The position numbers were made by a program, and so were the translations under genes. The notes beneath the pieces were generated by a model, which was not told the DNA's origin, did no database searches, and saw only the letters and a list, made by a program, of their open reading frames with translations. Source: Harriotta raleighana (lineage: Eukaryota). From it: 55,984 bases of DNA. Each line of letters opens with the position of its first letter. Positions within the stretch are counted from its first letter, which is position 1. The DNA is taken from assembly GCA_050575255.1 (NCBI GenBank), contig JBNZDD010013635.1, positions 2,767,670-2,823,653 on the forward strand, read 5' to 3'. Below are positions 1 through 55,984 of this stretch, piece after piece.

Positions 1-41
1 AGTTCAAAGTGCATGGCGAGCTGCCCCTCTATGGCATGATT
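1..41 (+). CDS. FARP2: FARP2 coding exon, 5'-truncated by the window (PH1: ..FKVHGELPLYGMI)
   Basis: Frame from base 3 reads FKVHGELPLYGMI, matching FARP-family PH1. GTGAGT donor at 42, phase 0. Confidence 0.88.
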
Positions 42-434
42 GTGAGTATGCCTAGAAATTTTTACAGTGATTTGAACGATTCAGGCTTGATTGTACTGTG
101 TTAATCAGTCCTACATGCAAAGTAGATTTGTTCACAGGATTCAACATTAATTGTGTAGTAAGACTATTTGTGTCACATTGACTGGCCGGGAAACAACAGG
201 GAGGTAGCACTTGTCTTTCTAGGTTAGCACTTGTGGTGTCAATGTGATTGTCTGTTTCTTTGGTTTCTGTCTGTCTGTTTCTCCGCGTTCTGTATGTTAT
301 GATTGGTTTTGTAACAGATTTAGAAACCAATACTATTTGAAAAATAATGGGGTATATTTCTGATGAAAATTGCCTTAAACAGAACACTCAATGGTTGCTC
401 TTATCTAACCTCAGAGCAGATATGCTTCATGTGT

Positions 435-486
435 TTTGTGCCATGATTTGGACAGGAATGTTTGTGCCATGACTGGGACAGGAAGA
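435..486 (+). repeat. 26-bp imperfect tandem duplication
   Basis: tttgtgccatgatttggacaggaatg followed by tttgtgccatgactgggacaggaaga. Confidence 0.75.
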
Positions 487-671
487 TTTGGCTGGAAATG
501 GTAACGGAGCAGAAAGATGGCATCAAATCCCAAAGAAATTATGTTGTGCTCAATAACTTGTTTTCAACAAATCTTGTGATGTAAATGTTTTGCAATTGTC
601 AAAACCTCACCAATCTCCCCTGGCTCTATCTTACATTGGTCCAACATATTAGAATTACACATGTGCAATAC

Positions 672-800
672 ATACACATTATAGCATGGAAATAGGCCAT
701 TCGGTTCAACTCGTCTCTATGGGTGGTGGTAGTAAACAGGAGCCTCCACCCCACCTAATCCCCTCTCTCATCCCCCCTATTCCTTTCCCTCTATTCCTGC
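672..800 (-). mobile_element. Degenerate CR1 LINE 3'-end fragment
   Basis: atagcatggaaataggccattcggttcaactcgtct resembles the reverse complement of the CR1 3' stem-loop/tail seen elsewhere in the window. Confidence 0.45.
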
Positions 801-1246
801 GAAGATCTGAGGATCAGGACTGATAACTATATCAAAGTAAGGCTCAAATGTTGGTTGAGGCTTGTAGCTACAAGCGAGTAAACTCACTCGCACCAACAAA
901 GTCCTTTATTTCTACGATAAGGCCACCCTGTAATAAATGTACTCCTTCATGCTGTCGGCACATGAACATGAGTAATACTTTGCAAACTTATATTGTTAAA
1001 CAGAGCAAGGAGTGGGAGAATTCCACTCAAAGAATGAATTTATGATGCCAGGGTCATGTTGAAGCAAAGCTGTGGGTGTGGGTGAATGTCAGAGGAGCTG
1101 TGACAGTCTTAGCTTCTGTAATTCAGCTTCTGGAAGCATGGGAACAGTTTGTTGCACAAACTGACACAGAATCTGTTTTGTCCTTCTCCAAGGCAATGCC
1201 CAGAGCCAGTTTTATTTAACCCCTCACGTACAGAGGAGAAGTAATA

Positions 1247-1650
1247 TAGTAAAACCGTTGCTATCCGACACCCTCGGGATCTGACCATTGGCAGTTAATT
1301 AAATGCCGGATATTCGAGTGGCAAGTTGCCAAAAATCCTACACAAAAAATCAACTTATTTTAAAACATACCATATTAATAATAGATTCAATAATAACAGA
1401 ATATTGTATGGATACTTAACAAATAATGTATTCCAGCACATTTGGTAAAATGATTGGTAAAAAAAGCATTCTAGCGTTCGGAGAGTTTAATAAGTGTACA
1501 TGCGCACGCAAGGCGCAAAGTGAGCATACTGCGAGTGTCCCAGGTGGCTATGGTATGAGATTCGGTTGCTGGAATGGTGAATTGTATTGGGAGATACCAG
1601 TTGGTTGATCATTCCGGTTGGTTGGGTGCTGGATAACCAAGGTTTTACTG
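1247..1650. mobile_element. Tigger/pogo-like (Tc1/mariner) MITE, family 1
   Basis: Imperfect TIRs tagtaaaaccgttgctatccgacaccc / gggtgctggataaccaaggttttactg, TA on both sides (1245-46, 1651-52). Internal sequence shared with 44165-44545. Confidence 0.8.
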
Positions 1651-2277
1651 TACCAAGAGAAATGAACTAATGAACTGTGTGTTTGTGTGTATTCATTTTT
1701 GGAAATAGAAGAGATCTCCTCTGGGTACATTTTCCTCTACATGTGGACATGAACACTTGTATGTGCGCGTGTGTTTGTGTGCTCCCAACTCTGTTATTCT
1801 GCAGGAGGGCTTCAGATAGCTGTAAAAAAAAGGTTATTTAACTGGTAAGGTCTAATTTCCGGTATTATTGGTATCCGCCCAGGTTGTGAGATTTGAGGAT
1901 TGCAAATTCTGAAAGCCAACAAAGTCCAGAATAAATATGTGTTATTGCTGTATTAGTATTTACAAAGACAGACAAGCACCTCGTAACATTGACCTTTTCT
2001 GTTTGTTCTTGCGGAATAAGCAGACAACCATATAGTGAGTGAATGTAAATATTGAATGCAGTGGAGTACTTGATGTGTCTCCTCTTTATGTATTAAATAT
2101 GTTTGGAAAGCACTCCTGAGTGACACAGTGAAGATAATGCAAAGTAAAATAAATGGAGGGCAAATCAAATGTGAAACTTGAGCTTATTGGTACTGAGTTG
2201 ATTGTACTGAATGTTGCTCTTGGAGATGCTCACAATCATATGAACTGATTTTTTTTTCTTTTCTGGACCATTGCCAG

Positions 2278-2298
2278 CTGATTGTGCTGGAGCCCCCG
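2278..2298 (+). CDS. FARP2: Candidate FARP2 21-nt microexon (LIVLEPP), phase 0-0
   Basis: Long T/C tract, TTGCCAG acceptor, ctgattgtgctggagcccccg, GTGAGT donor. Frame-preserving in a phase-0 intron with no stop. Confidence 0.72.
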
Positions 2299-2856
2299 GT
2301 GAGTATGGAGCTCTGGGGGAGGTTCCTGTTAGAGGCAGTCTCAGCTTCTCACACTGACCCTTTAATCAGGCTTTATTGTAGGATAAACGTAGACTTAGAA
2401 GCTACTGTAGGTGTGTCGTGGATTTGCAGAGGAGTCCACGCTATTTCCGCCTCTCTACTCCGCCTTGCTTCTGCATTTGTCATTTTTTATTTTTCATTTA
2501 GCCTCATCGAATCAGTCTCCAGCATTGCCCTCTTGCTCGTTGCTGTGCCGAATTGGGCTTTACATTCACTGTCTTTCTCACAGTCCTGTTTAATTGTGTC
2601 CCTCTTCCACTAAACCCTGAACCAATGTCTCGTTTATTCAGCCTGTTATTAGCCCTGCTAAATCGTCCGCTATCTTTGATGTCCTGCTGATTTGAATTTT
2701 ACTGTTTGATCTGAAGTTCATTCTTTCACCTTGGGAACCTTAGTCCGAGTTGAAGTTGATCCCATGACTGGAACATGTTCATGACAGGCTAAATAAACAG
2801 TGACTGTTACCTGGATAAGAAATGATGTGGCTTGTCACTACTTCATCTTGTTGCAG

Positions 2857-2939
2857 GTTGAAGAGAGTGAAAATGAATGGTCAGTTCCGCATTGTTTCAC
2901 CATCTACTCTGCTCAGAAGACTATTGTTGTGGCAGCAAG
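2857..2939 (+). CDS. FARP2: FARP2 exon (VEESENEWSVPHCFTIYSAQKTIVVAA[S])
   Basis: ttgcag acceptor, gtaggt donor. Near-identical to recalled FARP2 VEESDNEWSVPHCFTIYAAQKTIVVAAS. Confidence 0.95.
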
Positions 2940-2959
2940 GTAGGTGTCATTGAGCCAGT

Positions 2960-3290
2960 CTGGAATCTTGTTGTCTTGTTTGACCCTCAGCTGTCCTTTC
3001 TGCCCCACATCTGTGCCATCGCTCGTTCTGCATTCCCAACCCAGCTCTGGCATTGCCTCCCCCCATCCATTCACTTCTTTATCTAGGCTCGACTATGCAT
3101 GCCAACTCTCTGCTTGGTGGCCTCCCCAACTCTTCCCTCCGAAATCTGCATATCATTCTGAACTCTGTGGCTTTGCCTTGCCCCCTTGCTTGTCTCCTGT
3201 AAGGCACATCTCCAGACCCTCCTCTTTGACCAGGCCTTTGTTCACCCTCCTAACCCTACCTTCCTGCCCTCGACCCCTCTTAATCCATCA
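2960..3290 (+). mobile_element. Degenerate L2 LINE ORF2 fragment
   Basis: C/T-rich, with LFDPQLSFLPHI and SRLDY-like motifs of the L2 RT C-terminus (compare 37025-37318). Confidence 0.65.
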
Positions 3291-3473
3291 TAGACAAAAG
3301 TGATTCTATTTTCATTTAAGTGCAACACCAGTACTCTTTCCAGTATCACTTACTGTGCATTGCATATGTGGTTATTAAGTAGGCTGCTCTAAGAGTGAAG
3401 TCCTGTTTGAGGATCATTTGTTCCATTGCGGTTGGGTATGTGACGTCATACCCTGCTCTCTTCTGTTTTGAAG

Positions 3474-3592
3474 CTCCAAAGTAGAAATGGGAAAGTGGAT
3501 AGAAGACCTGAATATGGCCATTGATTTGGTGAAGAAGTCGAACGAGAAGGGAGATATGTTCCTGGAGACTAACATCTTCGATCGATCAAACA
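3474..3592 (+). CDS. FARP2: FARP2 exon (SKVEMGKWIEDLNMAIDLVKKSNEKGDMFLETNIFDRSN), PH1 C-terminal helix
   Basis: ttttgaag acceptor (phase 2), gtaagt donor (phase 1). Contains the PH helix tryptophan motif KWIEDL. Confidence 0.93.
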
Positions 3593-4070
3593 GTAAGTTA
3601 CTTAAAGGACATGATAGCAGCTCCTCCACAGGAATGGACCAACTCTTCAGTGGGGTGAAAGGCAGAAGGCTAAGGAACATATTTTGCTTTAGATTGCATG
3701 GAAATCTCCAAAACTCTTCAAAATGGCTTTGCTTTCAACTTTAGAAGAAGGTTTTGAAGTTCAATCTATTTAGTTTAGTTGCAAATTGGGAAAGGTTTTG
3801 AATCATCTGTCCCAAGGGCATCATTTGTGACATCCAACGCATTAGTTAATAAGTTTCTCCAAATGATCCACCTTCATTTTAGGACCAATTAATGGCTCAA
3901 ACCCTTGAATTAATTATTATAATCCATAATAATAATAACAGGAGTGGACACCTCAAGGACATTGTCCAAGAAAAACATTGCCTTCAAGTTGAAGATTTTG
4001 TGGAATTTGAAAAAATTCTAAACCTGAATCCTAATTTGGATCCCTTTCAGATTGAATTTAAGAATTTTTC

Positions 4071-4399
4071 TAATAATATAATAATAATCCTTGCATTTGA
4101 TGTAGCGCTTTCTACATCTTATCGATGTCTCAAAGCTCATTACAGAATATACTGTAAAATGAATTGACTGTATATTTGTGGGTGAAACGAGGCAGACAAT
4201 TGCGCATAGCAGTGTCCCACAAACAGTTGTGGATTGAAATAAACAATTTTTTTTATTATTGTGGTTTTTTTGGACGGATTATTGTTAGGCATGTGGTCTA
4301 AGGAAACTTGCCCAAGGTTTCAGCCTGATCTGCCTGGATTCGAACACAGGTCTCATGCTTGTAAGGCGAGTGCTCTTACCACTGAGCTACAGGAGCTCC
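4071..4399 (-). mobile_element. Full-length tRNA-derived SINE (Deu-like core, L2-type tail; SINE2-1_CM-like)
   Basis: Reverse complement has ggagctcctgtagctcagtgg A box, gttcgaatcc B box, gtgggacactgct core and (tta)n tail. Confidence 0.9.
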
Positions 4400-4735
4400 A
4401 AACCTTCTGCACAATTTTAAATTTTTTAATGGAATGGGTACATGGCCAATCCCACATGACAATTCAAGCCTTCAATTCTGTTGTAAGGTCTGTGGTTTGA
4501 ACAGCACCTATTTGGATTTATGTCACAAGAAGCTACTTTAATTAAAGGTGCTAATTAATTACGGTGAACATTTGAGCTACGTTGCTAATTTAACATGCAA
4601 AAAAAAATGATGACCAGCACTTTGTTCTATTTGTTTGATGGATACTAACTTGACAGCACATCTCCCTTGCGTGATGCGAGAGGTCACCCACCGTGCAATT
4701 ATTTCTCTTTACGCCTCTGCCCTCGTTTTCCTCAG

Positions 4736-4899
4736 GGTCTTCAGATGAGGTGTCAGTGGAGCAGGAATCCGAAGACGACACTCACTCTTCCCGCAGCTCG
4801 TTGGACAAACAGACCCATCACCGTGCCAACACCACAATGCACGTGTGCTGGCATCGCAACACTAGTGTCTCCATGATGGACCACAGTGTTGCAGTGGAG
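4736..4899 (+). CDS. FARP2: FARP2 linker exon A (SSDEVSVEQESEDDTHSSRSSLDKQTHHRANTTMHVCWHRNTSVSMMDHSVAVE)
   Basis: cctcag acceptor, gtaccc donor, phase 1-0, 164 nt. HRANTTMHVCW is the FARP2-type motif. Confidence 0.95.
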
Positions 4900-5998
4900 G
4901 TACCCAGAGGGCACTCTCACCAGCTCCTGCACTCCATTTACCCAACGATAACCCAGGGCAAGGCACTAATACACAGAGCCTACCTGCCAAAGCTGTTTAA
5001 TATTGATTTCCAATTAGTTTGGCCAGCTATGGCATTGGTTTTCCAAACTTAAATGACAGGAGTTTTCCAAGATATCTTGCTCCTTGTACAGGCTTGATTT
5101 ATTATGTCTAAGTGGGGAGGAGAAAATTAATCTAGACTGTGATTTTTCCTGGTGCAGTCAATCGTCACCCCAGCCATTCCCTGGTTCAGTGTAGACCATT
5201 TCAACCATTTCCCAGACTTGTATACTTATGATCAATTGCATTTACAAGTGGATGGTTTGATGTCCTGGGTTATCTGGTGGAGTCAAAACACTTTTGTCTC
5301 TCCCATCACTCATTTTCCATTCTTCTTCCTTTCAAACAGGCTTCTGAAACATGTGGGATTCTCTGTGTGACACTCTCTCTTTCAGCTCACTCATCCTCTA
5401 TGTTTCCTTCCATTAATGAAAATCGCTTCTCTCCTGTATTTTTGCTTTCTTGTGCAGCCATTTTGCATCGCATTGTGACTTGGTGAACCTGGTGATCTTC
5501 CTTTTCACTGTAAAGATCTGTTGAGTGTTCGCTTCTAACTTGCTGGTGACATTGGTTGACTGCCAAAACACTTAACTGAGTACCTGATATCTTTGCGAAA
5601 GATGACATCAAACCCTGTGGTGTCTGGATACAAAGATTTTGCTGTGGTTTTGGTATCTTGGTCATTGTACATTGGTCATTTTATTGGACCTGTTGTGAAC
5701 ACAGACTTTCTCACAGAGTTCAGGGTGGTCATTCACTTGTGGAATAGATTGTGGTAATACGATTACATTGATCTCATGCCACTCATATTTGGGAGGCAGT
5801 GCTGTAGTTCAGTGAGGCATTGTCTGTGTGAATGGCCATCTTGTGACATCCCACCCTGTAACTGACTAACTGAAGAATAACGCAAATTTCAGCTACTGAC
5901 CTGTGATCCCGGTAGTTTATTCATCGCTGTCCTGTTTCTGTCTTTCTTTTTCTCTCTCTCCCCTATCTCCGTACCTGCTTACACACGGATGTGCTCAG

Positions 5999-6138
5999 TT
6001 TTCTATTCTCCTGCCACTTCCCCGGAGCTTCCTCCGCGCTACCTTCTAGGCCAGAGTCAGCGGCCTAACACCATCACCCACGTGTGCTGGTACCGCAGCC
6101 AAAATCTGTCGCTGGCTGATTACCTACGAATGATGGAG
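5999..6138 (+). CDS. FARP2: Candidate FARP2 alternative linker exon B (FYSPATSPELPPRYLLGQSQRPNTITHVCWYRSQNLSLADYLRMME), homologous to exon A
   Basis: Pyrimidine tract ~5925-5970, gctcag acceptor (second in-frame acceptor at 6049), gtaaac donor. Phase 1-0, 140 nt. RPNTITHVCWYR aligns with RANTTMHVCWHR. Confidence 0.82.
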
Positions 6139-7370
6139 GTAAACCTGATAACCAGCCAATACTTTTAACCCACAGAAGCTAATCAGTCAAAGCAGAGGCC
6201 AACCCAATGAACAAAAAGGTTCATTTCAATATGTTCATTCAGTAACACTGTTTCTGCCTTGCGGCTTCACAACACGAATGGCTTTGTTCAGCTTGTTACA
6301 TCGCAGTTATTCGCTGTAACTGAGGATGCCAATACTTCTCCTTATTGCTTTTCCTGCTGAGAAACTACATTTTTTAAGGGGATAGTTTTATTCTTGTTTA
6401 GGCAGAATTTAGTTGAATGTGATTTTATAACAGGCTTATCAAAGCAGCAAACATAATAATTCATACTAATCGCTGCATTTGATATAGTGTCTCCAATGAT
6501 AAAATGCATTCCGTGCACTTCACAGTAAATGCTGTTAAGTGTATTCACATGAAGTGTAATGACTGTTCTTACAAGCAAAACCCTGGCTTACCAATGGATT
6601 TTTATAAATTGGGTTCAAATACATAAAATGACTCCCTATGGTTCTAAACAATAATTTTTGCATTGGATGATTATGAGATGTTCACCAAACACCATCCGAA
6701 CAACATGGTCTGAGGCCACACTGATGAATATTTATGTCAAAGTTGTTAACGCCTTAGAACTCAGAAATTCAACCTCCTATCCTTGAAGTGAATGAGCTTC
6801 GCTCTATTGAAACTATAGCAATATACTGCTCCATAACCAAATATTGTATTTTGGTTTGAGCGAATTTACCTTGTGTTTCTCTACTTCTATCAGTTCCTAA
6901 CAATTGTTTCCATTTAACTACATCTTAAAGCATTGCAATGTTGCCTGTGCTGTCCTGTTTCATGCGCAGCACAAACAGCATTGCAAATGTTTTGTGACTC
7001 CCGAAATTAACTTTTTCCAAACAGTCACATGCAACAGCACAACTGGGTGGCCAAACGATAGCACTGCAGCTGTTAAATTCACTGGAGGGTCATTGTAGGG
7101 TCTACAATGAAGTAGTAGGTAAAGCATTTGTAAATATCAGTCAATATCGTAAAGATCAATAACCACAAAAAAAAGAGGTGATTATAGCAGTACAAACTGA
7201 ATACGATAGACTGAGTAATACTAGCCTGAGAAAACGGCGAGGCTGAGGAACCTCGGTAGTGGAATCACTATTGTAATTACCCTTTTGTAGGACTCACTTG
7301 GATAGAATGTCTACATAGAATGCATTTTATAATTCTGTTAAAACTGTACCTTTGGGTCCTTTCTAATTAG

Positions 7371-7478
7371 AACCAGCTGTCTGGGTACCTGCTGAGGAAG
7401 TTCAAGAACAGCAATGGCTGGCAGAAACTCTGGGTTGTCTTCACCAACTTCTGCCTCTTCTTCTACAAGACCCACCAG
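7371..7478 (+). CDS. FARP2: FARP2 exon, PH2 start (NQLSGYLLRKFKNSNGWQKLWVVFTNFCLFFYKTHQ)
   Basis: aattag acceptor, gtacaa donor, 108 nt, phase 0-0. SGYLL and YKTHQ are FARP2-type residues. Confidence 0.96.
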
Positions 7479-7951
7479 GTACAACCTCTAGACTCGTAAT
7501 CGCTGAGCCGTGAATATCGCCATTTATCACAGGCGGCAGCACGGCTGATTTGGCTGAGTGAGAAAAGGGCAATATCGTGAAGAAAATCTAAGTATGATGT
7601 TCAATACTGCCATTCAAGGCTCCAAGGAACGTTTTCAGTTTGGGAAAAATGCCGGGATAGGAACTGCTTTGTGGGCGTGGGTAGAGCGTGGTATATTGGG
7701 TGCTTAATTGCCAAATGGTATCCATCTAACTGACCAAGTGAAGATGTTTGGAATCCCCAACAATCAGTAAAGGCCACAGCACAAACCCAGTCACTGCTGT
7801 CACATCATTCCAACCGGGGAAAGCATTGTGATGGGGGTAGCAAAGGTGTGCAAATGTTATAGGATAACCAAAGCCAAAAGCTTTCGAATACAGTATTGAA
7901 TTTCTCTACTGTGTGTTGACATTACAATGCTATCCTCCGACTGTTTTGCAG

Positions 7952-8103
7952 GATGACTATCCCTTAGCTAGTCTCCCACTGTTAGGCTACATGGCCAGTA
8001 TGCCCTCTGTGAGCGACAGCATCCACAAAGATTATGTCTTCAAGCTCCAGTTCAAATCTCACGTCTACTTCTTCAGAGCTGAGAGTGAATATACATTCGA
8101 AAG
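7952..8103 (+). CDS. FARP2: FARP2 exon, PH2 (DDYPLASLPLLGY...HKDYVFKLQFKSHVYFFRAESEYTFE[R])
   Basis: ttgcag acceptor, gtaaga donor. Lies within ORF 7913..8107. Confidence 0.96.
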
Positions 8104-8664
8104 GTAAGATCTGATCCCATATGATTTTTTTTCTGACCCCAAAATGGATTCCCGTTTTATAAAACAATTTGGAAACACCGTGGCCATAATAACAAAGTGA
8201 CTGTTGGTGATCAGAATCCATTCATCCTCCAGTGCAGTGAATGCAGATTCAGATTTAATAAATACTTCGGGACACAGCATGTCAAGTGACTGCCAAGATG
8301 GTGGAAGGCAAACTAGATGTTGGCCGAGCAAATTCCTATGTTAGTGTGCAGCTATCCACCACATTCAATCTGCATTCACAACACAAGGTGGCAGTGTAGC
8401 CTCACAGAATCTACCTACGTCCAGCAATATCTCACAGCCCGACAAGTGTAGGGTGTCAGTAAGATTAATGTCTATCCCGGTAACATTTTGTGTTAGTTTT
8501 ATGCAGTCAGTAACGCACTTGCCTATGGGTCAAACAGTTATTAGTTCAAACCAAACATTAGGTTTTGAGCACAAAAACTAGGTTGACTCTCCAGAGCAGA
8601 ACTGAAGGATGGCTGCGTTGTTGAATGACCCATCTCGATAAGTCATTAAACCAAGATCCATCAT

Positions 8665-8985
8665 AGAGTCCTGTAGCTCAGTGGATAGAGCACTCGCCTT
8701 ACAAGCGAGAGACCTGGGGTCAATCCCTGGCAGCTCAGGGTGAAACCTCGGGCAAGTTTCCTTACTCCACACACCTGATAATCTCTCAAGAACAAAACAA
8801 CAAATTGGTTGTTTCAATCTACGACCTTTTGTGGGACACTGCTGTGCACAATTGACTGCCACGTTTCGCCCACAAATTATAGTCAGTTCACTTTACAGTA
8901 TATTCTGTGAAGCGTGACGTCTAGCGACATCTAGAAGATGTGAAAAGCGCTATTATCAAATGCAAGGATTATTATATTATTATTA
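8665..8985 (+). mobile_element. Full-length tRNA-derived SINE (same family)
   Basis: gagtcctgtagctcagtggatagagc head, gggcaagtttccttactccac, core and (tat)n tail. Confidence 0.9.
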
Positions 8986-9064
8986 ATATCAACTCAGCCG
9001 TTGCGAACACACCTCATCTTGTGTTATTCCATCTTAATAAACTTTCTGTTCCTTTTTTAACCAG

Positions 9065-9146
9065 GTGGATGGAGGTGATCAAGAGTGCAACTAGTTCAAC
9101 AGGTCGGGCAAGTCTCCTGAGCCAGAAGGACACTGAGATGAACTGA
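9065..9146 (+). CDS. FARP2: FARP2 terminal coding exon (WMEVIKSATSSTGRASLLSQKDTEMN*)
   Basis: ttttttaaccag acceptor, phase 2. RWMEVI is the PH2 helix. TGA stop at 9144-9146. Confidence 0.94.
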
Positions 9147-10239
9147 AACATTAGGAGTTGCACCCGTTACAATCTTCAAGCATTATGGCAGAATACAGTG
9201 AATGTAGAACAGTAGGAAAGTGGAGACCGGTCTATTTGTTGACTGTATAGGAGACAATCTTCTTAGATTAAAATGAAGAACTGGTGAACGGGGTTAAAGT
9301 GGACTGACACATTGTAGACACACAGCTGTCAGAACAGGTCATGTCACTACTCAAAGGACAATTGCACTCACATATAACTGGATGAGGAGATGGTTTGTTT
9401 GGCAAAACTTGGGTGGTTCCATCAATCCTACTTCAGGGATCACACACTTGTCTTGCCCAGCGAGTCCTGGCACAGCACATGTCACCTACCAAAGGATGCA
9501 CTTCCTGAACTGTAATTAACAAGCCAAAAATTGGGGGAATTGCCATCTGTTCTGAAGGTGAAATATGGACGGAGTGAGTAAAGATACCTACAGTTTCTAT
9601 CACTCAAGAGGTCTGCTCCTTTGGCTATGAAAGAAGAAAGGTGATAAATCTAAGTGCCCTGTTACACTTCTGCACAGTTGTAGCCAGGATGGAATTTCAA
9701 TTATTTGCGCACTGCAAACCTGGGATCAGAAAACGAGGGACCCTGTCCTCTTCCTGTCATCACATAACACTATACACATCGATGTTAGTATTTGTTTAGT
9801 CCTGTACACTGTGAGTTTGGGGTCTGCTTAGTCCATACTCTGGGATATATGTTATATATCTGGCAATTTGTTAGTTTTCATTTCAGTAGGTTTATAGCCT
9901 TCATGTTGTAATTCACAAATACTTGTGGCCATTTCTTCTTAGGAACTGTGTTGCTTTGGAGATATCAAGAAGGCAGAGTGAGAAAGGAGCGTGTGAAGTG
10001 TGGTAATGTGTGGGATCACTAAGTGGAGTGCGCTGTGTCTCAACTTTAATTTGATGGGTCACTGGTTGGGTTCAAATGTTTACGGCAGGTGTGAAGGCAA
10101 AAATATTGCTCATCGGTGTGAAACAATCACTGTGTCAGCAAAGATGAGAATTGTTTTCAAAATTGACACATTTTCCCATTGAAATAGAGGTTGGAGGCCA
10201 ATTGTAAATCCTACAGAGAAATAGTAGAAATAGCTGGTC

Positions 10240-10570
10240 TAGATTGAGTCTTACCTCACATCTAATTCATGTTGTACATCATCTGAGAGTGCTCTATGTA
10301 CAAGTAATGAAGAGGAATCTTAAACTACATCTAATCTAATCTGGCACTACACGGAGCCCAGTGCAGAGGGAGCTTCACACTCGGTAATTAATCAACGTAC
10401 TATCTAACCTGCTGCTTCTCAGTGGGCCAGTATGTAGGGATTTTATTGTGCAGCCGATTGTGTTATATTTGGCTTCTGATTTTTGATGGGACCGTGTACA
10501 AAGGAGTTTTATCCTGTATTTAACCTGTGCTACACCTGAACTGGGACTGCTCAGCAGTCAGGGTGGAGAG
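10240..10570 (+). repeat. Degenerate ~65-bp tandem array downstream of the FARP2 stop
   Basis: Recurring gtg(c/t)a-a-ggag-tt-a / atctaa(c)c / tg(c/t)tgtac / gatggg units. Confidence 0.5.
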
Positions 10571-11734
10571 AGCATGGCTAGAGAGCATTTTATGAAAATG
10601 TTTCATGCAGGCAACGCTGATAATTGTGAAACTTTTGAATACAACTTTTAAGAACTTACAGAGAACCCACTTCTAATTTAAAGCTTTAAAAATTTGCCAA
10701 ATTCAATTTGCTCTAAAATGCTCTGTGAATAGAGAAAATCTGGATTCAGTTGGAATGGGGCAAGTGAAAAAGGAGCACTCTATACTGGATATGTACAGCT
10801 TGTTTCACATGTTGTACTTGATTGTCTGTATGGAGGGATTGGATAGTCTCTTCCGTGCTCCATGTGGCCTGTGGAATCCCAGGATAAAACTAATGAAAGA
10901 AACAAAATGGGAAAAGTAAATGTGAAAAGAAGGAGAGAGGTGGGAAGAAACGGATAATGGAGAAAGTGAAGCGGAATTGTATCAAGAATGAGTCAGATCC
11001 TGACTACAGCGGGTCTCGATGGAGTGGGAATGGTGTTGGTGGTGTTTGATGCGTATTGTTGTTTAATGGAATCAGGCAAGTGTAGGGAGTTTTAGCTATG
11101 GTTGGTAAGATGATCTTGTTATTTTAGTATTATTTTAGACAAACACCCAAGGATTTTTTAAAAAAAAGTGACTTTGCTGCTCAATATACATATACATCCT
11201 GACACATAAGAGTGCGTAGAAAAGAACAAAATCAATTATTCAATTGTGTTATATTTGGCTTCTGATTTTTGATGGGACCGTGTGCAAAGGAGTAAATAGA
11301 ATAAATAGACTGTGACATTGCTTACCATAGTTTTCACTCTTGATGATTGGAGAAAAGGATAGACAATGAAAAGAGGGGTCTGGATGATACAGTGTATTAG
11401 GACGCAGCCGTTTCACCTCTGGGATCCAACTTTGAATTCTGTGCAAGATGATGGGATGCTCTGTGTTTGTGAGTATCCTTTGGGTGATCTCAGTTTCCAG
11501 TCAGTGTGAGAGAATGGCACAAAACTGTCCAAAATTTGATAGCAGTTTATTTTAGAAAGTAATGAACGCAAGCAATTGAAAATGGAGATGTTGTACTGGT
11601 GAGGTTGAGGTTAAATGCGACAGAATAGGAACCAAGTATGGACTCTTAAAAGGGATCTGTTATTAACATAGACTGGAGATACATACATCAGGAGCCTTAC
11701 TATGGCAGGCATGGAGGTTTTAATAAGAATGTTA

Positions 11735-12080
11735 ATATTAATAATCCTTACATTTGGTACAGCGCTTTTCATGTTGGCAGGACGTCTCAAGATGCTTCAT
11801 AGTTACTCACTGTAAAGTGAGGTGACAGTATGTTCAGCACCTTGGGACGTCCTCCTGACGTGAAAGACGCTATACAAGTGTAATTTTGTTGTTGTTGTTT
11901 TGTGGGCGCACACTGCAGCCAATGGCATACAGAAATGTCCCACAAACAGCCGTGAGGTGAATAATGCATTTTATTTGGAGGATTATTGGCCAGGACACTC
12001 CCTACTTGTTTCGAATAGTGCCACGGGATCTTTAACGTCCACCTGATCAAGTAAACGCAACCTTGGTTCAATGTCTCATA
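11735..12080 (-). mobile_element. Old DeuSINE (SacSINE1-like) interrupted by a + strand L2 3' tail (~11831-11899)
   Basis: ttggccaggacac, gccacgggatctttaacgtccacct and ggttcaatgtctcat Deu motifs. Insert ends gggacgtcctcctgacgtgaaagacgctata..(ttg)n. Confidence 0.75.
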
Positions 12081-12134
12081 TAAACCTTAATGGAAAAATT
12101 ATTGTGTGGACCTGGGCAGAAATTAAAATCAGCA

Positions 12135-12360
12135 AATAATAATAATAATCCTTGCATTTGATATAGTGCTTTTCACATCTTCTAGACATCTCAAAGTCCT
12201 TCACAGAATATACTGTAAAGTGAGTTGACTGTACATGTGGGTGAAAGGCGGCAGCCAATTGCACACAGAAGTGTCCCACAAACAGTTGTGGACTGAAATG
12301 ACCAATTTTTTTTGTTAGGAATTATTATTAGGCATGTGGAGTAAGGAAATTTGTCCAAAG
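12135..12360 (-). mobile_element. 5'-truncated tRNA-derived SINE
   Basis: (taa)n tail, core and gtaaggaaatttgtccaa. Head absent. Confidence 0.88.
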
Positions 12361-15300
12361 TATGTTTGAATGCCTGTTAGGGGAAAAATATTGAATATGT
12401 ATGGATACTCACATCCTAAATGACTGAGCTGATCGATATTTCTAGATGTAACTAGTTTCCCAGCTTGCCTATCTCTGAAAATAATTTTATTTCTACCTAC
12501 AGAAACTATTACTAATGAAGTTTCAAACAGTCATAACAGTTGTTAAGCGCTTAATGTGGTTATTTTTAATTATAGCAATTTCAACATTTAATAAAATATA
12601 AATTACCTCAAGCCTCTCTATACAAAATCACCATCACCAATACTGTGAATAGTAGTGATTATTGAATTATATCAAAATTTTGTTTGATTTCACAGAACCA
12701 GTGGCTGGCAACCTAAATGGAGGATTTAAATAGAATAGCTTAACACGTAAATATCCAAGATAAAACTAGCATTGTATGCGAAATGGAAAAAATATATCCC
12801 ACAGAATATTCAGTTGTACATTTCTCCTGGAACTATTTCTCTATTACAAAATATAGGCTAGGTCAAGGTTGTGCAGGCCTCAAGTCGACATGACTAAATC
12901 GTTCAGAAAGTAAAGTTTATGAACACTAAACATACTTTGTGTGTTTTCAATTATTTGTCCACATGTCTTATTGGTTAATGTTCTACATAATTATACAGAA
13001 AATATTGCAAAACTAATTCTAAAAATGTAATAGAACATTTTTCACTAATTACTTTTGAATAAACTTAAATATTCCAGCCTTGCAGCAAACGGAGAATGCA
13101 ATTTGAAAAACCAGATTCAACAGAAATTCTTTATTGGATTCAAATATGTCAACCAGTGTTTCAGGTAGGAAAAAAATGATAAGAGTCCTTAATTAAGCAT
13201 CATAGTTTTTTCCTTATCCCTTCAAAAGTTGGGGGAAAAAAGTTTGTCCAGCATTTCTCTTCCACTCAAACTCAACTTTCAGTAACTATGGGGAAAAGTG
13301 CAACAACTGTTAAATGTCTCTACTTGGTATAGTCCCCTCCTGTTAGTATCTGCTCATTCTAAATGGTTAGTGGTTTCCATTCAGGATGTCAACCTCAGCT
13401 AGATATATTGCACATAAGCAAGCGTTAAGGTAAGATATTGTATGGTGCCCCAACTGCTAGAGCCGTGAGCACTTGTATTACTCATTGCTGCCAAATTCCC
13501 CACATTACTGAAAAAAACACAGAAGTTGCTGGGGAAACTCAGCAAGTCAGGCAGCATCCATGGAGAAAGGAAAGTGAAGAGCAGACCTTCTTCAAGTTAG
13601 GCAGGAAAGGTGGCAGCGATTCAAGCATAATATCCCTACTTTACTTTAATAGTTTGTTCCATTGTATTCATTTCCCTGGCTGTGACACTGCCTCTCTCTG
13701 TGGTAAGAGGCATTCCTGAGGAACAATGTTGAACAGAAATTAATATTTTCTAATGTTCAGAAGTTGAGTGTGGGTCAGTTAAACGAAAATAAGCATCTGC
13801 ACTGGTGACAGTTTGACCCCCCACCCGGTTGCTTAATATACAAATGCACCTTCCCAAGGTGTTGTTCTCTATAGTTTGCCACCCCTGTAATTTTACTCTT
13901 GATGTCCCTGAACAAGTGTCTGAGATGCCAAAATAATGTTCCAGACTGATGGTTAAATGAAACATTAATAAATGATTATTAATGATTTGCCCAGAACATC
14001 GATTGCAGTGAAGTGCACTCCATTTCGTGCCAAAGTATCCAAAATCCGCCCCACAATTTCACAAAACGTTTGAAAATTTGAGGAAATCAAATTGGGTATG
14101 GATTGGTGTTTTCTTTACTGCTACAAGATTTAGTTTCAAAGTCTGTCGGTCTTTTCACTCTTAACAGCTGAGTATTGTAAATATTAGGGAGGGCTTTAGC
14201 AAAGTGTTGGAGCAGATGCTGACTCCCATCGTTAGTTGACTGTTTCAGAGACAATCCCACATTATTTCCTGCAACTTACCCCACAAAGCAAAAGTGTGGC
14301 AAGAACTTAAATCCATTGACACAATACTTTTTTACATCTTCTCCAAGAAAAGCAGCCCAACTCAACTAGATTAATAATTTTAATTGAAAATGAACTACTG
14401 AGTTTGCGTAGGTTTGTATAGAGTGTGGTAATGTGGTCCCACACTACCTGGCAATAATCATGTACAGGTAATAGTTCTGGCACAGTTTTTTGAGCAATTG
14501 TTTCATTGTGTTGCTTGGGATTGAAACTGATTATGATTATGATATCCTCCGAAGGAATGTTTGTGTATTTATTGTGTAGCACAATGTCTGATTAGGTTTG
14601 ACGACCTGTTTATTTTGCTCATAGATTTGGTGTAAACTGTCAAATTGGTATTTGCATGGATTAGTACAATTATGCAATTATGTATTAACAGTAAAGACAA
14701 TTATTTAAAGAGAAAGACAAAGTAAATGCCTTAATAAAAATCAGATTCAATGCAAAGTTGAATTTTTATGGGCTGAATTCTCTTTCTTCACTTCTCTTTC
14801 CTGGACAAAATTGCTCCTGTGAAGTTTGTTACTGCTGTGGTGGTCATCTATTTCCGTGAACTCCTTTATGTGAGGATAACATGTTGTAATTTTTCAGTGC
14901 GTTTCTCTTTCCAGTCACAATCTGTGCCCAAAAGGTCGAGCGTTAGACTTGAGTCCCAGTTCTCCTTTGAAATGAGTTGCCAAGAGTTTGGGAAAGTTTA
15001 ATGGAGAAATAATAGAGCTTCTGTGGTATACTCTAGGTCTTCTACCAGAAACTACTTTAACAAAATCTTGGTTCAAGATTTGGCTCTGTGGCCAAAATAA
15101 GTTAATGTGCAATAAGGTCAAACCAAAAAGTCGTCTTGCTAATATTGACAAATTGCAAATGTCTTTCTAAACTATTGATTTGGTAACTTTGAATTCAACT
15201 TTTAACTTGAACAGAATACAGCAGCTACAGCTTTGGGAGAGTACTACTATGAAGGGTATAGGGCAGAGGAATGTAGGGAGAAAGAAAAGGGGAGAGAAAG

Positions 15301-15719
15301 CAGTGATTCAGGGTGAAGATTGGACGTGCTGAAAAATTGGTTCTATGTTCAGAGTGTATAACCCTAGCATTTTTGGAACAGAAATAACTAGTCTATCCAG
15401 TACCTACTAGTTCCGATTTTGTTACTTAAAAGTAAAACCGCAAACTGTTTTATGCAAAGGCACCCTTCAAAGTGTGGTTTAGTGATTGTCAGTTCAGTTT
15501 GGCCCTCTTTTCACAAATAGCATTAATAATTTAGGGGAAAATCTTTTGCGGTTAATCAGGCATTATTGTTTTGAAAGGAGTCTGTGCAGCATGGGCAGGC
15601 ATGTGCTGGAGATCTTGATTATTAACTGTAACACTCGATTACTGCTTGCTGGGGTTACAGGTACAGCATTGCACCTTAGAGAGGAATCTGAATTTCCAAT
15701 TTAGAATGGTTATTGGAAC

Positions 15720-15995
15720 GGAGTCCTGTAGCTCAGTGGTTAGAGCACTCGTCTTGCAAGTGTGAGACCTGTGTTCGATTCCAGGCAGGTTGAAACCTTG
15801 GGCAAGTTTCCTTACTCCACACGCCCAATAATAATCCTTAAAAAAACAATAAATAGGTTACTTCAATCCATGACTGTTTGTGGGACACTGTGTAAATGGC
15901 TGTCACAGTTTCTCCCACAAATATAAAGTCAAGATACTTTACAGTATATTCTGTGAAGCGCTTGGGACATCTGGAAGACGTGAAAATCTGCATCA
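15720..15995 (+). mobile_element. tRNA-derived SINE, near full length
   Basis: ggagtcctgtagctcagtggttagagc ... gttcgattcc head, core and partial tail. Confidence 0.9.
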
Positions 15996-16955
15996 CAAAC
16001 AAGTTGTTCAGTTTGTGTTTTCCTTCTGAAGCGAAGGCTCCAGAAAACCGTGGAGTCTGCATTCCTGGCTCCTCATCAATGGTCAGCCAGGCCTCCCACA
16101 GCTTTGTAATGCCCTTTTTACATGTGACCCATTTCCCCCCCTGGCTACACACAGTTAAATTTCCTTATTGCCCAAGGGAATGTGCTGTTAAACCGTTAGC
16201 CTGGCTGTGCAGTACTTTCATTAGCGTTGAGATTTGCATTGGTTTCTGGGCTTTGTGCCAGCTCTGCTCGTGCATCAGACTGTTGGTTTTTCTGCCTCAC
16301 TGGAAGGAAGAGGATCCAAATAAGGTGTGGAGGGCAGGTAGGTGGCTTGAGTTAGGAGCTTTACTTTACTGAATATCACAATAAATTGAAGCTACCACTG
16401 ATCATAAGCCAAATAAGCATCCCCCAAAAACACTTGTTTTGAAATTTAAAGACAGATTAAATCTTTGTTGTCTTTTTTTCCCTGTTCAATCATCCCCATA
16501 TATATCAGGCCGACTATTACTGTTTGGTTGAAAAATGCACAGCAGTGTCTGGATTGGGAGAGCTATTGTACTTTTACCTGTGTGGAAGAATAACAATATT
16601 ATGTTTATATAGCGCCCTTCATGTCGGGAGGACATTCAAGATGAGCACACACTACGTTCCTGCCTGTCATTGACAGACAGACAGGCACATCATCTGGAAC
16701 ATTAAACTCAGATTCAACAATTGTCATACCAGCAGCCATTTGCATTGCTTGTATCCAATTCACCCTGTTATTTTTTTGCTATCTCATGCGGGAAGACAAC
16801 AACAAATAATACTGCCCAGCTCGCAGGCTGCAGAATTTGCTAGTGAACCTCGCCTCTTCTTCTGCTACTTGACTCCCCTATAGATTTTTGCCTCATAAAA
16901 AAGATTTGCTTCATGTACATTTTCTTTCCTCACAGAAGCACGACACAACACAGTA

Positions 16956-17392
16956 CAGTTAACCCTCGTCGAAGGCGACTTTATCGATTGCGAATTCAAG
17001 TATACGCCACAAACCAAAAGCAGCGCGCAAAAAACTTGTGTATATGCGCTGGCTGGCCCCCATGTGCATGTGCATGTGTGAGTTCGCCGACAGCCGCCAA
17101 GAAAATCCGATGATTCCTCGGCTGGCTGGTCCCACACGCATGCGCACTTTTGACGAGGCCGGCAGATCCTGACTAAAGCCGATGATTCCTGGGTAAGGTT
17201 TAGATAACTGTTCAGCCTGATGTATTGCAAGGTAAATAGGAGACAGAGCGAGAGACAGTCTACTACAGAGCCCGAGTGGCTCCTCCACCCCTCCAAATGC
17301 CCCCGGCCCCTGAGCAGCTCCCCTTCCCCCACCTCTCCCCCCGCACGACACCAGCCACCGAGCGGCTCCTCCCCACCAGGCCCCTGAGCGAC

Positions 17393-17427
<35 letters not shown>

Positions 17428-17638
17428 NGGCCCCCGAGCGGCCCCCCCCCCCCCCCCAGCCCCCGAGCAGCTTCCCGTCCGCCCCCGAGCAGCTGTCTGC
17501 GACTTGAGGTGGGCAGCCTGGGACTGGATTCCCCTAATTCCCCCCTTTTTCCATTACTTCTTAAGCTTCTGCATCACTATTTCGTTGAGTGCGCAGTTTT
17601 CCAGGAACATAACCCCCGCGATCGACGAGGGTTAACTG
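16956..17638. mobile_element. Tigger/pogo-like MITE, family 2 (683 bp) with C-rich internal repeats
   Basis: Perfect 17-bp TIR cagttaaccctcgtcga (16956-72) / tcgacgagggttaactg (17622-38). TA on the left, CA on the right. Confidence 0.85.
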
Positions 17639-18123
17639 CACAGTGCTACAAAAATAGCTAACTGGTCTGACCACTAGAGTGCCAAGGATAGCAGAGGCAA
17701 GTAAAGGCAGCAGCTTGCGTGTCTGGGATTATTAAAAGGCACCAGAGAAGGTGGGTGAATATTTATCTACATTAACATTGAGGATCTTTGATTTCGGCCG
17801 ATCATTCGCTAGATTCCAAATCACATTTAAATTTCCATCTGTATTTGGTTGCTATATCTGGGCTTGCGCTCCAGCTTTCCAAGTAAAGATTTAGTGTTTA
17901 AATTTAGACTGGTTGAAGCCTAGGGCCTAGAAGCAATATGTAATGCTTGTATTTAAACCATATTTTACCAGGCAGTGGAGGGGCAATGCATTAATTTTAA
18001 AAATCAGCCAATCTTTCATTCCTTTTATTCCATGTGCACAACATTGTCAATAGATGACAACAATTCCTTTGCAAAAGATATTGTATCTGATATCAAAACC
18101 AGTTGATTTGTTTAATTTGTTTT

Positions 18124-18176
18124 TCCCTCCCCCCCCCCCCCCCCCACCCCCCCCCCCCCCCCCNCCCCCCCCCCCC
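18124..18176 (+). repeat. Poly-C tract (G-quadruplex-prone on the - strand; contains an N)
   Basis: About 50 nt of nearly pure C. Confidence 0.9.
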
Positions 18177-18282
18177 AATGGGAGTAAATACTTTTACGTT
18201 GAGCAATTGTTTTTAAGGCAATTTTAATGCAAATTCTAACATTGTTTCTGTGGAGAAATAATGCACACAGATTTCTGCATCC

Positions 18283-18775
18283 AATAACAACAACAACAAC
18301 AAAATTACACTTGTAAAATGCCTTTCACGTCAGGAGGACGTCCCAAGGCGTTGGACAGTTATTGTTTCAGACCCAAGCTGGAGTCGGGGTCGGGGATGGG
18401 GATGGTGGAGGTAAAGGGGGGATTTGGGGTGACACATGGGACCATTGAAGAGGAGAGTCATGAGGTGGGACTTGAAGGAGGCCAGGGAGGAGGGCGAGTG
18501 GAGGGACTCTGGAATGAAGTTCCCAAGGTTGGAGGCAGAGTGGCTGAAAGATCGCCTGTCAATTGTGGGGCAGGAGACATGGAGCAGGCTGGAGCCTGCT
18601 GATCGGAGGGGGCAGGCAGGTTGGTAAGGGGTTAGGAGGTTGCAAAGGTAGGGAGGGGGGAGGCTGTCAAGTGCTTTGAATGTGAGAACCAGCATCTTGA
18701 ATTGGATCCTCTGGGTGATGGGGAGCCAATGGAGTCAGGCGAGAATGGGGGAAATGGGGTCACGGAGTTTGGAGC
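18283..18775 (-). mobile_element. L2 LINE 3' fragment
   Basis: (caa)n tail. ORF 18330..18695 LVLTFKALDSLPPPYL...LRSA...SLASFKSHL is the L2 ORF2 C-terminus. Confidence 0.9.
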
Positions 18776-19859
18776 AGTAGCAAACATGGACATCAGGTTT
18801 CAGGTCTGCGAATTATTGTGAAAGAGTGACACTTGACATGACACATGGACAGTGGGATGGTGATGACAGGTGGGATGTTTAGTGTTCAGACTGGGATGGT
18901 ATTTAGGAAGCCAAGATGTGTTAAGATTAAGACAGGATGGTGTAGAATGGTGAGGAAATGTAGGATCTGTGGTTAAGGGAAATGTTTTTTTCTTGCAAGC
19001 GGTCTGAGCTAATATCCTTATACTTTAAGCATCCAAAACATGCGTACATGCTAACTGAACATGGACCAACTAACTGACATATCCTGGGTGATGGACTGAA
19101 GTGAAGCGTGTCAGTTGATTGGTGGGTATTACACCGGGTCATCTGACAAGAGTCAGATACGATGAGCAAACTAAGAATTCTGATTGACAAATCTTAGATT
19201 GCATGTGAATAAAAGCAATTATTTACATGGTACACACTGTGAGTCCAAGAATCCCTGTCCAATGGATCTCTCTGCAACCACAGGAACTAATGTCAGAGCT
19301 TACAAACATAATCCCGGTTTTGTGAACAGGCAGATGGTTTATTTAGTATACGCACGGATTTGCATTGACATGAATTCTGTTGGTTATTCACATGAAAGCC
19401 ATTTAAAGCCATTGATGTTTCAGAAATCCGGAGTAGACGACACAATAGAGAGAAATCTCACTGCTATTCCCTTCTCTCCTATGTTAACATCCGACTCGCG
19501 GTGAGGTGATGCCTTCTTGGAACTCTTGGCAGAGCTAATGAAGCAACAGTGAAAACAAACTAAGTCTTGTAAAGATTGGGTCGCGGGAGGTAGGTGAGTA
19601 GAAGTTTTATCTGATACTTGTGTCTATATCAAAAGTCCATATTGTGTCTAGGTCTACCTATAAGGGTTTTATGTAGATTGTAGACTATTCTGGGCAAACT
19701 ATTGGCCACAGGATTTTCCAATGTTTCCTTGAGGAACCACGCTTCTTTTTTTTGCTGCCCGCATTTCAAATGTCTTCTAAATGTTTTTAAAACCACTGCT
19801 CCCTCCCTTCCAAACAAACGAAGAGACAAAGGCAATGTTCTTGACAAAGTTGCATCCGT

Positions 19860-20217
19860 GGAGCTCCTGTGGCTCAGTGGTTAGAGCACTCGCCTTACAT
19901 GCCTTACAAGCATGAGGCCTGTGTTCGAATCCAGGCAGATCAGGGCGAAACCTTGGGCAAGTTTCCTTACTCCACATGCCTAATAATAATCCCTCCAAAA
20001 CAAAAAAAAAAAAAAAAAAAAACTACAATAATAAAATTGGTCATTTCAATCCACGACTGTTTGTGGGACGCTGCTGTGTGCAATTGGCTGCCGCGTTTCG
20101 CCCACAAATATACAGTCAATTCACTTTACAGTATACTCTGTGAAGCGCTTTGGGACGTTGATAAGATGTGAAAAGCGCTATATCAAATGCAAGGATTATT
20201 ATTATTATTATTATTAT
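19860..20217 (+). mobile_element. Full-length young tRNA-derived SINE, followed by a partial copy at ~20245-20391
   Basis: Complete head, core and (tta)n tail. Internal gccttaca duplication. Confidence 0.92.
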
Positions 20218-20555
20218 CCCCCAACCCCATATAATTTCGACACTCAATTCACGACTGCTTGTGGACACTGTCCCATTTCACCCACTAAAAAATGTATTCA
20301 ATTCACTTTACAGTATACTCTATGAAGCTCTTTGAGACATCTTGAAGATGTGATAAGGCACTATATCAAATGCAGGGATTATGATTATTAATTTATCCCA
20401 AATACCTTGGAGGTGGTGCTCCTCCAACAAAGGTTAACAAACCTAGGTAGTGATTGCTGCTCCAGTGCAAAATTTCTCAAACTTTCTTATTAAGTTATCC
20501 TTTTTATCTTTATCCTTCGCAGCAACCCTTCAAAGCAAGTTCTCCATCGTGAGCC

Positions 20556-20975
20556 ATGAAGAGGCTACCTTACAAGGGCTACCTCTTCGCTCTCCTTCTC
20601 GTAACCTGCATTGTGCTTTATTTGCAAAGTACATTCATCCACTGTTTCCTACAAAGATGCTATTTGAAAGATAAATACGACGTGGATTTTGATTACTCAA
20701 GTTTAATCACAAAGCCCGGGATCATGTTTGTGGAGACTACAAATGAGATGGAGCCGTTACCGCTGGCTGCATGTGGCGTGGAATCGGCTGCTCGGGAAAA
20801 TCCAGATAAACCTGTTTATTACTTTATGAAGGGATTCAGCGGGAATTTATCACAATATCTATACCCGCAGTATGTCGCCACCCCCATTCTTTCGTCAATC
20901 AAGAACGTTGTATTGGTACCCCTAAGGCTCAAGGCATTGTTTCAAAACACCCCTTTGAGTTCCTGGTATCAACAG
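20556..20975 (+). CDS. A4GNT: Alpha-1,4-N-acetylglucosaminyltransferase (GT32), coding exon 1 (140 codons)
   Basis: gagccATG after an acceptor at 20522. Type II TM segment YLFALLLVTCIVLYL. Motifs GIMFVET, CGVESAA, TPLSSWYQQ, then gtaata donor at the intron position recalled for A4GNT. Confidence 0.9.
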
Positions 20976-21679
20976 GTAATAGTCACAGAGTTCAGAACCT
21001 TAATATCAAATGGCTCCTTCGGCTGGAAATGTATATATAGTAATAACTTTTAACACAATTTATGTACGTGTTAACATTGATTTTGTTGTCAGTAACTACG
21101 TCATCATTCTCTGGGACTCCTTTCCTTTACCCTTCCAACTTGTCATCTCTCTTATCTGTCTGTAAATACTCCCAAAAACCTACCACTTTGACTGTTTCTC
21201 TACTCTGTTCCTCGGATTTATTTCTGTTTTTGTGAAGCAGAGACGTTGTCCTATTTGAAGGGCACTGTAAAATATACCACAAAATATGCAGTCAAATCTC
21301 TTTGCAGTATATTCTGTGGTGCTTTGAGATGTCTCGAAGACATGATAAGGCATAATGATTGTTATTTGTCATTATTATTTAAAAGCAAGTTGTTGATATC
21401 TTTGTTTTAGACTCACCGGGTGGATGTATATATATCCTTAATGAAGCAAATCCCAAGAACTCACAATAATAACCGTGTGCAGTTGGAAACTTTCCTGAGT
21501 TTTGAGGGTTTTTAAACTAGCATTTTTGTTATTCCCTTTTCTTGCCCATCAAACCTCCCCGACACCTCTGTTCCTGAAGATGTTGCACCATGGTGTCTAG
21601 TTAAAAAACAGCATTGGGTCCTTGCTTAAAATAAATATATAATTTTATATAGTGATAGAATGACTCCAAAGGGTCTATA

Positions 21680-21847
21680 TTCCTGGTCAACCATCCTTCA
21701 GATGAAATTGGTCATTCACTTCAAGGCTGTTTTGTAGGGCATTGCTCTGTGCAAATTGGCTGCTGTGATGGCTTACAAAATACACAGTCAATCTATTTTA
21801 CTACAAATCCTGTGAAATGCTTTGAGATGTCCTCCCAGCGTAAAAGA
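21680..21847 (+). mobile_element. Old DeuSINE 3' half, split from its tail (~22265-22310) by a CR1 insertion
   Basis: tcctggtcaa..gtgcaaattggctgctg..tgtgaaatgctttgagatgtcc. Tail atgcgagaattattattatt resumes after the CR1. Confidence 0.65.
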
Positions 21848-22265
21848 TAAGAACATAAGAATTAGGAGCAGGAGTACGTCTTTCGGCCCCTCGAGCCTGC
21901 CCCGCCATTCAATAAGATCATGGCTGATCTTCTGACCTAACTCTAATTACCTGCCCTATCCCCATATCCCCTAATCCCTCTATTTTTCAAAAATCTATCA
22001 GTCTCAGCCTTGAAAATGTTCAAGAACTGAGTATCCACAGCCTTCTACCTTCTGAGTGAAGAAATATTTCCTTAACTCTGTTCTAAAGGGCTGACCCTTA
22101 ATTTTAAGATGGTGACACCTGGTTATAGATTCTCCTACCAGGAGAAACAGTCCCTCAGTGTCTACTTTATCCAGCCCTTTAAGAATCGTATATGATCTTC
22201 AATAAGATCCTCCCTAATTCTTTTGTACTCTAGAGAATACAGCCCTAGTTTATTCAACCTATCAT
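21848..22265 (-). mobile_element. CR1 LINE 3' fragment in the A4GNT intron
   Basis: taagaacataagaattaggagcagg..cattcaataagatcatggctgatct tail. Same family as 48395-48540. Confidence 0.88.
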
Positions 22266-22350
22266 GCTAGATGCGAGAATTATTATTATTAATTAGGATT
22301 ATTATTTTATTGGTAAATAATATTGCTTTGTTCTGTCCATTACAATGCAG

Positions 22351-22950
22351 GTAAATCCATATCGCCAAAAATACTGGGTTCATGTGCTCTCTGATGCCTG
22401 CAGGTTAGCGCTTCTGTGGAAATACGGTGGCATCTACCTGGATACAGATATTATATCCCTAAAGCCTTTGCATTTCACAAACTTCATCTGCGCGGAAGGA
22501 TACATGACTGCCAATGGTGCGGCCCTCGGATTTCAGGATCACCATCAATTCACGTGGGACTCCATGGAAGACTACGTCACCAAATACAATGGACAGGCCT
22601 GGGGGCATCAAGGCCCACACCTGATCAGCCGCGTGTTGAAACGGTGGTGTCAGTCCGACAAACTTGGCGAATTTCTTGACTTGCAATGCAATGGCGTTTC
22701 GTACTTGTCACCCAGGAATTTCTATCCAATCAAATACACCGGGTGGCAGCGGTTCTTTGAGCCCTGGAGTAAGAACAATATGGAATCCTTTTTCTCGGAT
22801 ACAAAAGGGGTGCACATCTGGAACTTCAAAAACGTAGGACAACGGAAACAAGTGGTTGCAGGAAGTGGGACATTAATAGAGAATTTGTTTTTAAAGTATT
22901 GTCCGACCACCTATATGGTTCTTGTGAAAAGTAGCCGCTTTATGCAATAA
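22351..22950 (+). CDS. A4GNT: A4GNT coding exon 2 (199 codons + stop), catalytic domain
   Basis: tgcag acceptor, phase 0. SDACRLALLWKYGGIYLDTD (DXD), WGHQGP, FYPI, HIWN and CPTTY motifs. Spliced product is 339 aa with no disruption. Confidence 0.92.
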   Translation, partial: VNPYRQKYWVHVLSDACRLALLWKYGGIYLDTDIISLKPLHFTNFICAEGYMTANGAALGFQDHHQFTWDSMEDYVTKYNGQAWGHQGPHLISRVLKRWCQSDKLGEFLDLQCNGVSYLSPRNFYPIKYTGWQRFFEPWSKNNMESFFSDTKGVHIWNFKNVGQRKQVVAGSGTLIENLFLKYCPTTYMVLVKSSRFMQ

Positions 22951-22951
22951 A
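22946..22951 (+). promoter_or_regulatory. AATAAA overlapping the A4GNT stop codon (possible poly(A) signal)
   Basis: cAATAAAt, with T/G-rich sequence (tgttattg, cttgtgttgtct) ~30-70 nt downstream. Confidence 0.35.
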
Positions 22952-23062
22952 TTTTGCCCACCAGAGAGGTAAATACATGTTATTGCCGCATCAGCAACCA
23001 ACCGTAATACTCTTGTGTTGTCTGACACTGTGAAGGATGGTGACATTTGGTATACCTTATAT

Positions 23063-23170
23063 ATTAATCCTTGCATTTGATGTAGCGTTTTTTCACGTCT
23101 TCTAGATGTCTCAAAACACTTCACAGAAATATACTGTGAAGTGAATTGACTGTATATATGTGGGCGAAAT
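23063..23170 (-). mobile_element. SINE 3' fragment
   Basis: taatccttgcatttgatgtagcg..tgtgggcgaaa. Confidence 0.85.
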
Positions 23171-23605
23171 GATATATTATAAATAATTATATAGACTAAT
23201 ATAATAATATAATAACATATATAATATAGGCCTTTTCATGTTTTTGAGATATTCCGAAGAACTTCATAGGATATACTATAAAATGGTATGAAGGGGTGTA
23301 TTTTCTGGGTGAATGTAGCGGTTTATCAGCTGCTTGTGACACTTTGCTGAAAGAGCTGTTGTGTTTGCTTACAATCAATAGTCTTTAGATTCGACAGTTA
23401 TTGGGATGTATGTGGAGACAGTTCATTTTAAGGCACTTTAAAAATCTGAATTGTTGCTACAACTACAGTGATTTAGTGATATCTACCTAACATACACTGC
23501 TGAATTCAGGATAAAGGAGCTTTTGCAAGGATTTCCGCCCATTGTGAAAGGTCCAATACAAATGTAATTTACTGTGGTTGAGTTGGAAGAGACCTGGATC
23601 CTTAT

Positions 23606-23939
23606 GGAGTCCTGTAGCTCAGTGGTTAAAGCACTCGCTTTCCAAATGTGATATCAGTGTTCGATTCCAGGTAGGATGAAACCTTGAGCAAATTTCCTTA
23701 CTCTACATGCCTGATAATAATCCTTCAAAAATAAATAGATAAATAGTGAATGAATCAATATTAATAACCACCCCATTCCATGACTGTTTGTGGAACTCTG
23801 CTGTGTGTAATTGACTCCCGCGTTTAGCCCACAAATGTACAGTCAATTCACTTTACCGTGTAATCTGTGAAGCACTTTGAGACGTCTAGAAAATGTGAAA
23901 AGTGCTACATCAAAATGCAAGAATTATTATTATTATTAT
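23606..23939 (+). mobile_element. Full-length tRNA-derived SINE
   Basis: Head, core and (tta)n tail. Confidence 0.9.
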
Positions 23940-23959
23940 AAGAGGAATACCAGCTGAGA

Positions 23960-24200
23960 ACCACAATTGCGTTTATACAGCGCCTTTCATGTCAGGAGGA
24001 TTCAAGTTGGCTGGACAGTCAGGGATTTGGAACTGAACTGAGGTTTGGGATCAGGAGGGATGTAGTGTAGGGATAGAAGGATTTCCGAAGTCATGGTCAA
24101 GACTTCCCTTAAAGAAGGTAAGGGAGGGAGGGGTTGATGGAGCGGAGTTCCAAAGGGAGGAGGCAGATAGGCTGAAGGCTTGACCACCGATGGTGAGCTG
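23960..24200 (-). mobile_element. Degenerate L2 3' fragment
   Basis: tttatacagcgcctttcatgtcaggagga tail plus G-rich L2 body. Confidence 0.65.
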
Positions 24201-25137
24201 AGACATGTGACAGCTTCAGCACATTGTAACGGAGTCTAGGTGAAGAGGAGTAAGTAAGTAGATTACAACATCCTGTTCTTCTGAACAGGTTCGAGTCTTG
24301 TTTCCCTTCCTTGTTACAGACGGTTCATGATGAGATTTCATCGATAGTTAAGCTGCTCTAAGCCGCAAATTGGTTTGATACAATTTTGACGAACAGTCTG
24401 GTCACAGGACAGATGGTAAGCATTTGCGATGAAATATAATAATCTCAGGACAATTTACTACTCCACCCCCCCGCATCCCCTCACCATGATAATTAGAATG
24501 TGAGTGCAGCTGGTAAAAAAAATAAACAATGTGAACCTTGTTGCGGAGTAAACGGCTGACTGACTGTGTAATACTCATAATTAACTGAAAACTATGTTTA
24601 GTTGGGAAACGACATTTTGTGTACATTATTCATGGAGCGCCTGCAAGAAAAGCAGCTGCGATTCCACTTGGGGAATTCTGATCCTCGCATAAAGGATGGA
24701 TTAAGGTGATGTATCACTTTGTGTAATTGCTTTGGGGGTTAAAGTGCAAAAATTGTAGAGACAATGTTCCTATCTAAAACTCCTCTCGCAATTCAAGTGC
24801 TACTTTCATTCTGTTCCACTGTAATTACAGTATGTTTATGTGACACAGAAATGTTATAGAATACTCCACACTGTGTAATATGGTTCTGAGCTCTACGAGA
24901 CAGGAAAGTTTGATCCCTGCTCTGACTTGGTAAACATTGTAAGCTCCAGTGGGTAAGCAGAGGCGTGAATAGGTGATGGAAATGAATCTAGATTCCCATT
25001 CTTAATCGCTGTCCAATGATACTGGGCAGAAAATTAATACTGTATCATTGAACCATGTAAATTCACAGCACAGAATAAGGTCATTTGGCCCCTCTTGTCT
25101 GTGTTCTGCCCATCATCCCTCAAAGAGCAATCCTTTC

Positions 25138-25833
25138 AATCTCATTAAAGGTAGCAGGGCAGGTAGATAAGGCAGTAAAAAAGGCATTTGGTGTACTGAG
25201 CTTTATTAGTAGGGGCATAGAGTTTAAGAGTAGGGAAGTTATGCTTAATTTGTACAAAACACTGGTTAGGCCTCAGCTGGAGTACTGCATCCAGTTCTGG
25301 GCACCTTACTACAGGAAGGACATTAAGGCACTGGAAAGGGTGCAGAGGCGATTCACAAGAATGATTCCAGGAATGGGGAACCTTAGCTATGAGGACAGGC
25401 TGGAGAAGTTAGGACTTTTCCCATTAGAGCAGAGAAGATTATGCGGGGGACCTGATAAAGGTCTTCAAGATCATGAAAGGTTTCGACAGGCTAGATAGGG
25501 AAAAGCTGTTTCCACTGGTAGGTGTGTCTGTGACCCGAGGTCACAGACTTAAGATATCTACCCAAAAGAAGCAGACGGGAGATTAGAAGAAATGTTTTCA
25601 CTCAGAGAGTTGTTCGAATTTGGAATGATCTACCTGAAAGGGTAGCGAGGTCCGATTCGATAGCAGCTTTTAAGAGAGAACTGGATAGGTATCTGGGGAA
25701 GACGGGCTTGCAGGGTTATGGGGAGAAAGCTGGTGTTTGGGGTTAATAAAAGTGACATTGCTCTGTCAGAGAGTCAGCACAGACTCGATGGGCCGAATGG
25801 CCTCCTTCTGTGCCGGAACCTTCTATGATTCTA
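25138..25833 (+). mobile_element. CR1 LINE 3' fragment (RT C-terminus and tail), nested in an older opposite-strand CR1 tail
   Basis: LYKTLVRPQLEYCIQFWAP...LERVQRRFTRMIPG with a frameshift. Ends ttctatgattcta. Confidence 0.93.
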
Positions 25834-26029
25834 CGATTTATCTGCCTTTTCCCCATACCCTTGTAGTTTATGTTTAGGTGCCTGTGACTGAATTCGTGTC
25901 TGCATTTGTTGGTCCTAAAATTGCATTGCAAATAACTTGAAATGAATAACCAGTTCACCTGTCATCTGCAGTGGCAAAGGTAACGGGGAACATTTTAGAA
26001 GATGTTCATCTGAAGAGTGGAGAGGCTAT

Positions 26030-26770
26030 TAGATTCCAGAAGCAATTGTTTACATCTGATTAAAATGCTGGAATTTTTAGAGAAGGTAGCTGTAAACCAG
26101 AGGGTACATTTTCCATGGATTTTCAGAAGGCATTTGATAATGTTTCATCATGGAATTAGTAACCAGTTAGCAAGTAGGATTGGAAAATGAGATTAGGAAA
26201 TAGAAGATGGTGATATTAATAATACTTGAATTTGATATAGTACCTCATCACTTCCTCAGAGTGTAGTGATGGTTAAAGTTCAACAGGAGTCTGCCCAGGG
26301 TTTCTTTCCCTGCTGCTTACACTGCTTATAAATCGTTTGGCAGTGACAATTTCTGATAATATCATTGAATTGCATGATCATACCATGTTGTGTGGGCAGG
26401 TGACAAATAAGGAAGATGCACAGTACTCAAAAAAAATTGGACGAATTAAGCAGATGGCCTAATGAATGGCAGATGGATTCTAATGCAGATAAATATAAGG
26501 TAATCAAATTGGAGCAGTAAACATCAACCATGGTTTGAGTGAAAGATTACCTGTTAGCAGAGGAGGAGAAGTCAAATAATAAAGTAAAAGTGCTACTCCT
26601 CATTATCCACTGAAAAGTTTCCAGTCAACGTGAAGCATTTAACCACAATATCAATTAATATCAGGCTGGATCAGAAGCAACAAATGAATGTCTAACTGTG
26701 TGTAGATCACTGGCAAGGCTACATTTGGAATATCTTGCCCAATTCCAGACCTGTACGTTATCAGTGACTA
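26030..26770 (+). mobile_element. Ancient CR1 RT relic
   Basis: ggattttcagaaggcatttgataa (DFQKAFD) and gaatggcagatggattctaatgcagataaa (EWQM.NADK) remnants. Confidence 0.7.
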
Positions 26771-27034
26771 GAAAGAGCTGAATTTTAATCGGCAGAAAGG
26801 CAAGTTAAATAGAGAGAAAAATGTTCAATGAGTGTTAAGCTGCTGTGAGCTATAAATGATGTAAATGTAGCAAGTTTACATCTTGGAGGACATGTTCAAA
26901 TGAAGGCACCTTGAACAAGTTCAGGGAGATTATGAATATGTGCCTTAGTATTTTCAGTGTAGCAGAACAAGCAGGTTCATGTTCAGGGCTGCAAATAGCA
27001 ATTTCAGGACAGACACCAAGACTGTTAAAGTCTA

Positions 27035-27631
27035 AGGCTGTCAAAAAAGTATACAGGTCACTAGGCATAGAGTACAAAAGTCAGGAAGTTCTGACTAACC
27101 TGTATAAAACTTTGGTTAGGCTTCAGCTAATTCTGTTCAATTCTGGTCACCACACTTTAGGAAGGATGTCAAGGCATTGGAAAGGGTGCAGAGGAGATTT
27201 ATTAGGATGGTACCAGGAATGAGGGACTTTAGAGGAAAGGCTAGAGAAGCTAGGTTTATTCTCATTGGAACAGAGAAGGTTACGAGGAGACCTAATAGAG
27301 GTTTTCAAGATCATGAGGGGATTTGATAGGGTAAACTGGGGAAAACTGTTTCCACTGGTGGGTGTGTCAGTGACCTGAGGTCACAGATTTAAAATAGTTT
27401 CTGAAAGAAGCAGAGGGGAGATGAGGAGAATTTTTTTCTCTCAGCGAGTTGTTCGAATCTGGAATGCATTGGTAGTGGAGGCTGATTCGATAACAACTTT
27501 TAAAAGAGAGATAGATGTTTATTTGGGGAGGACGGGTTTGCGCGATTTTGAGGAGACAGCTGGGGAGTAGGATTGAGAAGAATCGGCACAGACTCGATGG
27601 GCCGAATGGCCTCCTTTGATTCTATGATTCT
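27035..27631 (+). mobile_element. CR1 LINE 3' fragment
   Basis: GIEYKSQEVLTNLYKTLVR. Collinear with 25138-25833. Tail gattctatgattcta. Confidence 0.92.
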
Positions 27632-28813
27632 AAAATGTATTACTTTATCCAAAGGGTATTAAATGACTGAAATGGGTTACCAGAAAGGCCTTTAAGGCCA
27701 GGATTCTGGATTCAATTAAGCAACAGCCTGGTGTTGTCATGGGAAGGAGTGAAATGTGGACACTTTAGAAGGATGAGATCAAATGGGTTAATGGACTTTT
27801 CTCATCCTTTTGTTCTCTTGTGAGTCCAATTGAAAGCAATGAGGCTTGCTGAACAAATATAAGACATTATCCTGTTGATCATAGACAAGCATTTTCTTCA
27901 GAGATCCAAGGTGATCATGTATGATGCTGATAATCCTGAATTTCTTCAGCAGCTTTTGCCAGCGCTTTCTTTCCACTTTCTCAAATGTTCTCCATAGTAT
28001 TTTCCAGATTCATAAGTTTTTTTTAACATCTGACCTGCTGCAACCTGGATATTTCAACTTCTTGGTGTCAAAAGACATTATAGATTTGCTTCGGGCAGCA
28101 CTTTGTTTCAGTTTGTCTCTGCAAAACGTTCTATGAATCCTGGATTAGAAGCTACATGATATGGGTTTCTACAATGTTCTACACTGCAAAACTAACTTTT
28201 AAGCCTGTTTGAATGATAAATGATCATTTTAAGATACATTACTAGAACTTTCCTCACTAGCTCTAGGTTCACGGAACTCCCAACTCTTGCTGTTTGGACT
28301 GAATTAACTTATCAGGTAACACTAGGAAAGATTTTAGTAAAACACATAGGAGCTTGAGAGCATAAATGAAGCCTTCTATTTGTGATTCAAATGTAGCATT
28401 ATAACTACTTTGCCAATTAAGCAAAAAATAATTGATCGATTGTTAATTGAATTATGTCCAGTCAGGTTGGAATACGGGGTGCACTAAATAAATACTGTGT
28501 ACAAATCTAATACAACAGTGAAAATAACATGCACTCTATATTTAATTGAGGTTAGAATGCCATTAGATTTAATTTACATTTGGATTCAATATAAAAGTTT
28601 AGCAAGACACAGATGGTGTGAGCTCAGTTGCAGCTTCCAGAGGAATACAAGCCTGAATTAATCAAATGATTGTACGATAAACTAAAATGAAAACAATAAA
28701 TTGATTAATGTATGGTGCTCTTTTTCAACTAAATTAGGATTATTTGATTCTCTCAGGTGTTCTTTCAGTATTAGGTTTCTCAATTGGCAATTGTGGTGTA
28801 TCAGAAATCAGTA

Positions 28814-28952
28814 AATAATAATAATAATCCTTGCATTCGATCTAGCGCTTTTCACGTCTTCCAGACGTTCTGAAAGCGCTTCACAGAATATACTGTAAAG
28901 TGAATTGCCTGTGTATTTCTGGGCAAAACGCGCCATCCAAGTGCGCACAGCT
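28814..28952 (-). mobile_element. SINE 3' fragment
   Basis: (aat)n ccttgcattcgatctagcgcttttcac.. Confidence 0.85.
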
Positions 28953-29189
28953 GTTAAAGGTCTAGAAATTAAGGACATTGTTTTAAACTTTGTGAAATTC
29001 TGAAATCCTGTCTTGATTTGGATTGTCTATTTGGGTGTTTTTTGGGTGTCTATTTGTTGTGATTGATTTCAACTTGTTTTAAACAAAATATTCAAACCTT
29101 GATACAAATCAGTTTGACAATGCCTGCTGGTTTCCACTATTTGATTTCCCACTTAGTCAGAGAAACCTTGAGTTGATCATTCTAATCCC

Positions 29190-29316
29190 GTAATATATGC
29201 TCAATTCACTTTACAGTATATTCTGTGAAGTGCTTTGAGATGTTTCAAAATAACAAATTACATTACAAAAGACAAGATAAGGAGCTATACCAAATACAAG
29301 GATTATTATTATTATA
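29190..29316 (+). mobile_element. SINE 3' fragment
   Basis: tcaattcactttacagtatattctgtgaag..ggattattattatt. Confidence 0.75.
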
Positions 29317-30109
29317 ATCCAAGTATCTGAAATATTCACAAAACTGGAGTGATTGCTTGATGCAATTTTGCTCTTAGTTTGCATGTGTGTTATATAAGAG
29401 AGTATAATGAAAGGAGTGGAAGCAGTGAGGTGAATACTGGCAAAATAGTCAAAATATTGCTTACATAAAGACAGACAATAAACATCAGTTCTCATGTATA
29501 CACTGGGATAAGAGCCCCAAAGAACTGAGAAAAATCCAAGGTGACTAATAGTTTACAAGAATTTTATTTCACATAGGAGAAAGCAGCGAAATAGTGTGAG
29601 CTGTTTTGGACAACAAGACTTAATTTCCATAATTCGGTTCACTAAGGAACATAAGGATGTAAAGTAATCCGAATAAATCATTTTTGAATATTACAATTAG
29701 GTGATATTTCAGGGAGCAGAGAGCAGACAGAAGAACATGTGGGGAGCATATGTACCATTTGTTCCTCCGTAGGATTTTAGCTGCATCAATGTTATTAAAT
29801 ATTAACCGCACATACTTTAATCACTGCTCTGTAAATGTACTACAGTACTTTGAATTGCTTTAAACAAATCCCTCATTTAATTACTGTAGGTCAAGGTAAA
29901 GCCAGTGATTGGCTGCTGCATTGCGATCTCCTCTGGAAAGACAATTTTGCCTTATTCTCCACTGAATTATGAAGTGTGGTAAAGTGGTTCAATGTTACCT
30001 AACTAACTAGTTTGTGTGGGCAAATCCATAGTAACATAGACATCTGCATAGAATACTTCCACCCTATGAGTCGTCGATCATTTCAAAATGCACCAAAGCC
30101 ATTAATCCA

Positions 30110-30340
30110 TTCAAGAGAATTTCTCCTGGTGTCCTGGTCGACAATTACTTAAGTAAAATTAGACATTGACTTCACGATTATTTGTGGGACATCGCAGTCT
30201 GCAAATAGGCTGCAGTGTTCACCAACAAATACACAATTAATACACTTTACACTGAATTCTGTGAAGTGCTTCCAGATGTATTCTGAACAAGAAAGACGCT
30301 ACACTAAATGGAAGGATTATTAGTATTGATTATTAATAAT
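30110..30340 (+). mobile_element. Old DeuSINE 3' half
   Basis: ttctcctggtgtcctggtcgac..tttgtgggacatcgcagtctgcaaataggctgc Deu motifs plus tail. Confidence 0.7.
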
Positions 30341-33300
30341 CAGTAGATCTTCGTTAGGGTGTAATGATAGTGAAGGTACAATATAATGAATGCATATTTT
30401 TTGGTGATAATTTATAATTTATGGAAAAGTTTAACCTTTTTGCAGGAAATGAGAGAATAAAGTTGGTCATTGACGTCATCAGGGTGGAGATCTGATAGCG
30501 CTCGCATTAGAATATCTTTCTCTCAACCAAGCTTGCCTGTGCATTGAGCTGTTGTTTCTAACTGCAGAGCTTGGCTAGTCAGTTCCCTGTTGAGGTATTA
30601 GATGGAATGTTTCACCACATAAAATTGGGACTCTGTTGCAGAGGATGGACATTGATGATTTGATCTGCTGCAAACACCTATGGAATTTGAACTTGCTTTG
30701 GAAATAACATTCGCTTCCAAATTACCCAGTCACAATGTTTTGTGACAGAGTATCCTGTGAAGCGTTTTGAGACGTCCTCCTGATTTGAAAGGCTCTGTAC
30801 CAAATGTAGGGATTATTATCATAAAATCTTCCAGATTTTACTCTTTGGGTCATAAGTCGCGGGTCAGCAGTTACTCCTTAAATTACATTCAGCTGCAAGT
30901 TTATCGGCGTATAATGAGCTGATGTATTTTGTTACTCAATATAATGTTAGGTGAGTGCAGGGAGGCAGGGGTACTGAAGTAGCCTCATATATTCTATTTG
31001 TCTCATGGAATGTCAGACTGATAAGTTACTGAATGGCCTCCTGTGTTGTAAATGTTCCATGATTCTATCATTGTAACACACACGGCACTCTTTGATTCCT
31101 AACTCAGGTTAAAATATTGGCTAGACTTAGTGTGACAATACTTTTAAACAGCACTATCAGAGAGCAGCATCAATTATTTACACCTAAATGAATAATAAAG
31201 GACTTTCCCTTTTGCAATTGACTCCGTAGGAAGCAGTATAACAAGGTATTTGATGATGGTAAGGATGCACCTGCTCAAATGTTTTATTTTCGAGCGAAAT
31301 CATTTTGATATATAATGTTCGTTTGAAAAGAGGAACTTACTATCCGTCACTGCTAACACCTTTCATCACCCAGTAGTGATTACATATTCTGGATTATTAG
31401 ATGCTCTTTCATTTATCAGATATCTAATTTCTCCAGATCTGGTGATATCTTTGCTTCCCAATAAACTCCTCTGGTTATAGCGAAAAGAGAAAATGCCACA
31501 GAAAATAATACTTCAATTGCTTCATTGACTTACAATAAAACAACGCCATCAAAATCTTCTTTGTTCAGCACTGCTGTTGTCATGAATCTTTGCTGATGGC
31601 TCGCTCAGTGGTAAATCCTCCCTGCGGACAAACAGATCAGGAATGCCCCAAGTGCAAAATCCTGACCTATGCTGGATGAAATAGTCTGATGAATTGTATT
31701 GGTTTGTGCCACTGGCGGAGTGTGCAAATAGCAGCAGAGAATGAGTTTGAAGGAAGACAAAAGCAGGCATGATAAACATTCTGATACTCTTCCCTTTAAC
31801 TATACCAATATCTAGAGAATGCCCACTGCTGCCATAAGACATCAAAGGAAGCCAATTGAGGACTTATTACCAAGGATCTGTTTGGTTAAAGTGCAATTAA
31901 TTTCTCCTGCTGCATGCAAATCGCCATGTATTATATCAAATTCCTTCCTGGTCTGTAGAAGGGCCAGAATTTTATGCAGATTTTGAGACTGTGGGTTTGC
32001 TATCACGATGCTCCAAAACTCTGCAACAATCTCCCTTTGTCTGGCCTCCTCCTTCCCCACCTTCTGTTGGCTTGACATCGTCCTCCGCCACTGCAGGCAG
32101 AAAATTCGGTTATATTCAATCAGGCTTTCCAATTACAGTTTGAGTGTGCACTGGATGTGTATGTCGGTGATGTGTGCACTTGTACTGTTTGTATGTTGTC
32201 TATGTGGAGAGTATGTAAATGTGGGAGGTGTGTCTATGTTGTATGAGTAGTGTGAAATAGGTGCATGTGTGTAAGTCTGATTATTTGAAAAGGTATATAT
32301 TGTACCAGCACCAACTGGTGTGTGTGTAGTAACTGCATGGCTATGTGCACATGTCTCTGTGTGTGCAAATCTGTTTAGTGTGTGCACAGAATGTTGTTAT
32401 ATTTTGTGAATATCTCTGCCTCTCTGACCTCCTTTCTCCTCAAAACAGCACCCGTTAAATTCTCTCCTCCAGTTCTGGTCTCCTCCTTGTCCCCTGAATC
32501 CTTAGTCACCTTTTTCCCCCCTGCCCCTGGCTCGGCCCCAGGACTCTGAGACGCCGCCAGCGTGGAGGGTGCTATATATGTGTGTATATATCGAAGTTGA
32601 AGTTGTTGTTGTTTACACGAAGCCTGGGTGTTACATAACAGGCATCTGTGGTCACATGCGGGCCATGAGTTGAAGAGGCTGCAAGTTTCTGATAGGTTAG
32701 ATCTGTTGCCTGGACCATTGAATTTTACCTGAATGCTAACCACCAAGCCAGTCAGGACTGATATGAAATAATTCAGGCAGTGATTAAGGGAAGTTTGCAG
32801 CCCACTACCCTGTGGAACTCATTACAGGATTAAATTGTCAGTAATTTCTTATCGGCTAAAGGTTTTATCAGTCAAGGCTAACTCTATCAAAACTAAATTA
32901 AACAAGAGACATTTGTTTTTGGAAAAGCTCCCACTAACATCTTGGCATCTCACACTTTACAATTTTTGACCTTTTATACCGTTGTTGATATTTTGCTTCC
33001 ACTTTCATCTTCAATACCCTCCCCATATCCCAGTGGGTGAAGAGTCAGATGATCTGTTCTGAGAATGTTACCATTGATGGTACATAGCTACACAACAGTG
33101 CAGGGTAACGCATAACTTAATATGCTTTTCATTTGTTTGGCTTTCTTGCTCAAAGCCTATCCGGCCATTAAGAAATGCAACATCAATTCTCTTTTCCCAG
33201 AGTTGGTTTGATATGATTTACTTACCATATTACACATTTCTCAAAATGAATGGGGCTTGATAGTCCACATGATCTTTTCATATTCCACGTTTTCTTAGAG

Positions 33301-35439
33301 ATAGGATGATCTGAAGGACAAGGCTTCAATCCAACTTGTCCCTCTCCCAGATCCTTGGAACAGTAAAATCAAATGGCTCTAACAATTTGCTAACAGCTAC
33401 AGAATATTGTGTGTTTTTTCTTGCAGTTTTAAAAAATAACATTCAGCCAGTCATAATGCTGTAGTTTTAAGCCCTGGGTTGAATTTAAGATTCCAAATGC
33501 GTATCTTATTATCTGCAAAAGGAGATTAAATTTAACAGTTCAATGAGTTTATGTTAAGTTCCCTGTGAATGTAATTGCACTATTAAAATTGTGTGCATCT
33601 CCATTCCTTCTATTTTCTCACACATTCAACAGCACTTTAAAATTGTTGCTTTTAGTTCCATGTATTCCTATAGACATGATTATGCTTTATAAGTTACTGC
33701 AAAAAGAGAGAAATGAAGCAATAGGAGTCTGTATGTTAAATTCATAATTTTTAAGCACTGCCAGATCACAAAGTGCTATTTCATTCTGATCCCACCATAT
33801 CCAACCTCACAGCTTTGGAGTGCTTTATCCTACATGAAAGACACTATGTATCGTGCTTGATCTCTAACCTGAATAGAGCACCCTCTATTTCATCAGTGTA
33901 ATATTCGCACACATAAACTGGTCGAGACTACCAATTCAGTGCCAAATCATTCTGAAATATAGGCAACTCTGGCTGTGTATTCATACCCACTGGATTGGGA
34001 CTAACCAGAGTTACTTAAAATGTGACCCTCATAAGTCTCAGAGAGAAATTGAATACTTTAATCAATCTCTTCTGGATTCAAGTCCAATATGCAGAGGTGA
34101 ATAGACAATGATCTCTCTCATTGCGTCATGCGTTCCCTTGAATAAATTACATAAACCCTGTAGAACAAAGTATCTTTGAGGGTCACATTGACTTCCAAGC
34201 TCTATTCTACAATCATCTTTCATCTGTACTTTGAAAACCTCAGAGAAGCTATTTGTATTCAACTACAGCAGCAAAGTAACCCAATTTAACGGATTATGTC
34301 TGTGCAAAAATTGATGGATTTCACATGAAAATTGCGATGAGTAATGGATGTCAGCAAAAAAAAAATTACCAAATGCCAGCATAATGCTTTAAACAAAGGT
34401 CAATGTAGGACAATGACTACATGTTTTTGCATTTGGAATTTTAGCATTTTTTTAATGTCACATCTCAAATATGCTTAATTGTGAGTAATGGAGTGAAATT
34501 AAATAAATTACCAAAAGGCAAGGAAGAGTTCAAAGATTGAAGTGGACTGTTCTTATTTGTCATGTTCTGTTCTTTTTGCTCTTCATGATGTGACATTGTT
34601 TGAAATAGGAAACTATAAAAAAGGATTTCCATCTTTATCAATTCTCAAAAATGAACTGTAAAAGTGTTATAATTTGTACAGTTTTCTCATACAGCATTGG
34701 AGATGCAATGGGCAAAATTCTGTCTTAGTTATCTGCTAATAGCACTGAATAACAGCTAATGTACATTTGGTAGAAACCCAAATAATGAGAACAGTTCTGG
34801 CTTTTGACTGCAGGGGGATGTCTTGGCAAGCAAGTTATCATCTCCACTGCTTCATCAAGAATTCAGCAAGCCCACACCAAAAATATCATGTTTTCCCTTA
34901 AACAAAAAAGGATTACATTAGATAATGGAGAATATGAGGTCCAAATTATATTCCCTTCATGTTCTTTCTTGATATGACTGTGTCCTTCACTTTGCAATTT
35001 AAAAAAAATTATTTTGGCACAAGATATAAATACTGTACATTAATTGAGAGTCTTTTACGTTAGACAGGACTGGGTGGGCGAACACTTTAGCAGATATAAA
35101 TAACCAGAGGCTTGTGGATAAACTAGAGCAGAGGTCTTCAACTGGTTGATTATGATTGATTAGCAGATAGCAATCGGTTGTTTGAAGTGGCAAGATGTGG
35201 TCCACCAAACAAAACAGTCAAACAGCCTTACCAGTCCTGGTCAGTCAACTCAGTACCTTGGTTCCAGTGGCTCCCAAGCTGTAACACCCAAGGCACTGCC
35301 AATAAACAAAGACAAGTTCAATGAAGACAAATGTATTTGGTTGGCCGAGCAAAAAGATTGGCGAGCACTGAACTAGAAGATGTTGGAGATGGAGTTCAGA
35401 GGGAGAGCTGAAAAGGAAACAACATTATGGTAAAATAGG

Positions 35440-36560
35440 AAGAAAATGTGGAGATGGAAAAGTTCAAAGGTTTCTGCATGTCTGCAAGGAGCTGGAGAAA
35501 GACACTTTCATACAAATGTAATTTTGTTGTTATTGTTTTCAGCATTGCAGCTGGTATGTGCAGCAGGTGAAGCTCACCAGCACCACAGAAACCTGTCTGA
35601 GAGCAGATGGCCATGACATACATTAAGAGGTTGTAATACAACATTGATCAGTAAAAAAAAAACAAATGATGGCATCATTCAGCAGAAACGATATGATAGC
35701 TGTTGAGAGGCGGGATATAAGTGCAAAAGGAGAGATCAGTGGAGCAATCAGGGCAGAAGTTAGTAACAACAGGGAGGGCGAAATGTAATTGGTATCTGCT
35801 AATGATGTATAGTTCAAGCTGGAGAATTAGAGGAAAGCTGTTTAGGCAAGTGAGAGCGGTTACAGGCAACAGAGATATAATTGTGGAGAATTTCAATTAT
35901 CCAAACTCCAGACCTGGAGCGAGCAGGAAGGAACAATTCACACTAAAGTAAGCAGTGACTGCTTTGTGTTGCAATTTGTAAAAAAAAAAGGCTAGATTAG
36001 CTCTGGTCTCGCCAGTCTCCATAGGCTCCCCATCACCCAGAGGATTCAAGATCCTGGTCATCACCTTTAAAACCCTCTATGATCTTGCCCCAGCCTACCT
36101 CTGTAACCTCCTAACCCCCTACCACCCTGCTCACTCCCTCCGCTCAGCAGGCTCTAGCCTGCTCCATATCCTTCAATCCACCAGCCCCACCATCGGTTGG
36201 CGAGCCTTCAACCACTCTGGCTCCAACCTCTGGAATTCAGGAAGGGGCAACTGGAAGTAGGAGAACACATGGACTTTGTGATTAGAGCAATACAGTAGAT
36301 TTGATAATGTATTTGTAGTGTACTAAAGGCTAAAACTAAAAATAAAGTTGGGAAATATACTGGAGGAATGAAAATTGTTGAGCAATGAAATGAAACACTC
36401 TTTTAAGACAGTGCTTAATAGTTAGTTACTTTAGGCAAAATAAATAAACCGTTCAGGGTCTATTCAGCGTCTCGGCTGCACTCTCAATTCAAGAAGATGG
36501 TGGAAGAGGTCACTTTTGCAAAATTATAAGATTTGCTGATGGTAAGTGAAGTGAAGTGAA
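35440..36560 (+). mobile_element. Ancient CR1 ORF2 relic (endonuclease region onward), interrupted by L2 pieces
   Basis: KFKGFCMSARSWRK resembles the CR1 ORF2 start. IIVENFNYPN resembles the APE motif IIxGDFNYP. Confidence 0.55.
36007..36238 (+). mobile_element. Internal L2 fragment, inverted copy of 36857-37088
   Basis: 232 bp with ~4 mismatches and one N versus the reverse complement. No tail. Confidence 0.9.
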
Positions 36561-36595
36561 GTGTATAAGCCAAGCTTTTCTGTGATTCATGCTTC

Positions 36596-37830
36596 AACAA
36601 CAACAACAAAATTACATTTGTATAGCGCCTTTCACATCGGGAGGACATCTCAAGATGCTGTACAGTGTTTCAGACCCGAGCTGGGGTTGGGTTTGGGGAG
36701 GGTGGAGGGAAACAACAACAAAATTACATTTATAGAACACCTTTCACGTCGGGAGGAGGAGATGTGGGGTGATTGATGGGACTGTCGAATCGGAGGGTCT
36801 GAAGGTGGGACTTGAAGGAGGCTAGGGAGGGGGCTAGGTGGAGGATCTTTAGGATGGAATTCCAGAGGTTGGGGCCAGAGTGGTTGAAGGCTCGCCAACC
36901 GATGGTGGGGCTGGTGGATTGAAGGATATGGAGCAGGCTAGAGCCTGCTGAGCGGAGGGAGTAAGCAGGGTGGTAGGGGGTTAGGAGGTTACAGAGGTAG
37001 GCTGGGGCAAGATCATAGAGGGCTTTAAAGGTGATGACCAGGATCTTGAATCCTCTGGGTGATGGGGAGCCTATGGANTCTGGCGAGAATGGGGTAGATA
37101 GGGTCACAGAGCTTAGTGCAGGAAAGGACACGAGTCACAGAGTTCTGGATGAACTGCAGCCTATAGAGGGAGGAGTTGGGAAGGCCAATAAACAGGGCTT
37201 TGGCATAATCAAGTCTGGAGGTGATGAAGACATGAATGAGAGTTTCAGCAAACTGAAGGGTGAGGTAGTGGTGGAGTTGGACAATCTTGTGGAGTTGAGG
37301 GAAGGCAGAGCGGGTCATGGCTTAGATGTGGGAGAGTAAAGACGGTTGAGGATCAAACAAAACACCTAGGTTCCTGACTGGCTTGGTGAGGTTGAGTGTG
37401 CAACCATGGAGGTTGATGCTGCCAACGCCTGATGCATGAAAGCGCTGGCGCGAGCAATCAGTGGAGCCTTGGTCTTGTTAACATTCAACTGTAGAAAATT
37501 AACTCTCATCCAGGACTTGATGTCTGACAAACAGTCTGGAATTGAGGGTAGAGGCAGAAAGTTAGAGTTGGGTGTCTTCGGCATGCTTATGGAAGCTGCC
37601 CCATGTTCGAGGGTGATGTCACCAAGGGGGAGCATATAGGTATTGAAAAGTAGGAGGCTAAGGGCAGAGCCTTGGGGATGCCACAGGTGACAATGCGGGG
37701 GTTGGAGGAGAAGCCATTGGTGACAACAAAGTGGAGATGATGCGGGAGGTAAGAGTCGAACCAGGCAAGGGCAGATCTATGAAGATTGAGCTGGGAGGAG
37801 AGGTGGTGGAGGATAGAGTGGTCGACAGTA
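36596..37830 (-). mobile_element. L2 LINE 3' ~1.2 kb (disrupted RT)
   Basis: AETLIHVFITSRLDY, IKSWMRVNFLQLN and degenerate HAEDTQL (YADDTQL). (caa)n tail, with a second short tail at 36711-36757. Confidence 0.93.
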
Positions 37831-37989
37831 TATTCGTAAGAAAATAGTTCCTGGGTGAGACACACAGAATAGAAAACTAAAATCTCTTTGCTTCTGTTTT
37901 GGGATTCTTCTTAAATGTTTATATTGGTTCTTTATCTTAGTTTGTTTGATGTCTCAGTTGGAAAAGAGAACCACCTGGTTAGGAGACTG

Positions 37990-38215
37990 CTCTCAATTCC
38001 TGGTCAATACCCCCTTCCTCCCCTAACCCCACTTCCATTGACTATTTGTGGGACACTGTTGTGAGCAATTTGACTGCCGCGTTTTGCCCACAAATATAGT
38101 CAATTTTCCTACTTTCTTTCCCCTGATCCCTCCCCCCTGCTCTGATCCCGACTTGACTGTTCAGCGCCTTGGGACGTCCTCCCAATGTGAAAGGCGCTAT
38201 ATAAATGTAATTATT
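37990..38215 (+). mobile_element. Composite SINE-like element: Deu-like core, pyrimidine spacer, L2 tail
   Basis: Collinear with the reverse complement of 43778-44060. Confidence 0.75.
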
Positions 38216-38263
38216 GATTGATTGATTGAGTGAGTGAGTGAGTGAGTGAGTGAGTGAGTGAGT
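38214..38263 (+). repeat. (GATT)n(GAGT)n microsatellite
   Basis: Direct reading. Confidence 0.9.
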
Positions 38264-39164
38264 ACTGAACTTGTAAAACGTGATGAATGGTCATTTGGGT
38301 GAGGTATTGGAGGGTAACAATAATAATAATCCTTGCATTTGATGAAGCGCCTTATAAAAGGAGAGAGAGAAAAAAAAATTATTATATGGTTTCATGCTGC
38401 TTGATACATTTTAGCCAATATTCTATTTGTGAGATTGATGTTGTTTGCGTCTCTTGAAGAAGGGTTTGTGCAGGCATCTGGCTGATAGTTAGTTTTTAAT
38501 CTGTGGTGCGATGCTCATTAAAGTGAGCGATGATAGTAATTGAGCATTTCTAAGTTGTATTAAATGGTGCATGGAGGCTACTGACTGACTGACTGACTGC
38601 CTGGTTATGACAGAATAATCCAATCTTGGGGTTCAGACGAGAGTTGGTTTTGGTTGCTCAGCGGAACCTCGACCTTACATTGACACTTGAGTCAGGCAGA
38701 GAGAGAGAGAGACAGAGATTTTTTTACTTGATACCCTCTCCAGCCATCAGAAATTTAAAGTTTTCATCTCGTCTATTGTGACTTCATTCAAATCAGCCCA
38801 GAGGTGAAGCGACAGTGTCATTCAACTCAACAAGTCTATCTTGAATTTGGGTTTACATCATTTAAATAACCCGTGCCTTTGCTGGCATTCTTCAGTGCAC
38901 CGATTACATTAACAATAAATATAACGGTTGAATTTAACATCTCGTGTTAAATGTCACCAGGTTGCATTGATGTTTCTCACAATTACCCCAGGGTATTATT
39001 TTATATGTGGAAGGAACAAAATCGATTTGCTTCTTTACTGAAAATACACCCTGTGTGTTCACAATGCTTTTGAGAGGCATGTGTCTGTTTAAGAAGGCCA
39101 ACATTTCTAGAACGCTTTGAAGCAATAATATTTCAATTTAGTATTTTGCAGTAGAATTAGATTT

Positions 39165-39549
39165 GGCCCACAAAATATACAGTCAATTCACTTTACAGTA
39201 TATTATGTGATGCACTTTGAGATAATAACGTCGAGAAGATGTGAAAAGGCGCTATGTCAAATGCTGTAGCTCAGTGGTTAAGAGCACTCGCCTTACAACC
39301 TGTATTCGAATCCAGGGCGAAACCTTGGGCAAGTTTCCTTACTCCACATGCCTAATAATAATCCCTCCAAAAAAAACTACAATAATAAAATTGGTCATTT
39401 CAATCCACGACTGTTTGTGGGGACGCTGCTGTGCGCAGTTGGCTGCCGTGTTTTGCCCACAAATATACAGTCAATTCACTTTACAGTATATTCTGTGAAG
39501 CGCTTTGGGACATCTAGAAAATGCTATATCAAATGCAGGGATTATTATA
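39165..39549 (+). mobile_element. Head-to-tail SINE pair: 3' fragment (39165-39263) then a near-full copy (39264-39549)
   Basis: ..gctatgtcaaatg runs directly into ctgtagctcagtggttaagagc. Confidence 0.88.
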
Positions 39550-40479
39550 TGGAAAAGAAATTATTAAAAATGTGCACAGAGCAGCTGATTCATATACTGT
39601 ACTCAACTCTTAATTTTGTTTTCTTAACAGCAAATCACCTCTTTAATGTGACGTGATAATTCATCAGCTGCCACATATAAATACAAAATTAATTTCATAT
39701 AATTATACAGAACTTTATCAAACAGCTAGGAATAGCTGTGGAAGATAGTGTTTCATAACAGATTCCATTAATGAGTGTGTAAAGTTATAATAATCCTATT
39801 AGTTAGGAGACACTGTGCTTTTCAGTTGCCGTGCTTTCGACGTTCACAACAACCAGCTCATCAACTGACAGATGCAGAGAGTACCCCAAAGGTTCTGAAA
39901 ATTGTACAACATGATTAGGGCTCAGAAATATACACGCCTCAATTTTGCGTTTTTTCTTATTGAAGGAATCTGGGATTCTGTGATGTCCCTTAGTGATGCT
40001 GCCCCAACTAAGCCAATTTCAGAGCTAAGGTTTCCTCAAGTCAGTTTTGGGTACATTAAGTATTCGGGGTTACCGGAAGGACGTTGACCTCTTAATTAAG
40101 ATATGCGGCAAAATTAATTACTCTGTGGGAGTAAATGAGCAAGCTATAGAAATCCAAGTTCTAACAGAAACAGGGGCCAAGCATTCTGCAACACTAGGAG
40201 CAAATGTGTCAGCTCAAGTGTCTTCAGCTGTCGATTGTATCAGATTGATCAGATGTTGTGAAAGGACACCATATTTCTTACGTTACCCAAATTACAATAG
40301 CTGTCAAATCAAATGTCAACTAGCACAAGGTTAACCTGATCAGGCATAGACAGGCACTGAATACAAACGTGAATTCTCTGTAGTGTAATGCACAGTTGCA
40401 GAGGGCACTTGTGGAAGGTTGTAGCTGCTCACTTGTCTGTTCTCTCTTTCCAAAGACATTAATTACGTTTATTGACAAA

Positions 40480-41000
40480 CAGCTTGGAGGATAATGGAGT
40501 CTGTTCTAGATGAAACTCCCTTCTCTTACCAAACTGCCATTGGCTGTTTAGCATCCACCTGAACAGGCATATGGGATCCCAGGATAATATCTCACTGAAG
40601 GACAGCACCTCGAATTGTCCAGGGCTCCCCCAGTACTGCTGGAACTCCATCCCACAGTCCCTTCGCCTCGCTCCCTCCCTCGCCTCCTTCAAGGCCGGTT
40701 TCAAGACCTTTCTTCTTTGACCTTGCCTTCTTCTGCCCTCCCAACTCTCTCCCTCCCCTTCTAACTCTCTCCCGCCCCTTCCCCCTACCCTGCCCCTCTC
40801 CCTTGCTCGGATCCCATCCTGACTGTTCAGCGCCATGGGTCGTCCTTCCAACGTGAAAGGCGCTCTATAAATGTAATTTTGTTGTTGTTGTTGTTGTTGC
40901 TTTGGAGTGTCACCCTAGATTATATGAGGTCAAAGTCCTGAGGTGGGGCAGACATCCACAACCTTCTGACTTAGAGGCAAGAGTGCCACCATCTGACACC
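40480..41000 (-). mobile_element. Old SacSINE1-like DeuSINE with a nested + strand L2 3' end (~40638-40899)
   Basis: catccacctgaac..gaaggacagcacct, then ggagtgtcaccctagattat..accttctgacttagaggcaagagtgc after the (ttg)n-ended L2. Confidence 0.75.
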
Positions 41001-42359
41001 TTGATCAATGGATCAAACTGAGCAGAGATTTTTCTATGTTGACTTCAGGATGTAGACACTCTTTATTACCCTGTTCTAGGAACTTTAAAAACTGAATTTT
41101 ACAGGGGATAGTTTATATACTGTACTTACATTTTAACAAGTGAATATTGTCTGAAATGATGCAGTATATCAGAGAATGCAATACAACCAGAAGGCTGAAA
41201 TTGAATGCCTCTTACCCTTCATGGAACACTGACAACGATGGTTTCTGACTTCAGATTTAAATTGAACAATAATTTTTGTGCTCATTGTTCTCTGTTGTCT
41301 CCTCATGTGGAACACGGTCCGTTATATTTCAAACTATTAAATCTAAATGGAAGTCTCCTCTGCCTTTTACCCTTTGATCAGCAGATTGGGTCGGAATGTA
41401 CAATATCGCACTGTACCAGAAGATCTGAGATCAATGCGCTTGTTTCTCAGTAAATGCACAGCTCGTGGTGTGCGCACACTTTGAAAAGATCAGTCAGTGA
41501 CAGCACTGGTTGTCAGAGCTTTTTCTAAAGCAATAACGGGGGTGGAATTTCAATCTTTTGGAAAGGTTACTGAGGAGCTCCTCACCTTCATCCTCCCAAA
41601 CTATTATCTTTGTGCTCTGACAGACCGGAGTGCTGTGTAAGACAACTGTAAGTTGAATTCAGATAAATGCCTACACGCAATACATATATAAAAGGTTGTT
41701 TTACATCAGATCGGTCAATTTTAAGTTTTTTTAAACATATTTGACATTGGCCCAAATTCTATGAAATTGGTTGAAAATGACAGAATTGGAATGGAACCCT
41801 CCCCTTTCATTATTCAATGGTTCTTACTATTAAAATAAATCCTTACAACATCAACAACCACCACAGAAACTTCCATTTATATAAACTCCTTTTATCAGGA
41901 GTAGCATTGGAAGAATCAAATGCAAATGTAATGCAACAGGGTGGGCATGTGTTAAAGGCAAGTTTATTTCCACTCTGGTTGAAGAATATTGGATTGCTGA
42001 CTGGTGATCTTGTTTAAATGAAGGCCAGTCTTGTGCAGGGCAATGGCATGGTAACAAGGAACATTGCCACAGACTGGAAGGAAGTTCTTTCAATCGAATG
42101 AGTTCTTCATATCTGATACAGTACATCTGAGTGTCAATTTGGGGAGGGAAGCAGGATGGATGGACCTAATTGTGGATCACTTTCTACAGTAACTGTTCAA
42201 TGAATGTTCCCTTAGAATGCGTAAGCAAATAAATGTCTTCTACCCCTAATCAGGTTATGGATTTGATAGATTTAAATGCAGAAAATCCAAAGCCATTAGT
42301 TTTCTAAGTATATTCTGCACCTTATTTATAACTGTCTGAATTACCTTTTGTTTATTTAT

Positions 42360-42470
42360 TTCAGCCACAAAATGTAGTCAATTCACTTTACAGTATATTC
42401 TGTGAAGCGCTTTGAGACATCTGGAAAACGTGATGAGGAGCTGTATGAAAGGCCAGGATTATTATTATTT
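42360..42470 (+). mobile_element. SINE 3' fragment
   Basis: agtcaattcactttacagtatattctgtgaagcgctttgagac. Confidence 0.8.
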
Positions 42471-43777
42471 AGAATATTAATGAAAGTCCAAGTTCCATTG
42501 TGCAGAACACCAACAAGAAACATTTAAATGTAATGGGGCTTGTGCAGAGTATAAATCCAACACTGACTAATTATATCAAATGGCCTGTGTCCATGGGGTG
42601 TATGGAACTTTGTAACTATATGTGACTATGTTTAAAGAAGTCTAAACAGTGTGTGGGTGATGGGGTAAGGAGTTACAGTTGCGAAGACCTCGATATGATT
42701 GAATTAAAGTAAAAGACAATATAACAAGCACTGGTTTCAACACAGTGCGGATTCAAGCGGGAGAAAGTGTGTATCGGACTCAGTATTTAGAGACACATGT
42801 TCAGTATTTAAAGGGGTTTGCAGTTAACAATGTGGCATTAACCTACACCGGAATGGTGCTCTGCCCATGCTGGCCAGAACCACAAGCTCCACTTATAGAT
42901 CAGTCAACATGTAATTGCAAATTGAGGTACATTTTAATTAGTGAGCTCCCCCTCTTCTGACACATCAGCAGATGAGATGAGATAGCAGGTACATAAGTAA
43001 TGAAGATTGCTCCCCACAGTGCTGATGCTGTTCTTTCTGCGCCTTTTAAGCCAAGACAAGGGGAAGTTTCGTCTTCACAATATTTTAGGCTGTTTTCATT
43101 TCCGAAACATTATCAGTGATTTATTGATGGTTTTTCCACATAGACAGAACCCAGTTCATTCACTACGGCATGTGCTGAAATGATTTTTACGCTTGTTCTG
43201 TCACTTTCGGTGAGGAGTATGCACTGAATTGTCAATGGTGCAATAGATACTTTGAAGTATCATTCATTGGGTGAACGGAATGATTAATAAAAAGAAACAA
43301 AAGATGCACCAGGGAGTGATTTCCAGCACAGAGTCTGGCTCGAGAGATTCAGATGGTTTATATATAGAATGAAGAGTTATAGTCTGCAATCCAATCAAGC
43401 AGTTCAGAAGGTTTGTATATAGAATAATGAAAACCTAGGAGAAAGTTACAGACTGCAAACTAATTGACCTCAGATGCTCTATATCCAGAATAGTGGATAT
43501 CTGGCGTGCATACAAGGCAGCAACCTGAAAGAAGGATTCATTACATTTATATGCAGAACGTTAAATAACTAGAGATGATTGTAAGGTTGTAGCTTGTTTG
43601 ATAAGCCAATGGCTCTCGTAAAATATCTTTTGGTGAATGTATGTGTTCATTGAGATGAGGGATGTCCACATTACCACATTAGTGAATGCCAGGTTTCTAC
43701 TTAAGCCATCAAAGCCCCAATTCTAAGTCAATTGTGGAGAGTTCTACCTCTTATCAGCATCATTTTTTAAAATTTAT

Positions 43778-44060
43778 TTGTTGTATTTATATAGCGCCTT
43801 TCACGTCAGGAGGACGTCCCAAGGCGCTGTACAGTCAAGTGGGGGGAGGGGTCGGGGGAAGAAAAGCAGGAAAATACTGACTGTATATTTGTGGGCGAAA
43901 CGCGGCAGCCAAATTACGCACAGCAGTGTCCCACAAACAGCCATGGAAGCGAGAGGGCCAGGGATGAAAGGGGGAAAGAGGGCAAGGGGAGGGGTTGGGG
44001 TAGGAGGAAGAGAGAAGGAAAACCAGGCGTATATCTGGGGAGAAACTTCCAAGTGAGGTT
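43778..44060 (-). mobile_element. Composite SINE-like element: Deu-like core plus L2 tail
   Basis: atagcgcctttcacgtcaggaggacgtcccaagg tail joined to gtgggcgaaacgcggcagccaaat..gtcccacaaacagcc core. Confidence 0.8.
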
Positions 44061-44164
44061 TAGGGAGTGATGCTGAAGGAAGTCTCCTCTACTGTGCCCC
44101 AGGAATCCCCATACACCCAAATTCAAAACAGCAATGCTGAATTTATTGAATATCCCTATAGGGG

Positions 44165-44545
44165 AAGTGAAACCCCGTTTATCCGGCACGCTCGGGGGGT
44201 CGACTAATTGACTGTGCCAGATAAACGGGGGACAAGTCGCCGAAAACCCAACATAAAAATGTAACTTATTTTAAAACATACCATGTTAATAATAGACTAA
44301 ATAGTAACAGAATATTGTGTGGATACTTGCCAAGAAAGCATTCCAGCACAGTCGGGAAAAAAATCAGTGAAACAGCATGTAAAAAACCCAAGTGCATAAG
44401 TTTACTAAGTGCGCATGTGCACGCATTGCACACATGCGCAAAGTGAGCAAACTAGCGATTCTGGAAGGGGGAATTGCCCCGGGAGGGGGTCGAGCAATTG
44501 AATCGGGTCACGGTTGATCGGGTCACGGATGAACGAGTTTTACTG
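44165..44545. mobile_element. Tigger/pogo-like MITE, family 1 (second copy)
   Basis: agtgaaaccccgtttatccggcac / cggatgaacgagttttactg|TA ends. Internal aacttattttaaaacataccat..taacagaatattg shared with 1247-1650. Confidence 0.8.
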
Positions 44546-44665
44546 TAGATAGATATTTGTTAGGTCAGAGTATTAAGGGGCAAGGGCAGGGAACTGGACT
44601 TGAGGTACAGATCAGCCATGATCTTATAAAATACCGGAACAGGCTTAAAGCCTACTGCTGTTTTT
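44546..44665 (+). mobile_element. CR1 3'-end fragment
   Basis: tagatatttgtt..gatcagccatgatctt, antisense to the CR1 tail at 21848. Confidence 0.6.
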
Positions 44666-45347
44666 TAGTGAATATTTTCACTACTTATTGTGACCATCTC
44701 TGAGGCCTGTCTCTCTGAGGGAGGTTGAAACTGGGGTTGAACTGGGTAAGCCATCTCAAACTCTTATAACACGTTTTTTAAGGCGTAATGCAACAGTCTA
44801 GGGAAATGGACACTCTCATTTCCTTTAGAAAAGTATTTGGCTTATGACTATCATTGTCTTTTGGCTGCGATCAGGAACTCAATAATTTGGAAATCTTGCT
44901 TATGATGCAATTTGGCCTGAACTGTTGCTGGCTAGGAAATATTAACACACCCATAAACCCATGAATAAACCATTCAAACAAACAAAATGGAATTCATTGG
45001 GACATTTATTTTGCAACGGCATTGAACTACCTATTTTGACATTTTCTAACCTTACAGATATTGCTGTAGATTGACAGTAGAATGAAAAATCATTTTGTAA
45101 TAATTACTTACCCTGTATATTCACCAGCCGCAAAGCTGACTTTTGTCATTGACGTTTAATCACAAGTTAATTATTAATTTGGATACTTTTTGTATGACTT
45201 CTACCAATTCAGAACTTTTTATCTCTTCTTGAAATGTTTGGGGTAAAAAGAAAGCTCCTTTTTAAAACTATTTAGGAGCCTTTCTTCCTTCCTTTCCAAC
45301 TCAACTATTATTACAAGAGTTTGCATATTTTATATCATATGAAGTGC

Positions 45348-45745
45348 AGATGGACTGGGTGGTGGCCTGGGCTGAAAGCTGTCCTTTCATCTGTAGGTTT
45401 GAATCCAACCTGGTTTGAGAGAACGAGAAAGTTTCTATTCTCTCTGTTGGCAGTAACTGCCCTAATTGAAGTGAGCTTGGGGATTTTCAGCCCTAGTGGG
45501 AATCAATTTGCAGCTCAAAGCATCACATAATTTGATACAATACTAATTAGGAATCTTACTAAGAGAAGCCACAAGAGGATCTCTAGCGAGCCTTGGTTAC
45601 GGACACTAAGTCAACTTTTTGTTCCACATTTATGTGACTCCCTTCATGAGGGCAGAATGTAAAGTTCTCTAACATTAACAAATGTGTAGTGGCTGCTTCT
45701 GAAACTGGAAGAGGCACATTGTAGAGCAGAGTGGTAGGCATAAGT
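45348..45745 (+). mobile_element. LF-SINE-like ancient SINE relic
   Basis: Ordered matches to the recalled LF-SINE consensus: ggactgggtgg, cctttcatctgtagg, gtttgaatccaacc, tgaagtgagcttgg, cctagtgg, actaatt, gaggcacattg. Confidence 0.65.
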
Positions 45746-45775
45746 CTGTCTCTGTCGTCAATAGCAGCTTCCCCT

Positions 45776-46051
45776 ATAATCCTTGCATTTGGTATAGCGC
45801 GTTTCTAGACATCTCAAAGCACTTCACAGAGTATACAGGACTGTAAAGTGAATTGATTGTATATTTGTGGCTGAAACGCGGCAGCCAATTGTGCACAGCA
45901 GTGTCCCACAAACAGTCCTGATTGAAATGGCCGATTTTTTTTTATTGAGAGGTTATAATCAGGCAAGTGGAGTAAGGAACTTTGCCCAATGGTTTTGCCC
46001 TGCCTAGAATCGAACCCAGGTCTCTCACTTGTAAGGTGAGTACTCTAACCA
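45776..46051 (-). mobile_element. tRNA-derived SINE, near full length
   Basis: Tail, core and B box (gaatcgaaccc) on the reverse strand. Confidence 0.9.
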
Positions 46052-47220
46052 ATAGTGGTTAATGCTGAACCTAGGTGTAAGTGATTCCCTTCGTTATGTC
46101 ATCTCTCAACTTAATGAGCATATGATAATCATGCATTTATTAGGAATGTCTATCTGTCATCAATAAATTGGCAAAAGTTCCAGTGAAGTTTGATTGGAAC
46201 ATTTTAATTTGTCCGTTGTCAGCCATCACAAATGCCGGATAGCAAACTGTATTGCCAAGCTTTTGTAGTCTTCGGATCTGAGCTGCCAATTCTCTAGCGA
46301 TATTGATTGGGCCACATAATATACAGTATAACTGTCTTCCTGAAAGAAAAGTAAAGCAAAATGTATGCTTTTGGTGAGTTCACAAAAATATTCGACATCA
46401 GGTTAGCATCTTATTTCCATTTCTTTTTCCATTCCGTCAAAGACTAGATGAGTGTTTACTTAAACTTTGTATTTCTATGCACCGACGATAGACCCTATTT
46501 TCAGAATGAACGAGTGAATAAGGTCACTCACTGCATTGGTAGTTTCTCGGAAGCACAGAAGATGGCAGTACAATACTTGGTTTAATGGTTTGGAGACCCT
46601 GCAATGTTAATTTTTTCTCTGTACCTTCCTCCTTCGGCCAAGAGGATAGGGAAATAGGTTACAAAGCTCTCCATAGCTTCAACCTCCTCCCAGCGGTTAA
46701 CTGACAATGGACATTCATCATATATTCATGAGTGTGTTGGCATGTCAGCCGCCACCATTACTTAACTCCCACACCCACAGAGATGTGAAGCAAGTGCCTT
46801 AACTGTTGGACCAGGAAGATGCTGTATTAGCAGTCTAATTTAAATTAATGCAAAACAGTATCCAACCATGAAGCGTGACTTGATTTTGTTTCACTCTGAA
46901 TTAAATCAACCTCAATCTCATTAAATTTAAGGCCGGCGCTAAATCCTAATAATCTTTTTGCACCTCTATTTCATGACTAAATTCCTAAAATTCTTCCGCT
47001 AACTTTAATACAACATAATGTAACCTAGGGAACAATACCTCTACATACACTGTAGTACCGTACTGTTCAAATGCAACGTTGGAACCAATTCATACCTGGG
47101 TCTGTCTTGCATGTGATTCATGCTTGTTCAAAGACCACATGAGCAGACCCATGCAAAATTGGTGTGGCATAAAAGTTGACAGTTGCAAGCGTTAATTGAA
47201 GATCTCTCAGGCCATCAGCA

Positions 47221-47299
47221 GGATTTCGCCCTGCTGGGAATCAAACCCGGGTCTCTCGCTTGTGAGGAGAGTGCTCTAACCACTGAGCTACGGGACTCC
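47221..47299 (-). mobile_element. Isolated SINE tRNA-like head
   Basis: Reverse complement ggagtcccgtagctcagtggttagagcactctcctcacaagcgagagacccgggtttgattccc. Confidence 0.8.
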
Positions 47300-48394
47300 T
47301 AAAAATACAGCCGACGACCTTTCACTTTGGGTATTGATGCCTTCGCAGATCTCTAATCAGATTCTCAGCTACATTCCACATTGCGTACATCTTAAAGTCA
47401 CAGCCAAAATATGTCTCAATCATTAGGTAGTATCTTACCTTAACAAACTATTTTTGGTTTGCTATCCTTCTACAATGTTTGATTTCAGAGACCACACTGT
47501 GGTCTTTGTGAAGCACAAAGCTATCGGATCACTAAGAATTACGCACTTGATTTGTATAATAGGTGAATCATGATTGCTTACATACTCTGCCTCCAAACTG
47601 TTGCCAGCAGTCAGATGCTTTGTTGTTATTCCAATAAAAATGACAACTTCCTGATACTGTCAGACAGTGAAGTGGCATCTAGAAAACGCCATATCTAATG
47701 CCAGAATTATTTATTATAAGTGCAAAATATGACAATAAATGTATTTGGATAAAATAACCGATTTAAAAAATTGATAGAGAAGATCGTTTAAGCAGACGTG
47801 TTTACTAAACAACTTGAGTCTCCCTTTAATAGTTCTTCCCAGAATATGTCTCCAGATAAAATGTCCTACAACAAGTACAATACAAATTTACATTTATATA
47901 GCATCTTTCACATTGGGAGAATGTTGAACATCTTAGATTTGTACTTGAGTTAAGTAGAGGGAACAAAACATATGGGAGAACAGAACAAGAGTATTGCAAA
48001 TCCAACTGAAACCAATCCATTAGCCAAGCACTGAATTAATCACAGACAAAACTTTAGAAAACACTAATAAAATATCTTTATTGCAATCGCAGTGATTTAG
48101 TATTCATCAAAATTCATTGATAAGATTTTACGTGTCAATTTCACCAAATGTTGGAGACAGAATTAAGGCAGCCTGAGGTGGGAAACGTGATGAAGGCCAA
48201 TCCTGCAGATGTCTGAAACCTGCTTGTCATTTCAAGATGTTAAACACAGTTTAAAGACTTTATCATCTTAGAATTTAAGAAGTAAAATCTCTTGGCAGAG
48301 GAAATAATAAGCAAATGGATAATTTTTTTCTTTTTTTGGGGTGGTGGTGGTGGAGGGTGGTGGTGGAGGGGCAATATTTTAACTGAAGGCTTCA

Positions 48395-48540
48395 ACATAA
48401 GAACATAAAAATTAGGAGCAGGAATAGGCCACTTGACCCTTCGAGCCTGCCCCACCATTCAATAAGATCATGGCTGATCTTCTGACCTAGCTCTAATTAC
48501 CTGCCTTATCCCCATATCCCCTAATCCTCTATTTTTTAAG
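48395..48540 (-). mobile_element. CR1 3'-end fragment
   Basis: Closely similar to 21848-21990. Confidence 0.88.
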
Positions 48541-49049
48541 ATTAACTGTACATTTCAGAAGCAATTTAGAAATGAGTTGGGGAAAACCATTCAGATTGAA
48601 ACAAATGTTTAGAAGGCTTTAGAAGCATCCAGTTAATTTGCAAGCTTTTAGAGATTAAGATATGAGAGCATGTATAGAATTGTGTACTTGGCCAGCAGAA
48701 AGTTTTATTTCTTATTTAGTTAAGTTCAGCAAAAGTTGAATGTGGGATCAGCTTTGATTCTGATAGTTTCGTGGTGAAGTAGTCAAGTGATAATTCTCAT
48801 TGGTGACGAATGGCTTCCTTAAGGCAATAGCCATGCAAGTGCGCTCCAGCACAACCCACTATCTCAGTTATTTGGGATTGGTGCAGAAAGTAAGAAGAAA
48901 CTACAGTACTAACTTGCTATGAACAAATAGATGCACATGTCTTTATTCTTAATGTTGTGATTTCAGTGATTCTAAAATATGGCATTCAGCTTCTCCCCTG
49001 AGCTTGTTATGCACCCACAGCAGTTTTGATTCTTGAAGTCTGACCTCTC

Positions 49050-49275
49050 TTTGATCTGTTCTCACCCAACGTTCGATATAGCTCCTTATTTTATCTTCGA
49101 GATGTCTTAAAGCATTGGATAGAATAGACTTTAAAATATATTGGCTGTATATTTTAGTTATTGTTACACCCGAGAAAAGCGATCCGCTAATCGACTAACA
49201 ACTGGGTTCCTACCTACTTACTGCTAGTTGACTAGAGGCATGTGGAATAGGAGAACTTGCCTAAGATTTTGCCCT
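49050..49275 (-). mobile_element. Highly degenerate SINE
   Basis: gatatagct..gagatgtcttaaagc..aggcatgtggaataggagaacttgcctaaga. Confidence 0.55.
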
Positions 49276-50369
49276 AAACTAAAACATTTTGCCCTCAATA
49301 AAACAAAAATCGACATTCAATTCCTAAATGAATGGAACAATATAGATTTATAATTATCCAATCTTTCTTGTTTAAATATCCATCCTAGGGTTATAACTTT
49401 TCATTTTCTTCAGTGTTCAACTCTCCCAAAACAATTTGATAAAGAATATAAGTTTAGTATTTTTGTTATGCGAAGGAATGCTTGTGCTGAGCTCAAGGTT
49501 ATCTCCACCTTGCCCTTTATCGAGAAGCTTCTTTGCAATTTAGCAACACTGACTGTGATCTTCTAACAACATCTGATCAAGAGCTTACAGTGAATGAAGA
49601 TCAAAGCTCATCACTGGTTTGAATCTGAGAGCCCGGCTCGTTCTCAGCTGCTACGAAGCTTTGCTTCAATGCTTTGAAGATCGGTTGCCTTGAGCTTCTG
49701 TTCAACCGAGGAGTACAACTTCTTTACTCGTCATGCCCTTTCCCCTCAGGTGAAGGAAGACTAAAAGTCAGAATAAAATATTGGGTACAGTACTAATAAA
49801 TCAATGAGTGATACTGTTTTAAAACTTGTTTAAGAATAAATGTGATGAACAGAGATCATGAATACTGTATTTTTAAACAGTCACAATGAAAGTAATATTT
49901 GAAGCAACTGTGAAGTTCCTTTCTTATAAAGCTGACATTGGCTGATGTAGATTTTTATATAAATGTTTGCCTTTCCTGAAATCCATTTAGTTTCAAATTA
50001 TTTTGTAACCATTTTGAAATGTCCCAATGTCCATCTTCATGTATTTTATTTATAAGCTTGCTTTTCTCCTTTTCTTTTGAAATGCAGGAATCAATGAAAA
50101 AGGATAAATATCTTTTATGTATATGTATTCAAGACACTGACTGATAATTGAATTTGAAGTTGTTTGAAGTGTTGTGAGAAAACAAATTGGCAAGAGTGAA
50201 AATAAAATTTAACAGAATATTTACTGGCAATTGATATAAAGGCCTTAAAGGAAGTAAGCTAAAGGAATGAAATTCTAATTTAAAAAATGTAAAATGTTAC
50301 ATTTTATATAACAGAAAGATCCTACTAAAAGACATGAAGTGGAAGACCAATTTTACCTGAACCATTATT

Positions 50370-50580
50370 GACCTCCTCTTTGCAGATTGTACCATGGGAT
50401 CTTCACCGTCCACCTGTTTACAGGCAGTTGGGACTTTGGTTTAATGTCTCATCTGAAGGGCGGCACCTCCAGCGTTGCACTGGAATGTCAGCCTAGACTA
50501 TGACTTCAAAGTCCCAATGTGTACCTGTAACCATGTTGAGTTGGAGGTGAGAGTGCTGCCAACCAAGCCAGCCTGACACC
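50370..50580 (-). mobile_element. SacSINE1-like DeuSINE 5' half
   Basis: ccatgggatcttcaccgtccacct, ggtttaatgtctcatctgaagggcggcacctcc, tgtcagcctaga, gagagtgct. Confidence 0.75.
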
Positions 50581-51229
50581 TGGCCCACCTGGATTCTAAC
50601 TTGTCCCATGGAGAATTCATGTGAAAGGGTCGAGTTTTAAGCAAATACAACGCTCACAAGTGTGAAAATTACATTTGTTATTTTTATTTGGGTTTTGCTA
50701 CCCATTTCATATTTGGTTTCCCTCTGTCATCATTTCCCTGGAGACAGTAGTGAATCACTTTGAACCAACATTAAATATGCTGGTGTTCAAGTGCACACAG
50801 AGGGAGGGAGCCAATGTTGTATGAAGCTGTGCACCAATAATACTGAGAATAGTTAAAGATGCCTGTAATTTCTGTATGAAGAACAACCTTGTATTTTTTC
50901 CCTGTATATTTGGCAGCATGAAGCAACTGCTACGGTGGTCAAAACTTCATATCGAGAATATTGGCTGAGTTTTCTTTGATTGATTGGGTTTCCATTTGTT
51001 ACTGTAACAAGCAAGTATTTGTGTGCATGTGCTTAGTTTGTTGGCTTTTAATATCCGGTTAGATTCCTGACTATCATGAGTAGAATCTCCATTTTGTATC
51101 TCTAATATTTCAGCATTGATTTCTATGGTCTTGGTCCATTCCCCTGTGTTATATACAATTGTGTATATGTTATTGCCATTAGCAACTCGTTGCTGTGATG
51201 TTGCTGTGGTGCTTTGTATTTTTTTAATC

Positions 51230-51470
51230 CTCATCTCAGCATGCGGGCAACATTGGCCTAGCCAGGATTTATTGTAGATGTTGGGTTGTCTTGTGAAAGG
51301 GAAGTTGGGCTTTCTGGTTAAAGCATCGCCATCCTCTTGTGGGCAGAATCACTGTGTCGTGTAGAGTTCCAGGATTTTGACCCAGGAATAATAAAGGAAC
51401 AGCTATTTAATATATATATCCCAAACCAGGACAGTGATGGTGTTTCCCGTGATATTGCTTCTCTTGTTTT
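51230..51470 (-). mobile_element. Old CR1-type LINE 3' fragment
   Basis: gagttccaggattttgacccag..aaggaac..tatat..ccaa..cagga resembles a recalled shark CR1 subfamily. Confidence 0.5.
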
Positions 51471-52764
51471 GTAACTTTTCTTTATAAGGAATATACATAG
51501 AGCAGTGCGCCTGTCACCTGGGTTGCGACCCTCGAGTGTATAGGTTTTGTTTGTTCAAATTATATGCAGTGTTTTCGTTTTCTCTCCTTGTGCTTTTTCA
51601 CCTATAGTTTGTGCACAACTAGCACACAATCTGCTGTATTGAGGCCCTTTTCTTGGCTCGGGGCGTATCATTTCTGCCACGTGGAGTTCAATAAAAACAG
51701 CTCCTCAGCTCTCCCACCTTCTGCAGTCAAATCTCAGATCCCTATACGTGTTTGTTCATTAGAAATCGTTCATTGCAAACACACCTGCTATGGTAGGGCG
51801 AGGTATTCCTCGAAAGGATAAGATTTTCGTTAAAATTTTGGCAGACTTTCCCGTCGTTTTCTAATAGCTTCTTTTATTCAAACCATTTTCTTGATTGTCC
51901 CATTGGTCAAATGTGAAGTCTTGTCAAACTGATTACTGTAGCTGTTACATTGCCACGTGTAAAATCATTGGAATCTTTTAGAATTTCAGTGCCTTTTGTG
52001 CACCCTGTCATAGAATTTCTTCCAATTTCATCGCTGCCTAGAAGCAGCTGCTCCTGTCACTGGAATGATGAGTTGCAGCGGAGAGTTTAGGTTTGTGCAT
52101 TGTTGACAGTTCACAGAAGTATGAATGTTAACGTAACATCAGCATTTGCTCATCCTTGCTTTGCAGTTTACTTTGGGACTTTTGATACCAATGGCTTTTC
52201 TCCCTCCCCCACATCCAAAATGTTCTACAGTCCATTGTAAAGCTGGGCTATTGCTTTCGAGATGCAGTCTTTTCTGAGCCTGATTTATTCTTTATCTATG
52301 AACAAGGAAGACTGGGCCTCAATTTCCCAGCCCAGTTAAGGTTCTCCCTGCTTCCAGTGAATCAATGCAGCCTCCAGCCTCTGTTACAATAAATTGAGCA
52401 GATGATGTGAGGAGCAAGAGAACGAAAAGAGATCATTCAAATCTGCCAATAATGATCAAGATGTACATTTAGGATTATTTCACCATTTTAAACATTTGGG
52501 ACTTGTTGATTAGACAAGATTTTACTGAATAAAAATTGCTGTTATTTGTTTCTTTGAAACTTTGCTCGAAAGAAGAAAATGCTTAATCAATCACTGAATG
52601 ATAAATGCTATAGAGAATGATACATGCATATATTTGCTGATGTTTGTAGTATCCTTCCTGTTCCCATGTATTATACTGCAAACAGTGTGTAAGGAAATAT
52701 TACTGAGCAGGTTTTCCCTGGAGTGCTGATGTAAATGGAGAGCCTTTTCACAGTCAACATTCTC

Positions 52765-52810
52765 CAGAGAATTGAATGCTGATCCCCCAGAGAATTGAAT
52801 GCTGATCCCC
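52765..52810 (+). repeat. Perfect 23-bp tandem duplication
   Basis: cagagaattgaatgctgatcccc x2. Confidence 0.9.
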
Positions 52811-55366
52811 CATTCAAAACACTTAGGGAAACTTTACTCTCAAATTGTTTGGCTACAAAATCCCAGCTGATATTCCAATTTAAAACAAGGATGTATAGAA
52901 ACACAAGTGGAGTATTTAATTCAGCGAACCTCTGCACCCTTCTAAGTGAGGGATGACTGCACGAGGGAAAGGAACACTGTTCCACTACAAACACACCTAC
53001 TGTCAGCATCAAGCACAGTGAATAGCACAACTAACTGGAACATGAGGCTCGCTTTACTATGCTTCTGAAGCGTACCATAACCTTAATTGCAGAAGAGTAC
53101 TCCCTCGCGCAGTGGTGAAGTATTCAATTTCCCACGCCAACCACACAGTCGGCCTCTCTGAATGAAATTACCAGTTTGTGCTGCTAAGTGGAAAATTACC
53201 GACATTTCTATTCTAAGGATGAACTGGATTGAGAAAACCAGTTTCACATCGGAACCTTACTTTTGAGAGAGAGAGAGAAAAGAAACACGAGTCAAACTGG
53301 GGTTCATTGCAACCAGGTGTAAGAAACAAAAGAGCAGGGAGCTAACCCACCTCAACACTGAATAACTGTAAAATAATGCAGATTATTCGTGAGGTGGTGA
53401 CATCCAATGTGATATAGAACTCCATAACATGAAGCTTGCTTATCTAAATCAATACTGTGCATGCCATGTCTGTGGGATGCTGTCCTTTTAGAACTGTTGA
53501 GTTTTTTTTAAACACAAGGAAAGGAACATCTTACCTTCACACATAAAAGCTTTGAGGACCTTGCCTATCTGTCTTTAATCAATTCAAACAACAGCAAGGT
53601 TCTCGTAAGAGGAGATTGGTGTTCTTTATTGAAAGAGAATGTGGCAGTATAGAACAAAAGCACATTTCAAATGCAGCAGATTATCATTGTGTTGGATTTA
53701 ATAGCAATCTGGTAACAGTACATTTCTGTATGCTATGACAGAAGACAATATGTGTGTTAAAATCAACAGAAGGATCCTGCATTGTTTGTCCATTGCCACA
53801 CTTCCTATTTTCCTGTATTTTTGTATAACCTTCCTCGTCCTTTGATTTCTCTCTGTAATTCAATTATATGGAACATGCATGCATTGCAATTACTCAAACT
53901 TCTGTTCCTACTTGCATTACAACAATTATTAGTTGGAGAATCAAATATAAAGCAGTCATAGCAGGCCATGCATATGCATCCGGCTAGACTTAATTTAGAT
54001 GTGAACCAGTTAGTTCCCGGAGAGAAAAGCTGTAATGGTTTGTCAACGTCATCAGAAGCCTGAGATTGAATAATTATCTTAAAATCACTGTCCCCTAGTT
54101 TATTCTTTATTGTAGCATATCATTATTTGCCTGTGTTTTACTTTAAAAAAGATTTATCATTGTATGTTGGATATATTTACCCAAATACAGAAATTATTAC
54201 ACCCACTCATTCACCATAACTTGTAGAGGTGTCTCTACGAGGCCTTGCTATCCTTAGCCTGGTTAAGTGTAGACCTGCATCAAAATTAAACATCATCCAG
54301 AAGGTGGAAGTGAGCTCAGGTCACCTTGTCACCTTTATAGCCTGACGCATTAAACATTATATCAGCGCTGAATACAGCATTGCAACACAGGTGGGTGATA
54401 GCCAAGACTTGAGATGGGATGGGGGAGTGGGAGGAAAGAGGAGAAGCTATTCCTGTTACTTTTGTGGGGGTGTTTAAATCCAAGGTAGTGATTTGCGATC
54501 ACATCTGAGGTGAGCAGCTCAGTTCCTGATGTCTTCTACATTTGTACGAGGTCTTCATAAAATGCTGGGCCCTGGATCCAGGAGCAAAAAATAATATATA
54601 AGCCACTGATACAGATGTTGCCCGTATCACTTCTGATTCTGATCTTTAAATATTTTTTTCCCAGAAGATCACTGATCTATTATAGAAGTACAGAAATATA
54701 GAATTGCGTTTGATTTTTAAGGAATCCTGTAAAAATCATATTGACGACTTGATGAAGTATGTTTGTGGAACTGATGGGCTGAATGGCTTGTTTCACTCTG
54801 ACTTTGACATAAAAATTACAGTTAATAATTGAGTGAGGCACAAATCAAATTAGATTCATGTACAGTGGTCACAAACACTCACATACCAACACCAACAGAT
54901 GCTGGATCAGATAGGGACATGAGTCAGGAATTTTTATATCCTATTTCATTGATTTTAAGTGATAAAACTTTTAATAAAACAAAGCCCTAATGTGTGCTTT
55001 GTATTAAACGTAGAACAACGAGAGAAAGGAGTAAAAATATATCCATCTCCGACTGTACTATTCACATTAGGGATGCTGAAATCAACAAGTTTGGTGAATT
55101 TATTGTTCATCAAAATTCTATTGAACATAGTCTGCTGCACAATGTCTGCATTGCAAGACTGTCAGTAGCGGTTGTACAACTGCAGGAAAAAACTAATGTT
55201 CAATCCGTTCCTGCAATACTATAAAACAAGTTTAAAAACACACACACAATTCCAGTATTTCTGGTGGATCAGGGGACACAAGAACAAATGGGTCTCCTGA
55301 GTCTGGAAGATTACAGGGGTAGTGTTCAGGAAAAGTCATTCCCATCATGGAAATAAACAATCTGTA

Positions 55367-55391
55367 CGTGTGTGTGTGTGTGTGTGTGTGT
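55367..55391 (+). repeat. (TG)n microsatellite
   Basis: Direct reading. Confidence 0.9.
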
Positions 55392-55645
55392 ATATGCATG
55401 TGAGAGATGAGGAAAGACTATTACTATTGTAGCTGATCAAGATTGGTAGCCTCATGATACAAGGATTTAAGACCAAAACTTTGACAAGGATGTACACTCC
55501 AACTCACTGAGCCAGTATGGAAGCTTGGCATCATGTTTGACCCGCAAGTGTCATTTCTACCCCACATGCATGCTATGACCTTCTCTGCCTTCCACCACCT
55601 CCGCATCTTCATCTGGCTCTGCAACTGTCTCACATTGCAGGCCGC

Positions 55646-55984
55646 GGAGACCCTTATCTCAAGGACACCACTTGCCCTATCCCCCTACTCCTCTGGCTCC
55701 TTCCCCTCGTTTGAGCACCTCACCCTTTCCCACCCCTCCCATCTCTCACTCAAAATCCTCCTCCTCTACCGGCCCCCCAAAACTTCTCCCACCTTCATCT
55801 CTGACATCTCTACCCTCCTGACATGTCTCTGCCTCTGCACTGATCGCCTCATCATCCTGGGCGACTTCAACCTGCACTTCACCCCCTCCTGCTCCACCTC
55901 CTCTGACTTTTCCTCCCTCCTCTCCTCGCTCAAACTCTCCCTCCACATCAACTCCGCCACTCATGTCCACGGCCACCCACTCGA
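55646..55984 (+). mobile_element. L2 LINE ORF2 endonuclease (APE) fragment running off the window
   Basis: SFEHL..KILLLYRPPK..FISD..LIILGDFNLH motifs with a frameshift. Confidence 0.88.

Follow-up and report, generated by a model that had tools for sequence, protein, structure and literature searches.

The window analysed here, a stretch of 55,984 nucleotides from the chimaera Harriotta raleighana, carries the 3′ part of the FARP2 gene on its forward strand (Table 1), and the gene's FERM and DH exons lie upstream of the window. The PH1 exon that follows the 21-nt exon described below matches the FARP2 structure 4gzu with an E value of 7e-11 and the FARP1 structure 4h6y with an E value of 3e-5. 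A separate FARP1 locus sits on another contig of the genome. Among the matches listed, the best annotated protein for the DH exon is Callorhinchus milii FARP2 (96%). These matches identify the host, a FERM-FA-DH-PH-PH protein nearer to FARP2 than to FARP1 and distinct from the FARP1 locus, as FARP2. We also observed a 420-codon open frame on the same contig, some 19 kb before the window begins, in the interval that separates the FERM exons of FARP2 from its DH exons. It is rich in Ser, Asn, Asp and Glu and ends with a stop codon, and it could be a candidate long alternative last exon giving rise to a FERM-only isoform.

Table 1 Features of FARP2 in the window (positions count from the first letter of the window)
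Feature	Position	Strand	Details and basis
Upstream PH1 exon, 3′ end	1..41	+	90 nt in full; donor GTGAGT at 42; peptide as in C. milii FARP2
Branch-point-like CTGAT	2245..2249	+	Sequence
Polypyrimidine tract	2249..2264	+	Sequence
TGC (UGC), putative SRRM3/4-type element	2272..2274	+	Motif context, bioRxiv 10.1101/2024.09.17.613571
Cassette microexon, LIVLEPP	2278..2298	+	21 nt; C. milii X1 versus X2
5′ splice site GTGAGT	2299..2304	+	Sequence
Five TAG (UAG), putative Musashi-type elements	2330..2410	+	Proximal downstream intron
Downstream PH1 exon	2857..2939	+	83 nt; mouse downstream exon of equal length (rMATS rows)
PH1 C-terminal helix exon	3474..3592	+	119 nt
PH1-PH2 linker exon A, default form	4736..4899	+	164 nt
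PH1-PH2 linker exon B	5999..6138	+	140 nt; phases as exon A
First PH2 exon	7371..7478	+	
Second PH2 exon	7952..8103	+	
Final coding exon through the stop codon	9065..9146	+	

Splice signals of the 21-nt exon

The exon preserves the reading frame and translates as LIVLEPP. Its phase is 0-0, as the preceding exon closes at 41 and the following one opens at 2857, each at a codon boundary. The acceptor is CAG, with its AG at 2276-2277, and is preceded by an AG-free stretch of 50 nt. The pyrimidine tract is 16 nt long, T-rich and set back from the acceptor AG, the TGC lies at position -6 relative to the exon, and GTGAGT follows the exon as the donor. The A of the CTGAT motif is at -30, and the motif resembles the branch-point consensus, which makes it a putative branch point. 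YCAY and TTTNTTT motifs are also found upstream of the exon. The original prediction had described a pyrimidine tract, a TGC just before the AG, 21 nt encoding LIVLEPP, a GTGAGT donor and phase 0-0, and all of these elements were recovered when the sequence was read again. With a length within 3-27 nt, canonical splice sites and a preserved frame, the exon falls within the definition of a microexon. The UGC between the tract and the AG, together with the strong donor, gives it a predicted SRRM3/4-type cis signature.

The whole window was scanned on both strands for the pattern YAG...GT[AG]AG with lengths of 3-51 nt, which yielded 283 loose candidates. At least 17 pyrimidines were counted in the upstream 25 nt for 19 of the 283 candidates, and 20 pyrimidines for two, of which only 2278-2298 combines a TGC with a length that is a multiple of 3. 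When the 141-nt region around the microexon was compared with the genome, its sole match was itself. Downstream of the microexon donor, from +7 to +126, there are five UAGs, compared with 0-3 at the other seven donors counted. In a post hoc motif test on overlapping intron windows of 120 nt, 85 of 7151 (1.2%) reached a count of five UAGs.

Other splice-like sequences were noted during the scan. The intron that contains the microexon has two further candidates on the forward strand, 1805-1844 (40 nt) and 2024-2034 (11 nt), each with an upstream TGC; both break the frame, and the homologues showed no insert that corresponds to either. Far downstream of the FARP2 stop codon, positions 41624-41647 on the forward strand form a microexon-like sequence of 24 nt (or 13 nt) with a pyrimidine tract, a TGC and a GTAAG donor. 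The corresponding intron of FARP1 (1002 nt) contains no similar microexon: two of its 37 loose candidates reach 15 pyrimidines or more, and both are unlike the insert.

Conservation and alternative use

The nearest annotated relative contains the same insert. RefSeq isoform X1 of C. milii FARP2 (XP_042195122.1, 1058 aa) equals isoform X2 (1051 aa) with LIVLEPP added at the identical junction, and the two are otherwise the same. The seven-residue insert of X1 and the neighbouring PH1 exon peptides are identical to those of the window, and the two species are near but not identical, as the figure for the DH exon indicates; X1 and X2 both lack linker exon B. Of the 120 proteins listed by a search that was seeded with the DH exon, and was thus neutral with respect to the insert, 23 have seven extra residues at the junction, all of the form LIVL[DE]xP, while 60 skip the insert and 37 are without normal coverage of the junction. 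Isoforms with and without the insert are both annotated in C. milii (X1 and X2), Stegostoma, Acipenser, Denticeps and Cebus. Searches seeded with the insert and a cluster look-up extended this set to sharks, one skate, reedfish and gar, to numerous teleosts and to numerous mammals, the latter including lemur, New World monkeys and gibbon, and the mammalian peptide is LIVLDPP. Over 375 proteins, 167 include the insert, 157 skip it and 51 show neither pattern, a tally that overstates conservation because the pattern fixes the first and last residues of the insert and the seeds bias the rest. No bird, reptile, amphibian or human protein is named among the matches listed, which are word-based lists and not evidence of absence.

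A search of the orthologous intron in sharks, teleosts and tetrapods had been proposed, and the insert is present in isoforms of shark, ray, ray-finned fish and mammal. The earlier claim of a real in-frame alternative microexon that adds seven residues is borne out by C. milii X1 and X2 and by the annotated isoforms of relatives. On these comparisons, 2278-2298 is a true cassette exon of FARP2, conserved from chimaeras to mammals. The nearly unchanged peptide from chimaeras to primates points to selection on the residues themselves, and the holocephalan case is consistent with the exon having arisen before cartilaginous and bony fishes diverged. One could argue that the sequence is a chance splice-like stretch of intron and no exon, given how many loose AG...GT candidates the window holds (283, as above), but the identical peptide and junction in C. 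milii X1 and sharks, and the near-identical peptide in mammals, leave this reading with a negligible probability. It was rejected on the conservation of the peptide at the same junction. We note that the exon is already known, being catalogued in three supplementary data sets and in the RefSeq annotation of the nearest relative. The gain is therefore modest, namely that a photoreceptor microexon with both of its cis-signatures is extended to a holocephalan.

Retinal inclusion of the published counterparts and its proposed regulation

A FARP2 exon of 21 nt is entered among the retina microexons (RetMICs) of mouse, chicken and zebrafish in Dataset S1 of Ciampi et al. 2022 (PMC9303857). The PSI values given there for retina, other and neural samples are 85.9, 0.7 and 1.4 in mouse (MmuEX1010172), 79.0, 1.0 and 2.2 in chicken (GgaEX0008153), and 96.9, 0.5 and 2.0 in zebrafish (DreEX0032101). 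In the ASCOT tables (PMC6952364), the mouse exon at chr1:93617298-93617318 has a PSI of 99 in rods and 2.5 in brain, and its values are at or close to 0 in motor neurons, in DRG, in Purkinje cells and in the hippocampal samples that have coverage. The same source gives a PSI of 20.5 in olfactory sensory neurons, so the mouse exon is not strictly restricted to photoreceptors. In a comparison of wild-type and Aipl1-/- retina (PMC4991804), the decrease did not reach significance (dPSI of 0.27, FDR of 0.75, on few reads), and an inclusion of 0.19-0.48 remained.

The exons that flank the mouse exon (mm10 coordinates as above) are 90 and 83 nt long, matching the exons of the window, and the ASCOT validation primers, when translated, give the peptides on both sides of the junction in 4gzu. 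On the basis of these flank lengths and primer peptides, we regard the mouse exon as the counterpart of the window exon. For chicken and zebrafish the link is made by gene and length only, with the addition for zebrafish of a position 5.4 kb before a 140-nt exon. A human FARP2 row is absent from all 18 supplement files of Ciampi et al. (PMC9303857), whereas isoforms of gibbon, New World monkeys and lemur carry the insert; the missing row may reflect either loss in human or low coverage.

The original prediction was of a neuron-specific insertion. Alternative use, conservation and dependence on Srrm3 (in zebrafish) stand, but pan-neural inclusion does not, given the neural PSI of 1.4-2.2 in the counterparts and the brain PSI of 2.5. 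A microexon under SRRM3/4 that is used throughout the neurons of the brain might still be proposed for the chimaera lineage, as the UGC, the set-back tract and the strong donor are common to neural and retina microexons and the annotation of C. milii X1 gives no supporting tissue. We consider such an exon very improbable, because the neural PSI is about 2 in the mouse, chicken and zebrafish tables (PMC9303857), because inclusion is at or near zero in the motor neuron, DRG, Purkinje and covered hippocampal samples of ASCOT (PMC6952364), and because the proposal requires chimaeras to have diverged in regulation from all three bony vertebrates. In the published tables the counterparts of all three species show the high retina and low other and neural inclusion of the RetMIC class, and not the high brain inclusion of the pan-neural class. 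By analogy with them, "neuron-specific" is likely better read as "photoreceptor-enriched" for the window exon. A test of inclusion in brain versus body would wrongly discard the exon, and retina is the apt tissue.

Two regulators bear on the published counterparts, and the second of them, Musashi, is absent from the original prediction. In the eyes of srrm3 mutant zebrafish, the PSI of the FARP2 microexon falls from 83 to 45, which is a partial loss, and the dPSI is -14 at 60 hpf, -27 at 72 hpf and -38 at 5 dpf (PMC9303857). In Musashi double-knockout mouse retina, inclusion is 0.22-0.41 versus 0.79-0.91 (from about 0.87 to 0.32, FDR 6e-7; Supplementary Data 12 of PMC9509328), where our reading of the table as "down in knockout", with the wild type as sample 1, follows the order given in the methods. 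The YCAY and TTTNTTT motifs upstream of the window exon are of the kind that has been linked to repression in other neurons (PMC9303857). The genome contains two SRRM_C (PF15230) loci, on contigs C13563 and C13545, which are likely SRRM3 and SRRM4. The motifs around 2278-2298 agree with a model in which SRRM3 and Musashi act together, and by analogy we infer that this chimaera regulates the exon as bony vertebrates do.

The balance between the two regulators could be different, with a photoreceptor exon driven mainly by Musashi and with the UGC and SRRM3 in a secondary or indirect role. Inclusion falls further in the Musashi study (by 0.55, PMC9509328) than in the srrm3 mutants (by 0.38, PMC9303857), although these data come from different species and the effect sizes are not comparable. 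The five UAGs at the microexon donor would suit such a role, as would the report that a UGC at this position is common but not strictly required for the response to SRRM4 (bioRxiv 10.1101/2024.09.17.613571). However, inclusion in srrm3 mutants is already reduced at 60-72 hpf, ahead of the reported degeneration; at 60 and 72 hpf, the source reports no degeneration (PMC9303857). In HEK293 cells, according to the same source, most retina microexons are unresponsive to MSI1 alone. A mainly Musashi-driven exon is, in our view, rather unlikely.

We consider it highly probable that 2278-2298 is an in-frame cassette exon in PH1 of FARP2 that is used mainly in retinal photoreceptors, under SRRM3 at the UGC and Musashi at the UAGs, and mostly skipped elsewhere. 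In this mechanism, inclusion of the exon in photoreceptors would be brought about by SRRM3 at the upstream UGC together with Musashi at the downstream UAGs, and outside photoreceptors, including most of the brain, the exon would be skipped.

The PH1 insert, the linker exons and known exons

On the structure 4gzu, the insertion site falls between chain residues 279 and 280. A Pfam PH-like match covers residues 760-859 of C. milii X1 and spans the insert at 812-818, in agreement with the earlier claim that the seven residues are added inside PH1. From the general topology of PH domains, the junction presumably lies at the start of a beta-strand, and not in the middle of a loop; the original prediction had placed it in a PH1 loop. 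AlphaFold2 models of the whole inclusion isoform (47 rows) and the whole skipping isoform (35 rows) have mean pLDDT values of 39.8 and 40.1, and the pLDDT in these models is below 50 across PH1 and below 30 at the insert junction. The hydrophobic LIVL would likely become the start of a PH1 strand, which is the weakest step of the proposed mechanism, and the acidic, proline-ended tail of the insert would make the next PH1 loop longer. In this way the insert may reshape the surface of the autoinhibited DH-PH-PH module without unfolding it.

The DH-PH-PH structures of FARP1 and FARP2 are autoinhibited by PH2, and the proteins have been suggested to be pseudo-GEFs (PMC6041286). The insert isoform of FARP2 would be a variant of a Rho-family GEF, and how this GEF is activated is an open question in the field. 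No main-text account of the exon's function was found in the literature covered, outside which most subscription journals fall, and farp2 and farp1 rows are absent from the supplements of PMC12626424 (12 files) and PMC12626420 (12 of 13 files). The insert may be regulated and conserved and yet make little or no difference that can be measured in FARP2 or in vision. Mice with deletions of conserved photoreceptor microexons in Ttc8, Cep290, Cc2d2a and Cacna2d4, three of them combined, had a normal ERG and normal retinal morphology (PMC9509328). However, the FARP2 exon is outside the set deleted in that study, and its peptide is nearly invariant from chimaeras to primates. A small or absent effect is a real possibility, though one that we lean against.

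Downstream of the microexon, linker exon B, which has a TGC before its AG, is a duplicate of the core of exon A. Both lengths are 2 mod 3, so that joining A and B would shift the frame. In the annotations of fishes and sharks, a protein almost always contains exon A or exon B alone; both are present in nine of the 375 proteins, and the three that were inspected join them irregularly. Judging from these proteins, exons A and B are likely mutually exclusive. Exon B was not found in the retrieved mammalian proteins, and a motif search found no exon-B-like copy in FARP1 of this genome. Exon B alone occurs in 35 of 174 inclusion forms and 10 of 157 skipping forms, but this co-occurrence with the microexon carries little weight, as the isoforms are related and computationally assembled and their retrieval was mostly seeded with the insert.

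A zebrafish exon of the same length, DreEX0032103, reaches a PSI of 98.7 in retina as against 2.5 in neural samples, and in the eyes of srrm3 mutants its PSI drops from 85 to 62 (PMC9303857). Like exon B, it is 140 nt long and lies downstream of the microexon, and a matching peptide occurs in zebrafish isoforms; exon B is likely its counterpart. It is tabulated as a long retina exon, whereas the status of exon B as a duplicate and alternative exon derives from the present analysis. We offer as a speculation, which we consider quite improbable, that photoreceptor FARP2 of cartilaginous and ray-finned fishes is made through coupled PH1-insert and linker-swap switches, which would loosen the PH2 lid on DH and turn a pseudo-GEF that is autoinhibited in its crystal structure into an active exchange factor, and that mammals kept the microexon only. 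If this were true, it would provide a natural isoform pair for studying how FARP2 becomes switched on.

The window exon can be compared with two known classes. With the FARP2 RetMICs of Ciampi et al. it shares the gene and the length of 21 nt, and it has the upstream UGC and downstream UAGs that are described for the RetMIC class. That study covered four bony vertebrates, whereas the copy in the window is holocephalan and is known here from sequence alone. The peptides also differ: the window has LIVLEPP, mammals have LIVLDPP and zebrafish has LIVLDAP. The pan-neural SRRM3/4 (nSR100) microexons resemble the window exon in a length below 28 nt, a preserved frame, a strong donor, a set-back tract and a UGC. 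Unlike these pan-neural microexons, the counterparts of the window exon are nearly absent in brain and neural samples and are also dependent on Musashi.

Follow-up and report, generated by a model that had tools for sequence, protein, structure and literature searches.

The FARP2 Locus

The window, that is, the whole 55,984-nt stretch of Harriotta raleighana DNA analyzed here, contains exons of a gene that, judged from its sequence, is a FARP2 orthologue, with a FERM-DH-PH-PH layout and a closer relationship to FARP2 than to FARP1. Over 238 DH-PH columns, the gene displays 82-88% identity to non-frog vertebrate FARP2, versus only 68.5% to the FARP1 of its own genome. The exons from FERM to PH2 were placed by tblastn with shark and zebrafish FARP2 across loci L013, L012, and L011 and the window, the shark protein giving the better match for the N-terminal exons. 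The features around the linker between PH1 and PH2 are compiled in Table 1; among the shared exons, D1 is identical at 36 of 36 residues across six relatives. A motif scan of the window for an adjoining kinase gene returned nothing convincing.

Table 1. Exons and sequence elements of the FARP2 linker region, in window positions (nt)
Feature	Position	Strand	Evidence
Upstream shared exon U, end of PH1, phase-1 donor GTAAGT	3474..3592	+	Frame analysis; tblastn with shark and zebrafish FARP2
Exon A, canonical PH1-PH2 linker exon, 164 nt, phase 1-0; 5′ half acidic and serine-rich, HVCW core conserved	4736..4899	+	4H6Y and 4GZU matches
Putative distant branch point TACTGAC, extended pyrimidine tract, and 81 nt free of AG, 5′ of exon B	5894..5998	+	Consensus match only
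Exon B, duplicated linker exon, 140 nt, phase 1-0	5999..6138	+	Conserved in at least 154 proteins; weak 4GZU match
PELPPRY of exon B, PxxPxR (SH3-ligand-like) overlapping PPxY (WW-ligand-like), as motifs only	6022..6042	+	Motif inspection
TAG met on splicing of A to B through the acceptor at 5999	6047..6049	+	Frame analysis
Downstream shared exon D1, start of PH2	7371..7478	+	Frame analysis; tblastn with FARP2
Exon D2, PH2; TGA at 7954-7956 met when A and B are both skipped	7952..8103	+	Frame analysis; tblastn with FARP2
Final FARP2 coding exon, up to the stop codon	9065..9146	+	tblastn with FARP2; isoform comparison

Three further elements of the gene deserve mention. A 21-nt microexon of phase 0-0 in PH1 (2278-2298, forward strand; LIVLEPP), with TGC immediately 5′ of its acceptor, ranked first among 15 AG-21-GT candidates, and its seven-residue cassette is variable among fish and frog isoforms and present in a bird model. 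The accessible part of the ASCOT study (PMC6952364) describes a mouse Farp2 rod-photoreceptor exon of 21 nt with 99% inclusion in rods; the equal length, together with the primers given there for the mouse exon, which flank the junction of the window microexon, makes it likely that the two are the same exon. The rod exon resembles the linker pair in that it, too, is a conserved alternative exon of the PH part of this gene, but it is a seven-residue PH1 cassette, distinct from that pair. In the intron 5′ of exon A, a tRNA-like element on the reverse strand (4330-4392; Rfam RF00005, 32.2 bits) is likely a tRNA-derived SINE. Finally, teleost isoforms (P0254/P0256, P0244/P0249, and P0040/P0038) display another alternative acidic segment, of 15-16 residues, located just N-terminal to the DH domain.

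A Tandem Pair of Linker Exons

The preliminary description of this DNA had proposed that exons A and B are tandem duplicates, used in a mutually exclusive manner to encode the segment leading into PH2, and its account of exon structure is confirmed. The two exons have the lengths and phases given there, with the boundaries CAG/GG...GAG/GTACCC for A and CAG/TT...GAG/GTAAAC for B, both lengths being 2 mod 3 and both exons following the phase-1 exon U. Either exon preserves the frame, with U-A-D and U-B-D both open, while U-A-B-D runs into the TAG and U-D into the TGA of Table 1. The peptides reported for the ends of the two exons are correct and their homology is confirmed, with a local score of 67 that none of 20,000 shuffles equaled (shuffle mean 18, maximum 47), a common core of ~21 residues, and a repeat at the DNA level of 41 nt at 76% identity. 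The duplication is thus borne out by a peptide likeness beyond chance and by the DNA repeat; the likeness is found only in the 3′ halves, the 5′ halves displaying none.

The structural data available concern the A form. In the autoinhibited DH-PH-PH structures of FARP1 and FARP2 (4H6Y and 4GZU; He et al. 2013, by way of PMC6041286), exon A is part of the solved chain that leads into PH2, corresponding to chain residues 348-399 of 4GZU. Exon A matches 4H6Y (E 3e-17) and 4GZU (E 3e-15), whereas exon B matches 4GZU weakly (E 0.0023); a search for a B-type chain among 177,635 PDB sequences found none, both solved chains being A-type.

The TAG at 6047 depends on the acceptor at 5999. Position 6050, an alternative start for B, was ruled out as the main one since the residues upstream of it are conserved and the models of relatives start at the equivalent of 5999. 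The AGs of the window that would give starts at 6028, 6055, or 6061 are weak candidates in frame after A, so that an in-frame leak is possible on paper. Bird and lizard models (P0139-P0145, P0148, P0151, and P0152) make use of a second acceptor within B that removes nine residues and starts the exon at LPPRY; the window carries GG at that dinucleotide (6024-6025), and this short form of B is therefore unavailable in it.

Exon B in Relatives

Two protein searches, of which the best 120 of 159 and the best 120 of 165 matches were considered, gave 154 different proteins, all carrying B. The named sources comprise sharks, bichir, sturgeon, paddlefish, many teleosts, a turtle, lizards, a snake, and birds. 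Among these listed matches, (i) 105 of the 154 join U, B, and D without A, (ii) 21 hold both exons, and (iii) 28 are read-through or partial forms. Most of this evidence consists of automated RefSeq 'isoform X' gene models, and RefSeq isoform models normally rest on RNA-seq introns. Two unnamed proteins are independent of gene prediction: P0113, a full-length 1055-aa open reading frame on an assembled contig of 4,013 nt without introns, and P0035, 272 aa on an assembled contig of 2,769 nt, both with U-B-D spliced. We infer that these contigs are transcripts. In addition, same-species isoform pairs exist that differ in this exon alone, as in a cuckoo (P0165/P0124). Use of each exon alone is documented in models and assembled contigs of relatives only, namely the U-B-D proteins, the same-species pairs, and P0113.

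Comparison of the window with shark, teleost, and bird gives 36-39 of 46 identical residues in B, clearly more than the 24-30 of 39 in the adjacent exon U, and 46-49 of 54 in exon A. Across the 154 listed proteins, 16 of the 46 columns of B are invariant; the conservation figures for B lean high because the matches were selected by likeness to B. A skeptical reading would hold that the copy of B in this species no longer serves any function, or that it is used from an internal promoter only. Splicing of B is indeed known from models of relatives, and a more diverged marsupial copy, described below, has a model without the upstream junction. Against this, the frame of B is open, its splice sites are canonical, and its identity to shark, teleost, and bird copies is that given above. 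In relatives, B is spliced in full-length FARP2 models, at odds with a dead duplicate, and the 105 listed U-B-D proteins are at odds with exclusive use of an internal promoter; the skeptical reading is hardly credible.

Exons A and B of FARP2 form a genuine tandem duplication, ancient and of a familiar type. The isoform with B is already present in automated RefSeq annotation, and the pair is apparently undescribed, no paper found in the open-access literature mentioning it. The king cobra protein P0137, labelled FARP1 at source, carries FARP2-type exons A and B, and its label is likely a naming error.

Distribution among Vertebrates

When 1.84 billion representatives were searched without an index, 18 matches were obtained, comprising 14 further fish- or amniote-type B copies, two new ones, and two repetitive proteins without the HVCW core (P0169 and P0172), which were dropped as chance matches. 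The marsupial Gracilinanus agilis (P0170, XP_044539982.1) carries an intact B, identical at 29 of 46 residues, with PPRY kept and spliced to the PH2 exon, in a partial model on a 2-kb contig. This copy reads ANT in place of PNT, as exon A does. The loss of B from mammals, which the preliminary description had raised, does not hold for the class as a whole, as the marsupial keeps the exon, but it agrees with the placentals, none of which is found among the B matches listed. A loss in placentals is likely, with the reservation that, after clustering at 90%, an A representative can conceal members of the B form. Cyclostomes, invertebrates, coelacanth, lungfish, salamanders, and crocodilians do not occur among the named B matches listed either.

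Three published resources were consulted for FARP2. The gene is absent from ten supplementary files of PMC5740500, a catalogue of human mutually exclusive exons (MXEs) whose accessible files leave out unvalidated candidates, and from the table of PMC8373072, in which control genes were found. The accessible supplement of PMC9741552 does not contain FARP2, but it also lacks the control gene FGFR2 and is thus uninformative. Humans likely keep only A.

Frogs display a different picture. A B-like exon was found in Xenopus, and the follow-up yielded 17 frog FARP2 proteins. Together with seven frog clusters, these amount to 53 entries, of which 45 contain the segment, all B-like, eight lack it, and none is A-type; in three fish and lizard clusters, on the contrary, the A type prevails, with 28 of the 33 members listed. 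The frog linker exon is short and lacks PELPPRY, and the frog models show no other linker exon. Its core is identical to the closest B copies at 17-19 of 28 residues and to A at 15-17, and it is mixed in character, with PNT, NQS, and MME of the B type and VS and DH of the A type, a composition that supports a B-like assignment with moderate confidence. The frog FARP2 proteins (P0191-P0243) are fast-evolving, with 57-58% identity to the window over DH-PH versus 82-88% for other vertebrates. Their gene lies on a long branch of a tree that, having one outgroup and low support, does not date the duplication and is still compatible with the frog gene being a separate paralogue. Queries of the H. 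raleighana genome using either the frog protein or exon D1 gave FARP2 and FARP1 loci only, and no third FARP paralogue. Frogs have likely fixed a B-derived exon.

The FARP1 gene of the same genome (G000:C13720:9093458-9098804, reverse strand; loci L008-L010) contains a single A-type linker exon, and B is absent from either of the introns flanking it (best score 31, versus 251 for the control). The duplication likely arose in FARP2 before the split between sharks and bony fish.

Splicing of the A/B Pair

Mutual exclusivity, as originally proposed, is upheld in part. B replaces A in the 105 listed proteins and the frames of the two exons clash, an incompatibility that is also present in teleosts and a lizard; nevertheless, the exclusion is leaky, since some teleost models hold both exons in frame. 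The in-frame combination accounts for the 21 listed proteins mentioned above, of which seven are named RefSeq-type teleost isoforms; three additional models, found among cluster members, bring the named ones to ten. The teleost models of this kind use an upstream acceptor that adds ~10-12 unconserved residues; in the window, the open stretch upstream of B contains no in-frame AG comparable to it.

Several mechanisms that could enforce exclusion were considered. No U12-type sites occur around A and B, where the donors are GTAAGT, GTACCC, and GTAAAC and the acceptors are CAG or TAG. None of these donors fits the U12 donor consensus, and all splice sites of the region look U2-type from their sequences. 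A check for docker-selector pairing, based on the introns of one species, returned short imperfect inverted repeats only. The window introns around the two exons contain one TGCATG and four ACTAAY motifs (positions 3695, 4644, 4965, 5865, and 6465), which we take to be RBFOX-type and QKI-type, respectively. The intron between A and B measures 1,099 nt, and the putative branch-point A at 5899 lies 100 nt 5′ of B and ~1,000 nt from the A donor. For MXEs governed by steric interference, the accessible part of PMC5740500 places the donor and the branch point within about 50 nt of each other; given the length of the intron and the distance of the predicted branch point, steric blocking is inapplicable here.

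Frame-based exclusion is the commonest class of human MXEs, accounting for 377 of 629 clusters (accessible part of PMC5740500). Among 276 proteins collected, five, which come from three teleosts and a lizard, have A followed by B in a shifted frame that ends at a stop within B, as frame-based exclusion predicts. In the window, the TAG precedes the B-D1 junction by 89 nt and is followed by two further junctions, and decay of such a transcript is therefore expected. Without a steric block, transcripts containing both A and B would quite probably be made and then degraded, and the removal of wrong combinations by nonsense-mediated decay appears likely.

The same shifted-frame models invite a different interpretation, in which B doubles as a regulated poison or truncating exon, the joining of A to B stopping translation before PH2 and leading to less FARP2 or to a protein without the inhibitory PH2. 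All five models end at the same position in B, icefish and bichir models (P0039 and P0108) continue from B into intron sequence and terminate without reaching PH2, and a steric block is absent, as this interpretation would have it. However, the common end is explained by a conserved ATG and the base next to it in the protein frame of B, and the window stops earlier, at 6047. Moreover, conservation of B follows its protein frame, the 105 models have it in place of A, and its stop precedes two further junctions, where decay is expected. A poison function of B is very unlikely.

Proposed Effect of the Exchange on the Protein

He et al. reportedly proposed in 2013 that the inter-domain linkers stabilize the autoinhibited state of FARP proteins. 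Exchange of A for B alters one of these segments in an uneven manner, as both exons keep the xNTxxHVCWxR core and differ in their 5′ halves. The 5′ half of A is acidic, with a net charge of -6 and three S/TxxD/E sites, whereas that of B is neutral and comprises two SP sites and PELPPRY within an SPxxSPELPPRY stretch. PELPPRY fits both the PPxY class of WW ligands and the PxxPxR class II of SH3 ligands. Of the 154 B proteins listed, 150 have PPRY and 130 have PELPPR; three sharks and a turtle carry a disrupted PPRY and frogs lack it, so that the motif is, on sequence grounds, not essential to B.

AlphaFold models of a full-length shark B isoform (mean pLDDT 41.5) and of a PH1-B-PH2 fragment (pLDDT 55.5, with residues 95-146 below 50) are uninformative on the fold of B. 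Only the last B residues are comparable, and these superpose on those of A (model residue 145 to 922 of 4H6Y and model residue 150 to 925 of 4GZU).

PMC6041286 attributes the autoinhibition of the FARP1 and FARP2 DH-PH-PH region to PH2 together with further elements and raises the possibility that both proteins are pseudo-GEFs. Against this background, the reading that we favor on balance is that A and B are copies of a linker exon used mostly one at a time, that wrong combinations are likely lost to decay, and that B likely changes the docking of regulators on the autoinhibited DH-PH-PH region. As to how this might operate, the common core would likely anchor the linker, and the 5′ half, being free, would change from an acidic serine-rich stretch to the proline-rich SPxxSPELPPRY, recruiting WW- or SH3-domain proteins and proline-directed kinases. 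This more specific proposal, a constant core with exchanged regulatory docking sites, comes close to an even chance but falls somewhat short of it.

Alternatively, the exons may be exclusive while the structured 3′ core is what matters, with the last 14 residues packing differently on the PH domains, the strength of autoinhibition differing as a result, and the proline stretch being incidental. The 3′ core of B is its most invariant part and is consistently unlike that of A, a difference that favors an intrinsic structural effect, and the core stays where PPRY is lost in the sharks, turtle, and frogs mentioned above. On the other hand, the proline-rich 5′ stretch is kept in 150 of the 154 listed proteins, from teleosts to birds, and in the marsupial, unlike the neighboring end of exon U, which is variable. 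An effect of the core with an incidental proline stretch is rather doubtful, and the exchange of docking sites is retained as the working proposal. At a more speculative level, B might be an ancient activation switch, by which FARP2 could be opened by WW- or SH3-domain partners through PELPPRY or would be intrinsically less inhibited, and which was kept from sharks to a marsupial, fixed in frogs, and is missing from human catalogues; this extension is unlikely.

Comparison with Known Systems

The pair resembles tandem duplicated exon substitutions and homologous MXEs such as those of FGFR2 and TPM1 (accessible parts of PMC8373072 and PMC5740500) in comprising adjacent homologous exons that have the same phases, are open with common flanks, are ancient, and are frame-incompatible when joined. 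It departs from them in that FARP2 appears in neither of the human lists searched and the pair seems to be kept outside humans, and in that homology is limited to the 3′ halves, the 5′ halves carrying unrelated motif sets. A second parallel is the differential retention of homologous exons in CALU, MARVELD3, and CACNA1 (accessible part of PMC4494069), where different copies of one ancestral pair are kept by different lineages. The sorting in FARP2 follows this pattern, with both exons in sharks, fish, reptiles, and birds, B-like exons only in frog models, and A only in FARP1. Unlike those cases, the sorting seems to have taken place inside a single gene, lineage by lineage, and no pair of paralogues having divided A and B between its members was found.

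Meaning of the Finding

In the accessible part of a 2018 account (PMC6041286), the release of FARP1 and FARP2 autoinhibition, or their status as pseudo-GEFs, is described as open. The B isoform, conserved from sharks to birds, exchanges the linker that adjoins the inhibitory PH2 and thereby offers a ready-made natural comparison. In addition, studies of FARP2 in zebrafish, chicken, and frog may concern a protein form that is not listed for humans. The surprise is limited, as events of this type are familiar and automated annotation already includes the isoform; what is added is the uneven retention of the pair across lineages and the exchange of motifs beside the inhibitory PH2.

Follow-up and report, generated by a model that had tools for sequence, protein, structure and literature searches.

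A proline-rich tag in alternative exon B of FARP2 from Harriotta raleighana, a candidate docking site in the linker between the PH domains

The window analysed here, a stretch of 55,984 nucleotides from Harriotta raleighana, carries the 3' end of FARP2. The PH1-PH2 linker of this gene contains a mutually exclusive pair of exons, A and B, which are homologous and of equal phase, and the 5' part of exon B encodes a Pro-rich segment (FYSPATSPELPPRYLL), which is coding according to its third-position substitution pattern. It is fairly probable that exon B is spliced from the acceptor at 5998, that its SPELPPRY tag provides isoform B with a docking site of its own (WW domains of NEDD4-family ligases being the likeliest partners), and that an AG at 6048-49 within the exon goes unused. 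The finding is modest, as exon B is already present in automatic annotation and such motif matches are common; a description of FARP2 isoform B was not found in the searchable literature (subscription papers and bioRxiv supplements lying outside its scope). The coordinates of the features are summarized in Table 1.

Table 1. Features of the FARP2 linker region and of its FARP1 counterpart (positions in the window unless a locus is named)
Feature	Position	Strand	Remarks
Constitutive exon 5' of the pair (PH1 end, linker start)	3474..3592	+	phase-1 donor ending in A; record 6 of X2 shows splicing to exon A
Exon A	4736..4899	+	164 nt, phase 1 to 0; acidic tract and HVCW core
Intron end before exon B	5862..5996	+	branch-point-like words, long pyrimidine tract; putative function
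Acceptor AG of exon B	5997..5998	+	same CAG in loci L006 and L007; record 11 of X2 ends at 5999
Exon B	5999..6138	+	140 nt, phase 1 to 0; 3' part homologous to exon A
S-P-A-T-S-P	6007..6024	+	SP codons at 6007 and 6019
P-E-L-P-P-R (P-x-x-P-x-R, 6022-6039) overlapping P-P-R-Y (P-P-x-Y, 6031-6042)	6022..6042	+	predicted disordered linker
Site equivalent to the in-frame +27 acceptor of tetrapod annotations (CCA GAG)	6024..6025	+	window has CCG GAG, so no AG
In-frame AG of the preliminary description	6048..6049	+	not conserved; no use found
Constitutive exon 3' of the pair (PH2 start)	7371..7478	+	
Last coding FARP2 exon, with stop codon	9065..9146	+	
Decayed exon B-like stretch, FARP1 intron after exon A	L014:8241-8306 (G000:C13720:9097240-9097305)	-	in-frame stop; GAG/GT donor at matching position

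Gene context and the exon pair

A protein search with exon B yielded 159 matches, the best 120 of which were 78-93% identical and, where named, nearly all FARP2. In a C-terminal tree of 22 rows and 227 residues, the bootstrap of which was not fully settled, the window clustered with three sharks (support 96/92), in line with a cartilaginous fish as the likely source. The counts given below refer to 169 B-type protein rows from the best 120 of 159 and the best 120 of 454 matches, sorted by hand into clades from their names; each row represents a cluster (the members of 21 clusters were read as well), and the rows are non-independent, with many isoforms per species and a dominance of teleosts.

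Exons A and B both follow the phase-1 donor at 3592 and both end in phase 0. The two are 43% identical over 23 residues, a match that is restricted to their 3' halves and weak genome-wide (E 1.7); exon B compared with the exon A part of the solved FARP2 chain gave an E value of 0.0023, and exon A itself matched the solved DH-PH-PH chains of both FARP1 and FARP2. The acidic tract attributed to exon A in the preliminary description is present and reads SSDEVSVEQESEDD. The reading frame is kept by A alone or B alone and broken by inclusion of both or skipping of both. The resulting early stops lie 349 nt (A+B) and 147 nt (double skipping) before the last junction, so that both kinds of transcript would be targets of nonsense-mediated decay and would be cleared by it. 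Isoforms with A only and with B only are annotated side by side in zebrafish, gecko and Monodelphis. An in-frame A+B joint via other acceptors occurred in 22 of the 169 listed rows, which are unverified gene models. Two phase-0 AGs of the window (6026-6027 and 6053-6054) could join A to B in frame, and their equivalents are used by the gene predictions P0019, P0031, P0001, P0121 and P0122; transcript support for A-to-B joints at these AGs was not seen in the contigs and proteins examined. Steric exclusion between A and B was ruled out by the 1,099-nt intron that separates them and by the branch-point-like words near B.

The acceptor of exon B is preceded by an 81-nt AG-free zone. An ACTAAC word (within 5862-5900) is found approximately 134 nt before exon B and approximately 130 nt before it in locus L006; it may be a distant branch point or a QKI-type site.

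Tandem-duplicated exons such as SNAP25 5a/5b (PMC8373072, PMC9741552, PMC5740500) resemble the FARP2 pair in being neighbouring and homologous, in sharing a phase, in the frame shift caused by double inclusion and in their vertebrate-wide age. The FARP2 copies differ from them in being of unequal length (164 and 140 nt) and in sharing only the 3' half, while their non-homologous 5' parts exchange an acidic tract for a Pro-rich tag.

Regarding transcript-type evidence from relatives, seven runs contained 15-31% of 13 sampled words; four were compared, all as contigs, the RNA status of one of them (X2) being a guess. Record 11 of contig X2 has 165 letters and covers exactly 5999-6138 with nine differences (about 94% identity) at a depth of 4.6; its other 25 letters are presumably the start of the next exon, judging from the geometry of the contig. 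Depths of 1.35 and 2.42 in the two bins over exon B correspond to exon-only cover at 4.6, and the flanking intron bins were zero. Record 6 is spliced and joins the upstream exon to exon A. In X1, the exon A piece had a depth of 92.5 and B was found only within an unspliced piece, whereas in X2 the depths were 3.9 for A and 4.6 for B; the contrast hints at tissue regulation of the pair and is not counted here, because contig depth cannot rank exons. A high-copy repeat (4078-4400), located between the upstream exon and exon A, had very high contig depth in 4/4 runs.

Downstream of FARP2 and on the same strand lies an alpha-1,4-glycosyltransferase gene (20553-22947; Gb3_synth PF04572 match with an E value of 1e-40, frame 22321-22944). 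Decayed LINE-like coding fragments, which are presumably CR1-like, occupy 25079-25760, 26860-27567 and 55485-55982; the last of these matches an endonuclease-reverse transcriptase family below the family cut-off.

Sequence and conservation of the Pro-rich tag

Positions 5999-6049 translate as (A+TT = I)-F-Y-S-P-A-T-S-P-E-L-P-P-R-Y-L-L, the A being supplied by the upstream exon. The two SP pairs, PELPPR and PPRY are present as the preliminary description had them, and the latter two match the class II SH3 consensus PxxPxR and the WW consensus [L/P]PxY, respectively. Of 20,000 post hoc shuffles of 6001-6048, 1.3% contained PPxY, 1.9% contained PxxPxR and 0.025% contained both; an [ST]P pair turned up in 46%, so the SP pairs alone say little. 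In zebrafish, isoform B has no PPxY other than that of the tag, and isoform A lacks the motif altogether.

Two orthologous DNA loci were compared, one with a teleost-type peptide (L006) and one with a bird-type peptide (L007), neither of them from a cartilaginous fish. Differences at codon positions 1/2/3 within the 16 Pro-rich codons were 1/2/9 against L006 and 2/3/8 against L007, with synonymous changes in seven of the 16 codons against each locus; the corresponding values for the 3' 30 codons of exon B were 4/2/16 and 4/3/15, whereas the 50 intron bases 5' of the exon were 28% and 40% identical (ungapped). The codon pattern rules out that the Pro-rich part is today merely a translated pyrimidine tract. 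The preliminary description had held that sole use of an acceptor at 6049, or missing codon-level conservation, would speak against its reading; neither was found, because exon B is real, its Pro-rich part is conserved at codon level and 5998 is the acceptor used.

The segment occurs in RefSeq isoforms from sharks to marsupials, including bony fish, birds, reptiles and a salamander, and the upstream exon is joined straight to the start of the long form in RefSeq isoforms and in the assembly-derived proteins P0033 and P0111. Predicted FARP2 isoforms with exon B include XP_073810206.1 (zebrafish), XP_043557644.1 (bamboo shark), XP_062438237.1 (rhea) and XP_056664582.1 (opossum). Their exon B starts from the long acceptor or from one 27 nt downstream (+27); they are automatic models without functional description, and none starts at the 6049 position.

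Among the listed rows with the segment, PPxY was found in 100/101 from teleosts, 25/25 from birds, 4/4 from lizards, 3/3 from sturgeon and bichir, 2/2 from axolotl, 1/2 from marsupials, 1/7 from turtles, 0/3 from carpet sharks and 19/19 unnamed. It is replaced by PLHY in carpet sharks (3/3 listed), by SPHY in turtle sequence, by PPRS in Trichosurus and by PPRF in Limanda; Gracilinanus, beyond the clade count, keeps PPxY and has PxxPxR as PEFPPR. Regarding the listed long forms, PxxPxR was present in teleosts (99/99), birds (13/13), lizards (2/2) and sturgeon and bichir (3/3), and was lost by an R-to-H change in sharks (0/3) and in the single long row of a turtle (0/1). The tyrosine of the tag is present in 158/164 listed rows, and Y-L-L-G-Q is mostly kept where PPxY has been lost.

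The two SP pairs, proposed earlier as kinase sites, fared differently. The first was found in 97/99 listed long forms of teleosts, 0/13 of birds, 0/2 of lizards and 0/3 of sharks, is lacking in the turtle, and among the listed rows is kept solely in ray-finned fish and in the genome of the window; it is lineage-restricted. The second belongs to S-x-x-x-S-P-E, which is conserved in nearly all long forms listed (teleosts 99/99, birds 13/13, sharks 3/3) and has a spacing suited to primed GSK3 sites. Judged from these rows, the tag is old and under selection, yet it has undergone repeated decay, and the closest named relatives are among the lineages affected. The 3' core of the exon (RPNTITHVCWYR) varies less than the tag.

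The +27 acceptor, CCA GAG, is present in both L006 and L007; it is unusable in the genome of the window because CCG GAG contains no AG. The +27 form accounts for 20/169 listed rows, from birds, lizards, turtles, axolotl and marsupials, and is the sole B form listed for axolotl, Monodelphis and Trichosurus. It has K/Q-L-P-P directly after the upstream exon, lacks the two SP pairs and the leading Pro of PxxPxR, so that PxxPxR is absent from all 20 rows, and retains PPxY. The three linker versions that had been envisaged are thus annotated in tetrapods, but by way of this acceptor, which keeps PPxY and is absent here.

Candidate docking function and competing readings

In the favoured reading, the choice of exon B would swap the acidic tract of exon A for the Pro-rich SPELPPRY tag, which would recruit WW domains of NEDD4-family ligases specifically to isoform B. 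Phosphorylation of the conserved S-x-x-x-S-P just upstream would tune the binding, and a WW or SH3 partner beside PH2 would alter the turnover, location or autoinhibition of the isoform. The tetrapod +27 form would be a third form, with PPxY but lacking the SP pair and the initial Pro of PxxPxR. WW docking is preferred to SH3 binding or a structural function, since both B forms retain PPxY.

In an AlphaFold model of the B form from a goby (P0170, mean pLDDT 69.5), residues 160-195, which include the tag (residues 180-189), had a pLDDT below 50 and the PH domains mostly 65-90, so that the tag is predicted to lie in a disordered loop between them; these regions are also described as unfolded in a review (PMC4704004). 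A full-length model (mean pLDDT 43.8) was too poor to read and was set aside. PH2 occludes the GTPase site in solved structures (PMC6041286). The solved autoinhibited DH-PH-PH modules of FARP2 and FARP1 (PDB 4GZU, 4H6Y) belong to the same family, and exon A matches both chains; they have the exon A linker, and exon B matches them solely in the HVCW core. According to PMC8786283, [L/P]PxY defines a main WW class and a phospho-Ser before the PPxY of connexin43 enhanced NEDD4 binding. The exon B tag is like such connexin43-type ligands in consensus, upstream Ser-Pro and predicted disorder; it differs in being brought in by exon choice, in having been lost in several lineages and in being a candidate ligand.

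Selection may act on something besides WW binding, because PPxY has been lost in places while Y-L-L-G-Q is mostly kept. The conserved function could be an SH3-type site (class II PxxPxR, or of the PxxxPR type) or a phosphotyrosine site instead of a WW ligand, which is considered unlikely. PxxPxR is found in all listed long forms of teleosts, birds, lizards, sturgeon and bichir, and in Gracilinanus as PEFPPR, and the wide retention of the tyrosine would suit phosphorylation. Src acts on FARP2. Against an SH3 ligand stand the destruction of PxxPxR in each of the listed +27 rows, the R-to-H changes in sharks and turtles, and the sequence of the motif itself, since an acidic residue inside it and a Ser before it are atypical of class II ligands.

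A similarly small probability is assigned to conservation for structure or splicing (packing of Y-L-L on the DH-PH-PH core, or exonic splicing signals), the motifs being incidental and the functional change stemming from the 3' core of exon B or from the loss of the acidic tract. The independent losses of PP or R with retention of Y-L-L-G-Q would fit this, as would the greater invariance of the 3' core and the lack of a tag in the B-like sequence assigned to FARP1. Third positions, however, are free in the tag, which argues against constraint at DNA or RNA level, and the AlphaFold model leaves the tag unstructured.

The preliminary description further proposed that an acceptor at 6049 would remove the tag. 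The AG is present: a TAG places it in frame, exactly 51 nt (17 codons) past the 5998 acceptor. In-frame internal AGs occupy 11 of 181 positions in seven exons, and that at 6048-49 is the only one of the 11 with a pyrimidine before the AG and at least 65% pyrimidines upstream, acceptors having been judged by simple features (AG, pyrimidine content) and not by splice-site scoring. Removal of the tag through this AG is not supported. The AG needs a Leu codon ending in A, and it is absent from both orthologous loci (2/2; CTT GGT in L006, CTG GGC in L007); Gly is needed at the next codon, where bichir and Salarias have Ser. The 17-codon deletion was seen in 0/169 B-type rows among the matches listed; as one search query left out the Pro-rich part, short forms would have scored equally in it. 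Record 11 of the relative's contig X2 bridges 6049 unbroken. That 6049 is nevertheless a real minor acceptor in this lineage, producing a third linker with neither motif, is held to be quite improbable: no other internal in-frame AG in the seven exons looks as good (80% pyrimidines upstream), such a linker may be tolerated in view of a Xenopus protein with a B-like core and no Pro-rich part, and cluster representatives from the best 120 of 159 and the best 120 of 454 matches could hide a short form, but the lack of the AG in both loci, the Ser residues, the lack of the deletion among the listed rows and the unbroken contig all speak against it, and the pyrimidine richness is explained by Pro, Ser and Leu codons. 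The AG probably goes unused and owes its presence to a rare Leu codon.

The Xenopus protein (P0178, KAE8604508.1, Xenopus tropicalis) comes from a gene model distantly placed in the FARP family. It shares 33-39% identity with B forms, and its linker is 18 residues shorter than that of long B. It raises the idea that the tag may have originated as the acceptor shifted upstream into a pyrimidine tract of older date.

Age, loss and significance

The FARP1 intron that follows exon A (5,077 nt) holds a decayed B-like stretch (Table 1), which outscored 194/200 shuffles when compared with exon B and 200/200 when compared with the assembly ORF P0182; its presence suggests that the duplication of A and B predates the FARP1/FARP2 split. 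The stretch resembles the ORFs P0182 and P0185-P0187. P0182 is presumably the undamaged FARP1 exon B of a different animal, and both it and the decayed stretch are without the Pro-rich tag.

Placental proteins with exon B were not among the matches listed in the exon B searches. A possum-peptide search for a placental exon B gave four candidates and three matches (two marsupials and axolotl), which is weak evidence of absence, and a profile search gave 20 matches, most of them unnamed and none a named placental protein. Exon B was likely lost in placentals, judging from these searches. Loci L008-L010 were uninformative, L009 and L010 having the look of chance matches. A rod-specific mouse Farp2 exon from ASCOT was ruled out as exon B, being 21 nt long (PMC6952364). 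The supplements of three human catalogues covering duplicated or mutually exclusive exons (PMC8373072, PMC9741552, PMC5740500) contain SNAP25 but neither FARP1 nor FARP2.

Taken further, and only tentatively, the pair could be a tissue-regulated FARP2 switch that predates the FARP1/FARP2 split and was lost in placentals, with an acidic A form, a phospho-tunable SH3 and WW long B form beside PH2 and a WW-only short B form in tetrapods. According to PMC6041286, it is an open question by what means FARP2 is released from PH2 autoinhibition, or whether it is a pseudo-GEF. A naturally occurring isoform with an altered linker into PH2 and an added candidate partner tag would allow a direct test by comparison of A and B, and the pair is a conserved set of mutually exclusive exons missing from human-centred catalogues. 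If the switch exists, work in mouse and human would have missed a route, present in zebrafish and chick, to activate or degrade FARP2, a Rho-family GEF.
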